Shown here: piece after piece, positions 1-64,000 of the stretch
Layout of the letters: the number at the start of each line of letters is the position of its first letter
Position numbering within the stretch: the first letter of the stretch is position 1
Assembly: GCF_001194135.2 (NCBI RefSeq)
Contig: NC_068986.1
Location: 66,253,799 to 66,317,798 of the forward strand
Source: Octopus bimaculoides
Lineage: Eukaryota
Length of the DNA: 64,000 nucleotides
Reading direction: 5' to 3'
Position numbers and translations under genes: made by a program
Notes under the pieces: generated by a model
Databases searched by the model: none
What the model saw: the letters and a program-made list of their open reading frames with translations, nothing else
What the model was told of the DNA's origin: nothing

Positions 1-192
1 ACCCCCCAACTTCGCTTGACAACCGATGCTGGTGTGTTTACGTCCCCCGTAACTTAGCGGTTCAGCAAAAGTGACCGATAGAATAAGTACTAGGCTTACA
101 AAGAATAAGTCCGGGGTCGATTTGTTCGACTAAAGGCGATGCTCCAGCATGGCCGCAGTCAAATGACTGAAGCAAGTAAAAAAGTAAAAGAG
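1..192 (+). mobile_element. tRNA-derived SINE family 1, 3' half
   Basis: Matches 58260-58441 (cttgacaaccgatgctggtgtgtttacgtcccc...gactgaaacaagtaaaaga) with gtaaaa-type tail. Confidence 0.8.
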
Positions 193-251
193 ACCCCCAA
201 GGGTCATATGGACCCTGATTGAGAACCATTTGACTAAGGTCATGCTGGCTC

Positions 252-535
252 ACTGCCTTGAAGGGTTTTAGTCAAAAAAATTGACACCAGTACTTATGTT
301 TTAATGCCTGGTACATTTTTCTATCAGTATCTCTTGTCAAACTGCTAAGTTACAGGGATGTAAACAAACCTACACTGGTTGACAGCTTCTTTTAGTGTCC
401 ATCTACCAAATCCACTCACAAAGCTTTGGTCCAGGGCTAGTGCAGAAGACATATGCACAAGATGCTATGCAGTGGGACTGAACCCAGAATCGTGTAGTTG
501 GGAAGCATTTTGTTAACCACACAGTCATGCACTTG
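252..535 (-). mobile_element. SINE family 1 copy, tail-to-tail with 1-192
   Basis: Reverse complement of the 58054-58441 body and head (gaacccagaatcgtgtagttgggaagc). Confidence 0.7.
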
Positions 536-559
536 GAGGATACATTAAATCGTGCAACA

Positions 560-960
560 AAAAGAACTTTCAAGCTGCTGGTACTTTAAAAAAAAAGTGA
601 TGAATGTGTAGAACAAATTGAGGTGTTTAACAATAAAGTAAATGTGTTTAATTACAAAGCAAGCAAAAGATCACTTGAAGCTAAACTGGATAACATCATA
701 GAAGGATGAGGCAAGCTGGACACTGCATCAGACACAATGATGAAATTGCTAACAAGCTAGTGCTCTGGCAACCAATGGAAGGAAGTACCAGGAAAGGAAG
801 ACGACCTATATTGACAACTTGCTGGAGGATACTGGTATGGAAGGGGTACAGGAGCTGAGGACCATTACGGAAGATCGAGATGAATGGGGAAAACGTATGG
901 AAACAGTCTTGGGGCATCCTGTGGGATGACCTAGATAGATCAGTTCGAATATGCAAGTGG
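560..960 (+). mobile_element. RTE-clade LINE C-terminal fragment
   Basis: AGHCIRHNDEIANKLVLWQPMEGSTRKGRRP resembles the RTE ORF2 C-terminus (AGH..R...W.P.G.R..GRP). Confidence 0.65.
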
Positions 961-1329
961 ATAGCTGAAACAAAGTTATCTTAATTCTACAGAACTTTTA
1001 GTATTAATCAAGATTTGTTTAATTCAACTCCTAGTAGTTAATTTGCCTTTTACTCATTAGCTGAGACAGAATGTACCACCAAACACAATAATGTTAAAGA
1101 AATCACTACCATTAGCATTCCAATTTATTTGTTCAGTTATGTGCCTTATGGCACAAAAACAAAGCAGTGTTATTTTTGAGCATGTAAAATAAAAAAGAAA
1201 AGAATGGGAGATGATATAAAAAATAAAATGATCTATCAGAAATACAGATTATCCTAAAGAGGAATTGAACCAAAAGACCAAACTTAGAATGGATGAAGTG
1301 AGTGATGTAAGTAAATATGACTATCATTA

Positions 1330-3100
1330 ATTCAGATAAATTTGTATTTAACAGTTAAAAGGAAATTGATGTTTATTCTAATAAGAAAGAACTGGAGACC
1401 TTTTTAAAGTTGGTGATATTTTAGGTCAATGTTTGCCAAAATATTCTGAAATGGTGGAATAATTTGCAAACTGCACAGTGCATTTGGTATAGTCTTATTG
1501 AGAAACTTGCTACAAATGTATTTGATGCCAACAAAATTGTCCTATTGACAACTGATGCCAGTGAAAAATCTATATCAGTGATTTTATCACAATGCTATTT
1601 CATTATGGAGATTAATTGCTGTTGACTTTATTCAAGCATTGACATTTATATAGACCACAAACACAGCCCATCAAATTTGTTTACTAAGTAAAAAACCCTT
1701 GAGTTCATCTAAGTCAGTGATTCTCAACTAGGGTTCCCATGACCCTTGGGGGTTCATACAAGATTTTGTTGATAAAGTTTATTTGCAATTAATTGGTTAT
1801 ATTTCTATAATACACAAAATATTTTATAGTTTGTTTTTTTTTTATAGAATTCCTAATAAAATTTAATCATAAAAATGTAATGGGATTTTTTTAAACATCA
1901 AATTAGTATGGGGGACCAGTTGAGTAAAATAAGAATCAAAGGGGTCCATAGATAAAAAAAAATGGTTGAGAGCCACTGATCTAAGCAAAGAACTTCAAAA
2001 GGTTATTTCTTCAAGAATACTGAGGTGGACCAACCAAACACTTGACAGTATTTAATTTTAATATCAAAATTCAAGGGAAATTCCATTTCTGACATTGACA
2101 CACTGTTCACTAAATTTTAGACAGCAACTGCAGAATACAAGTTCAGGTTGATGATTATTTCATACACTAAATAGGAACTGATGTGTAATGTCAAGGTAGT
2201 CTTGTTTCAAAACACTGCATAATCCAGCATGACATAAACATCGTTTCCAGACTGAAAAAGAATGTCTGCAGAAATTGCTCTGAGACTGAAACATTTTGTA
2301 AGTGTGTCAAACATAAATTAACACAGAAAATGATATTCTTTACCATGGTGATCTCAATGTTTCACCTGAAGTATCTAGGAAGCAAATTAGTAAAAGTATT
2401 CATAATGATGTTCATTATAGCATTACTGCTATGCAATTGCATAAAAATTGAAGCATGGTGTTCAGGCTATTCACACTGCACCGAGGACTACATATTTAAA
2501 TGTCCTAAATGAGTGAAAATAAATGTTTAAATAAACAGGCTCCATTCACAGCCCAAGAGTTACGCCCTTAAACAATAATAGATCATGACCATGTTAATGG
2601 TATCAGTCATCACATCGGATTATCACACTGGATTCCTTTCCAGGGTGGTCAGAAATTATTTGTGCTCCTGATTGGAAGAAGTCAACTGAAAACAGGTGTT
2701 ACAAAGTAAATTTTCACTCAGAAAGGTTTTGGTATTAAACAATACCCCTGCATTTTCATAACAGTAGTCTGTTTAGGCTGCATTTCCTTACAAAACACCC
2801 CCTTATCACCTGCAGTCAAATGAGACTGCAGAATGAATGGTTCAAACATTTAAAATGGAGTTAAGGGTGTTTTCACTTCAGGGCAAACAATCAATTACTG
2901 CTTAATTATTTATAAATAATAGTCCTCATGTTGACAGGTTAAAAAGTCATTTTGCTTAGAATAGGAATCATGTCCTATTCCAAGACATGAATCTTGCTTA
3001 TGATTCATGTCTATAGATGAGCAGATGTGCAGTTATAAAAACATAAAAAATAACTGTTCAGCAGCAGAAATTACTATCTTTGTAATGCAAGCTGGAAACA
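1330..3100 (+). mobile_element. Gypsy LTR-retrotransposon pol remnant (RNase H + integrase)
   Basis: VFDANKIVLLTTDASEKSISVILSQ (RNase H DAS motif), IHNDVHYSITAM (integrase H-H), DSFPGWSEI, PPYHLQSNETAE*MVQTFK (PYHPQSNG.AER-like); many stops and frameshifts. Confidence 0.8.
1715..1978. mobile_element. hAT-type MITE inserted in Gypsy remnant
   Basis: TIRs cagtgattctcaac / gttgagagccactg; 8-bp TSD atctaagt (1707-1714) / atctaagc (1979-1986). Confidence 0.8.
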
Positions 3101-3574
3101 ACAATGTTATGGTTACAAATGATGGGATTGGAACATTGATTGGATAATGCTGATGATTAAAACTTGAACCTTGAAACAAATGTGGAGGATGGTGATGGTG
3201 TACATTGTGAGGTAGTGCATCTCCTATTTTCAGAAAAACTTGTATTGATAATGTGGACAGGATTACACCTAATGTGAAAATTAAAAATATTCAATCTACC
3301 TAGTGTTTTAAGCTCTTGTGTTTCAAGAGGTAAAGATACTTGTGTTATACAGTGTTATTGTAGAAACAAGGGACTCATGAATAATCTACACTTTATTATC
3401 TTTGTGTGTATGCATGTGTGTGTGTGTGCACACACACAAAGATAATGCATGCTCACACACACACACGTGTACATTCTAAAAGTTTTAAGACTTTTTAGTA
3501 GAAGCAGTTATAACTGGTCTAGATTATTATAATTTTAGTATGTCATTACTATACTTCTAAGAATCTGGCCTGAC

Positions 3575-4256
3575 AACTTCTGTTATTCCAGATTGAAGGA
3601 GATAGCTGTAACACCACTTTAAACACAACCTACTAAACAATGCTTGTCACAGCTGATTAGTCAGCAGAATGCAGTCAGGACATTGAAAAACTCACTATGC
3701 AGTAAAGTTTTGTGTTCAACTGGGCAAAAATGCTGTAGAAACTTTTGAGATGTTCCAGATTACTTATGGATCAACTTTTTCTCTACAACAAGAGGTTCAA
3801 GGACAGTAGAGAGGAGGTGAGAGACAATGAGAAGTGTGGGAGGGAGAGGGACATCAGATCATCAGAGCTGGTTGAGTATTTTGCAATTTACTGGATGAAG
3901 ATTGTCACATGTCTATAAAGACAATAAGCATACAGTTTGGAATTTGTATAGCAAATGTACACAGAAACATTCATGAATATCTGAACATGTGCATAGTTTG
4001 TTTCAAGGGGGCTCAATGAAGAGCATCCTGGTAACCAGTTACTTGACTGAGACGGACATCAAAATTGTCCCTCATCCATCCTACAGTCCAGACATGCTCC
4101 CCATGATTTCTGAAGGAAAACCTCAGGGACAGCTATTTTGAAGATGAAGGAGACTGTGACAAAGGTCCTGGACACCTTCAATATGGAGGACTTCCATGGA
4201 GCCTTCACAAAGTAGCTGGAGCACTACAAGAGCATTGAAGTGAGAGGACACTGCTG
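3575..4256 (+). mobile_element. mariner transposase remnant, internally deleted
   Basis: YAVKFCVQLGKNAVETFEM (HTH start), HPSYSPDML (YSPDL-like motif), EMKETVTKVLDTF..EDFHGAF C-terminus. Confidence 0.75.
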
Positions 4257-5104
4257 TAACTAGAGTGTGTGCCGCCTACAGGCTGCCACAAAGAATACAT
4301 AATGCCTACAGCTGACCCAAAAGTGGTACCACCCCCATAAAAATGCTGCCCGGGGTAGATCCCCCTCCCCTCTAGCTACCCTAGCGTCAGAGGATCCTTC
4401 TTAGGAGATTAGAGTTTTGTACTTCTTTGAAATTAATGTCTCCTCTGAAAAAGTCTCAAAACTTCTGGAATGCACATTGCGTGCGTGCGTGTGCCCGTGC
4501 GAGTGCATGCACAGTTGAGACCATTTTAATATGTACTATATTAAACGTTCAGTGTATACTGGTAGTTCTTTTTACACAAATGTATATACTTGAATTATTT
4601 AGTTTATTGTCATAAATAAATTTACCTCAGTGTAAGTTTTTATATCCCATAAATTATCACTAAATAATAGTTTATATCAACTAAGAAAAAATAAAATCTG
4701 TACATACACATCCCTTATAATTCAAGTGCTGTAGAATATTTAATTGCAGAATATTTGTAACAGAATGTCAACCGAATATTTCTTAAAACATCGACGCAAT
4801 GAAGAGAGAGAGGGGGGGGGGTTCGACAAAGTCATGGGAAAGTTGTTCAGACAGTTAAAAATGTTTCACACGCTATCTGGTTTCCTAGATAGCGTCAGAA
4901 ACAATCTTTTAGTGAATGAATGGCTTTCTAACCATTCCTCACCATTCTGCACGACTGCCTTCACAACATACATCGATTGACATAAATATCAGCAGAAGCA
5001 GAGACAAAGAACTAAAAGTAATGATGGCTTTAAAAAAATAATCTAATTTACTTGTAGCAGTCCTGTGGCTTTCTTTTTTAAGCGATTCATCATAAATATT
5101 CTGC

Positions 5105-5160
5105 CTAGCAATAAACTAATATTACCACGATCCAAAGAGAGAGCCTCGTCACTAGACCTG
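5105..5160 (-). CDS. candidate terminal coding exon with hydrophobic C-tail (xAGLVTRLSLWIVVILVYC*)
   Basis: Acceptor gattactttttctag; phase-1 entry compatible with exon 9942-9987; AATAAA on minus strand at 4603-4608; no homology support. Confidence 0.2.
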
Positions 5161-5847
5161 CTAGAAAAAGTAATCAAATCTTCTACAAAGCACACTACAA
5201 TCTTTAAAAAAATATGTACATTAGGCAGTAAGCTTTATATTCGATGTACCCTAAAAAAAACAAAAAGGAATTAAACAGTTGTGATTGAAATGCCTTTTCT
5301 TTATAAATATTCTCAACCAGGGTCCACTTCCAGCTAGAAATCTATAAATAAATATTTCATTACTTGTCAAAAACTTAAACGACGCAGAAAAAATGGTTTA
5401 AATCACTAAATTCTTTTTCGCAATTTAGTCTACATGTATCTGTACAATAATAGTTGTCCGATTCGATTAATTATTGTCGTTGTTCTCAAATTTCAAAAGC
5501 TATCTCATTGAATCTTATACACTTAGTTTGTAAAATTAACTTTTACATCTGTGCAACCTAGTGCTAACAAGAATTTAATTCAATTTACTATAAAATTAAC
5601 AGACATAACTACAGATATGTGCCCCGCCTCGATTTTATAACTTTCTGAAAAATATATATTTCTCTAATGAAATTTTCCTGACATACATTTTACATAGTGT
5701 AGACTTAAGGATATATCAAAATATGTAATGAAAAAAGTTTTTTTTTTTTTTCTGGAGAGGTGGAAAGTATCGGATAATTCACACACCTATTTGTTTCCTC
5801 ATAAGTTTTTGGAAATAGGATATCTTGTGTTAAAATTGTCTACATAT

Positions 5848-6232
5848 ATGGCGCAGGCGTGGATCTGTTTAAGAAGTTTGCTTCCCACTACGTGACATCT
5901 TGGGTAAGTGTCTTTCCACCAACCAAAGTCTTGTGAGTGGATTTGAGNNNNNNNNNNNNNNNNNNNNNNNNNNNNNNNNNNNNNNNNNNNNNNNNNNNNN
6001 NNNNNNNNNNNNNNNNNNNNNNNNNNNNNNNNNNNNNNNNNNNNNNNNNNNNNNNNNNNNNNNNNNNNNNNNNNNNNNNNNNNNNNNNNNNNNNNNNNNN
6101 NNNNNNNNNNATAACAGGCTTTACGAAATAAGCACAGGGGTCGATTCGTTCAACTAAATTTCTTAAAGGTGGTGCATCAGCATGGCTGCATTCTAATGAC
6201 TGAAACAAGTAAAAAAAATAAATAAAGAGATA
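5848..6232 (+). mobile_element. SINE family 1 copy spanning an N gap
   Basis: Head ggcgcaggcgtgg...gtgagtggatttg and tail ggggtcgattcgttcaactaa...gactgaaacaagtaaaa. Confidence 0.7.
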
Positions 6233-6394
6233 TATTTTAGGTTACGACTGTCTTGGAATTTGATGTGAAAGAAAAAAATGGGTTGCGGTTCGGATAATTC
6301 ACAACTTTGTTCCCACACACGTTTTGATGAGGTGTGTGAATTATCCGCCCCCGTTCCCACACCATTTTTCTCTTCCACATCAAATTCTGATATG

Positions 6395-6735
6395 ATCGTA
6401 ACTTACACCACCTGAAGAGTATCTGTTGAAAGTTTTACTTGAAAATATCGCTTTTTCACAAAGTTATGAGGAAGCAAAATCAGAGCTAGGCATACATTTG
6501 GAGTTATGCCAAAAAATCTTCCAAATAATAACCAGAATTCTTGTCCGGTACCGGATCGATCCCAAAATCTAATCAGCTCGTGCCAGTCACGAGGCCAAAC
6601 ATCCCTGAAAGTTTCATTCGAATCCCTCCAGCGGTTCTTGAGATATCTTGTCCACGGACAAACTAACGAACAAAACAACAAACAAACACGACTAAAAACA
6701 ATACCTCCACATTCGCTAGAGCGGAGGTTTGTGAC
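6395..6735 (-). mobile_element. HINE/DINE-1-like non-autonomous Helentron
   Basis: Minus strand begins with palindromic acctccgctctagcgaatgtggaggt, then gtttgt microsatellite and a gatatctcaagaaccgct...atgaaactttcagggatg body typical of this class. Confidence 0.5.
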
Positions 6736-7049
6736 AGTGAAATAGTAGAATCTGAGGAAACTATTGACACTCTGCCTCATAAGTATAGTGATGTAAATAA
6801 CTCAAGCGGTGGAATATATTTTATGCCGTGGGGAAGAAGAAAAATCTAATGTTTCAGACAGAACCCTTCGTCATAGAGAAACGAAACGATTCAGACTGGA
6901 ACAGCTCCAACCGAAGTATTCAGCTCGAGACGTTAGACTTTTCTTTCTCGCGGCAAATGATTTATTGAACTGTTTGAACTCTTTACAAATTAATTGTTTG
7001 ACTTTAAGAGCAAAAATTTAAACGCAAACAAGAATTAAGTATTTTCTTT

Positions 7050-7395
7050 TATTTTTTACTTATTTCAGTCATTAGACTAGCCATACTGGGGTACCGCCTT
7101 GAATTTTTAGTCGAAAGAATCGATCCCAGCATTTTTTTAAGGTACTTATATTATCGGTTTCTTTTGTCGAACCTCTAAGTTATAGGGACGTAAACGTAGC
7201 AACACATGTTGTGGGGAGCTTCTTCAAACACACACACACATATATACGACGGGGTTCTTACAGTTTCTCTATACCAAGGTTTTGGTCGGCTCGAGGCTAT
7301 ATAGTAGAAGTCACTTGCCCAAGGTGCCACGCAGTAGGACTGAACCCGGAACCATGTGGTTGGAAAGCAAGCTTCTTACCACATAGCCATGTGTG
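7050..7395 (-). mobile_element. SINE family 1 copy
   Basis: Reverse complement of 58054-58441 with internal (CA)/(TA) run. Confidence 0.8.
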
Positions 7396-8904
7396 AATTA
7401 TAAGTGAGAGAAGTAGTTAAATTTCTTCTAGCCACTTAAATTTCAAAAAAATTTCATTTTTCTCAAACTTTCTGATGACGAAACTAATTTTCGTCACCAG
7501 CATGCAAAAAACTACATCAAAACCACACTTTTTAAAGTATGGTGTAAAAGTTTCAAGTGGTTGAAAGAAATTTAACAAGATCCAATGAATGGATAAATTG
7601 GGAGAAATTAAATCATACAAGTTTATTTAATAAAAATTCTCNNNNNNNNNNNNNNNNNNNNNNNNNNNNNNNNNNNNNNNNNNNNNNNNNNNNNNNNNNN
7701 NNNNNNNNNNNNNNNNNNNNNNNNNNNNNNNNNNNNNNNNNNNNNNNNNNNNNNNNNNNNNNNNNNNNNNNNNNNNNNNNNNNNNNNNNNNNNNNNNNNN
7801 NNNNNNNNNNNNNNNNNNNNNNNNNNNNNNNNNNNNNNNNNNNNNNNNNNNNNNNNNNNNNNNNNNNNNNNNNNNNNNNNNNNNNNNNNNNNNNNNNNNN
7901 NNNNNNNNNNNNNNNNNNNNNNNNNNNNNNNNNNNNNNNNNNNNNNNNNNNNNNNNNNNNNNNNNNNNNNNNNNNNNNNNNNNNNNNNNNNNNNNNNNNN
8001 NNNNNNNNNNNNNNNNNNNNNNNNNNNNNNNNNNNNNNNNNNNNNNNATATATATATATATATATATATATAAAACGAAAAGTTTACTTTTTATATTTTG
8101 TTCGGTATTTTGACTCTGGTATAAAACTAGCAGTACAAACATTGAGATAACAATTTTCTCAAGTTTCAACTTGAAAACAATGAAAATCTGTTGGAAAGAA
8201 ACTATTTTAATCAATTCTAAATCTATTACAACACTGATCTTAAAATTGGTATCTCAATTAGAAAGCAATTGTTTTATCTACCACCAGCTTCCCCACTAAT
8301 TCTTCTGACAGCTTTTGTTCTCTGTAACCTCCAGCAAATTATCTAAATTTCGAATTGACTGAAATGCTTTCAAAACTCATTCTGAGTGATGTACATTGGA
8401 TCACTACATAATTTCACAACAGTATTCTTTATATTGATAACTATTTTTGATATAACATTGGAGGAGACGATCGAGCGCAGAACGTCAGATTACAGACTTT
8501 GCTAAAAAAAAAAAAAATCCGGTTCACTTGTAACTAAATTTGTGTTCAAATCCCAGTTAAGTCGTCTATTTCATTCATATTCCTGGATTCCATAGGGTAA
8601 GGGATCTATTGTAGGACACCCAAGAAAAATAATAAAAGTATTAGTACAGTGCGTTTTCTATAATATGAAAAGTTCTTTCAAGAAAATATATACAGCACAG
8701 AAAGTGGTAATCCTGAATACGGGGTTCTCTGAAGTAAATGGTGTGAGAAAAATTCCACCGAAATTATATTTAGTTAAAACTTTCAGACAATTTTCACTTG
8801 TATCCTTCCTTTTCCTATATTTATACATTACTGTCACCATCATACTGACTATAGACACATTGGGTGTGTACTTGGTAATTATCGAGATTCCAAAAGCAAA
8901 AAAA

Positions 8905-9053
8905 GGCAATTTTTCAGATTAACACCAGCACTTTCTTCACTAGAGTGTTAGGGTTACGGTAACGGTTAGGGAATTCCGTCCCTAACCGTAACCCTAAACA
9001 CTAACCCTAAAACCCTAGTGAAGATCGTGCGGGTATTAATCTGAAAAATTACC
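8905..9053. repeat. 149-bp palindromic element with internal TTAGGG/CCCTAA-like repeats
   Basis: Arms ggcaatttttcagattaacaccagcactttcttcactag / ctagtgaagatcgtgcgggtattaatctgaaaaattacc around a ttaggg-aattccgt-ccctaa core. Confidence 0.8.
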
Positions 9054-9404
9054 CCCAAAAATACTATAGTAATATTTTCATTATTGAAGATACGTAGATT
9101 TCATTATTTTGCTCAAGAATTCTGCAACATGGTCAAATAAGTGCCTCATTTAAAATTTAAACAAAAAAATAAATAAATAACACGCTGAAGCGAATCAGTG
9201 CCCGACAATCGTGAGTTTTTACCTTTAAAAATGTTCCTTCATCAAGTCAAAAAGAGAGCCCCTACAATGGTCAAGGGCAAACAGCAGTCCGCGGGGACTT
9301 TCTGAATGGCACACCAAACGAAAAATTACCTTAAAACCTTTTTAGGAGTGCGGCCCACCGGATGATGAGCCTTGTTTCTCGAAAAAGGTTACCCATACAT
9401 GCTC

Positions 9405-9550
9405 TACATAGTGACTCGACCCGCTAGAAAAAGCAGACCATTTTTCTTTCAATTTAAGGAAGTATACTAGAAAATAAAATTGGATGGCCACGGCTTAGCG
9501 CCTCTGAAGATAGATTTGGTCAATTACAGCTGACCTAGGGCTAAACAACA
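9405..9550 (+). mobile_element. SINE-like family 4 3' part
   Basis: gactcgacccgctagaaaaagcag...ggggctaaacaacaa-like tail shared with 60310-60490 and, inverted, with 35500-35715 and 26460-26545. Confidence 0.55.
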
Positions 9551-9941
9551 ACTAGAGGAACTCTGGATTTAGCACCTCAAATTAGCCCTCATAACCACAT
9601 TTCCAAATATTTTCCTAACATTGTCAAAACATTCTTTGACATTTACCTAAGTGAAGATCTTCCAATAAAGCCGGTAATTATTGAATTCTTGAGTGTTTAT
9701 AAAGTAAGATAAATGTGCGATATTCATGCTTTTCTCACAATGAGTGAAGTGAGATTGGTACATCAAAGAATCGAAGCTATGAGACCTCCGTGCGCTAAAC
9801 GTTCGCACTAATGCACTTGTTATATAAAGAGATTCCGAAAGCATACGATTCAAAATTGGTGAAAACTGATGCTCTCATTTGCGACATACAAGATGTAAAC
9901 GGAATTAGAAGAAAATAATTTGGAAAAGAGAAAATACTTAC

Positions 9942-9987
9942 CCCAAAGTGTGGCTAGATTAAGAAGGATGAGAAAGCTTAGTTCCAT
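9942..9987 (-). CDS. candidate first coding exon encoding a signal peptide (MELSFLILLNLATLW|G)
   Basis: ccaaaaATGG start context, 15 mostly hydrophobic codons, canonical phase-1 donor G|gtaagt; unique non-repeat context; downstream exons not identified. Confidence 0.4.
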
Positions 9988-10361
9988 TTTTGGTAGGTAC
10001 TCCGAGTGGAGAATAACCGTTTGCACCATCAACAGAAACCGTGTGATTGCTTTGGTTGCCTCACCACAACTGGTTCTGGTCTGTTCAAGTCAGACAATTC
10101 CTTGTGAACAGATTGTAGCAAGTCAGTAAGACGTCATAGATTACTGGCTGATGGTTGGTCTTCGTTTAACTGGCACTTGTAAGCAAACTAACACAAAGCG
10201 TGCGTAGGTGCATGGGCTCAGCTTTGCGAATCTCTCAGTCTTGAAAGTAGAAAAAGACGACAATTAATACCCTGCATCATTACACACACGCATAAAAAAA
10301 TTCTATAACACAATGATTGCGTGCATTTATAGGAAGCTATAAAAGATACATTGATAAAAAG

Positions 10362-10405
<44 letters not shown>

Positions 10406-11849
10406 GGATAAGATCGATATTTAAAATATTGATCTTATCAAGTGGTCAGCATGGGAATAAAAACCATCAAAGGTAATAATTATTTTAAATTATAATACAG
10501 GGTATCTAAGAGATACCACCACGCTGAAAAATAGCAGTCAAATCCTGACTCTAAAAAAGCTAAACATGAAAAATAAATTAGTTTACATTTTTCCTATCAT
10601 CATACTATGAATGAGTATTTGTAACTTCAATAGTTTATAGGATTAGAAAACAATTTAAATAGAACTCAAATATATGCAAAAAAAAATATTAATAATAATT
10701 TCAATACGTCAGCTCTGTCTGTGTGTGTGATAAATTAATCCTTCAGAAATCTAGATGGCAAGTCTGCAGACATTCCAGTTCCCTATTGGAGAAGTATCTA
10801 AATAATATTATACTATTTGAGAGAAATATGGAAAAATGAAAGCAATTTATTGTATGAGAATGGAAAAGTGACCAACTACTTTGTTTTTTGTTGTTTTTTT
10901 TTTCAATATACGTGTGTGTAATTCCGATAAATTTTCTTTCAAAGGCGTCGTCGTTATAAAGTTGGAAAAGTTAGCTTTGTTAGATGCCGATCTAATCAGC
11001 GCAAGAAGGCGAAAGCGACAGATAGGCGCACTTGCAAGTGACATTTAAACACAGCAAAGCAAAATCTTTGCAGTAAAACATTATCAATTCTGATAGCATA
11101 ACTTTATCAATGACGTCTGCTTTGACTGCTAATTAATTGCAATTTTTTTTTTTAAATCACTGAGTGAAAAGAAAAGTTTAATAATTTTAAAATTAATAAA
11201 CATCGGTATTTTTGCCCATATTAAGACTCCCAACAATGAAAAAGTGTGTTTGAATAAGGAATGAATGGAAATTGCAAGAATGAAGTTAGATTCTAACAAA
11301 GCAATGCAATTTCTAGGTTGTTTCATGCAAGAAACACAAATAATTTAATGCTCACCTTTTCTGTCTTGGTCCGAACTGAAGTAATTATTACTAAAAAGGA
11401 AGTTCTTTCTTAAGGCTATTCTTTTAAAAGTCTTCCTCCCTCTGAAATTTAGTTAGCCCATGCCGCTCTTTGGAAGGGAAACAAAATTAAAACGAGAAAT
11501 AATGCTTAAATAATTTACAAATCATTATCATTTTTAAAGGGCATCTTATGGGATTAGATTAGCAGCTGAAAAATACAAGCAGACTTTATTCGAAGTCTTT
11601 TACTAAGAAAGCAAACTTTTAAAATTGGGGAGTATAAACATCTAATGGCACTGAAAAAGAACTCTTTAAGCAGTTGCTTATTGTTATATCAATGAAAATT
11701 AAAGTAAATGTCAACTTTTTTTTATCAGTTAGAGATGTTGATGTATTTTAACTGTCACTTTCTTTGATTCTACTAGAGTGGAAATAAGAAATCTGGATTT
11801 TTAAAAGTAATTTTAAAGTAAGTGCTTTTGGTTATGAGAGTATAATTCC

Positions 11850-11903
11850 AAACTTCCGCCAACAGTTTTCGTCCGCTCTTACATGTGGATATCTCAAATA
11901 AAC
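11850..11903 (+). other. candidate first exon of a plus-strand transcript
   Basis: acttccg (ETS-like) then ATG TGG ATA TCT CAA ATA AAC|gtaagt; possible next exon 12503-12540 (ttatttccatag| ... caag|gtgaat) closes the frame, so probably non-coding. Confidence 0.2.
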
Positions 11904-14014
11904 GTAAGTAGAACTTTATTTAAACTTAATATACTCAAACACCATTCCGGTGCATTCTTTATATTTTAGTAATTTACCTAATTATTAACATTACCACTAA
12001 TTTCCTGCTCCTTATTTCTGTTTCTGCCTTTATTGCCGAGTGAGGATTTATTTCCCCACCACCGACAGCAACATGTGTGTATATTGTGACAACCAGGATA
12101 AACTAATAAATGAAAACAAACATCCTCAGTTCCACACGTTCTTTAATAGCATAACCCTCACAACCATAATATTTGTTATTTCATCCCTGTTAAGACGTTT
12201 TCTTCCTTAAATTGGAAACCGATTTCTTTTACTACATTTAAGTTCAGTGTTTGACCAAAAACAAAAAAAACTTCCTATTTTTTTCATCCTTCGGAATAAA
12301 CACCGATAACGGATAAGAAAGATCGATTTAATTTCCTCAATGAAACACAGCAGCTGCTAGGTTTGCTATGAACATTTAAATACTTTCTATTTCTATGTTC
12401 TGTTATATATCTATGACAATTTGATATTGTATCATGTTTGGTCACGTTTATGTCTATATAGAAATTGATTAAATCATAATAGACCTGGATTTATTTCCAT
12501 AGAAAATTCACCTCTAACTTGTTTTCGATAGTCATTCAAGGTGAATGTGATTCTTTTAAAAATCAGAATTCAGCCAAGCCAAGGCGTTATTCTTTTTATA
12601 GTCATTCTTTCTTACCTTCTGTTTATTGATACCTTTATATTGTCTTTTTCTATATGTGTGTCTGCTTGTCCCTATTGACCGTGTACATCGTTAATATTAA
12701 CAGTATGTTTGTGATATTGATCTCGCTACTGGATGCCATGACTTTGATATCAATGCTATATTAAATGAATTTGCTGGGGTTTTTTTATATATATTATTTC
12801 ACTTCATTTTTCTTTCTACTTTGTTGTATAGAAAATGCCCGTAACACTTTCAGAGCCCCTTTGTTTTACGGGAGTTTTAAAGATAACTTGAGTGAGATTT
12901 ACTGTGGCTAATGCTTATTTGGATTTTTCCAGCTTAATGTTTAAGGGGAAATATATATAAACAGGGAAGTTCTAAATGCGGAAAGATTGAACAAAATATT
13001 TTCAGTCTGTTGTAAGACATGGGTTAACACAAAAAGGTAAGGATTATGTCGGCACATTAAAAAGAACAGCAACTGTTTTAGTAGTGGTAAAATGTTGATT
13101 TTTTTCAAAAATTGTAATGCGGGAGAAAGCCTTTCGCCGGCTCTCTGTTCAGCGGCACAGCTCCTCATTCCCAATACACTACACCCGAGAGCATTATTTT
13201 AGCGTATCACCAAACACTGGACCAACACTTAATGTATTTGTGTTTTACCATTGTATACAGTCCGTGAAAAGTCAGCTTTTGTGATGCAATCTTGGTTATA
13301 CGTGACATCATGAAATGTTAGCAGAAGTATTATGGCTTACACTTGTGGTTTTAATTATGAGAGATCATACAAAGCTGTGGGTTTGTTTTCTTCTGATGAA
13401 ACATTGTTTTCATAATTTAGATTTCACATTACAGAATTCTGTGTAATGACAAGATTTTCAGGAATGCAAAGTTCTATAATACCCAGGATGCTTGCGTCAG
13501 CTGAAGCTTGTACACGTGAAATGGCCAACTGAATATAAGAATTGGATTATCAGGTCCTAGATTTTAAATTCAAATTTACTACTGCCATTTAATTGTGTAT
13601 TGGACACAACACTGAATTCTACATTGCCTTGGTTCACCTGGCTGCCGGGGATGTTATCTAAGATCACTTAGTACCCTACCTCTTATGCAACTAACACTTT
13701 GAGACCTGGTATAATCAGCAACTCTAAGTCCCTAGGACTTAGGAGACATTTGTGTTTGGGGCTGATGATTACTGATAATTGAAATTTTCAAAAGAAATGA
13801 AACCAGTAGTGTATGACAGGGAGAAGTCTTGTAAGTATCTGGTTCTATGAAACTCATACAGGTCACCATTGAGAAAGAAATCATGGAAATGAGTCATGGA
13901 TTTATGTTGACAAGGTCAAACAGGTTACAGTCAGTTTACATTCGTTGCTTTTTAATGTACAGGTGAAAATTAATTTCGAGAATTATTATTATATGCTAAT
14001 GCCAAGGTCACATC

Positions 14015-14170
14015 TGTGTTGTGTGGTTAAGGTGTTTGCTTCACAACTGTGGTTTTAGTTTCACTACCATTATATTGGACCTTGAGCAAGTATCTTCTAT
14101 CATAGCCTTAGGTTAACCAAAGACTTGTTAATGAAATTTGTTTGAGAGAAATTGTGTAGAAGTCTGTTGG
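14015..14170 (+). mobile_element. SINE family 1 5' fragment
   Basis: gttgtgtggttaaggtgtttgcttc...ccttgagcaagtatcttctatcatagcc matches the family 1 head. Confidence 0.6.
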
Positions 14171-16279
14171 ATAATACCAATCTTGTTCGTGGGTGGTAGT
14201 GGTGGTAGTAGTAGACAATTCACTTCACTGTTTAACACTATCACCTTTCTCGTGTTGTCTTTAGCAGAGTCCTTTCTGTTACAAGCATTGAGGTTGAATT
14301 TTTGGTCTGAGAATAGACTCTTCCCATTCTCAGAGACCGGAGTAAGTGCTGTTTTCTATTCGTAAAAAAAAAAGTTTTAACATATCAAGTAAAGATTCAA
14401 CTGGAATTTTTGCTTGCTTCAAGGCATATTCATTCAGCAGTATGAGCAAGGTACCTACCAAACTACTTCATGTGAACACAGACCTAGACATATATCATGA
14501 ATTGTTTGGACAGTGTATTTTTAGAAATTTCATAACACTAAGTTTATTTTTTATTGTTTTATTCAAGTCATCATCCTACACATATCAGTGTGCATTTCTT
14601 TTCATTTTGTAAGTCATTTGCCTTATATTTTCATTTTGTTTTATGTTTACCTTTTCACTCTTCACCCGCAACAGCTGAAAATAGAAATTAGATATAAAAG
14701 GAATTGAATAAACTTATATAATTTATTATCACATCAAGATTCCTAATTATTTTTAAGGTTCTATGAGTTGAAAAGCTGGAAACCTGACCAGAGAGTCATA
14801 AGTTCAAATGCTGTATACTCGTAATGTTGTAATATTTATCCTCACTTAAACATTGATGTTCTATGAGAACAAAATATACTGTGATAGTTACCTTGAGAGA
14901 AACTCTCATATTGGCTCTTTGGAGCAAAATGCACTCACTAGCAAGATAAATCCTTGCTACCTCCAGTGCCAAGACCACCAGATCACATGATTTTGACCTT
15001 AATTAGTCTCGTCAATGATGGACACTCAGCCACTAGAGATAGCAGCGATTCATCTCCCTACCAGTAATATATAAATTGACGTGCCAGAATAGGTGCTGGT
15101 GTCACAATTAGCCAGTTAGTTTGTTGTCCCTTTCATTAACCCTATGGACTAAAAACTGGTTCCATTCTGTCTTCACATTTCAGGAGTTAACAGGAAAAAA
15201 AAAAGCCTCCCATTGTAAAAATAGTTGTTCCAAAAGAACAGGGATATCCAAATTCATGTAGACAGTTCTAGACTTTCCAACTTGAAAAGAGCAATGAAAT
15301 AAAATGGAGGTTGTGTATATATTTATGTACAATATGCACTCACATATAATGTGAACCATTTTATGGACAATGAAACCTCAGGAATGTCTCCTGTATAATG
15401 TGCACTAGGAGTTTAGTCAAATTGATTATAATAGCTCTGTCAAATAAGTACATTGAAAAAGTTTACAAATCCTTTACTAAACAAAAAGCAATTTCAAAAG
15501 CAGCATTAACTGCACAGCTGACAAACACACATCCTATGAAATTACTGTCAACAAAATTCAGTATGGAAGGCCAGTACGTAATACTTTCATTGTTGAAACA
15601 AAATTAATATTTTCCTTATCAGAATGTGAATGAACCTAAAATGAAATACCAATGTTCGTTTAATATTTTAGTTGAAATTGAAAATGTTTTCATTATGGAA
15701 AATGCTATTTAAATTATGATTTCTATCATGGTGAAAAATGTAACATTGTTATTGTGATTTAAAACTTTTTGCTACACATCAGTTAGCTTTGGAAAATATT
15801 TATAACTTCCAGCTATGCCTCCTTGATTATGGCCACACATTTGAGACTAGAAAAATAGGTGAGATTCAGTTCTCATGCATAATGCAGCTATTTTCCCAAT
15901 TTTAAAATTTAAAAGTCTCCCAGCAAAAAGTGCATATTGTATATGAATAAATACAGTCATGTTTGGAAAGATTTAGAACCAAGTTCATTGGCCTGAAATA
16001 ATATTTTTTATTTTACATATAACATTCACTATTAAGAATTAAGTACATGTGTGTATGTCTCATCATTTTAACATCTACTTTTCCATCCTTACCTGTTTTT
16101 CAATTAAGCTATTTTGCTGTCATTTGTAATCTTCATACATCAGAAGCTGAAACTATGGTTAATGTAATCAAAGACACAGTTTTAACTTAGGTAATATTAA
16201 TAAAGAAGCATCAAAATGACATTTACACACATATGTGTACATATATGTGTGTCTGAATACATATATATATATTCATTTT

Positions 16280-17745
16280 TTTGTGGTGGGTATCACAATC
16301 GCTACTTATATTCTTTGCACGATGTTTTAGGCACTGAGCAATCCCTCTCTTTACACTGTATAGATGGTGGGCGTTAAAGTTGAGGTATCATCCAGTATAG
16401 GTCGGCTTGCGATATACGGATGCCCTGAATCCATACTTGGTGTGTGTTACTAATATGTCCAGGAATGCTAGCTGATTGTCTTTTTCTTTTTCCACTGTAT
16501 TGACGGCTTTATTGAGTTCAGATGATCTAACAGCACTTGGACATCTTCTTGAAGGGGCCAGAGTATAAAGGTGTCATCAACATATCACACCCATAGGTTG
16601 GTTTTAGTGGTGTTGATCCTAAAGCCAAATTCTCAATGTATTTCATGTATATATTGGCTATTACCGGCGATAATGGCGAACCCATAGCTACACCCTCTTC
16701 TTGTCGATATATATCAGTGTCCATACTGAAGTAGGTAGTTTCTACACAGATGGTCAACATTTCCATCAAGTTTCTTATCGGTATATTTGTGCATTCTTTT
16801 AGATGGGTATCTGTCACTAGTTTTTCTTGAATCACCAATAGTGCTTCACCAGTTGGGCCTTTGGTGAACAGACTTGTCACATCTAGACTCACGATCTGGT
16901 TGGATTTAATGGGAGCATCATTGTTCAATTCTGTGAAGTGGGTGTAATCCTTCACGTATGATGTTGACTTTACTGCTAATGGACTGATTATATCCACAAG
17001 GAAGCGGCTCAGTGGATGACATGCTGAACCTCTACAGCTCACTATAGGTCTTAATGGAATACCATCCTTGTGAATCATAGGAAGACCGTACATGTGTGAT
17101 AGTTTACTGTAGTGTTGAGTCAGTTGTCTGTACTTCATTGGCGTAAAGTGATCCTTGTTCTTAATCAAGATCTGTGACAACTTCCTCTCTATTTTCAAAG
17201 TCGGGTCTTTTTTTACTTTGTTGTAGCTACCATCATATATAAGACTTGCTAACTTTTCAGAGTAGTCAGACTTGTTCATCACCACTGTAGTATTTCCCTT
17301 GTCTGCTGGAAGTATTTTGATGGAATTGTCACTCTGTAGTCTTTTGATAGCAAACTTTTCTTCCTTAGTGATGTTTGGTTTGGAAAGTTTCGGTTTTTCT
17401 AATACCTGTCTCACTTTCCACTTTAGTTCATCTCCCTGAGCTTTTGGTATCTTTACGGCTATCTCTTCAATAGGGGCTATTATTTCCAAGTATGGAATGC
17501 ACTTGATAGTTGTCTCAAAGTTGAGACCTTTGTTTAGTACTGCTTCTTCAGAGCTTTCTAGATGTCGGCTATTTACATTAATTACTGCTTTCACAGGTGA
17601 GTGACGGACTTCAGTCTTTATTCTCTGACCTTTGAGTTTCTCCAAGACACCTGATGAAGGCTGGAGGGTATATCGGCTGAAACGTTGTGTTAACAGCAAA
17701 CAAGATGGGGACAAATATCTGTCAAATGTAAATAATGTATCTAAC
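16280..17745 (-). mobile_element. Penelope-like element, RT region (GIY-YIG not present)
   Basis: ORF 16527-17750: EAVLNKGLNF, ILPADKGNTTVVM, YGLPMIHKDGIPLRPIVS, SLDVTSLFT, GVAMGSPLSPVIANIYM; after a frameshift YVDDTF, LAFLDILV, VYRKPTYTG. Confidence 0.9.
17646..17691 (+). ncRNA. minimal type I hammerhead ribozyme motif (PLE-associated)
   Basis: GACAC-CUGAUGA-A-GGCUG[GAGGGUAUAU]CGGCU-GAA-ACGU-U-GUGUU: intact core, helix I 5 bp, helix II 5 bp with wobbles, palindromic ACGU helix III. Confidence 0.75.
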
Positions 17746-17791
17746 CACATAGTTGTGAAATGAACTTCTAATCCATACAGTCATGTCTGTG

Positions 17792-17830
<39 letters not shown>

Positions 17831-17864
17831 NNNNNNNNNNNNNNNNNNNNNNNNNNNNNNNNNN

Positions 17865-18199
17865 NATTTGATTGTGGCCATGCTGGAGCACTGCCTTTAG
17901 TCAAACAAATCGACCTCATGATTTATTCTTTGTAAGCTTAGTACTTATTCTATCAGTCTCTTTTGCCAACTGCTAAGTTACAGGGATGTCAAGCGATGGT
18001 GGGGGACAAACACAGATGCACAAACATATACATATATACAATGGGATTCTTTCAGTTTTCGGCTACCAAATCCACTCACAAGGCTTTGGTTGATCTGAGG
18101 CTATAATAGAAGACACTTTTCCAAGGTGCCATGCAGTAGGACTGAGCCTAGAACCATGTGGTTGGTAAGGAAGTTACTTACCACACAGCCACACCTGTG

Positions 18200-18200
<1 letters not shown>
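17865..18200 (-). mobile_element. SINE family 1 copy
   Basis: Reverse complement of 58054-58441. Confidence 0.8.
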
Positions 18201-18243
<43 letters not shown>

Positions 18244-19809
18244 ATGACATTCTCAGTTTCCATCTATCATTTCTACTTTCAAAGCATTGGCGAACCTGAG
18301 GCTATAGTAGAAGAAATTTGCCCTAAATGCATTGCAGAGTTTGACACTCAGTCATTCATTCATTTTACATCTGTTTTCCCATGCCAGTATAGGTTAGATG
18401 AATACATATCATTGAAGCAATTTTTACAGACAGATGTTCTTGTCACTAACTCTTACCTGTTATTCAAGTCAGGGAGTTTTCAGTCTGTCTTTGAAAACAG
18501 TGCTAGTGGACAATTTGTTGGCAGGGAAATGTTAACAAACATCAGCATCTGTAAAGCAGTGTCTTGTCATATGAAGTATAGAATGTAAGCATTCACACAC
18601 ACATGCATACATATTCCAGGTTTTGTACAGTTTCTATCTACCAAATGCACTTAGAACTAATTGGTCAGCCTGGTGTTTAATAGAAGACTCAAGTTGTTGT
18701 ACAGACTGACTGAACCTGAAGTACGTGGATGAGAAACAGGCTCAGTACCTTAGGTGGAATAAATTTAGTGTATGTATTGATATATACTATAAATTATTAT
18801 TATGTCTCAGTACTCAAATATTCATGTGCAAAAGTAATCCTTAGACAGAGGTAATTGGCTGAGAGAACTCTCATACAGTTGAAAGATAAAGTTCTAAGAG
18901 GACATCATTACCAGTCAACTCCCATCTGCAGATTGTTTCAATGTATAAACCTTTTGGCAACAAGATGAAAGATGTAACATTAATTCTTTTTTGGGCCTGC
19001 AATCGCCGATATTATTGATTTTGTTATTATCATTTTTAAATTGTTACACTAGATAATAACAGAGTCAATGGTATCTTCGCAAATTATTTTTTTGTGAATT
19101 ATTTGCTCCGTATTGAAATTATTTTCACACTGGTGGCTACCATGGTTTCGGTGTAAAATGAATCAGTCGCAGTGCAGACTTCAACACGGTGGGTTGGGAG
19201 TCTCTATCATGGTAACGCATGCTGAGGAAGCTGAAGCTATTTTTGCCAGTGCAGAAACCGGTCCACATGAGTCCAAATACTTAGATGTAAGTTGGGAGAT
19301 TTTCTTAGCCCGTTTCTTTGGACGGTTGATTTCTGTAGTTATTATCAGTGTATTTTGGCGATTTAAATAAAAGTTTTGACTGTTATTTCCAGCAGGTAGA
19401 CAGACTTAGCATCATGTCCTTTGATTANNNNNNNNNNNNNNNNNNNNNNNNNNNNNNNNNNNNNNNNNNNNNNNNNNNNNNNNNNNNNNNNNNNNNNNNN
19501 NNNNNNNNNNNNNNNNNNNNNNNNNNNNNNNNNNNNNNNNNNNNNNNNNNNNNNNNNNNNNNNNNNNNNNNNNNNNNNNNNNNNNNNNNNNNNNNNNNNN
19601 NNNNNNNNNNNNNNNNNNNNNNNNNNNNNNNNNNNNNNNNNNNNNNNNNNNNNNNNNNNNNNNNNNNNNNNNNNNNNNNNNNNNNNNNNNNNNNNNNNNN
19701 NNNNNNNNNNNNNNNNNNNNNNNNNNNNNNNNNNNNNNNNNNNNNNNNNNNNNNNNNNNNNNNNNNNNNNNNNNNNNNNNNNNNNNNNNNNNNNNNNNNN
19801 NNNNNNNNN

Positions 19810-19844
<35 letters not shown>

Positions 19845-20609
19845 CAATTAGTTAACGCTATTGTGTCACTGAAGATACATCCTTTTGATTCATCTACAGT
19901 TTTAGCTCTGTTAAGGTCATTTTGCTGTCATAGAGTTCAATCTCAATATGTGATACCTTGGACAAATGGTTTCTACTTTAGTTTTAGATCAACCCAATCC
20001 TTGTGAGTTAAAGTCAGTAACTCATTATTGTGGATTGTATCCATTTTGTGTGATAGACATAATTAGTTGTTTTTGTCTGCCTTTACTGAAATTTACTTAG
20101 CTGCAAGTATTCATACCAAGTCTGCCATCTAAGGGTATCAATTTACTCTTAGAAGTTCTGCAGAAAAGTCATGAATGCTACCCTTCCCTAACTAAATCAT
20201 TAAAATAACAATTGTGCCACATACCAAGTAATAAAATCTTCCTTTAACTGCAGTTTGACCTTGTAGAGTAACAGAAAGTGGGGGTGGATCATGTCATAAA
20301 ATTAAATAAACACTGCAAATAGTCAATCTACTGCAAGAGTATCATAAGTATTTTCAATTCTTGGTATTGCTTTCATAATGTTTATTCACTTTCTAACTTT
20401 TTATAAAAACATAATCATGCACTAACAGTAGACGAAACGTGTGTGAAAGGGAGACATTGGATTAGGAGTGAATTCATATCTCATTTTGTTGGGCATGGTA
20501 GCCAAGTTGTGATATAGAATGCACTACTGACTTACCAACCTAGCTAGTAATAATGATTAAGCTAAAGAGGTGCTGCACTGTGTACATATGTACATACACA
20601 CATATATAC

Positions 20610-21760
20610 TTCATCCTTGCATATGTTCAGTCCACTGCTGGATGAAGGCCTTCATATGTTCTCTCCACCAAGCACAGTCTGATGTTTCCCTCATCCATGA
20701 TTTTTATTTTCCAGATAATATCCATTAAATCTATTGCAACTCTTATCTAGCTGTTTCTTCATTTATCCATTTTGTTAATCTTTGGCATTTTCCTTTCCAT
20801 GGCTCTTTGTGTTGATCTTAATTTATTTTCAATGCTCTTGTTAGTCCATGTTTCTGATGCCTACATGATAGCAGGAAACATACACTGGTTGAGGACCTTT
20901 CTTTTTAGACACATGGGTAAGTTATTGCTCATGATGTGATTCAATTTACCAAAGGATACTCATTTTAATTGTGTTCATTGTTCAATTTCTTTGGTCTGCT
21001 TTTTATCCTTTAATCAGATTGTTTGTCCAAGATAGTTGTATTGGCTCACATGTTCAACTATTTCATCATCTATTACTACATCTCAGCTGTGATGGTTGGA
21101 GATTATCTTCATTTGACTAATATCAATTCTGAGTCCACAATTTTTGCTTTCTTCTTTGAGTTCTTTGAACATTGCTGTTGATTCTTTAATGCCTTTGGAA
21201 ATGATTACAATATCATCAGTGAATTTCAGATGATTTAACATGCATCCATTTATATTTATTCCTTTATTTGACCAATATAAGTTTTTAAACCCCTTTTCTA
21301 ATACAGACGTAAATAATTTGGGTGATATGGTATTTCCTTGTCTGATTTCTTTACCTATTATAATAAATCAATCACCTTGCTACTTATAGTTGTTGTTGTT
21401 CTACATTCTCTTATAACTTCTCATAGTCTTGTTTGGTTACCTTTTCCTCAAGTGCTCTTAGTATATCATCAAAATCCATGGAATCAAAAGCGTTTTCAAA
21501 ATCTACAAAGATTAAGCGTAATGGTATGGTGTAAGTTCAGCATTTTTCCTTCTGTTGGTTTATAGCATGAACGTGGTCTATTGTGCTGTAGTTTTTCCTG
21601 AAGGCTGGCTGGTCTGCTGTAGTGTTCTCATCCAGCTTTCTCTCATTCCTTTTTGAAAAGATCTTGTAGATTCATGATAGTAGACTGATTGATCTGTAGT
21701 TCTTGTGATTTTTGGCATCCCCTTTTTTTATAAAGAAGGATCAGTTCAGATATCCAGTAT
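20610..21760 (-). mobile_element. RTE-clade LINE RT fragment with 3' end
   Basis: IRQGNTISPKLF, FTDDIVI (YADD-like), 3' end ccttcatccagcagtggactg. Confidence 0.8.
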
Positions 21761-22377
21761 CTTATGTTCATGTGAGCATTTTGTATCTATTTTAATTTGT
21801 TCCTTCTCTGCCATATCTCATTCTTAACACCCTTTTATATCTGCCATCATTTTTTACACCCTTTCATATCTATCATTGACTGCCATCCCCAACCTTTGCT
21901 TGCCATTCACAATATCCACCCCTATATATCTCTGACTTCCATCTCTGTCACTGTACATTACTTTACACTCCGTCTTTAAATACATTCTCTCCTTATTTCT
22001 CATCCATCTACAGTTTTATTATACAACTTCTCTTTTTTTTTTTTTGTACTGCCACTTAACTTTACCTCCTTGAGCCATTTCTAATCACCTTTTCCCTCAG
22101 ACACATATTTATCTTTGACCACACCCTCATCCTTCTTCGCTACTTATTTCAGACACCTCTGCCTTCTTTCTAACTATCTGTCATTCTTCCCTCACACTCT
22201 TGCAAACTTAGACACCCACCCTTCTAGATCATCTGTCCCTACTGAACTTCTTGTACCTTGAGGGTACGCCCTGACCCCCCCCCCCCCTGTGTATCTTTCC
22301 AGTTACTCCCATCCACCCTTATATGTAATGCAGAGTAGCCGTGTATTTCTTCTACAACATGACACTGGCGATCTTAC

Positions 22378-22627
22378 AGTATGAGTCCTAAATATCGGCC
22401 TTTTCCGTAACACCCGCACAATCTTCACTACGGTGTTAGGGTTAGGGTTTTAGTGTCAGGGTTAGGGTTACTGTTAGGGATGGAATTCCCAAACCCTAAA
22501 ACCCAAACCCTAACCCTAAACCCTTGAAAATAAATCGCGCTCTCTGTATGTCTTTCACTTTTATGACGTTGTTTCCCTGTTTCTCTCCAACACTTTTTAC
22601 GGAAAAGGCTGATATTTCGTACTGGTA
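22378..22627. repeat. TIR element containing head-to-head telomere-like repeats
   Basis: Arms aaatatcggccttttccgtaa / ttacggaaaaggctgatattt; core ttagggatggaattcccaaaccc matches the 8905-9053 element in opposite orientation. Confidence 0.65.
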
Positions 22628-22709
22628 TCGAAAGATCGCCCAAGACACTTGTTCCTGCTAATTGTACTGACTTTTACAGGGATGTAAAGTTAACACCAAC
22701 TAGATTTAA

Positions 22710-22812
22710 ACACTGGACAGTGACACACTGGACAGTGACACACTGGACAGTGACANNNNNNNNNNCACTGGACAGTGACACACTGGACAGTGACACACTG
22801 GACAGTGACACT
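22710..22812. repeat. 15-bp minisatellite (cactggacagtgaca)n interrupted by a short gap
   Basis: About three units visible on each side of a 10-N gap. Confidence 0.9.
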
Positions 22813-22924
22813 GAACTGAATGTAGTGAGGCACTCTAGAAGCTCCACCATATGATGACCTTCAAGTTTCCAAAAGTTACATTGAGTCAATTAATTGATAA
22901 AGAACTTTCGGTGTTTAATTGAAG

Positions 22925-23145
22925 CTTAAGCTGATGATCTGGCAGAATCATTAACACCCCAGGCAAAATGCTTAGTGGTATTTGGTTTGTCTTTATATTC
23001 TGAGTTCAAATTCCACCAAGGTCAACTTTACCTTTCCATCCTTTCAGGGTTGATAAAATAAATACCAGTTGAGCACTGGTATAGTTGACTTGCATCTTCC
23101 CCGGAGATTGCTCACCTTGTGCCAAAATTTGAAACCAGTATTTAG
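22925..23145 (+). mobile_element. tRNA-derived SINE family 2
   Basis: tggcagaatcattaacacc...ctgagttcaaattccaccaaggtcaac...gataaaataaataccag; matches 46451-46666. Confidence 0.75.
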
Positions 23146-23213
23146 TTGAAGCGTCATTCCACTTCTAAATCTCTCTTCTGGTATTTGAAATTTTGCAGAG
23201 ATAATTTGATATA

Positions 23214-23592
23214 CTGTTGTTGGTGTTGGCACTCCGTCGTTTACGACGTTGAGGGTTCCAGTTGATCTGATCAACGGAACAGTCTGCTCGTAAAATTAAC
23301 GTGCAAGTGGCTGAGCACTCCACAGACACGTGTACCCTTAACGTAGTTCTCGGGGATATTCAGCGTGACACAGAGTGTGACAAGGCTGACCCTTTGAATT
23401 ACAGGCACAACAGAAACAGGAAGTAAGAGTGAGAGAAAATTGTGGTGAAAGAGTACAGCAGGGTTCGCCACCATCCCCTGCCGGAGCCTTGTGGAGCTTT
23501 AGATGTTTTCGCTCAGTAAACACTCACAACGCCCGGTCTGGGAATCGAAACCGCGAGTCCGATGCCCTAAGCACTGGGCCATTGCGCCTCCA
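23214..23592 (-). mobile_element. tRNA-derived SINE family 3, near full length
   Basis: Minus head ggcgcaatggcccagtg...ggtttcgattcc (A/B-box-like), (caa)n-type tail; second copy at 51585-51900. Confidence 0.8.
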
Positions 23593-24327
23593 NNNNNNNN
23601 NNNNNNNNNNNNNNNNNNNNNNNNNNNNNNNNNNNNNNNNNNNNNNNNNNNNNNNNNNNNNNNNNNNNNNNNTTGAAATCATGTTAGATGCCATTAGATG
23701 GTGGGTTTCAAGTTTAAATATTTTTTTAATTACATTTTTTTATATTTTTGAACGCACAGAATTAGAATACCTCGTTGATTCTCTCTCTCTCCCTCTCTCT
23801 CTCTCTCTCTCCCTTTCTCTTTCTCCCTCTCTCTCTCCCTCTCTCTCTTCTCTCGGTCGCGCGCCAAATTTTCCTCATTGAATGCATTTCAAATTAATTT
23901 TTTTCCACATATTTATTGAACATTTATGTTTCACAAAGACACCTCAAAACTAGAACACATTGGCAATCAAGTCGTTTTCATGGATTCAGTTTCAACTATT
24001 TTAATTGATATCTTCGATATTTTCATTTTAATAACTTCGTTAGTTTAATATACTGCTAAAATATAGTACGGTGAAAGCTGATCTACTTTTCATCGTAAGT
24101 CAGCTTACTCGTGCTTTACTAACATGAGTAGTTAAAATTTAGTTATTTTGCGTGCAATTCAAATAAGCGAAATAAGTTTCGAATGTTTTTCCTGTGAGTT
24201 ATTCCCCTTCGTATTGTATTTTTACTTTTTGTTGTTATGCAACTGCAATTAATCTCTTACATTTTTATTTTGTGTTATATATATATATATATATATATTA
24301 TATACACACACACACACAATAATTTTA

Positions 24328-24598
24328 TTACATGGAAAAATGCGAACATGAAAAGTAATATTCTTAAGATTATAAACCTGGAAAAGTACAGGACAAGTTG
24401 TTACACCTGTAAAAGTATAGGACAAGCTATTACTTCAAGTAAAGTAAAGAATAAGAAACTTTTTACTTAAAATATTGCAGCTAAAATTAAAATTTGAATA
24501 TTAAAAATTATTTTATTATAGTTTGCAATTAACGCTATACTTATTTAAGTGGAATTTGGCTAATTTACTACCTTAAATACAGAAAAAAGTGACTAATT
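24328..24598. repeat. copy A of AT-rich multicopy element
   Basis: 24328-24521 is a slightly diverged reverse complement of 24982-25165 and a direct copy of about 49258-49449. Confidence 0.85.
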
Positions 24599-24981
24599 NN
24601 NNNNNNNNNNNNNNNNNNNNNNNNNNNNNNNNNNNNNNNNNNNNNNNNNNNNNNNNNNNNNNNNNNNNNNNNNNNNNNNNNNNNNNNNNNNNNNNNNNNN
24701 NNNNNNNNNNNNNNNNNNNNNNNNNNNNNNNNNNNNNNNNNNNNNNNNNNNNNNNNNNNNNNNNNNNNNNNNNNNNNNNNNNNNNNNNNNNNNNNNNNNN
24801 NNNNNNNNNNNNNNNNNNNNNNNNNNNNNNNNNNNNNNNNNNNNNNNNNNNNNNNNNNNNNNNNNNNNNNNNNNNNNNNNNNNNNNNNNNNNNNNNNNNN
24901 NNNNNNNNNNNNNNNNNNNNNNNNNNNNNNNNNNNNNNNNNNNNNNNNNNNNNNNNNNNNNNNNNNNNNNNNNNNNNNNNN

Positions 24982-25457
24982 NATAATAAAATAATTTTTA
25001 ATATTCAAATTTTAATTTTAGCTGCAATATTTTAAGTAAAAAGTTTCTTATTCTTTACTTGAAGTAATAGTTTGTCCTATACTTTTACAGGTGTAATAAC
25101 CTGTCCTGTACTTTTCCAGGTTTATAATCTTAAAAATATTACTTTTCATGCTCGCATTTTTCCACGTAATCAATGATTTTTCCAGGCATTGCTGTGATAA
25201 GATAATTAATAATGTCTCAATTAATAATTTAAGATTTTACCTTATAAAATACTGAAAGATAATATTTCAATTTTTCCATGTAAGTGATGATAATATTTCA
25301 TTTTTTTTTTTTATGTTTCATTTAAATATATGTTGTGATTGAATTATTTGATATTACCCATCCACACTAAATTAATGGCAGAGATTTTTAACATGTTGTT
25401 GGTTGCACCATGGCTCACAAAAAGTTTCAAACAACAAGACCCGAAAACCATCAGTTA
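24982..25457. repeat. copy B of AT-rich multicopy element
   Basis: Reverse complement of 48979-49449 along its whole length. Confidence 0.85.
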
Positions 25458-25724
25458 CCAGGTTCACCTTAAGTAATCTAATTTTGCAATAAAAAATGAC
25501 TATTATTGTACCTTCAATTCTATGTAAATATTTGTTTTTCCATATATTAAAACTATTTTATAAACCAAAAGAACCATTTTTAATTTCCAAATTTAAGAAA
25601 ATGTTCTTGTTAATTTTTTTTATTTATGAATTTTGTTCCTAAATAATCATTAATCAGTTATACAATCTACGTCTTAAATTTAATTTTTAGTTACAATTCC
25701 ACTGAATTTTACTTTTTAATTTTT

Positions 25725-26404
25725 TCACATTTTTTCCATAAATAATAAAACAATGTTAGGCAATTTGGGAGGAAATTTAGTATGTCTTTATGTAATGATG
25801 TCACTGATTTCATCCCAAATATCATCTCCAGTTTTAATCAGTGTGGTATAATGGCCTGCTCTAGATGTTGGTCCTCTATGAATAGCAGCAACTTTTAGAT
25901 TAAAATTTGTGCCAAATATTTGCTGCCTTTTTGAACTGAAGTTCATTATATCACATTTGATTCTTTCTTCCATATTAATATTTTGATTAATTAAAAATCT
26001 ATTAATTTGAATAACAAGATATTTAAATTCAGGAGGAAATTCAATTCTGGAAGTAATTTGATGTTCAATATTGAGTGAAGATGTTTCACAATTTTTTGTA
26101 AGTGAATATGTTGTATTTTAGTAGTCAAAAATTTAAATTGTTGAGGACCATGAGTTAGTTGCAAAAACAATTCTTCTTTTAAATCAATAGGTAGCTGTGA
26201 TTGTCTATCACAGCCAGGAGTTGTATTGCAGTTGCAAATTTCATTTATAAAGATGTTGCAAGTATGTTGATGCAATCTAATGCATCTAGCAGTGTCATAT
26301 TTGATGAATATAAACTTTTGTTGAAATCCCATTTCAAAACGAAGATAAATTTCTTTCCCAAATTCACGAGCACATTGTTGACTTCCATCATTAAATCTTC
26401 GACC
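25725..26404 (-). pseudogene. intronless ubiquitin-specific protease (peptidase C19)-like remnant
   Basis: FNDGSQQCAREF (QQDA.EF-like), ICNCNTTPGC, KYLVIQINRF (LVIHLKRF-like), IHRGPTSRAGHYTTLIK...WDEISD (His box), NIVLLFMEK (YLLFY-like); one frameshift and one stop; Cys box absent. Confidence 0.75.
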
Positions 26405-26819
26405 TATAATCCTTTTTTAAATTTGTGAGTGTTTTGATTATGATAAAGAATATTTGGGCGTGTGATTTAGGTAGGGGGATACTTTGGCTGCTATTTTTAG
26501 TGTGTCAAACGACCAGGTAGAGGCTCTTTCATTGGTTCAATAGCATGATAAGATTTTTTTACACATAAATGTAATATGTATATGTATCATCGGCAGAAAT
26601 TAGAGAGCAAGTCAAAAGCTGAGAATTTTGTGTATTGGCACTTATCAAACATAAATTTGTCCATTGTCACTCTGTAACTTCTGACAAAATAACTTCTAAA
26701 ATGCAAAATTTTGTCCAAAACATTAAGAGTAAACCCTGTTCTATGTGACACATTTTACCAGTATCGGAAGTTTGAAAGTGTTTAGTTTAAAAAAAAGTAA
26801 TTAAATAATCTGTACGTCT

Positions 26820-26905
26820 AATTGAATAGATCTGAAATGGATGAAAGGCAAAGTCGACCTCGACGGAATTTGAACTCAGAATGTAAAGACAGACGAAATA
26901 CCGCT
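26820..26905 (-). mobile_element. SINE family 2 fragment
   Basis: gatgaaaggcaaagtcgacc...gaatttgaactcagaatgtaaagac...gaaataccgct is the reverse complement of the 46451 copy. Confidence 0.7.
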
Positions 26906-27699
26906 TCTAAAACCGCTACGTGGGATTCACGGTCAAACGACTGAATATATATGTATAGAGAGAGAGAGATTTTTGTTCCTTAATAGAACTATTAGTTCAC
27001 ACTTCGATAGCCTTATACTTCTTGTACAAATCAGCTCAGGTTTTCCTCTTGACAACAACACCGTTTAATGCTCCGTTAAAGTTTGATTTTTGCATAGTGA
27101 TGCACTAGACTAGATAGCTCCCTCTACTGAATAACATTGGTATTCATCGACTTCTGTAGTCAATATATTTATATTATTTTTATGATTGGAATTCGGTAAA
27201 AATGCTTTGAGATTTCCTAAAGGTAAAACCTATTGCTTCAACCACTTTCATTATTTTTAATTATGTCTATTCGGTATCAGGGTTTACCCTGCTCGCATAG
27301 ACTGAACACTAACGTAAATACAACTTCTATCAATGTATTCATTCACTTGTCATTTCCTTTCACTTACGATACCAGGGGAAGTGATTCTGCAGTTTCTTTC
27401 TGAATTATTTCCCTTCTTACTGTATGAATTTCAAGCGCAACTTTTGCTTTGATAATTACTATAATTTTCTATCGTGTGTTTGTATGTTTTTATGTGTACA
27501 CCTATTTATGTATGCTTGTGTGCGTAAATACACTCGAAGGTTGCACCAAAATAATGCAAAAGTGGAAATGATTTTTTTTTTAACCTACAAAGTTCCTTTA
27601 AGTTGCACATTCATCCTATTCTACTTCACTGCAGGCAAATAATGGTTTCCAAGCAGAAGTGACTAGTCATCATTGAGTGAACAAAAGATGAGTGCATAC

Positions 27700-28480
27700 T
27701 TGCTTCAGTTCTTTCTTGCCTTCACATGAGCCCACATCTCACTACTATGCAGTATCACAGTTCAAACACCAACATCATACAGTCTGCCCTTCAATCTAAA
27801 GGGAAAGACCTTTGTTATCTTTTTCCAACATATTCTTGTCCTTGTATTTTTAGAGCAACCACCTCCACTACTAATTATGTCACCAAGATAACAGAAGGTA
27901 TCTACTACGTCTAATGAGGTTTTCTGGCATTTAGGATGATATATATATCCCATATGCTCTTTGCCTCTGTGTATTTACTACATATAAAGCCTACCTTTTA
28001 CCATGCCTGTGATTCCACTACACTGCTTCTATGTTCATAGCTTACACTGGATAAAGCGCATGTAGTTCTTACCTGCTCTTTTTGTGCATACTGAGCATGG
28101 CCATTTCCCTGATGGTACCAAGATACTGATTTCTTTCCTGTATATTAACACCTCAATCTTTGCTAAGTTTATCTTGCGGCTTCTGGATTCTAGATTTTGC
28201 CTTCATGTCTGAAACTTCTCTAATTCTACTGTAGATTCTGCTCTAAGAACTAGATTATCACCATATTGGAGTTCACAAGAATAGCCAGTCTTAAATTTAT
28301 TTATGTTAGCCTGTAAAATTATGATGAATAAAAGCCTGAAGACTGAGCTTTGGTGAACTTCTACCACCTTGCTAAATTAATCTTTACATTCATTGCTGAA
28401 TCTCACTTCACTGACAGTTTGTACACCATTCACAAGCTCTTCAGCTACTCCTGGTTTCCTTAGGGACCACCTGATTACAG
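27700..28480 (-). mobile_element. RTE LINE fragment
   Basis: LDVVDTFCYLGDIISSGGGCS...LKGRLYD. Confidence 0.75.
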
Positions 28481-28699
28481 AACGTGGAACCCTATGTTAA
28501 GTTTAGCAGCTCACTGTTAACTAAGTATATCTCCTGCAGATGTCTCTTTGTTCCCACTTACAAATATAAAACTGAACTGTGTCTTAGTTAAATTAATTAT
28601 CCTGATCAATTGAGTTGTGACTCTATGGCATTCATGGCCTGGTCTAACAATTTGATACCTCTATAACTTTCTTTTTCTAGTGCCCTTTTTGACCTTGTA

Positions 28700-28746
<47 letters not shown>

Positions 28747-29389
28747 ANNNNNNNNNNAGAGAGCCATTTGTGTATCACACTTAATGTAAATACATCATTG
28801 AAAGGCAAATTTACTGTGGTATTCATCCAGAGATAATATCTCTTCTGGATGTGCTGTGTTTGAGAACATGACACACGCACACACATCAGAGGGAGACAAA
28901 AATCATTATAGAGGCAGCTAGCAAGTATGTTAGATGCATTTCAGCCTCATTGGGCCTCATCTTGTCTTAGCATATGGTTGTCCTCTACAAATTTTATTCA
29001 ATGATTGAAATTCATGAAATCAAATAAATTCTTGAAATATTATAAACTAAAATACATAGTAGCTACTTTCTCATCTTAGTACATTATATTCAATCCAGAT
29101 GGTGTAATTAATAATGAATATTTTAAATTATGCTCTGTAAAAGTGGCACTATACTAATGTTAACAATGTGAAAAAAAAATTTTTACTAACAAAACTGAAT
29201 TCATTATTTCTAATATATTATACTAGCAGAGGCACCCGGCGTTGCTTGGGAATGAAATTGTTGCTTATTGGTACTTGGAAACTTTTATGAAAATTAAAAT
29301 GGGGATTAAATGAAACAAATGATTTACGTGAATATCCTCACAAGAGTAATTGAAATAAATGGCGATTGTGGACCCCCTCCCCACGCACG

Positions 29390-29448
<59 letters not shown>

Positions 29449-30384
29449 ACACATCAGATGAAATGGACATGTGTGTGTGTGTGTGTGTGACAGAGAGAGA
29501 GAGAGAGAGAGGTTTGTTGTCATGTATACGTACATGGATAAATATGCATACATCTTTGTGTGTGAGTGTGTGTATGAGAGAGAGAGTAAATACTACATAC
29601 ACAACGCTCTCTCACACACACACACGCACACATACATCCAAAAATGATGGATGCATATGACAACACACCCCTTGACTCCCTCACACTCTGTTTCTTACAA
29701 ACACACACACACATACATAAATGTATACAAACATATTTACAAAGACACACATGTGTGTGTGCGCGTGCATGTGTGTGTTGTGCGAGTGAGAGAGAGGGGG
29801 GGTGAGAGAGAATATTGCGAAGCTAGTGAGAGAAGCTTTTTGCCGTTGTTACATCAATACCGGAAGTTGACATTGAGGAACCTTTTTAAAGAAGTGAATC
29901 TTAAATATAAAGCAATATTATTTATTTTTAATTAAAAAAATCAAATGAAGAGCCTAACATTTATCCAAGGTCAAATTATTCATGCATCACAAGTATGGAA
30001 GCATTTGGTGAAGTCTATTTCATGTGAAAAGCGAATACACAGACATCTGTTTTATATATTAGAAGATGCATTCCTGTTTCTTATATATACATCAAGAAGA
30101 TTTTTTCTAATAATTATAATTCAGTTGGTCAACTTCATTGTTTTATTTATGTGTCTATTTTGATATATTTTTGTGTATTTCTTTACATCCACCAGAGAGT
30201 TAAATGTAAGTAACATGTATAGTACATTTTTGGCCCTCTGTAGCTTGTTCTTGTATATTACTGTAAAATATAATAGTAAATTATTTATTAGCATGCTTTC
30301 ACTCAGCTGGCTTAGACACAAATTTTTAGCTCCTTATGTAATTGTTTGTGATGTAGGCACAAAGCTTGCAGTTTTGATGAGAGG

Positions 30385-30990
30385 GTGTTAATTGATACCA
30401 TCAACCCCAGTACTTCAAGTATTACTTTATTTTACCAACCTTGAAAGGGTGAAGGACAAAGTTGACTTTAGCAGGACTTAAACTCAGATCAGAAAGAGCC
30501 AAAACAAATGTTACAAGGCATTTTCTCAGCTGGATAATGAAGTGCCAAACTCTAATTGTGGAAGGAACTTGTGGAAGAGGTAGACCCAAGAAGACATGGG
30601 ACAAAGTAGTGAGAAAGGATCATTGGAATCTGGGCCTCACTGAGGAAATGATAAGGGACTGGGAGTTGTGGTGATTTCCTGTACTTGTAAAGACACATCA
30701 ATTTAAGTAAAATCGTTATCATCCATACATACAGGGTTATCCTTTACAGGTGCTGGTGCCACATAAAATGTATTTGTGCTGGTGCTGTGTGAACGCACCT
30801 GTGCTAGTTGCACATAAAAAATACCCAGCACACACTGTAAAGTGGTTGGCGTTAGGAAGGGCATCCAGTCATTGAAGCCATGTCACAACAGACAATTGGA
30901 GTCTGGACAGCTTCCCAGGTGGCCAGCTCCTGTCAAACTGTCCAAATCATACTGGCATGGAAAACAGACATTAAACGATGATGAGGTATT
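30385..30990. mobile_element. SINE family 2 fragment (-) plus RTE 3' end (+) nested in the Helitron
   Basis: 30385-30530 is reverse-complement family 2; VEGTCGRGRPKKTWDKVVRKD then ggaagggcatccag...aaacgatgatga tail. Confidence 0.7.
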
Positions 30991-31799
30991 TTTTTCTTTT
31001 TACATTCAATTACAACAACATAGTAATTTCATGTTATAAATTATTCACATCCTACAGAGAATAAATCTAGCATGATTTCTAGTTATGTTTAGTATTGTAT
31101 AACATATACACAATTTTATAACAAGTTATTATAATAACAGCCAGAATTATAACTAACAGAGATATCAGGCATTGTTTGGAATTAAAATGGCATAGTTTGT
31201 ATATGTATCATAGTTATGTTGAAACAGGTGATACGGGAAAGTGCAGCATTGACGACAAAACATTTGTGGAGTAAATGATAGGATAGTTTGACTAAGTGAC
31301 ATGTCCTGCCTCTCTTTGGAGTATTCCAGGCCCCAACCTGTCGTGGAAATTGGGGGTGGAGGTATGTGATTTTTGAACATACCAAAAAGCTGCCTGTGGA
31401 TGTGCTCTCTTTTGCAGCAGTCGGCACAGCATCTAAAATGACCCATCGTCTGCAGTTTTGACACCTCCTTCAGGTTTGTTGTTCTACATCATTCATGAAG
31501 TAAATTTGGAGGAAGTGTAGTTGTACATTTGTGGGTAACAGGAAAGCAATGAAGTGACAGACTTTCCCTTGAACATTGGCGTAAATCTATGTTCAGCTAT
31601 GTCCTTAGATGCACCAAATGATGTCATTTGAAATGCAGAGTTGTATTGTCTGATATTGTTCAGAAAATCCTTTGACTGGATAGAAGTGCCTTCCAGAAGA
31701 TCTATAAGAGGTTGATGAGGAACTGATAGTGCTGGAAATCTTACTTTACTGCCTGAACAGCACATGCCATTAGTTTCATTTGGAAATTTTGGGAAAGTT

Positions 31800-32365
31800 T
31801 CATCTCCCTTCTGTATTGAGACTCCATCTGATGCACTACAGCATGCATTTGCTGATCTTGAGAAAGTGTCATCTCAATTGTCTTGAGACACCATTTGACA
31901 TGTTGCAGCATGCATTTGCTGATCTTGGGAAAGTCTCATCTCCCTTCTCTTTTGAGCCTCCATCTGACATGCTGCAGCATCCCTTTGCTGATCTTGTGAA
32001 AGTGTCATCTCACTTCTGTCTTGAGATTCCATTTGACATGCATTTGCTGATTTTGTGAAAGTCTCATCTCCATTCTGTACTGAAACTTCATCTAATGTGC
32101 TGTGCAGGCTTTACTGGTGTTGGAAAAGTTTTGTCTCACTTCTGTTTTGAGACTCCATTTGATATGCTGCAGCATATGTTTGCTGATCTTGTAAAAGTCT
32201 TATCTCCCTTCTCTCTTGAGACTGCATTTGTTGTGCTGCAGCATGTATTTGCTCATCTTGAGAAAGTCTCATTTCCCTTCTCTCTTGAGACTCCATTTGA
32301 CGTGCTGCAGCATGCGTTTGCTGGACTTGAGAAAGTCTCATCTCCTTTCTCTCTTGAGACTTTCA
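31800..32365 (-). repeat. about 9 x 69-bp coding tandem repeat (23-aa STPR-like units)
   Basis: gagactcc-like anchors at 31818, 31885, 31954, 32023, 32082, 32149, 32218, 32287, 32356; unit ESQERREMRLSQDEQIHAAAQQM. Confidence 0.8.
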
Positions 32366-33589
32366 CCTTCGGTTTTCTACAATCTTCCTTGCTTTATAGT
32401 TGTTTCTGGAGAGATTACATCTTTTCTTTGGTTGCATCTTCAATATTGTAAACAAAAATTTATACATTAATCTCCATTTTTATAAGCAGTTGTATGTATG
32501 TAGTATAAACAATATTATAGTCTTATCAAAAGTGAAAGAATAAAAGCAAAACAGTATTATACTGCTGAAAAAAAATCGGAAGGGTTGTATGGGGTTGGGG
32601 ACTTCAGCCCCCTATATGGGCATGGGCCAAAATTCCCCCCCTCCCCTAGAGCCTTCCCCCAGTAATGAAAAACCTTAATGTCAAATTTGGTATTATACCG
32701 CTTAAAAAAAAAATTGGAAGGGTCGTATAGGAGGAGCTACAGCCCCCTATATGGGCAAGGGCCTAAATTTGATCCCCTTAGAACCTTCCCTGAGTAATGA
32801 AAACCCTTTATGCCAAATTTGGTACAGATTGGTCCAGCAGTTTGGCCGTGCATAGAGGAAACACACACACACTCACAGTGAATTTTATATATCAGATTAT
32901 TTTGACTTTATTATTAAAATGTAAATACATGTAGAACATTTTACAAAACTTAATTCATACATTTTACTTCCGACGCAAAACTTAACGTTTTCAATTCCCT
33001 CACTTTTAAGGTACAGATTGAAATTTAATAAATTTTCTTTAACTACAAATATCCTTATTTTAATCCATTATAATTAATCTTTAAGCCCTGTCATTATGCT
33101 ATGATGTCTTTTCATCTAGCTCTTTTTTTTAGTTAGGCCATTTCCTTTTTCCCTCCTTTCATAAGTTAGTAAAATATACATTCCATCAATCTCTGAGCTG
33201 ATTATTCATTTCCTCTACCCCAAGCATTCTCTCTCCTCTCTTTAATCAAACTTAAATATTTACAAAAAGAAAACAAGAAAACTGCTCGTACTGTTAGAAA
33301 AGCAGGTAATGCTTTGGTATAATGGTTAGCATGTTTGTCATGTTTGTAGAAGATGTGGGTTTAGGTTCCATAGATAGTCTTCAACTTCTTTAGGCACAGG
33401 AATGGCTGAGTGGTTAAGAAGCTTACTTCCCAACTATGTACTTATAAAAGACCAAAGATCTAATTACTAGGAATAGAGATGGGGTACTAATCTGTTCATG
33501 AAAATGACCATGTTCAAAATGTAGAAAAGGTATAATTTCATATCATGTACCCAGTGTAAACTATAGGCAAAGAAAAGGTGCAGTGGAAT

Positions 33590-34150
33590 CATAGGCAACA
33601 GAGGGACAATGATCTGAAAGTATAGTTGCTAGATTAAAAACAGGCTGGTGAAAAGTCCAGAGCTCTTAACTCTGTTGGTAACATAAGTTCTTTCAGTTGA
33701 AAGGCAGATTGTATAATGCTTGTGTACAAGAACCAATGCTACACTGTAGGGAAATGTGGGCCCTGAATACAAAGGATACATGAAGACTTGGATTAAATGA
33801 AGCTAGCATGCTCTGAGGGATGTGCAGTGTCAGTGTGCATGTATGGCAAAATACAAATGCGTTGAACCAAAAATTGGGTATAAGCAGAATTGGAAGTAGT
33901 GTTTGAGGGAAATAACTACACTGATATGGTCGTGTGATGTGTTTGGATGAGAACAGCTGTATAAAGAAGTACCAAGCACTAAATATGGCTAGAACCTGTG
34001 GAAGAGAGGGAACCCAGGAAAACATTGGACAGAGTAGTGAAGACCAGTCTCAGGATATTGATCATCATAGAGGGGACGACAAAGAACTGCAATGATTGGT
34101 GATTCACTGTGCTTCTGTTTATATGTGCACAACCAAGCCCTGTACCCAAT
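33590..34150 (+). mobile_element. RTE LINE C-terminal fragment
   Basis: GRLYNACVQEPMLHCREMWAL...NEASML*GMCSVSVH; followed by a pyrimidine-rich tract to about 34900. Confidence 0.75.
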
Positions 34151-36981
34151 CTGTCCCTGTCAAGCCTTCTCCACCTCTCATCTTCCTATAACCCATCCCT
34201 CCATTATTCCTCTATCCATGACACTAATCAGCTGCTGTAATTCTATGAGAACAGTACTGCATATTTCATCCCCCTGTTTTACTGTCAGTTATCCCTCTCT
34301 TTGGAACCACATCTCTTTATCACCTACCCCTCTATTTCCCACCAGTCACTTCTTCCCTGCCACCAATTACCTCTGTTTTTTACCTTGTGTTACACATTTT
34401 CATTAGCCATTGACTACATCTACACTTACATTGTGTCTATCATTGTACCTCTCTCTAACCTCCTCCTACCCACCAACTCACACATATCTCCCTGACAGTT
34501 TTATTATTTTGCTGCTCTCCACCCTTTCCCTAATGTTATTTATCCCCCCTCTCTCCTAAGGCACATCTATTTCATACCACTTTCTCTCCAATCTTGTTCA
34601 CCATTCACTTTATAAACCTCTATCCCTTTCTCTATTTGTTAATGTCCTCTCACACTCTTGAAAACTTACCACTCCACCTTTCTCTATCATTTGACACCTC
34701 GTCACCACCATCTTATTTCTCTTTCTAGCTACTCCCACACACCCTTTATATATATGCAGCATAGCTATATATCTCCTTTACAGCAAGACACCTGTTCCTA
34801 TCTCTCTTTCATATTTTAGCCTGAGCATCAAACTACCTCCCCTCCCCTCTCTCTCTCTCTCTCTCTTCCCACTGCACTCCCTCAGTTGCCAAGGTTTTTT
34901 TCTGTTGCAAATTACTTGGCAGCTTCATTAGTGTTGGTACCACAAAAATAAGCACCCAGTACACTCTATACAGTGATTGGCATTAGGAAGGGCATTCAGC
35001 CATAGAAAGTATGTCAAAGCAGACACTGGAGCTCAGTGTGTCCCTTGACTTGTCAGATTGTGTTGAACCATCTACCCATGTCAGCATAGAGGTAGACATT
35101 AAATGATGATGATGATGATTTATTGGATATTTTAACATTTTAAATATGTTCTTTGTAAGGAGCATTTAAACACAGCTGTCTCCTTTTCTCTTCTTTTTTT
35201 TTTTAATTTTTTAATTTTTTTCCCCACTGGCTCACACTCAAAGTGTCTCGCCTCATAATTAAAGCAAACAAACTCTCTAAGCCATGCAAATGCAATGTGA
35301 CATCTGTTAAAAGACATGAATGTTAAGCTGACAAAATCAAAGCCAGTGTGCAAATAATTGATTGTATTAATTCAACTAAATGTCTTGCTATCTAATTAAC
35401 TTCAAACCTAACCAGCATTATCATCACTGACAAGAACAGACAACCAAATAAATAGTGCTACCTAACAATGCATTATTCTGTCTTTATTCTTCTCCTTGCT
35501 CTTGTTTTCTACTCCTGAATCAGATCTGATTGAGCAGAACTATGATCAAAATCAATCCAGTCATGAACATCATGTCCTTTTTCTGTATCGGTGACTATGT
35601 TTGACTATTGTGTCCTTCCTTTCTTTCATTTTTTTTTTAATAGAGCTCAAATATAAAGGAAGTTTGGCTGTTGTTTCTAGCAGGTCAAGCAATAACATAG
35701 AGACTTCTTGTCTATCTGCAGGTCAGTTCTGATCAGATACACTCCTGAAACATTTGTCTTTCTCTGTTGGCTTTTGCTTGTAAATTTATATGTACCTAAT
35801 TCTTCATCTCCTCTTCCTTGTTGTTAGTGATTTTCTTTCCCAACTCTGTCAATCCATTTGTTAGTGTTTTACAAACATTACTGGTTTCCCACTTATGTTA
35901 TTTGCAGCACTCTCTTCATAAAAGTCTTTGAAGATATTTACATACTTTAGCATGTTTCCTGACACCTTTTGTGGATTCTTTTGTGATTCCTTCCTACACT
36001 TTAACTGTGTTTCTAAGTGCATTCAAAGCATCTTTTGTTTTTGTATTTGGTTTACCGGACTCTTGATGTGAACTCTTGTACTGAAACAGATTTTGAAGAA
36101 GTTGCAAGTGATGATGAAACAGCTCTTGGTTAACCACTTGATTAATCAAACAATTAATTAGTTGGTTAAATAGTTAACCAACTGAGTAATAATAAAGAAG
36201 TGAAACTAAGCCAGTGCATGTTTATCATTGGTATAATGGTCCTCTTAAGATTCAAAATGTACTTTTTTCCAAAAATTACAGAGTGAAGTACTGGGGTTTG
36301 TTCTATCATTGAAACTAGGAAACAGGTCAGTGTTGGTGACAAGACAGGGATTTGGTCACAGAAAATCTGCCACCACAAATTTTATTTGATCCATGCAAGC
36401 ACAAAAAGGGGATGATGAAGATGATGATGATCTATGCAAGCACAAAAAAATGGACAATGGTGGTGAGGGGTTGTTATTAATATGTTTTGAAAATGTATTT
36501 AACCTCTCTTTATGTGTGGGCTGAATTAATGTTGTGTTTAAAAGTAGTGACATTACTTTTACATTAGAATTGAAATTGCCAAAAGTTTGTGGATGACTTA
36601 GAGCACTATCTGAATTTACAAAAAGATTTGAATGCAATTACTCCTTTACCTGATAGATAAAACTGTTCAGGAACCAATCTTCAAAAACTTTTTTAATCAT
36701 TGATATTTTGCTAATATTAATTTTTCTAAACTTAATTTGAACGTTCTGTTATGAATGCTGTAGACTGTGGTTATCATCCAGAGAAAGCATCTCGTACAGA
36801 TGTTATACGCTAAAAATCACAGATTATTTTGGTTGATGAAATTTCATCAACATCAATGGATCAGACTGTTGTATCACATGATTTCATCATAAAATATGAA
36901 TTATGAGTCATGAGTACCCAGGTACTGAATGCCAAATTGAAAGTCTGTGGAATTGATGTAGTTTAACATTGAGTATATATA

Positions 36982-37580
36982 TGAGGCCTGGTCAATAAGT
37001 ATGCGGACTGTTGCCATAGTAACAAAGCTAAAGCATGCAGAGTGAAACTACTTGGCAAAGATTGACCTTGAACTCTGCTGTACATGTGCACTAAGTTTTA
37101 ACATTCTAGCTCACTTCTGCTGTTTACAGCAGTGCTTGGAAGGAAGGTGTGTAGCATATGATTGTCACATTGACCATGACAGGGATAGTTGTTGTGGAGA
37201 TACCTGCTCAGAGGCATGCACAAAGTTGCAGAAAGTGTATGGAGTGGAGTGCATGAGTGGTTCAGATGTTTCCAAAATGGCCGAAAATATGTCGATATCG
37301 ATGAACGTTCTGGGAAACCCGCAACCAGCAGAACTGAGAAAAACATTGCAGATATGTGTGCAGGGGTGAGGGGAAATCATCAAATTACCATCCGTGAGTT
37401 ATCAGAGGATGTGCAGATTAGTTACAATTCAGTTCTGTTCATTATCACCGAAGATTGGGGTATGAGACACGTGTCTGCCAAATTTGTGCCAAAACTGCTT
37501 CCAGTTGACCAAAAAGACACTCAAGTTACAGTTGCACAAGATCTCTTTGATTGTGTCAAAAATAATGAAAAATTTACGAA
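36982..37580 (+). mobile_element. mariner 5' half
   Basis: TA plus TIR-like tgaggcctggtcaataagtatgcggact; VHEWFRCFQNGR...DERSGKPATS...ITIRELSEDVQIS...VSAKFVPKLL (WVPHEL-like). Confidence 0.85.
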
Positions 37581-37994
37581 AACTTTACGTCGGCCTCTGA
37601 GCAGGTATCGCCAAGCTTCTGGCAAAATTACTTGGCACTAATACTGCTAAAACATGCATGTGTGTGTGTGCATGCATGCACAACAATCAGACACCAATAA
37701 ATGCAAGTAGAATACACATCCAAGGTAATTCCCCTTTGTCAGCTTTGTAAGGTGAATTCCACAATTAACGGTGTGATTTTCTCTATACGTATTTTTGTTG
37801 TCAAATACTCTGAATTTCTCAAAACCCTTCTAAATGATATTTGGATTTACTTGTCATACATGAGAAATTACCTTGGATGTGTATTTTACTTAGATTTACT
37901 AGTGTCTGATTGTTGGATATAGTTAACTAAATCCATTTGAAACTAAGTGCTTTATTGATCTCTACTCATTTTTACCTTCTTTTATATCTGTGTG

Positions 37995-38035
<41 letters not shown>

Positions 38036-38263
38036 TTTAAGTTTGTTTATGGGAAATGTTTTGAATATGCATATAAAAGCTCCTATTCTATTATCCCGGC
38101 TACAGCCTACCTGATGTCCATGGATATTACTGACTGCACTGTAATCATCCTAAGAATATGGACTATGATCTTAAGAAACATGTGATTTGTGGAAACGCCT
38201 GTAGCAATGCATTAAAATATTTATAAATTCCATCTGAAGATTATTATTGCTATTATTACGATA

Positions 38264-40598
38264 CAGTGGTACCTCACAGTACGAGTTTAATTCGTTCCAT
38301 GACCAAGCTCATTTTATGATTTACTCATTTTACAAATCAATTTTCACCATTGAAATTGATTAATATATAATTAGTCCATTCTGGACCCCAAAAATCATTT
38401 GTTATGGGTCTTAAAAAAGAAAATGTGCAGTTACAAGGTAAATGACAATTATAAAAACATAATAAATGAGAATGCAAAAGAAATATGTAAACTGGTTTTA
38501 TTAATTTAATTACCTTAAAGATGGGATGATTTGTGTGCAAGGAAGAGAATGGGTCGGGGAGGTGGAGAATTATTGTTTGGAAGGAGAATTTCTTTCCATG
38601 AAGACTTTAGAAAGAACAATTTCTGGCATTTTCCATTACTTTTCACACTTGCAGGTCGTTTTATTAGAAACATATCAAGAGAAGTCTGCTTTTTCCTGCC
38701 TTTCAAAATGTTACAAAAATGCGCCAGAGCAGTGTCATTAAATAAAGCAGCTTCACAACCTGTAGATACTTCTCCAGGATGATATTTTTCTACAAATCCA
38801 GAAACATACTGCCACTTTGCCAACACTGCTTTTATGTCACTCGTAGAGATAGCCTTCACTGTCCTCCTCCAGGGAACCATTCTCTTCCACTACATCTGAA
38901 TCCTGCTGCTCCTGATACTGCAGAAGTTCATCTGTTATCAGCTTCTCTGAATTTTCCTCGAAGAGGTTGTTAATGTCCCTATCATCAACCTCGAGGCCCA
39001 TGGACTTGCCAAGATACACTATCTCCATGACTACAGGTGTCTCAGACTCAAACCCCTCAAACTCTTTTTTGGATACACAGCCAGGCCGCAGTTTCTTCCA
39101 TGCAGAATTCAGTGTTCTTCTCATTACACACTGCCAGCCCATATCAATGATTTTCAGCCACTTAACAATGTTGTAGTGCTCCTTCTAAAACTCAAAGGGT
39201 TAGTTATGTATTTTCAGTGACTTCAAAGCAACAACAAAATAGGTGTTTGGTGTACAATTTCTTAAAATTAGAAATCACCTGTTGGTCTATGGACTACAAG
39301 ATAGGGGTGGTGTTGCATGAAAGGTACAGAACTTTTATGAATTTAAATTCATCCAGGATATCATCTTCGAGGTTAAGAGGGTGAGTAGGAGCATTGTCAA
39401 AGATGAGGAGTGCCTTGAGAGGGAGATCGTTCTCCAGAAGGTACTTTTTAACTACTGGTTGGAAGACAAAATTGACCCACTAGGTGGAGAATTGCCTCAT
39501 GACCCTGGCTTTGATGTTTGCCCTCCACATGACCTATATATAGCTTCTCTTTCATGATTTTGTACAACTTGAATGCTCATGGATTTTGGAATGGTAGACA
39601 AGGAGCAGCTTAATTTTCAAGTCTCCACTCGCATTGGCACAAAGGGTGAGAGTTAGCCTGCCTTTCATAGGCCTGTAGCCTTGCATTTTCTTCTCCTCTG
39701 CAGTTACATGGGTTCTTCTGAGTATTTTTTCCAAAAAAACGACAGTTTGATCGCAGTTGGCTACTTGTTGTGCAATGTACCCCTCAGTTGTGATGAGCTG
39801 ATGAAATTCATGCACAAAATTCTCAGCTGCCATTGTGTCAGAATTCGCTGCTTCTCCATACCTCTTCTTGAAATTATTGAACCAGCTACAACTGGCCTTA
39901 AATGAGTCCACTGATGTCTCCTCTGTCGATGTTCCAAGATTCTGCTTCAGGAGATTCTCATACAGTTCTCATGCTTTCTTACAGATGAGGTTCTCTGTAA
40001 TCGTATCCCCTGTAAGTTACTTCTTGCTGATCCACAGGAGATGCAACTTTTCCATCTCTTTGTGGACAGATGTGCATTGCTTGGAGAGTCTGGCGACACC
40101 CTTTGCTGTTGTAACCACTTTGATCTCGTCCTTTTCCTTCAGGATGGTGCAGATTGTTGACATTCTTCAGTCACATTGACATGCTATATCCACTACATGC
40201 ATTCCTCTCTCATGTTTATCAATGATTTCCTTCTTTGCTGCTATCATAATCAGCATTTTCTCTCAGCATTGTCCTTTGCACTAACTTTCTTAGAACCCAT
40301 GGCTAACCCAACTAATTATAGAATAATAGCTAAAAGTGCACAAAACTAAAAAAAAACAGCTCTGGGAAAAACACAACAGGGATGCTGTTGCAACAAGATA
40401 AATACGTGAACTGAGCGAGTGCAGACTGCGTTTGTTGGGCGAATGTGTGTGAGCTCTGCACCAACTAACGGTCACTTGTATGAAACTCGCTCATATTGTG
40501 GATTTACACTCATACATCAAGACAAAAATTCACATGAGCCTCGGCTCATACAGCAAATTGCTCATACAATGGTGCACTCATATTGCAAGGTCCTACTG
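38264..40598 (-). mobile_element. Tigger/pogo DNA transposon, near full length
   Basis: TA-flanked TIRs cagtggtacctcacagtacgag / ctcatattgcaaggtcctactg; FKASCSWFNNFKKR, NCDQT, KGRLTLTLCANASGDLKIK, FDNAPTH, IDQQVISNFKK. Confidence 0.9.
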
Positions 40599-42159
40599 TA
40601 TATATACATACACACATTCGTGCTCACACACACATGTACTTGTGAGTATATATGCATATTACATTCTTGCTCCTTTTTCCTGCTCATCTTGATTCTTTCC
40701 CTGTTATCACTGTCTCTTCTGTTCATCTCAGCCATAGAGCCATGAGTAAACCAACACTGTTGAGTGATGAAGTATCTCTAATTTGGGGGGAATTTGCAGC
40801 ATCCTTATTATTGATGGTACCACTATAAATCTATCCAGCCAGGATATGTGTGTGGTCAAGAGGAAATGGCAATCTCCCTAGTGCTGGTGGAACAATAAAT
40901 TGCACCGATGTGCACTCTATGTGGTTGGTGATAGGAAGGGTATCCAGCTATAAACTGAGATGTACCCACATGATGTAGCCTTCTGACCCATGTATGAAAG
41001 CTGTGTCGCCAGTAGAAAAAAAAAACTAACTCAAACTGTGACAACCTATCTGACCCTTATTAGCTTGGGAAGTGGGTGTAAAATGATGATGATGATGATG
41101 TGTGTGTGTGTGTGTGTGTGATTAGAGCCTTTGTATAAAAAAATGTTATACAAGATTCTGTCTACCCTATTTTATAAAAACAGGTTATCTTACAGACAGT
41201 TAGTGGACATGAGCCATTATATGTGATTATCAAATTTGTTGTTGTTGTTGTTTAAGTAAAATTTATTTTAATAACTATAATGTTATATCTGAAGTAGTAA
41301 GAGTTCAAGCAGTAGACTAAAATGCATGCCATGAGGAGGAAGAGGCATAGTGTAGGTTTTTAATTTGATCATTAGTGATTCTCAGTCCCGGGCAACTAGT
41401 ATGTTCTATAGAAAATATATTTTCAAGCAGACTTTGTGGCTCAAAAGTTAACAATGACACTTGTTACAGTTGTTAAGTTTCCTTTTCTATTGAAGCTTTT
41501 AATTCTGAAGAAATAGAAGTATTTGAGAACTGGTAATTACTCATAAATACAGTATTTTGTAGAACCATGTTTACTGGTGAGAAATATCTGCTATGTTTGA
41601 TGGGAAAAAATGTGTTGCACCTTCTTTTTCACAGAAGGTGCAATATTTGAAGTATATTATAAACTTTTTGGAAAGATAACTAGAATCAACTCCAGTGTAT
41701 TCTGCTTTTACAAAACATTAAATAAACACTTTACTTTTATAACTGCCAGGAGTTATCTTCAGCTCAAGTGTATACACATGGAACACACAGTACTGTGAGT
41801 TTGTGAAACATGGAACATGACTACAGAGGTTCCAAGATAGTTAATAATTCAAAAGGTACAAGTTGAATGCATAATTCAGAAAGTGATTTGGTCTAAAGCA
41901 ATCCACCTGTCTATGCAGGAGAGAGAACTATTTTCTGTTAGTAATGTGAGTAGTTGATGCATGATAATTATTATAAATTGATGGTGAAAAGTATATATAG
42001 TAGAGATAGATCAAGGAAAATTTAGGTATTGATTAAATCAGATCATTGACTATTTCTTTACATTAAATGACACAGAAAGAGATACTTAATTTGTAGAATT
42101 GTCCACTGTATTCTTACATTGAAAATGGTTGTTGAACCAACAATAATGATAATATAATG

Positions 42160-44900
42160 AAATTATTGTATACAGTGCTCAAGTGCACTACAACTTGTCA
42201 AAAGTGCATGTAAAGCATATGCAGTAATGTACAAATGTCTGGAAAGTGAACAGTGTATGAGTCAAGTACATGCTTGCGTGTGTATAGAGGGGAGAAAATC
42301 AGGTGTAGTGTTGGCGAATCTCAGGAAGCATGGAAGTTTTGAAGGATGCAGTGCTCCGACAGCTAACGACTGATGGGGATTGCGAAGGGGACCAACTGGA
42401 GAGTGAGGTCTCTGCTTTGAATGTACATACTTCCAGAACACTTTGCTGTCAGGGTTGGTTGCTATGCGCTGTTCGAATTCAAGCACTGCCTTTTTTGTCA
42501 CCTGCTTGAGATGGTTGGATGATCTATTGTGCTTTTTCCTGTTGATCTCTGATTTGTGCATTTTGTATTCCTGTTCAGTATTACGGCGTTCTTTCCTGGC
42601 AAGTCAGACTACTACAGTCTCCCAGATTGCAAAAAACCACCCAGATTGAGTGGTTTGGTACCGATGCTGCACATGCCATCCATATTGAATTCAGAATGTT
42701 CTGAAGTATAGTATTCACATCTCCAGAGACATAAAATTCGAGCCAGTTTGGGCATCGCCGCTCGGTACAATAAGAGTTCCAATCTGCTTTATTCCAGTCG
42801 AAGCGGGCAGTTTGAAGATGGTTGTGGTTTTTGTTACAACCAATCAGAGACAAGTTGGCCATGATCATGGAATGATCAGAGTCACCCAAAGGTTCTTCAG
42901 TAGTGACACTAATAATTGTTTCAGGAGAAGTGGTAAATAGCAGATCCAAAGCGTTGTTACCCCTTGTGGAGGAGGTAACGACTTGGGACCAATTTGAATT
43001 CAGCACTAGCTCAAGGAAATCGTCTGCACTTTGCGGCCAACGGAAGGCCTCCCAGTCAATCTCAAGGAAATTGAAGTCTCCTGCAATATAAACATAAGTG
43101 GCTGTTTTCATGGCAGCAACTCTGAGGACATCAAAAAGTTGTGTGTATTGATGATAATTTGGGCGGGGCAGTAAACAACTCCAAGTAGAAGTGTTGACAT
43201 GATCATGTGTATATTGCAGAAAAATACTTCCTGTTGAGATTGGTTCAAATCATTACAAGGAATTGCCAATAGGTTTGAATGAACATAAACCTTCACATTC
43301 CCACCACAGCGATTAATGCAGTCTTTGCAGAACCGGTTGTAGCTGGCTATTCTGAAAACCCCATCACAGAGTACAGAATGTGCCCATGTTTCCATGACTG
43401 TGATGAAATCTCGGTCGATACTTTTGACGTAAGAGTCAAAAAGATATACCTTGTTGCATAAACTACAGGCATTTAAGGACAACAGTTTGTATCTGGATTT
43501 CAGATGATGATGATATACAGAGGATGGCTGATTGTTCTTGTTTAGTTTCCTATGATTTTTGTATTGCCAGTTATTGTGGGTGCAGTATGCTCAGACCAAC
43601 TGATATCCCTTATCCATGATTCACCAGACTTGACGAATTTCCATATTTGCCCCTCGTCGCGTAGGCTAAAGAGTTGTGATTTATGGAAGTTACAGTTCTT
43701 AGCTTTGGGCGTATATCAGGTGGTAGGCCAGGGCGTGTCTGAAAGGTAATTCTGTTTTCGTGCCGAGCCCTATCAGCGGCTAGATGGTATGCCCACACCT
43801 CAGTAGAGTTTGAAAACGACAGCCCAATCAATTTGGGTTTGGATCCTGGTCGGCCAAGGTGGAAAGCACTTTTTGGAGAAACACAGCTTAGGTTCTTAGA
43901 TGTGTTACCAGTAAATGCCTGTAGATCAACTATGTCTTCTGATACTCTGATGACAATTACCTCATAGGTGGTTGATTCAGTGGCTTCCTCGATGTGTCTA
44001 GGTTCAGTAAGAGCTATGGGTAAATTGTTGAGCAAGGCACTCCGATACGATCCCTCATTGTGAGGCTTTGCACAGATGCTGGCTTTGATTTCTGCTATTT
44101 CTCAGCTTAAAGCAGAAATCATTTATCGAATTTCCGCAACTTCTGTACTGATGGTCGATTTTTGTTGGTGTTGAGAAGTGTCAGGAGAGGAGGGCATGGT
44201 TGGCTTTTGTTCCTGCTGATGTTCTTCGGCTGGAATGGTAAATTTTTGTTGTTGTTGAAGAATGACAGGGGAGGAAGACATTGGCGGCTTTAGCTTATAT
44301 CGATGTTCTTCAACAGGAATGGTCGATTTTTGTTGCTGTTGTTGAAGAGTGACAGGGGAGGAATACACTGGCGGGTTCAGTTTTTGTTGTTTTTCTTCAT
44401 CAACAGAACTGGTATTGGGAGACATAGTAGTTGGTTTCAGTTGCTGTTCAGCAGCAATGGCAGAAGATACCATTGTCGGTTTTTGTTGTTGCTGTTCAAC
44501 AAGGACACACAAGTCAGACACTGAAATGACCAGTTTAGTAGCTGGACCATTTCCCAGTGTTTATCCATCATAGAAGTATGGTGTCCTTTTTTTTGACCTG
44601 GGATCTTTTGAAAGCAGATCGAAACACAACATTTACTGCATTCAGCCCATCTATTTCGGAAGGAATTTTAGAGTTCTATGCATAGATGACAGATGTGATT
44701 TGCTGGGCAATGCTCTATTTTGGGACAGCGACCAGTTTTCTCACACAGTTCATCTACGGATGACAACGTGTCAGTTTTGTTCTGTCTGCCCATCCGTACC
44801 ATAGTGCAAAAGGTAAACAAATTAAAAAAAGAGACATGGAGACATAGCACACTTGTTAGGGAGATAAATAAGATGTTTTATTTTTTGTTGTTATTGTTGT
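42160..44900 (-). mobile_element. CR1/L2-group LINE with ORF1 + APE endonuclease, RT deleted
   Basis: Cys-rich ORF1 start, Q-rich repeats, HLGRPGSKPKLIGLSF; LNACSLCNK, VMETW, IAGDFN, TRGNNALDLL, GDSDH; FWKYVHSK joined directly to a C-terminal SVVSCRSTASFKTSML* and an att-rich tail. Confidence 0.85.
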
Positions 44901-45287
44901 TAACTGTTCACGCTTTCCTCGTTGTATGTGTGTATACAAAAAGATACAATTATATATACAATGAAGAGATGTAAGGAGTCAATGGTTGGTGTGTTTATAA
45001 TGTGCACACAATATTCACTGTAATGCCTCAGCGAAAAAGAAGAAAGTATGATTTTATATTCGCTTTGTGTATATATTCGTGTGTGGTGTGTGCTGATATA
45101 TAAAACTGTGTGTATGGTTTTTCTAGAATTCGGGATGTACTTACAATTATCCCTATGAGGTAGAGTGGCTTATTTTCAATTGTGGTTGTTACATGTGGTA
45201 ACACAAAGATTTACAACAAGGAGACAAAATAATATAACAAGGCCAAGACAATCTGATATTCCTAGGACATTCATAAATAGAAAGGTG

Positions 45288-45335
45288 GTCTTATAGCTGT
45301 TTCAGGGAAATAAATGATCTCCTATCATTAAAGAC
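45288..45335 (-). ncRNA. decayed minimal hammerhead-like motif
   Basis: GUCU-uUaAUGA-...-GAA-ACAGCUaU-A-AGAC: helix I intact, two core transitions, imperfect helix III palindrome. Confidence 0.3.
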
Positions 45336-46450
45336 AAGTTAAAAGGGCTTCAATAGACGGAATTAGTAGAGTTCATTTTTAGAAGTTACTGATGATGAAA
45401 GATGATAAATGCTTGGAAGTGAAATCACAAACTGATGTGCTATACATTTCCCATTTTAGTGAACAATAGAATTTTAAATGTAATTTATGATTATTTCAGA
45501 ACTCTTACATAGATAAATAAAAAAATTTTGCTATTACTTGATTTGCTATGACTTGAATTGCTCATACCATACTTTTTACTTGTTGTTCAAGGTGCCTTTG
45601 TGTCACAAGCATAGATACACTCTCCACTCTATCATCCTTGACCCAGTGAAACAGTGATGATAAAACAGCTAGAGAGAGAGCTGCACCTGCAGTCAGCTGA
45701 TACTTGTTTTCAGCTGATTAGACTGGAGCAGTGTTAGTGACAGGAAGGGTATCCAGTCACAGAAAATCCATCCTAACAAACTCCATCTAATCTATGCAAG
45801 CATGGAAAAGTGGACATTAAATGATGACAGTTCATTTCACAGTTCAGTTAAAATTCAGTTAAACTATTGAATTCAATTAATTTGTAAATTCAATCCAATG
45901 ATACCAGCTTTTGATTGTTCAGTAGTTATTTTGTAATAGTCTCCGATTGTTTTATGTTATATACTGGACAGATATAACATATTATGCTTCAGTGCAACTT
46001 AGTACATTCCCAATCCAGAACTGCTAATTATATACCTTTCATATTTCCTTAACAATTCAAAGGTTGATGCGCTCCAATAGATAATCAATAATACACATTA
46101 AAAGTTCTTTGAAATGTAATCAAAGTCACAATCAGCTTCGACTAATTATTTTTGTGTTTGCATGTTGATAGTATCTAGAGCAAAACTCATATTGACTTCT
46201 CTGTGTGGACAGCAAATGGAAGTTCTATCATGACAGTGGCTAAATTGCAATCTCCTGAAATCTATTTTTGACAGTATTTCACATCACTTCCATCATATTA
46301 ACATAACCAGTTGTCTTTCTTTGTAGCACAGTGGCCATCTTGCTTATCTATATACAGGTTCATAGTTTCTGATCAACTGAACTGTAAATATTACTATTCC
46401 CATTACTGTTACTGTTCAGCTTTGCCATTCTAATATTTCATCTATTATAA

Positions 46451-46666
46451 GGTGGCGAGTTGGCAGAAATGTTAGCACGCCAGGTGAAATGCTTAGCGGT
46501 ATTTCGTGTGTCTTTACGTTCTGAGTTCAAATTCCACCAAGGTCGACTTTGCCTTTCATCCTTTCGGGGTCGATAAATTAAGTACCAGTTGCGTACTGGG
46601 CGAATCTAATTGACTGACTCCCCTCCCCCAAAATTTCGGGCCTTGTGCCTAGAGTAGAAAAGAATA
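46451..46666 (+). mobile_element. tRNA-derived SINE family 2, full length
   Basis: ggtggcgagttggcagaa (A-box-like)...ctgagttcaaattcc (B-box-like)...ggggtcgataaattaagtaccag. Confidence 0.85.
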
Positions 46667-47479
46667 TTTTAGTTATTGTTAGTTTTAAATCTAATGTAAG
46701 TTGGAACAATTGAACAATCATTAATTTGCTTTTGCTTTGTCATTTCCTTTTTTTTTTTATCTTTTTCTAGTTTGTAGATATGATAGGATTAATGCACACT
46801 TCAAAGCCATAAATAAATGATCCAATGGCCCTCATGAAGACCTTGTTACCAGATAGTATATGTAGTGAAAATGACTTTGTCAACTCAACTCACATTATTT
46901 TTCACTCATGGTAGCTCAAAATATATTGCAATTCTAAAGAGAGAGAGAGTGAAATAATTTGTTTTGAAAAAATTGTGTGTATGTATGTATAAAAGCTACA
47001 AATATCTACTGGCCAGACACTGATGCAAAAAATATAGCTAGTTATTCAACCATCAGAGATATCCATCAGTGAGTGGTCAACATTATTGATTTCTGTAAGT
47101 GAGAGGAATGTGAGATGTGGTTTTTGTTTCTATTTGTAGGTTATTAATAGCCAAATAAATGATTACGAGTAGGAATCAGTCCTGTCTTACACTCAGATTA
47201 CCGGAAGCTGACCACCTTCTCAAAGTTTTTCAGGAAAATGTTATTGTAAATATGATGAGATGGGCATGGCTGGAGTGCTTTTTTGTCATAAGTCTGTTTA
47301 ATCAAGGTTACCCAATAATTGTCCAGCGTGTACATGTGTATTAAGAGAGCCTTTTACAGTACTGCCACTTCAATTATAGCTTTCTAAACTTTTGCTTTTC
47401 CTCGGTGATTAGTAACATGTCCAGCAAAATATGTGAGACTTAGAATACTAGAAAACAATATATATGCATATATTCTTTT

Positions 47480-47682
47480 ATTCTTTTACTTGTTTCATTC
47501 AGTTGACTGCAGCCATACTGAGGGGATTTAGTCAAACAAAAAACCCCAGAATTTATTTTTTAAGCTTAGTACTTATTGTGTCGGTCCCTTTTGATGAACC
47601 ACTAAGTTACAGGGATGTAAATACACCAGCATCAGTTGTCAAGCGGTGATGGGGGGGGACAAACAAAAGCACACACATACAC
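47480..47682 (-). mobile_element. SINE family 1 3' half
   Basis: Reverse complement of 1-192 / 58260-58441. Confidence 0.8.
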
Positions 47683-48120
47683 ANNNNNNNNNNNNNNNNN
47701 NNNNNNNNNNNNNNNNNNNNNNNNNNNNNNNNNNNNNNNNNNNNNNNNNNNNNNNNNNNNNNNNNNNNNNNNNNNNNNNNNNNNNNNNNNNNNNNNNNNN
47801 NNNNNNNNNNNNNNNNNNNNNNNNNNNNNNNNNNNNNNNNNNNNNNNNNNNNNNNNNNNNNNNNNNNNNNNNNNNNNNNNNNNNNNNNNNNNNNNNNNNN
47901 NNNNNNNNNNNNNNNNNNNNNNNNNNNNNNNNNNNNNNNNNNNNNNNNNNNNNNNNNNNNNNNNNNNNNNNNNNNNNNNNNNNNNNNNNNNNNNNNNNNN
48001 NNNNNNNNNNNNNNNNNNNNNNNNNNNNNNNNNNNNNNNNNNNNNNNNNNNNNNNNNNNNNNNNNNNNNNNNNNNNNNNNNNNNNNNNNNNNNNNNNNNN
48101 NNNNNNNNNNNTGTATATAT

Positions 48121-48760
48121 ATATCATCATCATCATCATCATCATTATCATTTAGTGTCCATTGTCTATGCTGGCATGGGTTGGACAGTTTGACCAGGGC
48201 TGGTAAGCTGAGGGGCTGCACCAGACTCTAGTCTGATTTGGCATGGTTTCTATGGCTGGATGCCCTTCCTAAAGCCAACAACTCCAAGAGTGTAATGGGT
48301 GCTTTTACGTGTCACTGGCACAGGTTGCAATTTGCATGACACCAATATCTGCCATGACTATGATTTCACTTGGCTTGACAGGTCTTCTCAAGCATGTCAT
48401 TTGTCATTGCCTCTCTGAGGCCCAGTGCTCGGAAGGTGCTTTTTACGTGCCACTGGCATGGGTGCTTTTTATATGCTTCAGGCATTGGTGCTAGTTATGT
48501 GGAACCAGCATCAGCCACATTGCCTCCGTGAGACCCAACATTTGAAGATCATGCTTCACCACCTCATCCCATGTCTTCTGGGTTTCCCTGTTCCACTGTG
48601 TCCTTCCACTGGAAGAGATTAGCACTTCTTCACACAACTGTCCACATGCATATGCATCACATGACTGGACCAATACAGTCATTTCTCTTGTACACCACAT
48701 CTGATGTCTCTCAAGACACTTACACTCTGTCGTGCATGCACACTGACATTACACATCCAG
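48121..48760 (-). mobile_element. RTE 3' end with (gat)n tail
   Basis: catcatcat...ctatgctggcatgggttggac; ETQKTWDEVVKHDL. Confidence 0.8.
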
Positions 48761-48978
48761 TGAAGCACATATATGTATGTATACATGTATATATACATAT
48801 ATATATAGAGAGAGAGACACAGACAGACAGAGATATCTGTTTACTTTTGGCAAAGGCCTTGTAATGCACTCTTAAAAGCCCCTTATACTTCTTGATGGCT
48901 ACCACATTTTAATTTCATCTCCCGTGGTAATCCAATGGTATGGGTATACATGTGGAACTCCTTTCAGCTTAGGATAAA

Positions 48979-49449
48979 TAACTGATGGTTCTGGCTCTTG
49001 TTTGTAACTTTTGGTGAGCCATGGTGCAACCAACAACATGGTAAAAATCCCTGCCATTAATTTGGTGTGGATGGGTAATATCAAACAATTCAATCACAAC
49101 ATATATTTAAATGAAACATGAAAAAAATTGAAATATTATCATCACTTACATGGAAAAATTTAAATATTATCTTTCAGTATTTTATAAGGTAAAATCTTAA
49201 ATTATTAATTGACACATTATTATCTTATAACAGCAATGCCTGGAAAAATCATGGACTACATGGAAAAATGCGAGCATGAAAAGTAATATTTTTAAGATTA
49301 TAAACCTGGAAAAGTACAGGACAGGTTATTACACCTGTAAAAGTATAGGACAAGCTATTACTTCTAGTAAAGTAGAGCATAAGAAACTTTTTATTTAATA
49401 TATTGCTGCTAAAATTAAAATTTGAATATTATAACTTATTTTATTATAG
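48979..49449. repeat. copy C of AT-rich multicopy element
   Basis: Reverse complement of 24982-25457. Confidence 0.85.
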
Positions 49450-49890
49450 TTCTTTGTTCATAAAATATAGTCCTTCCTTCACTTTCAGACATTGGCAAGC
49501 TTCATTTGCCAAACACAAAGTCTTGCTTTCTGAAATGTCTTGAACATCCCAGGCACTCAGAGCCACCTTCAGCATACAGATATATCTGCAAAATCTGAGA
49601 TGGTACCATCAGTATCTGCTACCTGCCCACTGTCATTGTCTTCCACGAGAATGTGAACAAAGTGTTCATACCTTACTGAAAGAAACAACATTAAGTTACC
49701 ATGATGTAAGAAGGACACATACATTCCAGATAGTTTTAGAAATTTACCCTAGAAAAGAGTCACAATGGTGTATGCAAGAAAATGTCAGGCAAGACCAGAG
49801 TTGGGCAGTTGGATAAACATCCTCTGGCACCCAATGAATAAGAATGATTTTTAAAAAATCTTTGACTTCCAACCAAAGTTGTATCTGTTA

Positions 49891-51107
49891 CAAGAATAGG
49901 CTGACTGTGATGGAGTGATGCTACAGCTGTGAAATCTTACATGTATTTCATATCTACTTATTAATATCGGCATTGTTTCTTTCTAGATAAACTGACATCT
50001 GACTGTTCAAAGAAGACTTTGAAAGTAACTAGTAGTGACTTCTCTTGAAAATTAACAAAATTTGGCATTGTGATGTTATCTATACCTGCAGGAAAAGGGT
50101 TTAGCTCCCAAGGACATTCAAGCTGGCATACTTGTTACATTAGGGGATGATACTCCAGCTTTATCAACAGTGCAAAATCAGGCAACTGAATTTTAGGAGG
50201 GAAGGGAGTGTGTTGAAGACAACCCAAGGTCTGGGCATCCTACAACTGCCACCACAGAGGAAAACATTGATCATGTTCACCACATGGTGATGAGTGACAG
50301 GCGATTGACCATAAATCAAATAGCCATTGCTATTAACATATCCTGTGAGGGAGTTGAGAATTTTCTCCCCAATGAATTCAGCTCGACAAAGGTTTCTGCT
50401 CAGTGGCTGCCACATCTTCTGACACATGATCAAAAGTGCACCAGGCTGATTGTAGCACAGGAAAATCTGCCATTGTTGAGGCAGATCCAGCTGGTTTCTT
50501 TGAACATTTCCTAATTCAGGATGAGTGGTGGGTTCATCACTTTGGGTCAGACAAAGAGACAATCCAATGAAAACCAGAGTAGTTTCATCTGTATGGAAGG
50601 TGATGGGCTCAGTTTTTTTATGATAAAAAAGGCATTGTTTATTGACTATCTTCAAAAGAGCCACACCATCAATGCAAAATAATATGCCAGCTTCCTGAGG
50701 CAGTTACGAAAGGCTATCAATACCAAATCCACAGGAAAGCTGACAAAAAGAATCTTGATTCACAAGGACAATGCTCCAGCTGACAAGTTCCTGCTTTCAA
50801 TGGCTGTTGTGCAAGACTGTGGCTTTGAACTGGTTGATCATCCTCCCTATTTTCTTGATTTGGCCACATCTGACTATCATCTGCTCCCAACTTGAAAAAA
50901 CACTTGACAGTGATGATGATATCATATCTGCTGTTGATGACTTTTTTGACAGCAGGACAAAAGTTTCTTAACCAATCAGATCAAAGTGCTGCAACATCAA
51001 TGGAAGAAGTGTATGGACTACAAAGCGGACTATGCTGAAGAAGAAAACTTTGGTCACATTCCATGAGAGTATCTTAGTCTACTTATCAGCTTTTCAGCTG
51101 ACCCTGA
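49891..51107 (+). mobile_element. mariner (DD34D) element with TA TSD
   Basis: TA at 49889-90 and 51108-9; QDEWWVHHF, HKDNAP, HPPYFLDLATSDYHL. Confidence 0.85.
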
Positions 51108-51584
51108 TACATCAAGGCAATCTGTAATGTTTATTTGCCCCAACATCCTCATGCAAAATTAGTCACAAGAAGGTGGATACTTGAGTTGTGTTTCATTGAC
51201 TGCATTCATTGGAGTATAAAGAAAAGACTATTCATGTGCACATTGTAGACCCAGTGTTGTAATCCTGGTAACCATAATCTGATCTGGTTTTCAATCTTTG
51301 GCTGACATGTTGGTTGCCTTTAGAATGGGTAAGAATGACAGGTTTTATGACATCAGCACTATTTGTAGAAACCTTGAGAGAGGAGCTATGATCTTGAGTA
51401 TGACAATGTGTTTCATGCATGTTCAGGCTGCAACAAGTCTGCTTTTAACAACAGGGTCAAGATGCCACTTTGACAGGTCTAACCTATGAAGACATCAGAG
51501 ACATTTGCGTATCAGAGTAACCCTATGTTTCAGCAGTGAGATGTCAACAAAGACACTTTGAAGAAGCTTGAAAGACTAATTGTT

Positions 51585-51900
51585 AACTGGCACTTTGTCA
51601 GTTCCGATGATGAAGGTTCCAGTTAATCTGATCAATGGGACAGCCTGCTCATAGAATTAATGTGCAAGTGGCTGAGCACTCCATAGACATTTGTACCCTT
51701 AACATAGTTCTCAGGGATGTTCAGCATGACACAATGTGATAAGGCTGGCCCTTTGAAATACAAGTACTACTCATTTTTGCCAGATGAATGGACTGAAGCA
51801 GTGTAACATAAGTGTCTTGCTCAAGGACACAACATGCTGCCAAATATTGAACTTACAATCATGAGCCGAATACCCTAACCACTTAGTCATGCACTCTCAC
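51585..51900 (-). mobile_element. SINE family 3 copy
   Basis: Matches 23214-23592. Confidence 0.75.
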
Positions 51901-52599
51901 TCAGAGTGATTAACATGTATGGAAATACCACTTTGTTGAACCCTGTAAATAAGACAAGGAAAAAATTCTTTCATCAAATGGATTAAGCAATGGATAAACT
52001 GCCAACCACTAGTGAGGTATTATTTGACCATGTCTGGAGAACAGTTTATCAGTAAGCTTCTGGACAGCTAGTGGGCTGTTCTCTATTGAATTTTGCTTGA
52101 ACCAAAGTATTAGTCATGGAACCACTCAGGTTCACAATTCCAGATTTTTTCTGAGCATACTGGGAATTAATTAAGTGTTTCTGCAATGCAACTGTTCACC
52201 ACTTTGAAAGTGCAATTGTTCTCCAGTATTTTAGATGTCGCAAAACACTGTCACATACTTGGTTAGAAACTTTAGTTATTAATACACAATTTTTTTTCAC
52301 TTAGAAATAAAATACTGCCTGTAAAATATAAATTATTTTCTTTATTCAAATAAATACACTTGACACTTGCATTTCAGAGGCTCCTTAAGTTAAAATAATA
52401 ATTATTAATTAATATAACTTTGAATGTATATATTTGGAAATATATCATCCTACATCAAAGAGAAAGGCATGCATATTGTCAATATTCATAATTAATATAA
52501 CTGATTAAAAATATTCTAATTAACATAACATTGTGCAAAATATACAGCTGTTCTATCTTGAGCAGTGCTAGTTCTCTCATATACACAATACATATTTTT

Positions 52600-52935
52600 A
52601 CCTTTTACTTGTTTCAGTTATTGGACTGTGGCTTTGTGGAGCATTGCTTGAAGGTTTCAATCAGACAAATCAACCCCATTACTTATTTTTTTAAACCACT
52701 AGTTTACAGAGATGTAAACAAACTAACAGTGGTTGTCAAGCTGTGGTGGGAGACAAATAAACACATATGTATATGGTGGGCTTCTTTTAGTTTCTGCCTA
52801 CCAAATTTTCTCACAAGGTTTTGATTGGCCCAGGATTATAGTAGAAAACATCTGTTGTCCACTGTGTCACACAATGGGGCTGAACCAGGAACCATGTGGT
52901 TGGGAAGCAAACTTTTTACCACTCAGTCACACCTA
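52600..52935 (-). mobile_element. SINE family 1 copy
   Basis: Reverse complement of 58054-58441. Confidence 0.75.
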
Positions 52936-53226
52936 ATACCATAAACATTGCAGATGTGTGGTGTTATGTGCCCTGGGGAGGGTATGTCAAATGCAGGGAG
53001 TGGTTTTTGATGAGAGTGATGAAGTTTGAAGGCACATTATTTCCATTGTGATTATATTGGACTTCGGTGATGAGATTCCATTTGAGTGAAATTTAGAAGT
53101 TACATTGAGCAAGTCCTCAGTTACACAGATGTACTTTGGGTAACAATATAAATAGGATGTAGCCTCACTACCACCTTGCAAAAGACTATATAACCATACA
53201 AACACATTTGAAAAACTGGAGTTTAA

Positions 53227-53450
53227 CCCTTTAGAGACCAACACACTTGTGACCACCGCTAGTCCTAGGATATTAATATACTGTTTTATAGTCATCTAAA
53301 TGAAAACCTTCCTTCAAAATTTTGTGTCACTTTATGTTTCAAACACCAGCTTAATAATAGCAGTTATTTTACTAAAAGTATTTTTTTTATTTTCAAAATA
53401 AATTGAAACAAAAACAGTGTATTTTTAACAGGAATATAGTAATAAAACAG
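53227..53450. mobile_element. piggyBac-like MITE
   Basis: TTAA|ccctttag at the left end, decayed ...aataaaacag|TTAA at the right end. Confidence 0.5.
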
Positions 53451-54373
53451 TTAACATTTCAGAAATGCAAAACTTGTAGCTTGTTTCCAACCAATCAGTT
53501 GTCCAGCTATGCTGGAAATCTGATGGAACAGATTTGACCAGACCTTTTCAACATCAGCAAATAACAATTTGAGAGTTAATATGTCAATAAGAATTAATAT
53601 GTAAATATTAAAATATACTAATTCTACCCTCTGGATGTTTTATCAATGAATATCATTTAGATATTATGAATGTTAGTTAAATCATTGACTATGAGGAAAA
53701 GAAATTTGCTTTCTAGTCACTCACATCAAAAGTTCAGAAATAACAGAAAAGCCAGGAATAAAAGAACATTTGAAATGAGTGAAAACAACAAAAGAAATAT
53801 TTCAGAACCATACCACAGTTGGATTTGACTATTCCTGAGATTAATATGCATTATACACCTGACATAATCTGATTAGTAGAACCACTGTTTTACAGCTGGT
53901 GTACAATGTAATTTCAAGTGTTGGCAATTGTGAGCTGTGATGCCTTCAGATTGCTAATATTTATAGCATTAAACTCTTGGTAAATGCTGAAAACTTTGAT
54001 AAACATCTTGGATGACTTCAAGAAAAGTACCTTAATGTAGTGCAGATTAAGTTATATAACACTTAGTGATGCCATCACTGAAATATGAAGTACCAACCAC
54101 TATAATAATTTTGACAAATTTGTCTGCCTGTAACAAACTTCCAGTATGGTTTTCAACTGCCTCCTTCTCTCTTGCTGTCCTTGTGTATGTATAATGTGTG
54201 TGTGTGTGTGTGTGTGTGTACATACGTGATCTCAACACAAAGAAGCTGCTACTTCTTTTTAAAAAAGTAAGTCTTATTGCAAAATAAAAAGTAGCTGATA
54301 AATCTCCATTCTTTGAATTTCTCCATATCTGTAGTTCTCAGTAGGTTGTCCAATGAGAACTTCTAGTTGTCAG

Positions 54374-55561
54374 CATCATCATCATCATCCTTTAACGTCT
54401 GTTTTCAATGCTGGCATGGATTGGATGGTTTGAACAGAGCTGGCAAGCCAGTGCATTACACCAGGTTCCTGTCTGATTTGGCTTGGTTTCTGCAGATGGA
54501 TGCCCTTCCTAATGCCAACCACTTTACAGTGTGTGCTGGGTACTTTTAATGTGGAACAAGCATGAGTGCTTTTTATGTGGCACTGGCACATATGCTTTTT
54601 ACATGGCACCAGCATGTGTGCTTTCTACATGGCACCGGCACCAGTGCTTTTTACATGGCACCAGCACAGAACTCTTGCAGGCCAATCCTCTTCACCAGGG
54701 GATGCGACCTTAAAATTTCTGCTGTGAAGAAGAGGTCTTCTTGAGTACAGCAAGGCACCAGGTATCTCAGTCCTTTGTCATATTGTCTGAAAGGTTCAGT
54801 ATCTTGAGGTTCTTTCAGTACTTCATCCCAAGTCTTCTTGAGTTTCCCTCTTCCATGAGTTCCATCAACTCTGAGAGAACAGCACTTCTTTAAGAGCTAT
54901 CAGCATCCATCTGCATCACATGACCAAACCAGCATAGTCTTCTCTCTTGCACATTGCATCTAATTCCCCCTATGCCTAACTTCTCTCTCAATACACTAGC
55001 ACTCTGTCACACATGTACACTTACATTAGACATCCAATGGAGCATACTAGCCTCATCCCTCCCTAACCTTCACACGTCCCCTACATTCATAGTCCACATC
55101 TCACTACCATGCATCATACAATCTTCCTTTCTCTCTGAGAGAGAAACTTTTGCTTACCAGCAGAGGTAAAAGCTCTTTGAATTTTTTTCATCCTTTTCTC
55201 ATTCTAGTTATTACACTATCCATACATCCACCCCACTACTAATTTGGTCTCCTAATTAACAGAAATTATCCACTACCTCTAAAAAGCATCTGGGTCATTT
55301 GAGAAAATCAATTTCCTGAGTATCTGTAGTTTTTATGGATCCTGTGCATCTTCCACATATGAATACTACTTTCTCTGGTAACCTCCCTATTATTCCACTG
55401 CACCTCTTGTGTGTCCATAGCTTGCACTGGATACACAGTATAGAATTTCTGCCTACAATTCTCAGTCCCCTCCTCTTTATCATTGTCCTGTATGCCAAAA
55501 CAGAGGAATTCAAGACTGGCAGCCCCTGGGAACTACTATATGCCAACCATCTTATCTTCAT
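54374..55561 (-). mobile_element. RTE LINE 3' fragment
   Basis: (cat)n tail, 3' UTR repeats, RNSILCIQCKLWTHKRCSGIIGRL...FICGRC. Confidence 0.8.
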
Positions 55562-56901
55562 AGCAGATTCCTCTATGTCTGTGGACTATATCTCTTCCTC
55601 TTTCTGTATAATTCATATGAGTATGTTTGTGTGTGTGTGTGTGTGTGTAAAGGATAAGGTACAAGAAGAGAAATAATTGTTGTGATCTACATAAGAGTTA
55701 TAAAAATTTTGCTTTATTTCTCTTTAAACTTGATATTTTTATTGTTTGGGTCTTTTGCAGTCCTGATTTGGTGATTTCCTTAAAATTTCATTGATCTCCT
55801 AACTAACTTTTAATCCTTGTTTATAAAAACACCACTAAATATTTCAAAACTTTGGAAAAATTCATTTGTTTTGCATAGCTGCAACAGTTTTACTTGGAAT
55901 TAACTTATCAAAACACTATGAGAATAACATATGCTGCAATATAAAAATATTTATATGAGAAATTATGTTTTACTTCTTTTGGAGAATTAATAGATCTTGT
56001 AAACACATTCAAGTATTCGCTTTAATAATCATCTGACCTGAATGCTATAAAGAATTATTTGTTACTACTTTAGTAATCGACTTGCAAAAAAAGAAAAAAG
56101 CAAATTGAAAACTTGATCATATTCTTTCTTTGTTAACCATTCTAATTTTAAGTGTTTATATTGGTTTAGTAATATTTTATCACATTACTGAATAAATGAC
56201 CATTCTATAATGAGTTAATTAAAAGTTAATTTAGATTTAAGTAGTAATAAGTGTAATTGATATCAACCAAATAAATTATATTCTCAATTTTGCTCAGAAT
56301 TGGAACAACAGTCTTTCTGTTGCTAATAATTATTTTTTAATAAGCCTTCTGGCTATATGTAACACCAGTGCCTGTTTAGACTCTGTGATTCTATGTTTAT
56401 CACCAGCCAAGATATCACTGTTGTCTCTAGCCCCAAATGTCTACCATTGATAGAACCAAGGAACTACACCCCCACCCTCCCTGATGCTGGTGTGAAGGAC
56501 TGCTAAATTTCCTCTGGACTAGTAAACCTGTTAATTAATATGAGAGTGCCTCCAAAAGTATAATGGTTCCAAATACTGAGAACCTTTGCCACACTACTGT
56601 TCTAAATACAATATTAGATTAAAATTTTGGCACAAGGCCAGCAATTTTCGGGGAAGATTAAGTTCGTTATATCAACCTCAATCTGCTATGAATCTGGCCA
56701 TGATATGTATGTATGTTTCTGTATTATTGATATACAAATGAAATTTTAAGAAATAAAAATCATACTGTTATCTTTGTATATAAACAATGTGTTTGAAGTA
56801 ATATATGGCACAGAAATGATTCTCATCCAACAAATTAGTTGCCAACTTACTGATTCATTTCTTAGACAATGCTAGATGTATTATAGTATATTCTAACAAT
56901 T

Positions 56902-57440
56902 CATCATCATCATCATTGTTTAATGTCCGTTTTCCATGCTAGCATGGGTTGGACGGTTTGACTGAGGACTGGCGAGCTAGGAAGCTGCTCCAAACTCCAA
57001 TCTGATCTGGCAAGGTTTCTGCAGTTGGATGCCCTTCCTAACACCAACCACTCCAAGAGTGTAGTGGGTGCGTTTTATGTGCCACTGGCACAAGAGCCAG
57101 TCAGGCAGCACTGGCATCAGCCACATTTGGATGGTGCTTTTTACATGCCACTGGCACAGGAGCCAGTCGGGGTGGGGATGGATGGATGGCTGGCATCAAC
57201 TATGTGCCTCCGGCACAGAAAGCTAGTCAGGCAGCACTGATATCGACCCACATTTGGATAGTGCTTATTGCATGCCACCAGCACAGGTGTCAGTAAGGCA
57301 ATACTGGCATCAGCCACAGCTATAACTTCCATTTTGATTTCGATTTGATTGAGATTCTGATTTTGATTTTACTTGACTCAATAGGTCTTCTCAAGCGCAG
57401 TGTGTCGCCTGATGATTCAAAGGTACTTTTTAAATGGACT
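56902..57440 (-). mobile_element. RTE 3' UTR with about 4 tandem units
   Basis: catcatcatcattgtttaatgtccgttttccatgctagcatggg tail; gagccagtc/ggtgctttt units. Confidence 0.8.
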
Positions 57441-58053
57441 GGTTATGCGACACTGGTATAAGTCAATCGTTTCATTAATCACCAAGATTCCTATAGCCCT
57501 TGTTCAATTCTAGTGTCCATGGCATTCAGCAAATGAGAGATAAATCTCACTTTGAACAGATGGTTAGCTTATCATAGGTAATTTTTCCAGAAAAGCCCCA
57601 AAACTTTATTTTGCTACTGATTATTTTTATTATTCAAATTTTGTAAAAATACAGGGATTCCCCTAAGATTATTAAGTAAACAAGCAGAATATTCTGAAAG
57701 AAAAGTGAAGGTAGAAAAATAAAATTGATTTCTTCTATTAGTGTATGTTCACTAATTTGAAGATAGAAATTAATTCAGTTAATTGCTATTCTTTATTTTA
57801 TCAGTTATAAGGATGGAATCTCTAACAGGATGTGACCTCAAAGTTGAAAGAAACATAATCAAAACACTCGAGTCAGACACTTACTCTTGCCATTCCTCTT
57901 AATAACATGATTTAAAAGGAAAAACCCAGCTAAATAATAACTGTCCTGTTTTTTTTTTTTTGTTTTTTTCCCAATTAAATGAGGTAATGAATTTCAGAAA
58001 AATATCACAAAAACAATCCCTGAAAGGAATTATTTACCTTTCTTTACCAAATA

Positions 58054-58441
58054 GGCACAGGAGTGGCTGTGTGGTAAGTAGCTTGCTTACCAACTACATG
58101 GTTCTGGGTTCAGTCCCACTTTGTGGCACCTTGGGCAAATGTCTTCTACTATAGCTTCGGGCCGACCAAAGTTTTGTGAGTGGATTTGGTAGACTGAAAC
58201 CGAAAGAAGCCCATCGTATATATGTATATGTATGTGTGTTTGTGTTTGTCCCCCAACATTGCTTGACAACCGATGCTGGTGTGTTTACGTCCCCGACATT
58301 TAGCGGTTTGGCAAAAGAGACCGATAGAATAAGTACTAAGCTTACAAAGAATAAGTCCTGGGGTTGATTTCTTCGACTAAAGGCGGTGCTCCAGCATAGC
58401 CACAGTCAAATGACTGAAACAAGTAAAAGAGTAAAAGAGTA
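58054..58441 (+). mobile_element. tRNA-derived SINE family 1, full length
   Basis: Head ggagtggctgtgtggtaag...gggttcagtccc (A/B boxes), central microsatellite, (gtaaaaga)n tail. Confidence 0.9.
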
Positions 58442-59869
58442 ACTAATTCGTTGTTTATGTGATGCAGTACCTTGAAGGTAGCATATGCCATTTGTCTAAT
58501 GGTATTTGTAGTTATTTAATTTTTGCATTTTTATTAGGAATGTTAAACTTTAAAGAATGGTAAGGTAATAGGAATCTAAGCTACTCAACAAAAGGTTGTT
58601 ATTTCACAGCTTGTCACTCAGATTGCTTTGTGTTTGTGGTAACATTCAACAACATCTATGATCTAGATGCAAGCAAGTTCTAGAGAATAATTCAAAAGTT
58701 TTCTATTATGGTCTAAAGAAAAATGAGTTTCCTAAACTTCATTTCTTTAACAGTTTTGATATTAACTTGCTTAACTGTGGTTCTATCTTAAAGTGTCCAT
58801 TCATACCTAATTCAAAACTTTACATCATAATTTTTTTAGAAACTTTTGTTGTGTTCAAAGCACCATCTTGATGTAAATATTATTGTAAAAGTGAATGTTG
58901 TGTTAGAACACAAAATACTGCAAGAGTGCTTATATGCACCAAAAACAAATATGAGAGTTTCTCTCATGGTAATTATTACAGTATTTTGTGTTCTAACACA
59001 ATATCCACTTTTAAGGAGGGATAAATATTACCTTCTGGTATTAATACTGCTTCTGTTGCTAATAATTATTTTTTTATAAGCACACCGGCTATTCGTGTCA
59101 CCAGTGCCTATTTAGACTCTGTGATTCTATGTTTATCACCAGCCGAGACATCACTGTTGTCTCTAGCCCCAAGTATCTACCATTGATAGAGCCAAGGAAG
59201 GCTGAAATCACATGATCTGGCAGTCACAGTGGTGATGATGGTGGATGATTTATTTCCCAGCTATTAATGTATACAAGAATGCTTATATGCACCAAAAGCC
59301 AATATGAGAGTTACTCTCATGGTAACTACAGCAGTATTTTCTGTTCTAACACAACATCCACTTTTAAGTGGGGATAAATATAACTAGAACCATGTTTTGC
59401 TTGCTGCATCTTGTACCCTTCTGATCATCTGTTCCACTACCATTGACCCCCTTCAAGAACGAAAAGAAATAGAATATGTTGGTGCTGAGCAATATCACTG
59501 TTTAGCTGACACAGTTTAGATCTTGAAGATTCAGAGAATTCATATGATACAAGAAAATGTGTTGGTTAGGCTTTCATATCTATTGTTTGAATCTCATATA
59601 TGCTTCAATTTTATTTACATTGTATTTGAAACAGATCAAAAATCTATCAGAAGGAAGAAAAACTTGCAAATCCAAGATTTCACTATTCCAGTTTTGCTTG
59701 AGCATTCTCCAGTCATTTATTACTTCTCTGTGTTTAGCCCATTGAAATTAAGCTTCTATTCCATTATATTCAGCTATGACCCTGAAGCATGCATGAGTGT
59801 ATGAATCTGTTTTTTTTTTGTTTTTTTAATTATGACTGGTTAAATGAAGCAGTAAGTAACAAGTAAGGC

Positions 59870-60275
59870 TTGTTAGTCCCTCATTATGGTCCCAGCAGAC
59901 AAAATGAAAAAGGCACTGCCCTGGAGGATGGTATGGGAGATGTGCTGGAACAACCACTCTGACTCACAGGCCTTGCACTTGCAGATAGCCATCTCCACCC
60001 TAATAATGGTGAGCGGGGATGTGGTCCAGGGGCTGAGAATGCCAGAGGTCTCCACTACCACAGGCTCAACCACAAATCTATCAGAGAGTGCCTTTACTTG
60101 GACAGTTTCCCTTTCTTATGCTGACAAGCAGTGAAGCCTGCGCTGACAGCTAAACATACCATGTTGCCACTGGAGGGGGTGTCACAGCATGTGGCATCCC
60201 AGATGAGGGGGCCTTCCATTGTGGAATGAGAAAATTGTCATGCTATCTGGCTTTTTACCATCCCCTTGATCTAGA
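59870..60275 (-). mobile_element. CRE-like non-LTR element, restriction-like endonuclease C-terminus
   Basis: DGKKPDSMTIFSFHNGRPLIWDATCCDT ... VVVETSG ... WLFQHISHTILQGSA (DGKRPDG..WDAT; FQR.S.A.QRGNA-like). Confidence 0.7.
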
Positions 60276-60309
60276 ATAAACAAAATCCAACTTCAAACTT
60301 GAATGATGG

Positions 60310-60490
60310 ACACTCAGCCTGCTAGAAATAGCAACCAAATCTCTCTCAAATCACACCCTGCACTTTTCAGATACATTGGACAATGTAATTTATACATCTT
60401 GTACCTGGAAAAAGTTTGGACTACCATAGCTAGAAACCTTTGATCATGTGTCTAATCAATCAAGATTAATCAGGAGCTAAACAGTAATCA
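60310..60490 (+). mobile_element. SINE-like family 4 3' part
   Basis: gctagaaatagcaaccaaatctctctcaaatcacacc...ggagctaaacagtaa. Confidence 0.55.
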
Positions 60491-61009
60491 TTCAAACATT
60501 CCAGTTCAAAATAATACACTATTGTTTATTTTTATGTAGTATTTGACGATCTACTTTTAATCAAGTAACCCATCCAAAGTTAATGTCTGATAAAATTATA
60601 TTTCTATGAAACGTAGTTTCCCTGCTGTGTAGAGTCCCATTGGATTTTACTTACTTTTTCTTCTCAAACCAGATATGCCATTTATGTTGTGCTTACTCAT
60701 TTCCTAGTCCTTAATGACATCAAGGGATCAAAAAAATGCATTGTTCATTATTGTTTTAATTTCATTTTCACTGCAATTAGATAGTTAACAATTCACATAG
60801 TATTACAGCTGAAGTATTTAACCCCATCCTATTTTCCTCAAGTCATTGTCAGCTATAAGTATAATCCAAATAACAAATGTCATTGGCACTTAGCTATCTA
60901 AAGTATCCCTAAACTACAATTATGATTGGCTTCAGATAATAGTACAAGCATCCCTATGGTAAATAACTTTAGAAAACAAGTTACCACTCTATTTAACAAT
61001 GTATTTTAT

Positions 61010-61640
61010 CTTTTATTTGTTTTATTCATTGAACCGCAGTCATGGTGGGGCACTGCCTTTGAAAGATTTGCTCAAAGAAATCCACCCCACTCCTAGTACT
61101 TATTTTTTTTTTTTATTAAAGTCTGGTACTTATTCAATCAAGCTCTTTTGCCAAATTGCTAAGCTACAGGGACATAAACAAACCAACACAGTTTGTCAAG
61201 TGGTAGTGAGTGACAAACAAAAATACATTACTCACAGTCATACACACACAAACACAGCAAAGCTACTCACACACACACATACAGAAAGGTTACATAAGAA
61301 AAAGTAAACTAATTCTGCTCAGGAATAGTTGTGGAACAGATTTTTGGTTCCACATTTGAACCTTTAAACATCAATATGAATTTTTATTTTCTAAATTTTC
61401 CTTAAGTTTTCTTAAAGTAAAGGTTGTATAGTTTTACTTCAGTTTCTTTTATTTTTTTTACTTGTTTCACTTGTTAGACTGCAACCATGCTGGAGTACTG
61501 TCTTGAGGAATTTTTGTCAAACTAATTGACCCACAGTAATTTTTTTAAGCTTGCTACTTATTCTATTGTTATCTTTTGCTGAGCTACTATGGGGATGTAA
61601 ACACACCAACACCAGTTGTCAAACAGTAGTAAAGGACAAA
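61010..61640 (-). mobile_element. two SINE family 1 3' fragments (61010-61260, 61455-61640)
   Basis: Each is a reverse complement of the family 1 3' half. Confidence 0.65.
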
Positions 61641-61670
61641 CACAGACACAAAGTCACACACAAACACACA

Positions 61671-62035
61671 GGAGCCAGTCAGGTGGGCCTGGCATTGATC
61701 ACGTTCAGATAGTGCTTTTTATGTGTCACCGGCACGGGGGCCAGTCAGGGGGTACTGGCATCGGCCACATTCAGATGGTGCTTTTTATGTGCCACCAGTA
61801 AGGGAGCCAGTCAAGCAGTCCTGGCATCAATCACATTCGGATGGTGCTTTTTACGTGCCACCAGTACAGGAGCCAGTCAGGGGGTGCTGGCATCAGCCAC
61901 ATTTGGATAGTGCTTTTTACGTGCCTCTGCCACAGGAGCCAGTCAAGGGGTGCTGGCATTGGCCATGTTCAGATGGTGCTTTTTACGTTCCACTGGCATG
62001 GGAGCCAGTCAGAGGGCACTGGCTACAGCTACAAT
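61671..62035. repeat. 66-bp tandem array, six anchors (last unit partial), in RTE 3' UTR
   Basis: ggagccagtc-like anchors at 61671, 61737, 61803, 61869, 61935, 62001. Confidence 0.9.
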
Positions 62036-63975
62036 ATTGGTTTTACTTAACTCAACAGGTCTTCTCAAGCATACCATATCACCCAATGCATCAGGGTTAC
62101 TCTTAACTGGGCCAGATAGGCATGGCTGCAATCTCACTTTCGTTGCTGGGTCTTCTCAATCACAGCATATCTCCAAAGGTCTCGGTCTCCTGTCATTGCC
62201 TCTGTGAGGCCCAATGTTCAAAGGTCATACTTCACCACCCCATCCCATGTCTTCTTGGGTCTAACTCTTCCACAGTTAGGGAGTGGCACTTCCACACACA
62301 TCTGTCTTCATCCATATATAACACATGACCATACCAGCACAGTTGTCTCTCTTGCACACCACATGTGATACTTCTTATGCACAAATTTTCCCTCAGAGCG
62401 CTTACACTCTGTTGTGTATGCACACTGACATTACACATTTCTTTCAAGCCTACACATGTTCTCAGTAGTCATGGCCCATGTTTCACTGCAGTGTAGCATG
62501 GCTGTTCACACACATGCATCATACAGTCTACTGTTCATCCTGAGCGAGAGGCCCTTAGTTGCCAGCTGAGGTAGGAGCTCCCTGAACTTTGCCCAAGCTA
62601 TTCTTATTGTAGCCGCTACACTCTCAGAGCAACCATCCCCACTACAGATTTGGTCACCTAGGTAATGGAAGCTATTAACTACTTCTAGTTTCTCCCCCCG
62701 GCATGTGATGGAATCTGTTTTCTGTACATCTTCAGTATTTATTGCCCCTGTACATCTGCCACACACAAAAGCTATCTTCCCTGTTAACCTTCCTTTGATA
62801 TTGCTGCACCTTTTATGTGTCCATAGCTTACATCAGGTACATCGTATGGAGTTTCTACCCACGCCTTTTCTACAGATTGAGCAGGGCATTCTACCTGGAG
62901 GGGTTTATGATTTGACAGCCTTCCTACTTACTAAGACTTTGGTTTTAGCTAGGTTAACCCTAAGGCCCTTTAATTCTAGACCTTGCTTTCACACCCTAAA
63001 CTTCATCTCTAGTTCTGGCAGTGACTCGGCTATTAGAGCAAGGTCATCAGCATAGAACAATTATCTTGAATTCCTCTGTTATTGCCTGGAGAACTATAGT
63101 GAATAAGTGGGGGCTGAGGACTGATCCTTGGTGAACCCCTACTTCTATTTAGAATTCTTCACTATACTTGTTTCCAACCCTCACCTTACTGACAGCATCC
63201 CTGTACAGGGCTTGTACAGCTCTTACCAACCACTCATTTATCCCCAGTTTCCACATTGACCACCAGATAAGTGATTGGGGGACCCTGTCAAAGGCTTTCT
63301 TCAAGTCGACAAAAGCCAGCACAGAGGTTTATCTTTGGCTAGATATTTCTCTTGCTGTTGCCTTACAGAAATATAGCATCAGTGGTGCTTCTTCCTGGCA
63401 CAAAACCAAACTACATCTCATCTAGGCTAACTCTCTCCCTAATTAGTTGGGCTATGACCCTCTCTGTATCTTTCATCACCTGATCCAATAATTTGATATC
63501 CTTGTAGTTGTTTCTATCTAAAGCATCACCTTTACCCTTGCAGCAGTTGACTATGGTGCTGCTACATCAGTCATTGGGTATGACTCCTTCATGAACTACC
63601 TGATTTACGATGCAGGTGACAAGACCATAACCCGCCCCGCCTGATATTTTAAGCATCTCAGTGATGATTCCTGATGGGCCAGGTGCTTTCCTTGTCTTCA
63701 TATCCTTAGTCGCTTTATTTACCAGGGTACTGTCAATTTAGGTAGCTGGTCCCTCAATTGGGTTAGGCTTTGGCAGACTCTCCTTCTCCACATTCAGCAA
63801 TCCTTCATAATGGCATCTCCAAGCCTCTTTCTTTGCAGAGTCATTAAACACAAGGGCACCGTCATCCATGCAGATGCATTTCTCACCTATGACATCATGG
63901 TTATCTCTCACACACTGTCTTGTGAGTCCAAAACAAGACAGTGTTTTGGACTCTGTCTTGTCTTGCAGGGTCACC
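62036..63975 (-). mobile_element. RTE LINE RT domain and C-terminus, 5' truncated by window edge
   Basis: VHQGSVLSP, YADDLALIAES, LRVNLAKTKVL, LEVVNSFHYLGDQI, SRLYDACV, LCWYGHV. Confidence 0.9.
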
Positions 63976-64000
63976 TTATTGATAGGTTAACATATATATA

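What the first reader, a model, noticed from the sequence alone, without database searches (positions are those of the whole stretch)
25725..26404. Intronless, AT-rich USP deubiquitinase remnant in a compact, virus-like context
The C19 motifs (QQxAxEF, putative Zn-ribbon cysteines, LVIQINRF, His box GHYT...W..ISD, C-terminal LLF) occur in order within about 680 bp, with no introns and short linkers. The ORF converges on the coding-like multicopy block B. The catalytic Cys box is missing where a SINE fragment (26460-26545) abuts it. Host USPs are typically multi-exon, so this may be cargo of a mobile element or endogenous DNA virus. A TE-borne USP family in octopus would be unusual. A processed pseudogene of a host USP is the alternative.
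Basis: partly seen in the sequence, partly recalled or inferred. Interest (0 to 1): 0.7.

Follow-up and report, generated by a model that had tools for sequence, protein, structure and literature searches.

The report
Dead Helitron fragment carrying USP domain
The stretch is a broken, headless piece of a deubiquitinase domain that rolling-circle transposons (Helitron-like elements) carry behind their helicase; it is ordinary decayed transposon debris in a repeat-rich octopus-type genome, not a viral gene or a copy of a host gene.

Summary
The USP (peptidase C19) remnant is real. It lies on the minus strand at 25728-26455, slightly beyond the coordinates given. The C-terminal piece passes Pfam PF00443. 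The rest is recognised through an 80%-identical relative.

It is not an ORF. It has two frameshifts and one premature stop, and it lacks the Cys box and everything upstream.

Its nearest relatives decide its origin:
- In four of five relatives with enough flanking DNA, the USP domain follows directly on a Pif1-type helicase C-terminus.
- One contig shows Helitron_like_N (Rep), PIF1 helicase and UCH in a row.

So the window holds a 5'-truncated 3' fragment of a Helitron-like RepHel gene with a C-terminal USP domain.

The rival readings find no support:
- Host USP parent: none is detectable.
- Retrocopy: there is no poly(A) tail.
- Virus: no viral hallmark gene lies nearby, and no close viral relative was found.

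UCH domains in Helitron-like elements of group 2 were published in 2024 (HELIANO), and Helitrons are annotated in Octopus, so the kind is known. The claimed SINE at 26460-26545 could not be verified. Interest is low.

The parts
25728..26455 (-). Broken USP (peptidase C19, PF00443) domain remnant. It is the C-terminal three quarters of the domain that follows the helicase in a Helitron-like RepHel protein. It carries 2 frameshifts and 1 premature stop. The Cys box and everything upstream are missing.
   Evidence: Pfam UCH at E 3.7e-6, above the cut-off. tblastn of P0002 residues 71-244, summed E 8.6e-68, and of P0004/P0009/P0011/P0013 to the domain end at 25728. blastn to L002 at 86.7% over 585 bp, ending at 26455.
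25697..25727 (-). Short A-rich non-coding tail after the natural stop codon, running to the 3' boundary shared with an independent copy. It is the candidate right end of the element, with a weak 5-bp terminal stem-loop, and is followed by T in both copies.
   Evidence: The alignment with L006/L010 loses similarity at the same point in both copies while the flanks differ. The hairpin is -2.3 kcal/mol with z -2.1, and 10 of 200 shuffles fold as well. Inconclusive as a terminus.
26456..26830 (.). Unique sequence abutting the 5' truncation point (neighbour, not part of the element).
   Evidence: No other copy in the window or in the fetched loci. No tRNA. No Pfam hit in any minus-strand frame.
24983..25457 (.). 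Multicopy repeat 'block B' (neighbour, not part of the element). It runs into an assembly gap on its left side.
   Evidence: 91.7% identical to 48979-49447 in reverse. 93.9% identical to 24324-24519 in reverse, across the N run 24599-24982. The copy at 48979-49447 has no USP sequence next to it.

Best explanation
The remnant is the 3' end of a dead, 5'-truncated copy of a Helitron-like rolling-circle transposon.

In intact members of this lineage the transposase has three parts in a row: a Rep (HUH) nuclease domain, a Pif1-type helicase and a C-terminal USP deubiquitinase domain. They lie in one intronless reading frame or in directly adjoining frames.

The window keeps only the last three quarters of the USP domain plus about 30 nt of 3' tail. 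The catalytic cysteine, the helicase and the Rep domain are gone, and what remains has two frameshifts and one premature stop. The fragment is therefore inert.

Shown: the domain identity, the physical linkage of USP to helicase and Rep in relatives, the multicopy nature and the decay.

Inferred: in the living element the USP domain removes ubiquitin from the transposase or from host factors, and so protects them from proteasomal degradation or from a ubiquitin-based host restriction. This is by analogy with the biochemically active VTD deubiquitinases of Helitrons.

Also inferred: the family belongs to group HLE2 (Helitron2/Helentron type). Published surveys find UCH almost only there.
For: USP identity:
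- Pfam PF00443 for the window's C-terminal piece.
- A profile of the family hits solved USP12/46/5/15 catalytic domains at E 1e-18.

Relatives:
- An exhaustive phmmer search found 33 relatives.
- The closest is P0002 at 80% amino-acid and 86.7% nucleotide identity.
- On its contig L002, P0002 is directly preceded by a helicase C-terminus (UvrD_C_2, E 5e-8).

Linkage to helicase and Rep:
- L003 carries Helitron_like_N (E 2e-23), PIF1 (E 5e-30), Pif1_2B/UvrD_C_2 and UCH (E 1.5e-17) colinearly.
- L004 carries PIF1, Pif1_2B and UCH.
- L001, on an Octopus bimaculoides chromosome (XP_052827946.1), has helicase tail and USP in one 416-codon ORF.

Independent copies:
- The window, L002 and L006-L010 have different flanks and different 5' ends.
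- Two of them share the same 3' boundary.

Literature:
- UCH is stably included in HLE2 elements (PMC11417382).
- Helitron-encoded deubiquitinases of the VTD class are catalytically active; OTU domains also occur in Helitrons but are untested (PMC9741609).
- Helitrons are annotated in Octopus vulgaris (PMC13282606).
Against: - The window itself holds no Rep or helicase remnant. The Helitron assignment rests entirely on relatives.
- Canonical Helitron termini were not demonstrated. There is no CTRR end and no testable left end, and the terminal stem-loop is weak.
- One relative with 534 bp of upstream DNA (L005, P0004) shows no helicase tail. Stand-alone members may therefore exist.
- HLE2 membership was not tested directly. 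The DUF6570 marker region is not covered by any fetched contig.
- The source species of L002 and L006-L010 are unknown.
Confidence: 0.88

Rival explanations
1. Processed pseudogene: a retrocopy of a host octopus USP mRNA, inserted by LINE machinery and since decayed.
For: It is intronless, truncated at the 5' end, and has an A-rich stretch after the stop codon. LINE reverse-transcriptase and endonuclease remnants are common in the window. An imperfect 18-nt direct repeat lies at 25628-25645 and 26968-26985.
Against: - No protein sharing even three 5-residue words with either piece exists among 5.8 billion proteins. A high-identity host parent is therefore absent from annotated octopus proteomes.
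- The only named octopus relative (XP_052827946.1) is itself a helicase-USP fusion.
- The closest relative continues upstream into a Pif1 helicase, not into a USP N-terminus or a 5' UTR.
- There is no poly(A) tract at the shared 3' boundary or next to the 18-nt repeat.
- That repeat does not adjoin the homology boundaries and is of a size expected by chance in AT-rich DNA.
Confidence: 0.03
2. Cargo of an endogenous large DNA virus or a Polinton/Maverick-type element. Giant viruses encode USP-like proteases.
For: The remnant is AT-rich (28.7% GC against 36.3% for the window) and intronless. One giant-virus metagenome bin (L012) encodes a USP at 33% identity over 69 residues.
Against: - No viral hallmark domain was found in any minus-strand frame of 24983-28747 or in the window's long ORFs. 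Only RT, LINE endonuclease and Tc5/pogo DDE remnants appear.
- The viral and metagenome loci are distant generic USPs with no Rep or helicase next to them.
- A single-protein scan of viral contigs found nothing.
- The relatives at 30-80% identity are all linked to Helitron Rep/helicase.
Confidence: 0.02
3. A fragment of the USP domain carried passively: captured or rearranged inside a non-autonomous Helitron or another composite repeat, rather than simple 5' truncation of an autonomous copy.
For: Three loci hold only 3' pieces of different length (the window, L006-L010 and L011). Helitron-like elements are known for variable left ends and non-autonomous derivatives (PMC11417382).
Against: Nothing distinguishes this from plain truncation or deletion with the data in hand. 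The sequence upstream of 26455 is unique in the window, so no left terminal sequence can be recognised.
Confidence: 0.07

Closest known systems
Helitron-like elements of group 2 (HLE2: Helitron2/Helentron) with a UCH domain, as catalogued by HELIANO (Li et al., Nucleic Acids Res 2024, PMC11417382)
   Same: A Rep (Helitron_like_N) plus PIF1 helicase transposase with a Pfam UCH domain at a fixed position downstream of RepHel. Found in animals including molluscs. Copies are often fragmentary.
   Different: The window copy has lost Rep, helicase and the catalytic Cys. HLE2 termini (12-16 nt inverted repeats, 3' stem-loop, T-T target) could not be shown. The octopus subfamily has QQC in place of QQD and a Cys/His-rich insert in the finger region. 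Octopus is not named in the main text of that paper.
Helentron/Helitron deubiquitinase domains of other classes (VTD and OTU; Erven et al., Nat Commun 2022, PMC9741609)
   Same: A cysteine-protease deubiquitinase fused to a rolling-circle transposase. The VTD domains were shown to cleave K48/K63 ubiquitin chains. This gives a working model for why such elements carry a deubiquitinase.
   Different: The fold class differs: USP/C19 here, against VTD and OTU there. Those domains lie elsewhere in the protein, in elements that also carry an AP endonuclease. No endonuclease was seen downstream of the USP in L003.
Cellular USP catalytic domains (best solved matches USP12, USP46, USP5, USP15)
   Same: Same fold family. 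The family profile matches at E 1e-18 to 1e-17, with the Cys box, QQD box, zinc-ribbon cysteines and His box in the same order.
   Different: The domain is minimal, about 260-290 residues, with no accessory domains. It ends in a family-specific LFLEK-type tail and is fused to a helicase. No orthology to any particular host USP was found.

Membership tests
Peptidase C19 / USP (Pfam PF00443 UCH) | Profile match above Pfam's gathering score | tested here: met
   The C-terminal piece scores 27.2 bits against a cut-off of 23.9, E 3.7e-6. The N-terminal piece alone has no hit. The whole frame with stops marked X scores 23.8 bits.
Peptidase C19 / USP (Pfam PF00443 UCH) | Cys box with the catalytic cysteine | tested here: not met
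   Absent from the window. P0002 residues 1-70 have no counterpart. It is present in relatives P0002, P0004, P0011 and P0034.
Peptidase C19 / USP (Pfam PF00443 UCH) | QQD-type box, finger cysteines and His box (GHY) in order | tested here: met
   Read directly in the separate minus-strand frames and aligned with relatives. The QQD box is the variant QQC, as in P0002 and P0014.
Peptidase C19 / USP (Pfam PF00443 UCH) | Uninterrupted reading frame (a functional gene) | tested here: not met
   Two frameshifts, one premature stop and loss of the N-terminal quarter.
Helitron-like element (RepHel rolling-circle transposon) | Rep/HUH domain (Helitron_like_N) and PIF1 helicase in the same element | tested here: not met
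   Not present in the window. In relatives: L003 has Helitron_like_N at E 2e-23 and PIF1 at E 5e-30. L004 has PIF1. L001 and L002 have helicase C-termini. The window is therefore a fragment of such an element, not an element.
Helitron-like element (RepHel rolling-circle transposon) | USP domain physically continuous with the helicase in close relatives | tested here: met
   Four of five relatives with enough upstream DNA (L001, L002, L003, L004) show it. L005 does not.
Helitron-like element (RepHel rolling-circle transposon) | Several copies at different genomic sites | tested here: met
   The window, L002 and L006-L010 are about 86% identical in the USP part and have unrelated flanks. Whether they come from one species is unknown.
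Helitron-like element (RepHel rolling-circle transposon) | Diagnostic termini and target: HLE2 has short inverted repeats, a 3' stem-loop and T-T insertion; HLE1 has TC...hairpin-CTRR and A-T insertion | tested here: inconclusive
   Two copies share a 3' boundary and T follows in both. The 5-bp stem-loop is weak (z -2.1). There is no CTRR. The left end is missing, so inverted repeats cannot be tested.
HLE2 subgroup (Helitron2/Helentron) | DUF6570 marker domain, or phylogenetic placement of RepHel within HLE2 | not tested
   No fetched contig covers the region N-terminal of Rep, and no reference HLE1/HLE2 set is available in these tools. Assignment is inferred from the statement that UCH is almost exclusive to HLE2.
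Processed pseudogene of a host USP | High-identity host parent mRNA, poly(A) tail and flanking target-site duplication | tested here: not met
   No close protein in the word-index searches. No poly(A) at the 3' boundary. The only direct repeat is an imperfect 18-mer that does not adjoin the boundaries.
Endogenous DNA virus / Polinton | Viral hallmark genes (capsid, packaging ATPase, polB, integrase) next to the USP | tested here: not met
   None in the three minus-strand frames of 24983-28747 or in the long ORFs of the window. None next to relatives L001-L005.

The most novel reading that the evidence does not exclude
Octopus Helitron-like elements may carry a lineage-specific USP subfamily. 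Its marks are QQC instead of QQD and a Cys/His-rich insert replacing the first zinc-ribbon CxxC.

This subfamily evolves much faster than the helicase it is fused to. Between two octopus-type copies the USP is 33% identical and the helicase tail 68.5%. That pattern would fit an arms race between a transposon deubiquitinase and a host ubiquitin-based restriction.

The window's fragment would then be one fossil of that diversification.
Probability: 0.15. Interest if true: 0.4.

Novelty: new member of a known kind. Interest (0 to 1): 0.15.

Why it matters
It matters little for biology at this locus, because the fragment is inert.

It is useful for annotation. It shows that USP-like hits in cephalopod genomes can be Helitron debris. 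At least one RefSeq 'uncharacterized protein' of Octopus bimaculoides (XP_052827946.1) is a helicase-tail plus USP fragment of such an element, not a host gene.

It also adds an octopus example to the recent observation that rolling-circle transposons repeatedly recruit deubiquitinases of different folds (OTU, VTD, USP). That points to a general need of these elements to counter ubiquitination.

Tried and rejected
- Word-index protein searches with either piece found nothing. The alignment-based search found only 12 proteins, mostly generic USPs.
- Exact-product look-ups of two window ORFs found no record, so the source assembly was not identified.
- A viral-contig scan with the single piece found nothing.
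- Alignment A1 was too diverse for locus scans.
- The narrower alignment A3 returned one giant-virus bin and 15 metagenome loci. All are distant USPs without Rep or helicase, so they say nothing about this family.
- A search for Rep or helicase remnants in the whole window was negative.
- A search for another copy of the USP in the window was negative.
- The SINE claim at 26460-26545 found no support from self-comparison, ARAGORN or Rfam. The Rfam hits at 28.7-29.8 kb are microsatellite artefacts below the gathering scores.
- The OTU-like look of L001 9377-9694 was not confirmed. Pfam gave nothing, and the PDB OTU1 match was E 0.4.
- The Rep ORF of L003 has no significant match among solved structures.
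- The run accessions of the Logan contigs occur in no searchable paper.
- The HELIANO supplementary tables are not held, so the species list for UCH-bearing elements could not be read.

Full report
**1. What is in the sequence**

The feature lies on the minus strand. Three-frame translation of 25600-26600 shows the following, spread over separate frames:
- a QQCAREF box;
- a Cys/His-rich stretch;
- LVIQINRF;
- a GHY His box;
- after a stop, a tail ending in LLF-MEKM before the natural stop.

The C-terminal piece alone matches Pfam UCH (PF00443) at E 3.7e-6. Its score of 27.2 bits is above the curated cut-off of 23.9. The N-terminal piece has no Pfam hit of its own. Against solved structures, the C-terminal piece finds only weak USP14/USP15 matches.

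I scanned all three minus-strand frames of the gap-bounded block 24983-28747, with stops marked X. No further domain and no Cys box turned up upstream.

The remnant is 28.7% GC, against 36.3% for the window.

**2. Relatives**

The word-index protein searches with either piece found nothing. No annotated protein is therefore close, and that includes the octopus proteomes present in NCBI and UniRef.

The exhaustive phmmer search of 1.84 billion representatives with the C-terminal piece (stop marked X) gave 33 hits at E 0.001 or better. The main ones are:
- P0002: 244 aa, 80% identical.
- P0007: 39 aa, 94% identical.
- A set of compact USP proteins of about 285 aa (P0004, P0009, P0011), 31-36% identical.
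- P0013 and P0014, whose N-termini carry the C-terminal motifs of a Pif1-type helicase.
- Three giant multi-USP proteins (P0001, P0003, P0005). They rank high only because many tandem domains add up. This was shown by Pfam for P0001 and is read from the 20 and 5 matched stretches for P0003 and P0005.

By tblastn, P0002 residues 71-244 align to the window from 26454 downward in three different frames. The compact relatives carry the alignment on to the domain end at 25728. At the DNA level, L002 (the contig of P0002) matches window 26455-25874 at 86.7% over 585 bp. The first 597 bp of L002 have no counterpart in the window.

So the remnant spans 25728-26455. It lacks the first 70 or so residues of the domain, including the catalytic cysteine. 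It has two frameshifts and one premature stop.

**3. What the relatives are**

- *L002* (Logan run SRR20852289). Directly upstream of the USP lies an ORF with the helicase C-terminus: UvrD_C_2 at E 5e-8 and a Herpes_Helicase tail match.
- *L003* (ERR14875854, 5.4 kb). It carries, in one direction and abutting one another:
  - an ORF with Helitron_like_N (E 2e-23);
  - an ORF with PIF1 (E 5e-30);
  - P0034, which has Pif1_2B, UvrD_C_2 and a complete UCH domain (E 1.5e-17) in one frame.
- *L004* (SRR18067309). It shows PIF1, Pif1_2B/UvrD_C_2 and UCH in order.
- *L001*. P0014 is RefSeq XP_052827946.1, 'uncharacterized protein LOC128249111' of Octopus bimaculoides. Its locus on chromosome CM046601.1 is a single-exon 416-codon ORF with UvrD_C_2 followed by UCH.
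- *L005* (P0004). This is the only relative with no helicase tail in its 534 bp of upstream DNA.

Thus four of the five relatives that can be judged place this USP domain at the C-terminus of a Helitron-type Rep/helicase protein.

A profile of the family matches solved USP catalytic domains. USP12 and USP46 are best, at E about 1e-18, with no special affinity to one host paralogue.

**4. The window copy as a fragment**

Neither Rep nor helicase sequence occurs anywhere in the 64 kb. The USP DNA has no second copy in the window.

A second, independent fragment is known. It was assembled from five runs as L006-L010, which are one locus at 99.7-100% identity to each other. It matches window 25962-25695 at 86%.

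In the alignment, both copies lose similarity at the same point, about 30 nt after the stop codon. Their flanks there are unrelated. A shared 3' end with different 5' ends is what 5'-truncated or left-end-variable Helitron copies show.

The last 14 nt can form a 5-bp stem with a 4-nt loop, and T follows in both copies. This agrees with the HLE2 description of a 3' stem-loop and a T-T target. But the hairpin is weak: -2.3 kcal/mol, z -2.1, and 10 of 200 shuffles fold as well. With only two copies, I rate the terminus as inconclusive.

There is no CTRR end and no poly(A).

**5. Surroundings**

The window is a gap-ridden, repeat-rich metazoan scaffold with nine N runs. The long ORFs hold these remnants:
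- a reverse transcriptase (16.5-17.7 kb);
- a LINE-type endonuclease (42.6-43.1 kb);
- a Tc5/pogo DDE transposase (39.6-39.9 kb).

No capsid, packaging ATPase, polB or integrase domain was seen. The scan covered the long ORFs and the three minus-strand frames of 24983-28747.

'Block B' (24983-25457) is a real multicopy repeat. It matches 48979-49447 in reverse at 91.7%, and it has a partial inverted copy at 24324-24519 across an assembly gap. It ends about 240 bp short of the element's 3' boundary, and its other copy has no USP beside it.

The stretch called a SINE (26460-26545) has no other copy, no tRNA-like fold and no Rfam match. The nearest verified short interspersed repeat is 26832-26905, which has three copies in the window.

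**6. Rivals**

*Processed pseudogene.* The evidence is against it:
- no high-identity host parent exists;
- the closest copy continues into a helicase;
- there is no poly(A);
- the only direct repeat is an imperfect 18-mer that does not adjoin the boundaries.

*Endogenous DNA virus.* The evidence is also against it:
- there are no hallmark genes;
- viral-contig scans gave nothing close;
- the narrower scan gave one giant-virus bin at 33% identity over 69 residues;
- none of the viral or metagenome loci has Rep or helicase.

*Passive carriage in a non-autonomous derivative.* This cannot be separated from plain truncation with the present data.

**7. Comparison with what is known**

- HELIANO (Li et al. 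2024, PMC11417382) lists UCH among 20 extra domains 'stably included' in Helitron-like elements. It finds UCH almost exclusively in HLE2 and enriched in two HLE2 subgroups, at a conserved position relative to RepHel.
- Erven et al. 2022 (PMC9741609) showed that Helitron-encoded VTD domains are active deubiquitinases. They noted OTU domains in the same elements and proposed protection of transposition proteins from proteasomal degradation.
- Helitrons are annotated in Octopus vulgaris, with an expansion dated to about 25 My (PMC13282606).

The window's feature is therefore a decayed new member of a known kind. What it works like in the intact state is a transposase-linked deubiquitinase. That is an inference by analogy; nothing here tests activity.

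**8. Verdict**

- Observation: largely correct.
- Mobile-element reading: correct. Virus-like reading: not supported.
- Novelty claim: overtaken by the literature.
- Confidence in the Helitron-fragment explanation: 0.88.
- Interest: 0.15.

Noticed in passing
L001 9791-11041 (O. bimaculoides CM046601.1, about 173.157 Mb): RefSeq XP_052827946.1, 'uncharacterized protein LOC128249111', is a helicase C-terminus (UvrD_C_2) plus USP fragment of a Helitron-like element. It begins right after a CA microsatellite. It is likely a transposon fragment annotated as a host gene.
   Followed up: partly
L001 versus L002: Between these two octopus-type copies the helicase tail is 68.5% identical over 89 residues. 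The adjoining USP domain is only 33% identical over 254 residues. The USP part diverges much faster than the helicase, or the elements are mosaics.
   Followed up: no
window 26200-26300 (-); P0002 and P0014 in alignment A1 columns 137-165: The octopus subfamily has QQC instead of the usual QQD box. It also has an insert of about 20 residues rich in Cys and His where other family members have a simple CxxC. This may be a remodelled zinc site.
   Followed up: no
window 24324-24519 and 24983-25173: Two copies of the block B repeat lie in inverted orientation on either side of the N run 24599-24982. This is either a genuine palindromic arrangement or an assembly artefact at the gap.
   Followed up: no
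L001 9377-9694: An ORF just upstream of the helicase-USP ORF looks OTU-like by eye. It has no Pfam hit and only E 0.4-0.6 matches to solved OTU1/OTUD5. OTU upstream of RepHel is reported for Helitron-like elements.
   Followed up: partly
P0006 (945 aa, Logan contig of 3.9 kb): One ORF holds three tandem USP domains of this same family, each ending in the LFLEK-type tail. This is a tandem multiplication of the transposon-type USP.
   Followed up: no
window 16527-17750 (-), 39552-39911 (-), 42581-43111 (-): Decayed mobile-element genes: a reverse transcriptase (RVT_1, below cut-off), a Tc5/pogo-type DDE_1 transposase piece, and a LINE endonuclease (Exo_endo_phos_2). They show the general repeat-graveyard character of the window.
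   Followed up: partly
window 26832-26905, 22974-23047, 46495-46564: A short interspersed repeat with three copies in the window at 85-91% identity.
   Followed up: partly
window 28695-28792 and 29390-29780: TG/CA-rich microsatellites give sub-threshold Rfam hits to mir-297, mir-466 and mir-3149. These are low-complexity artefacts.
   Followed up: yes
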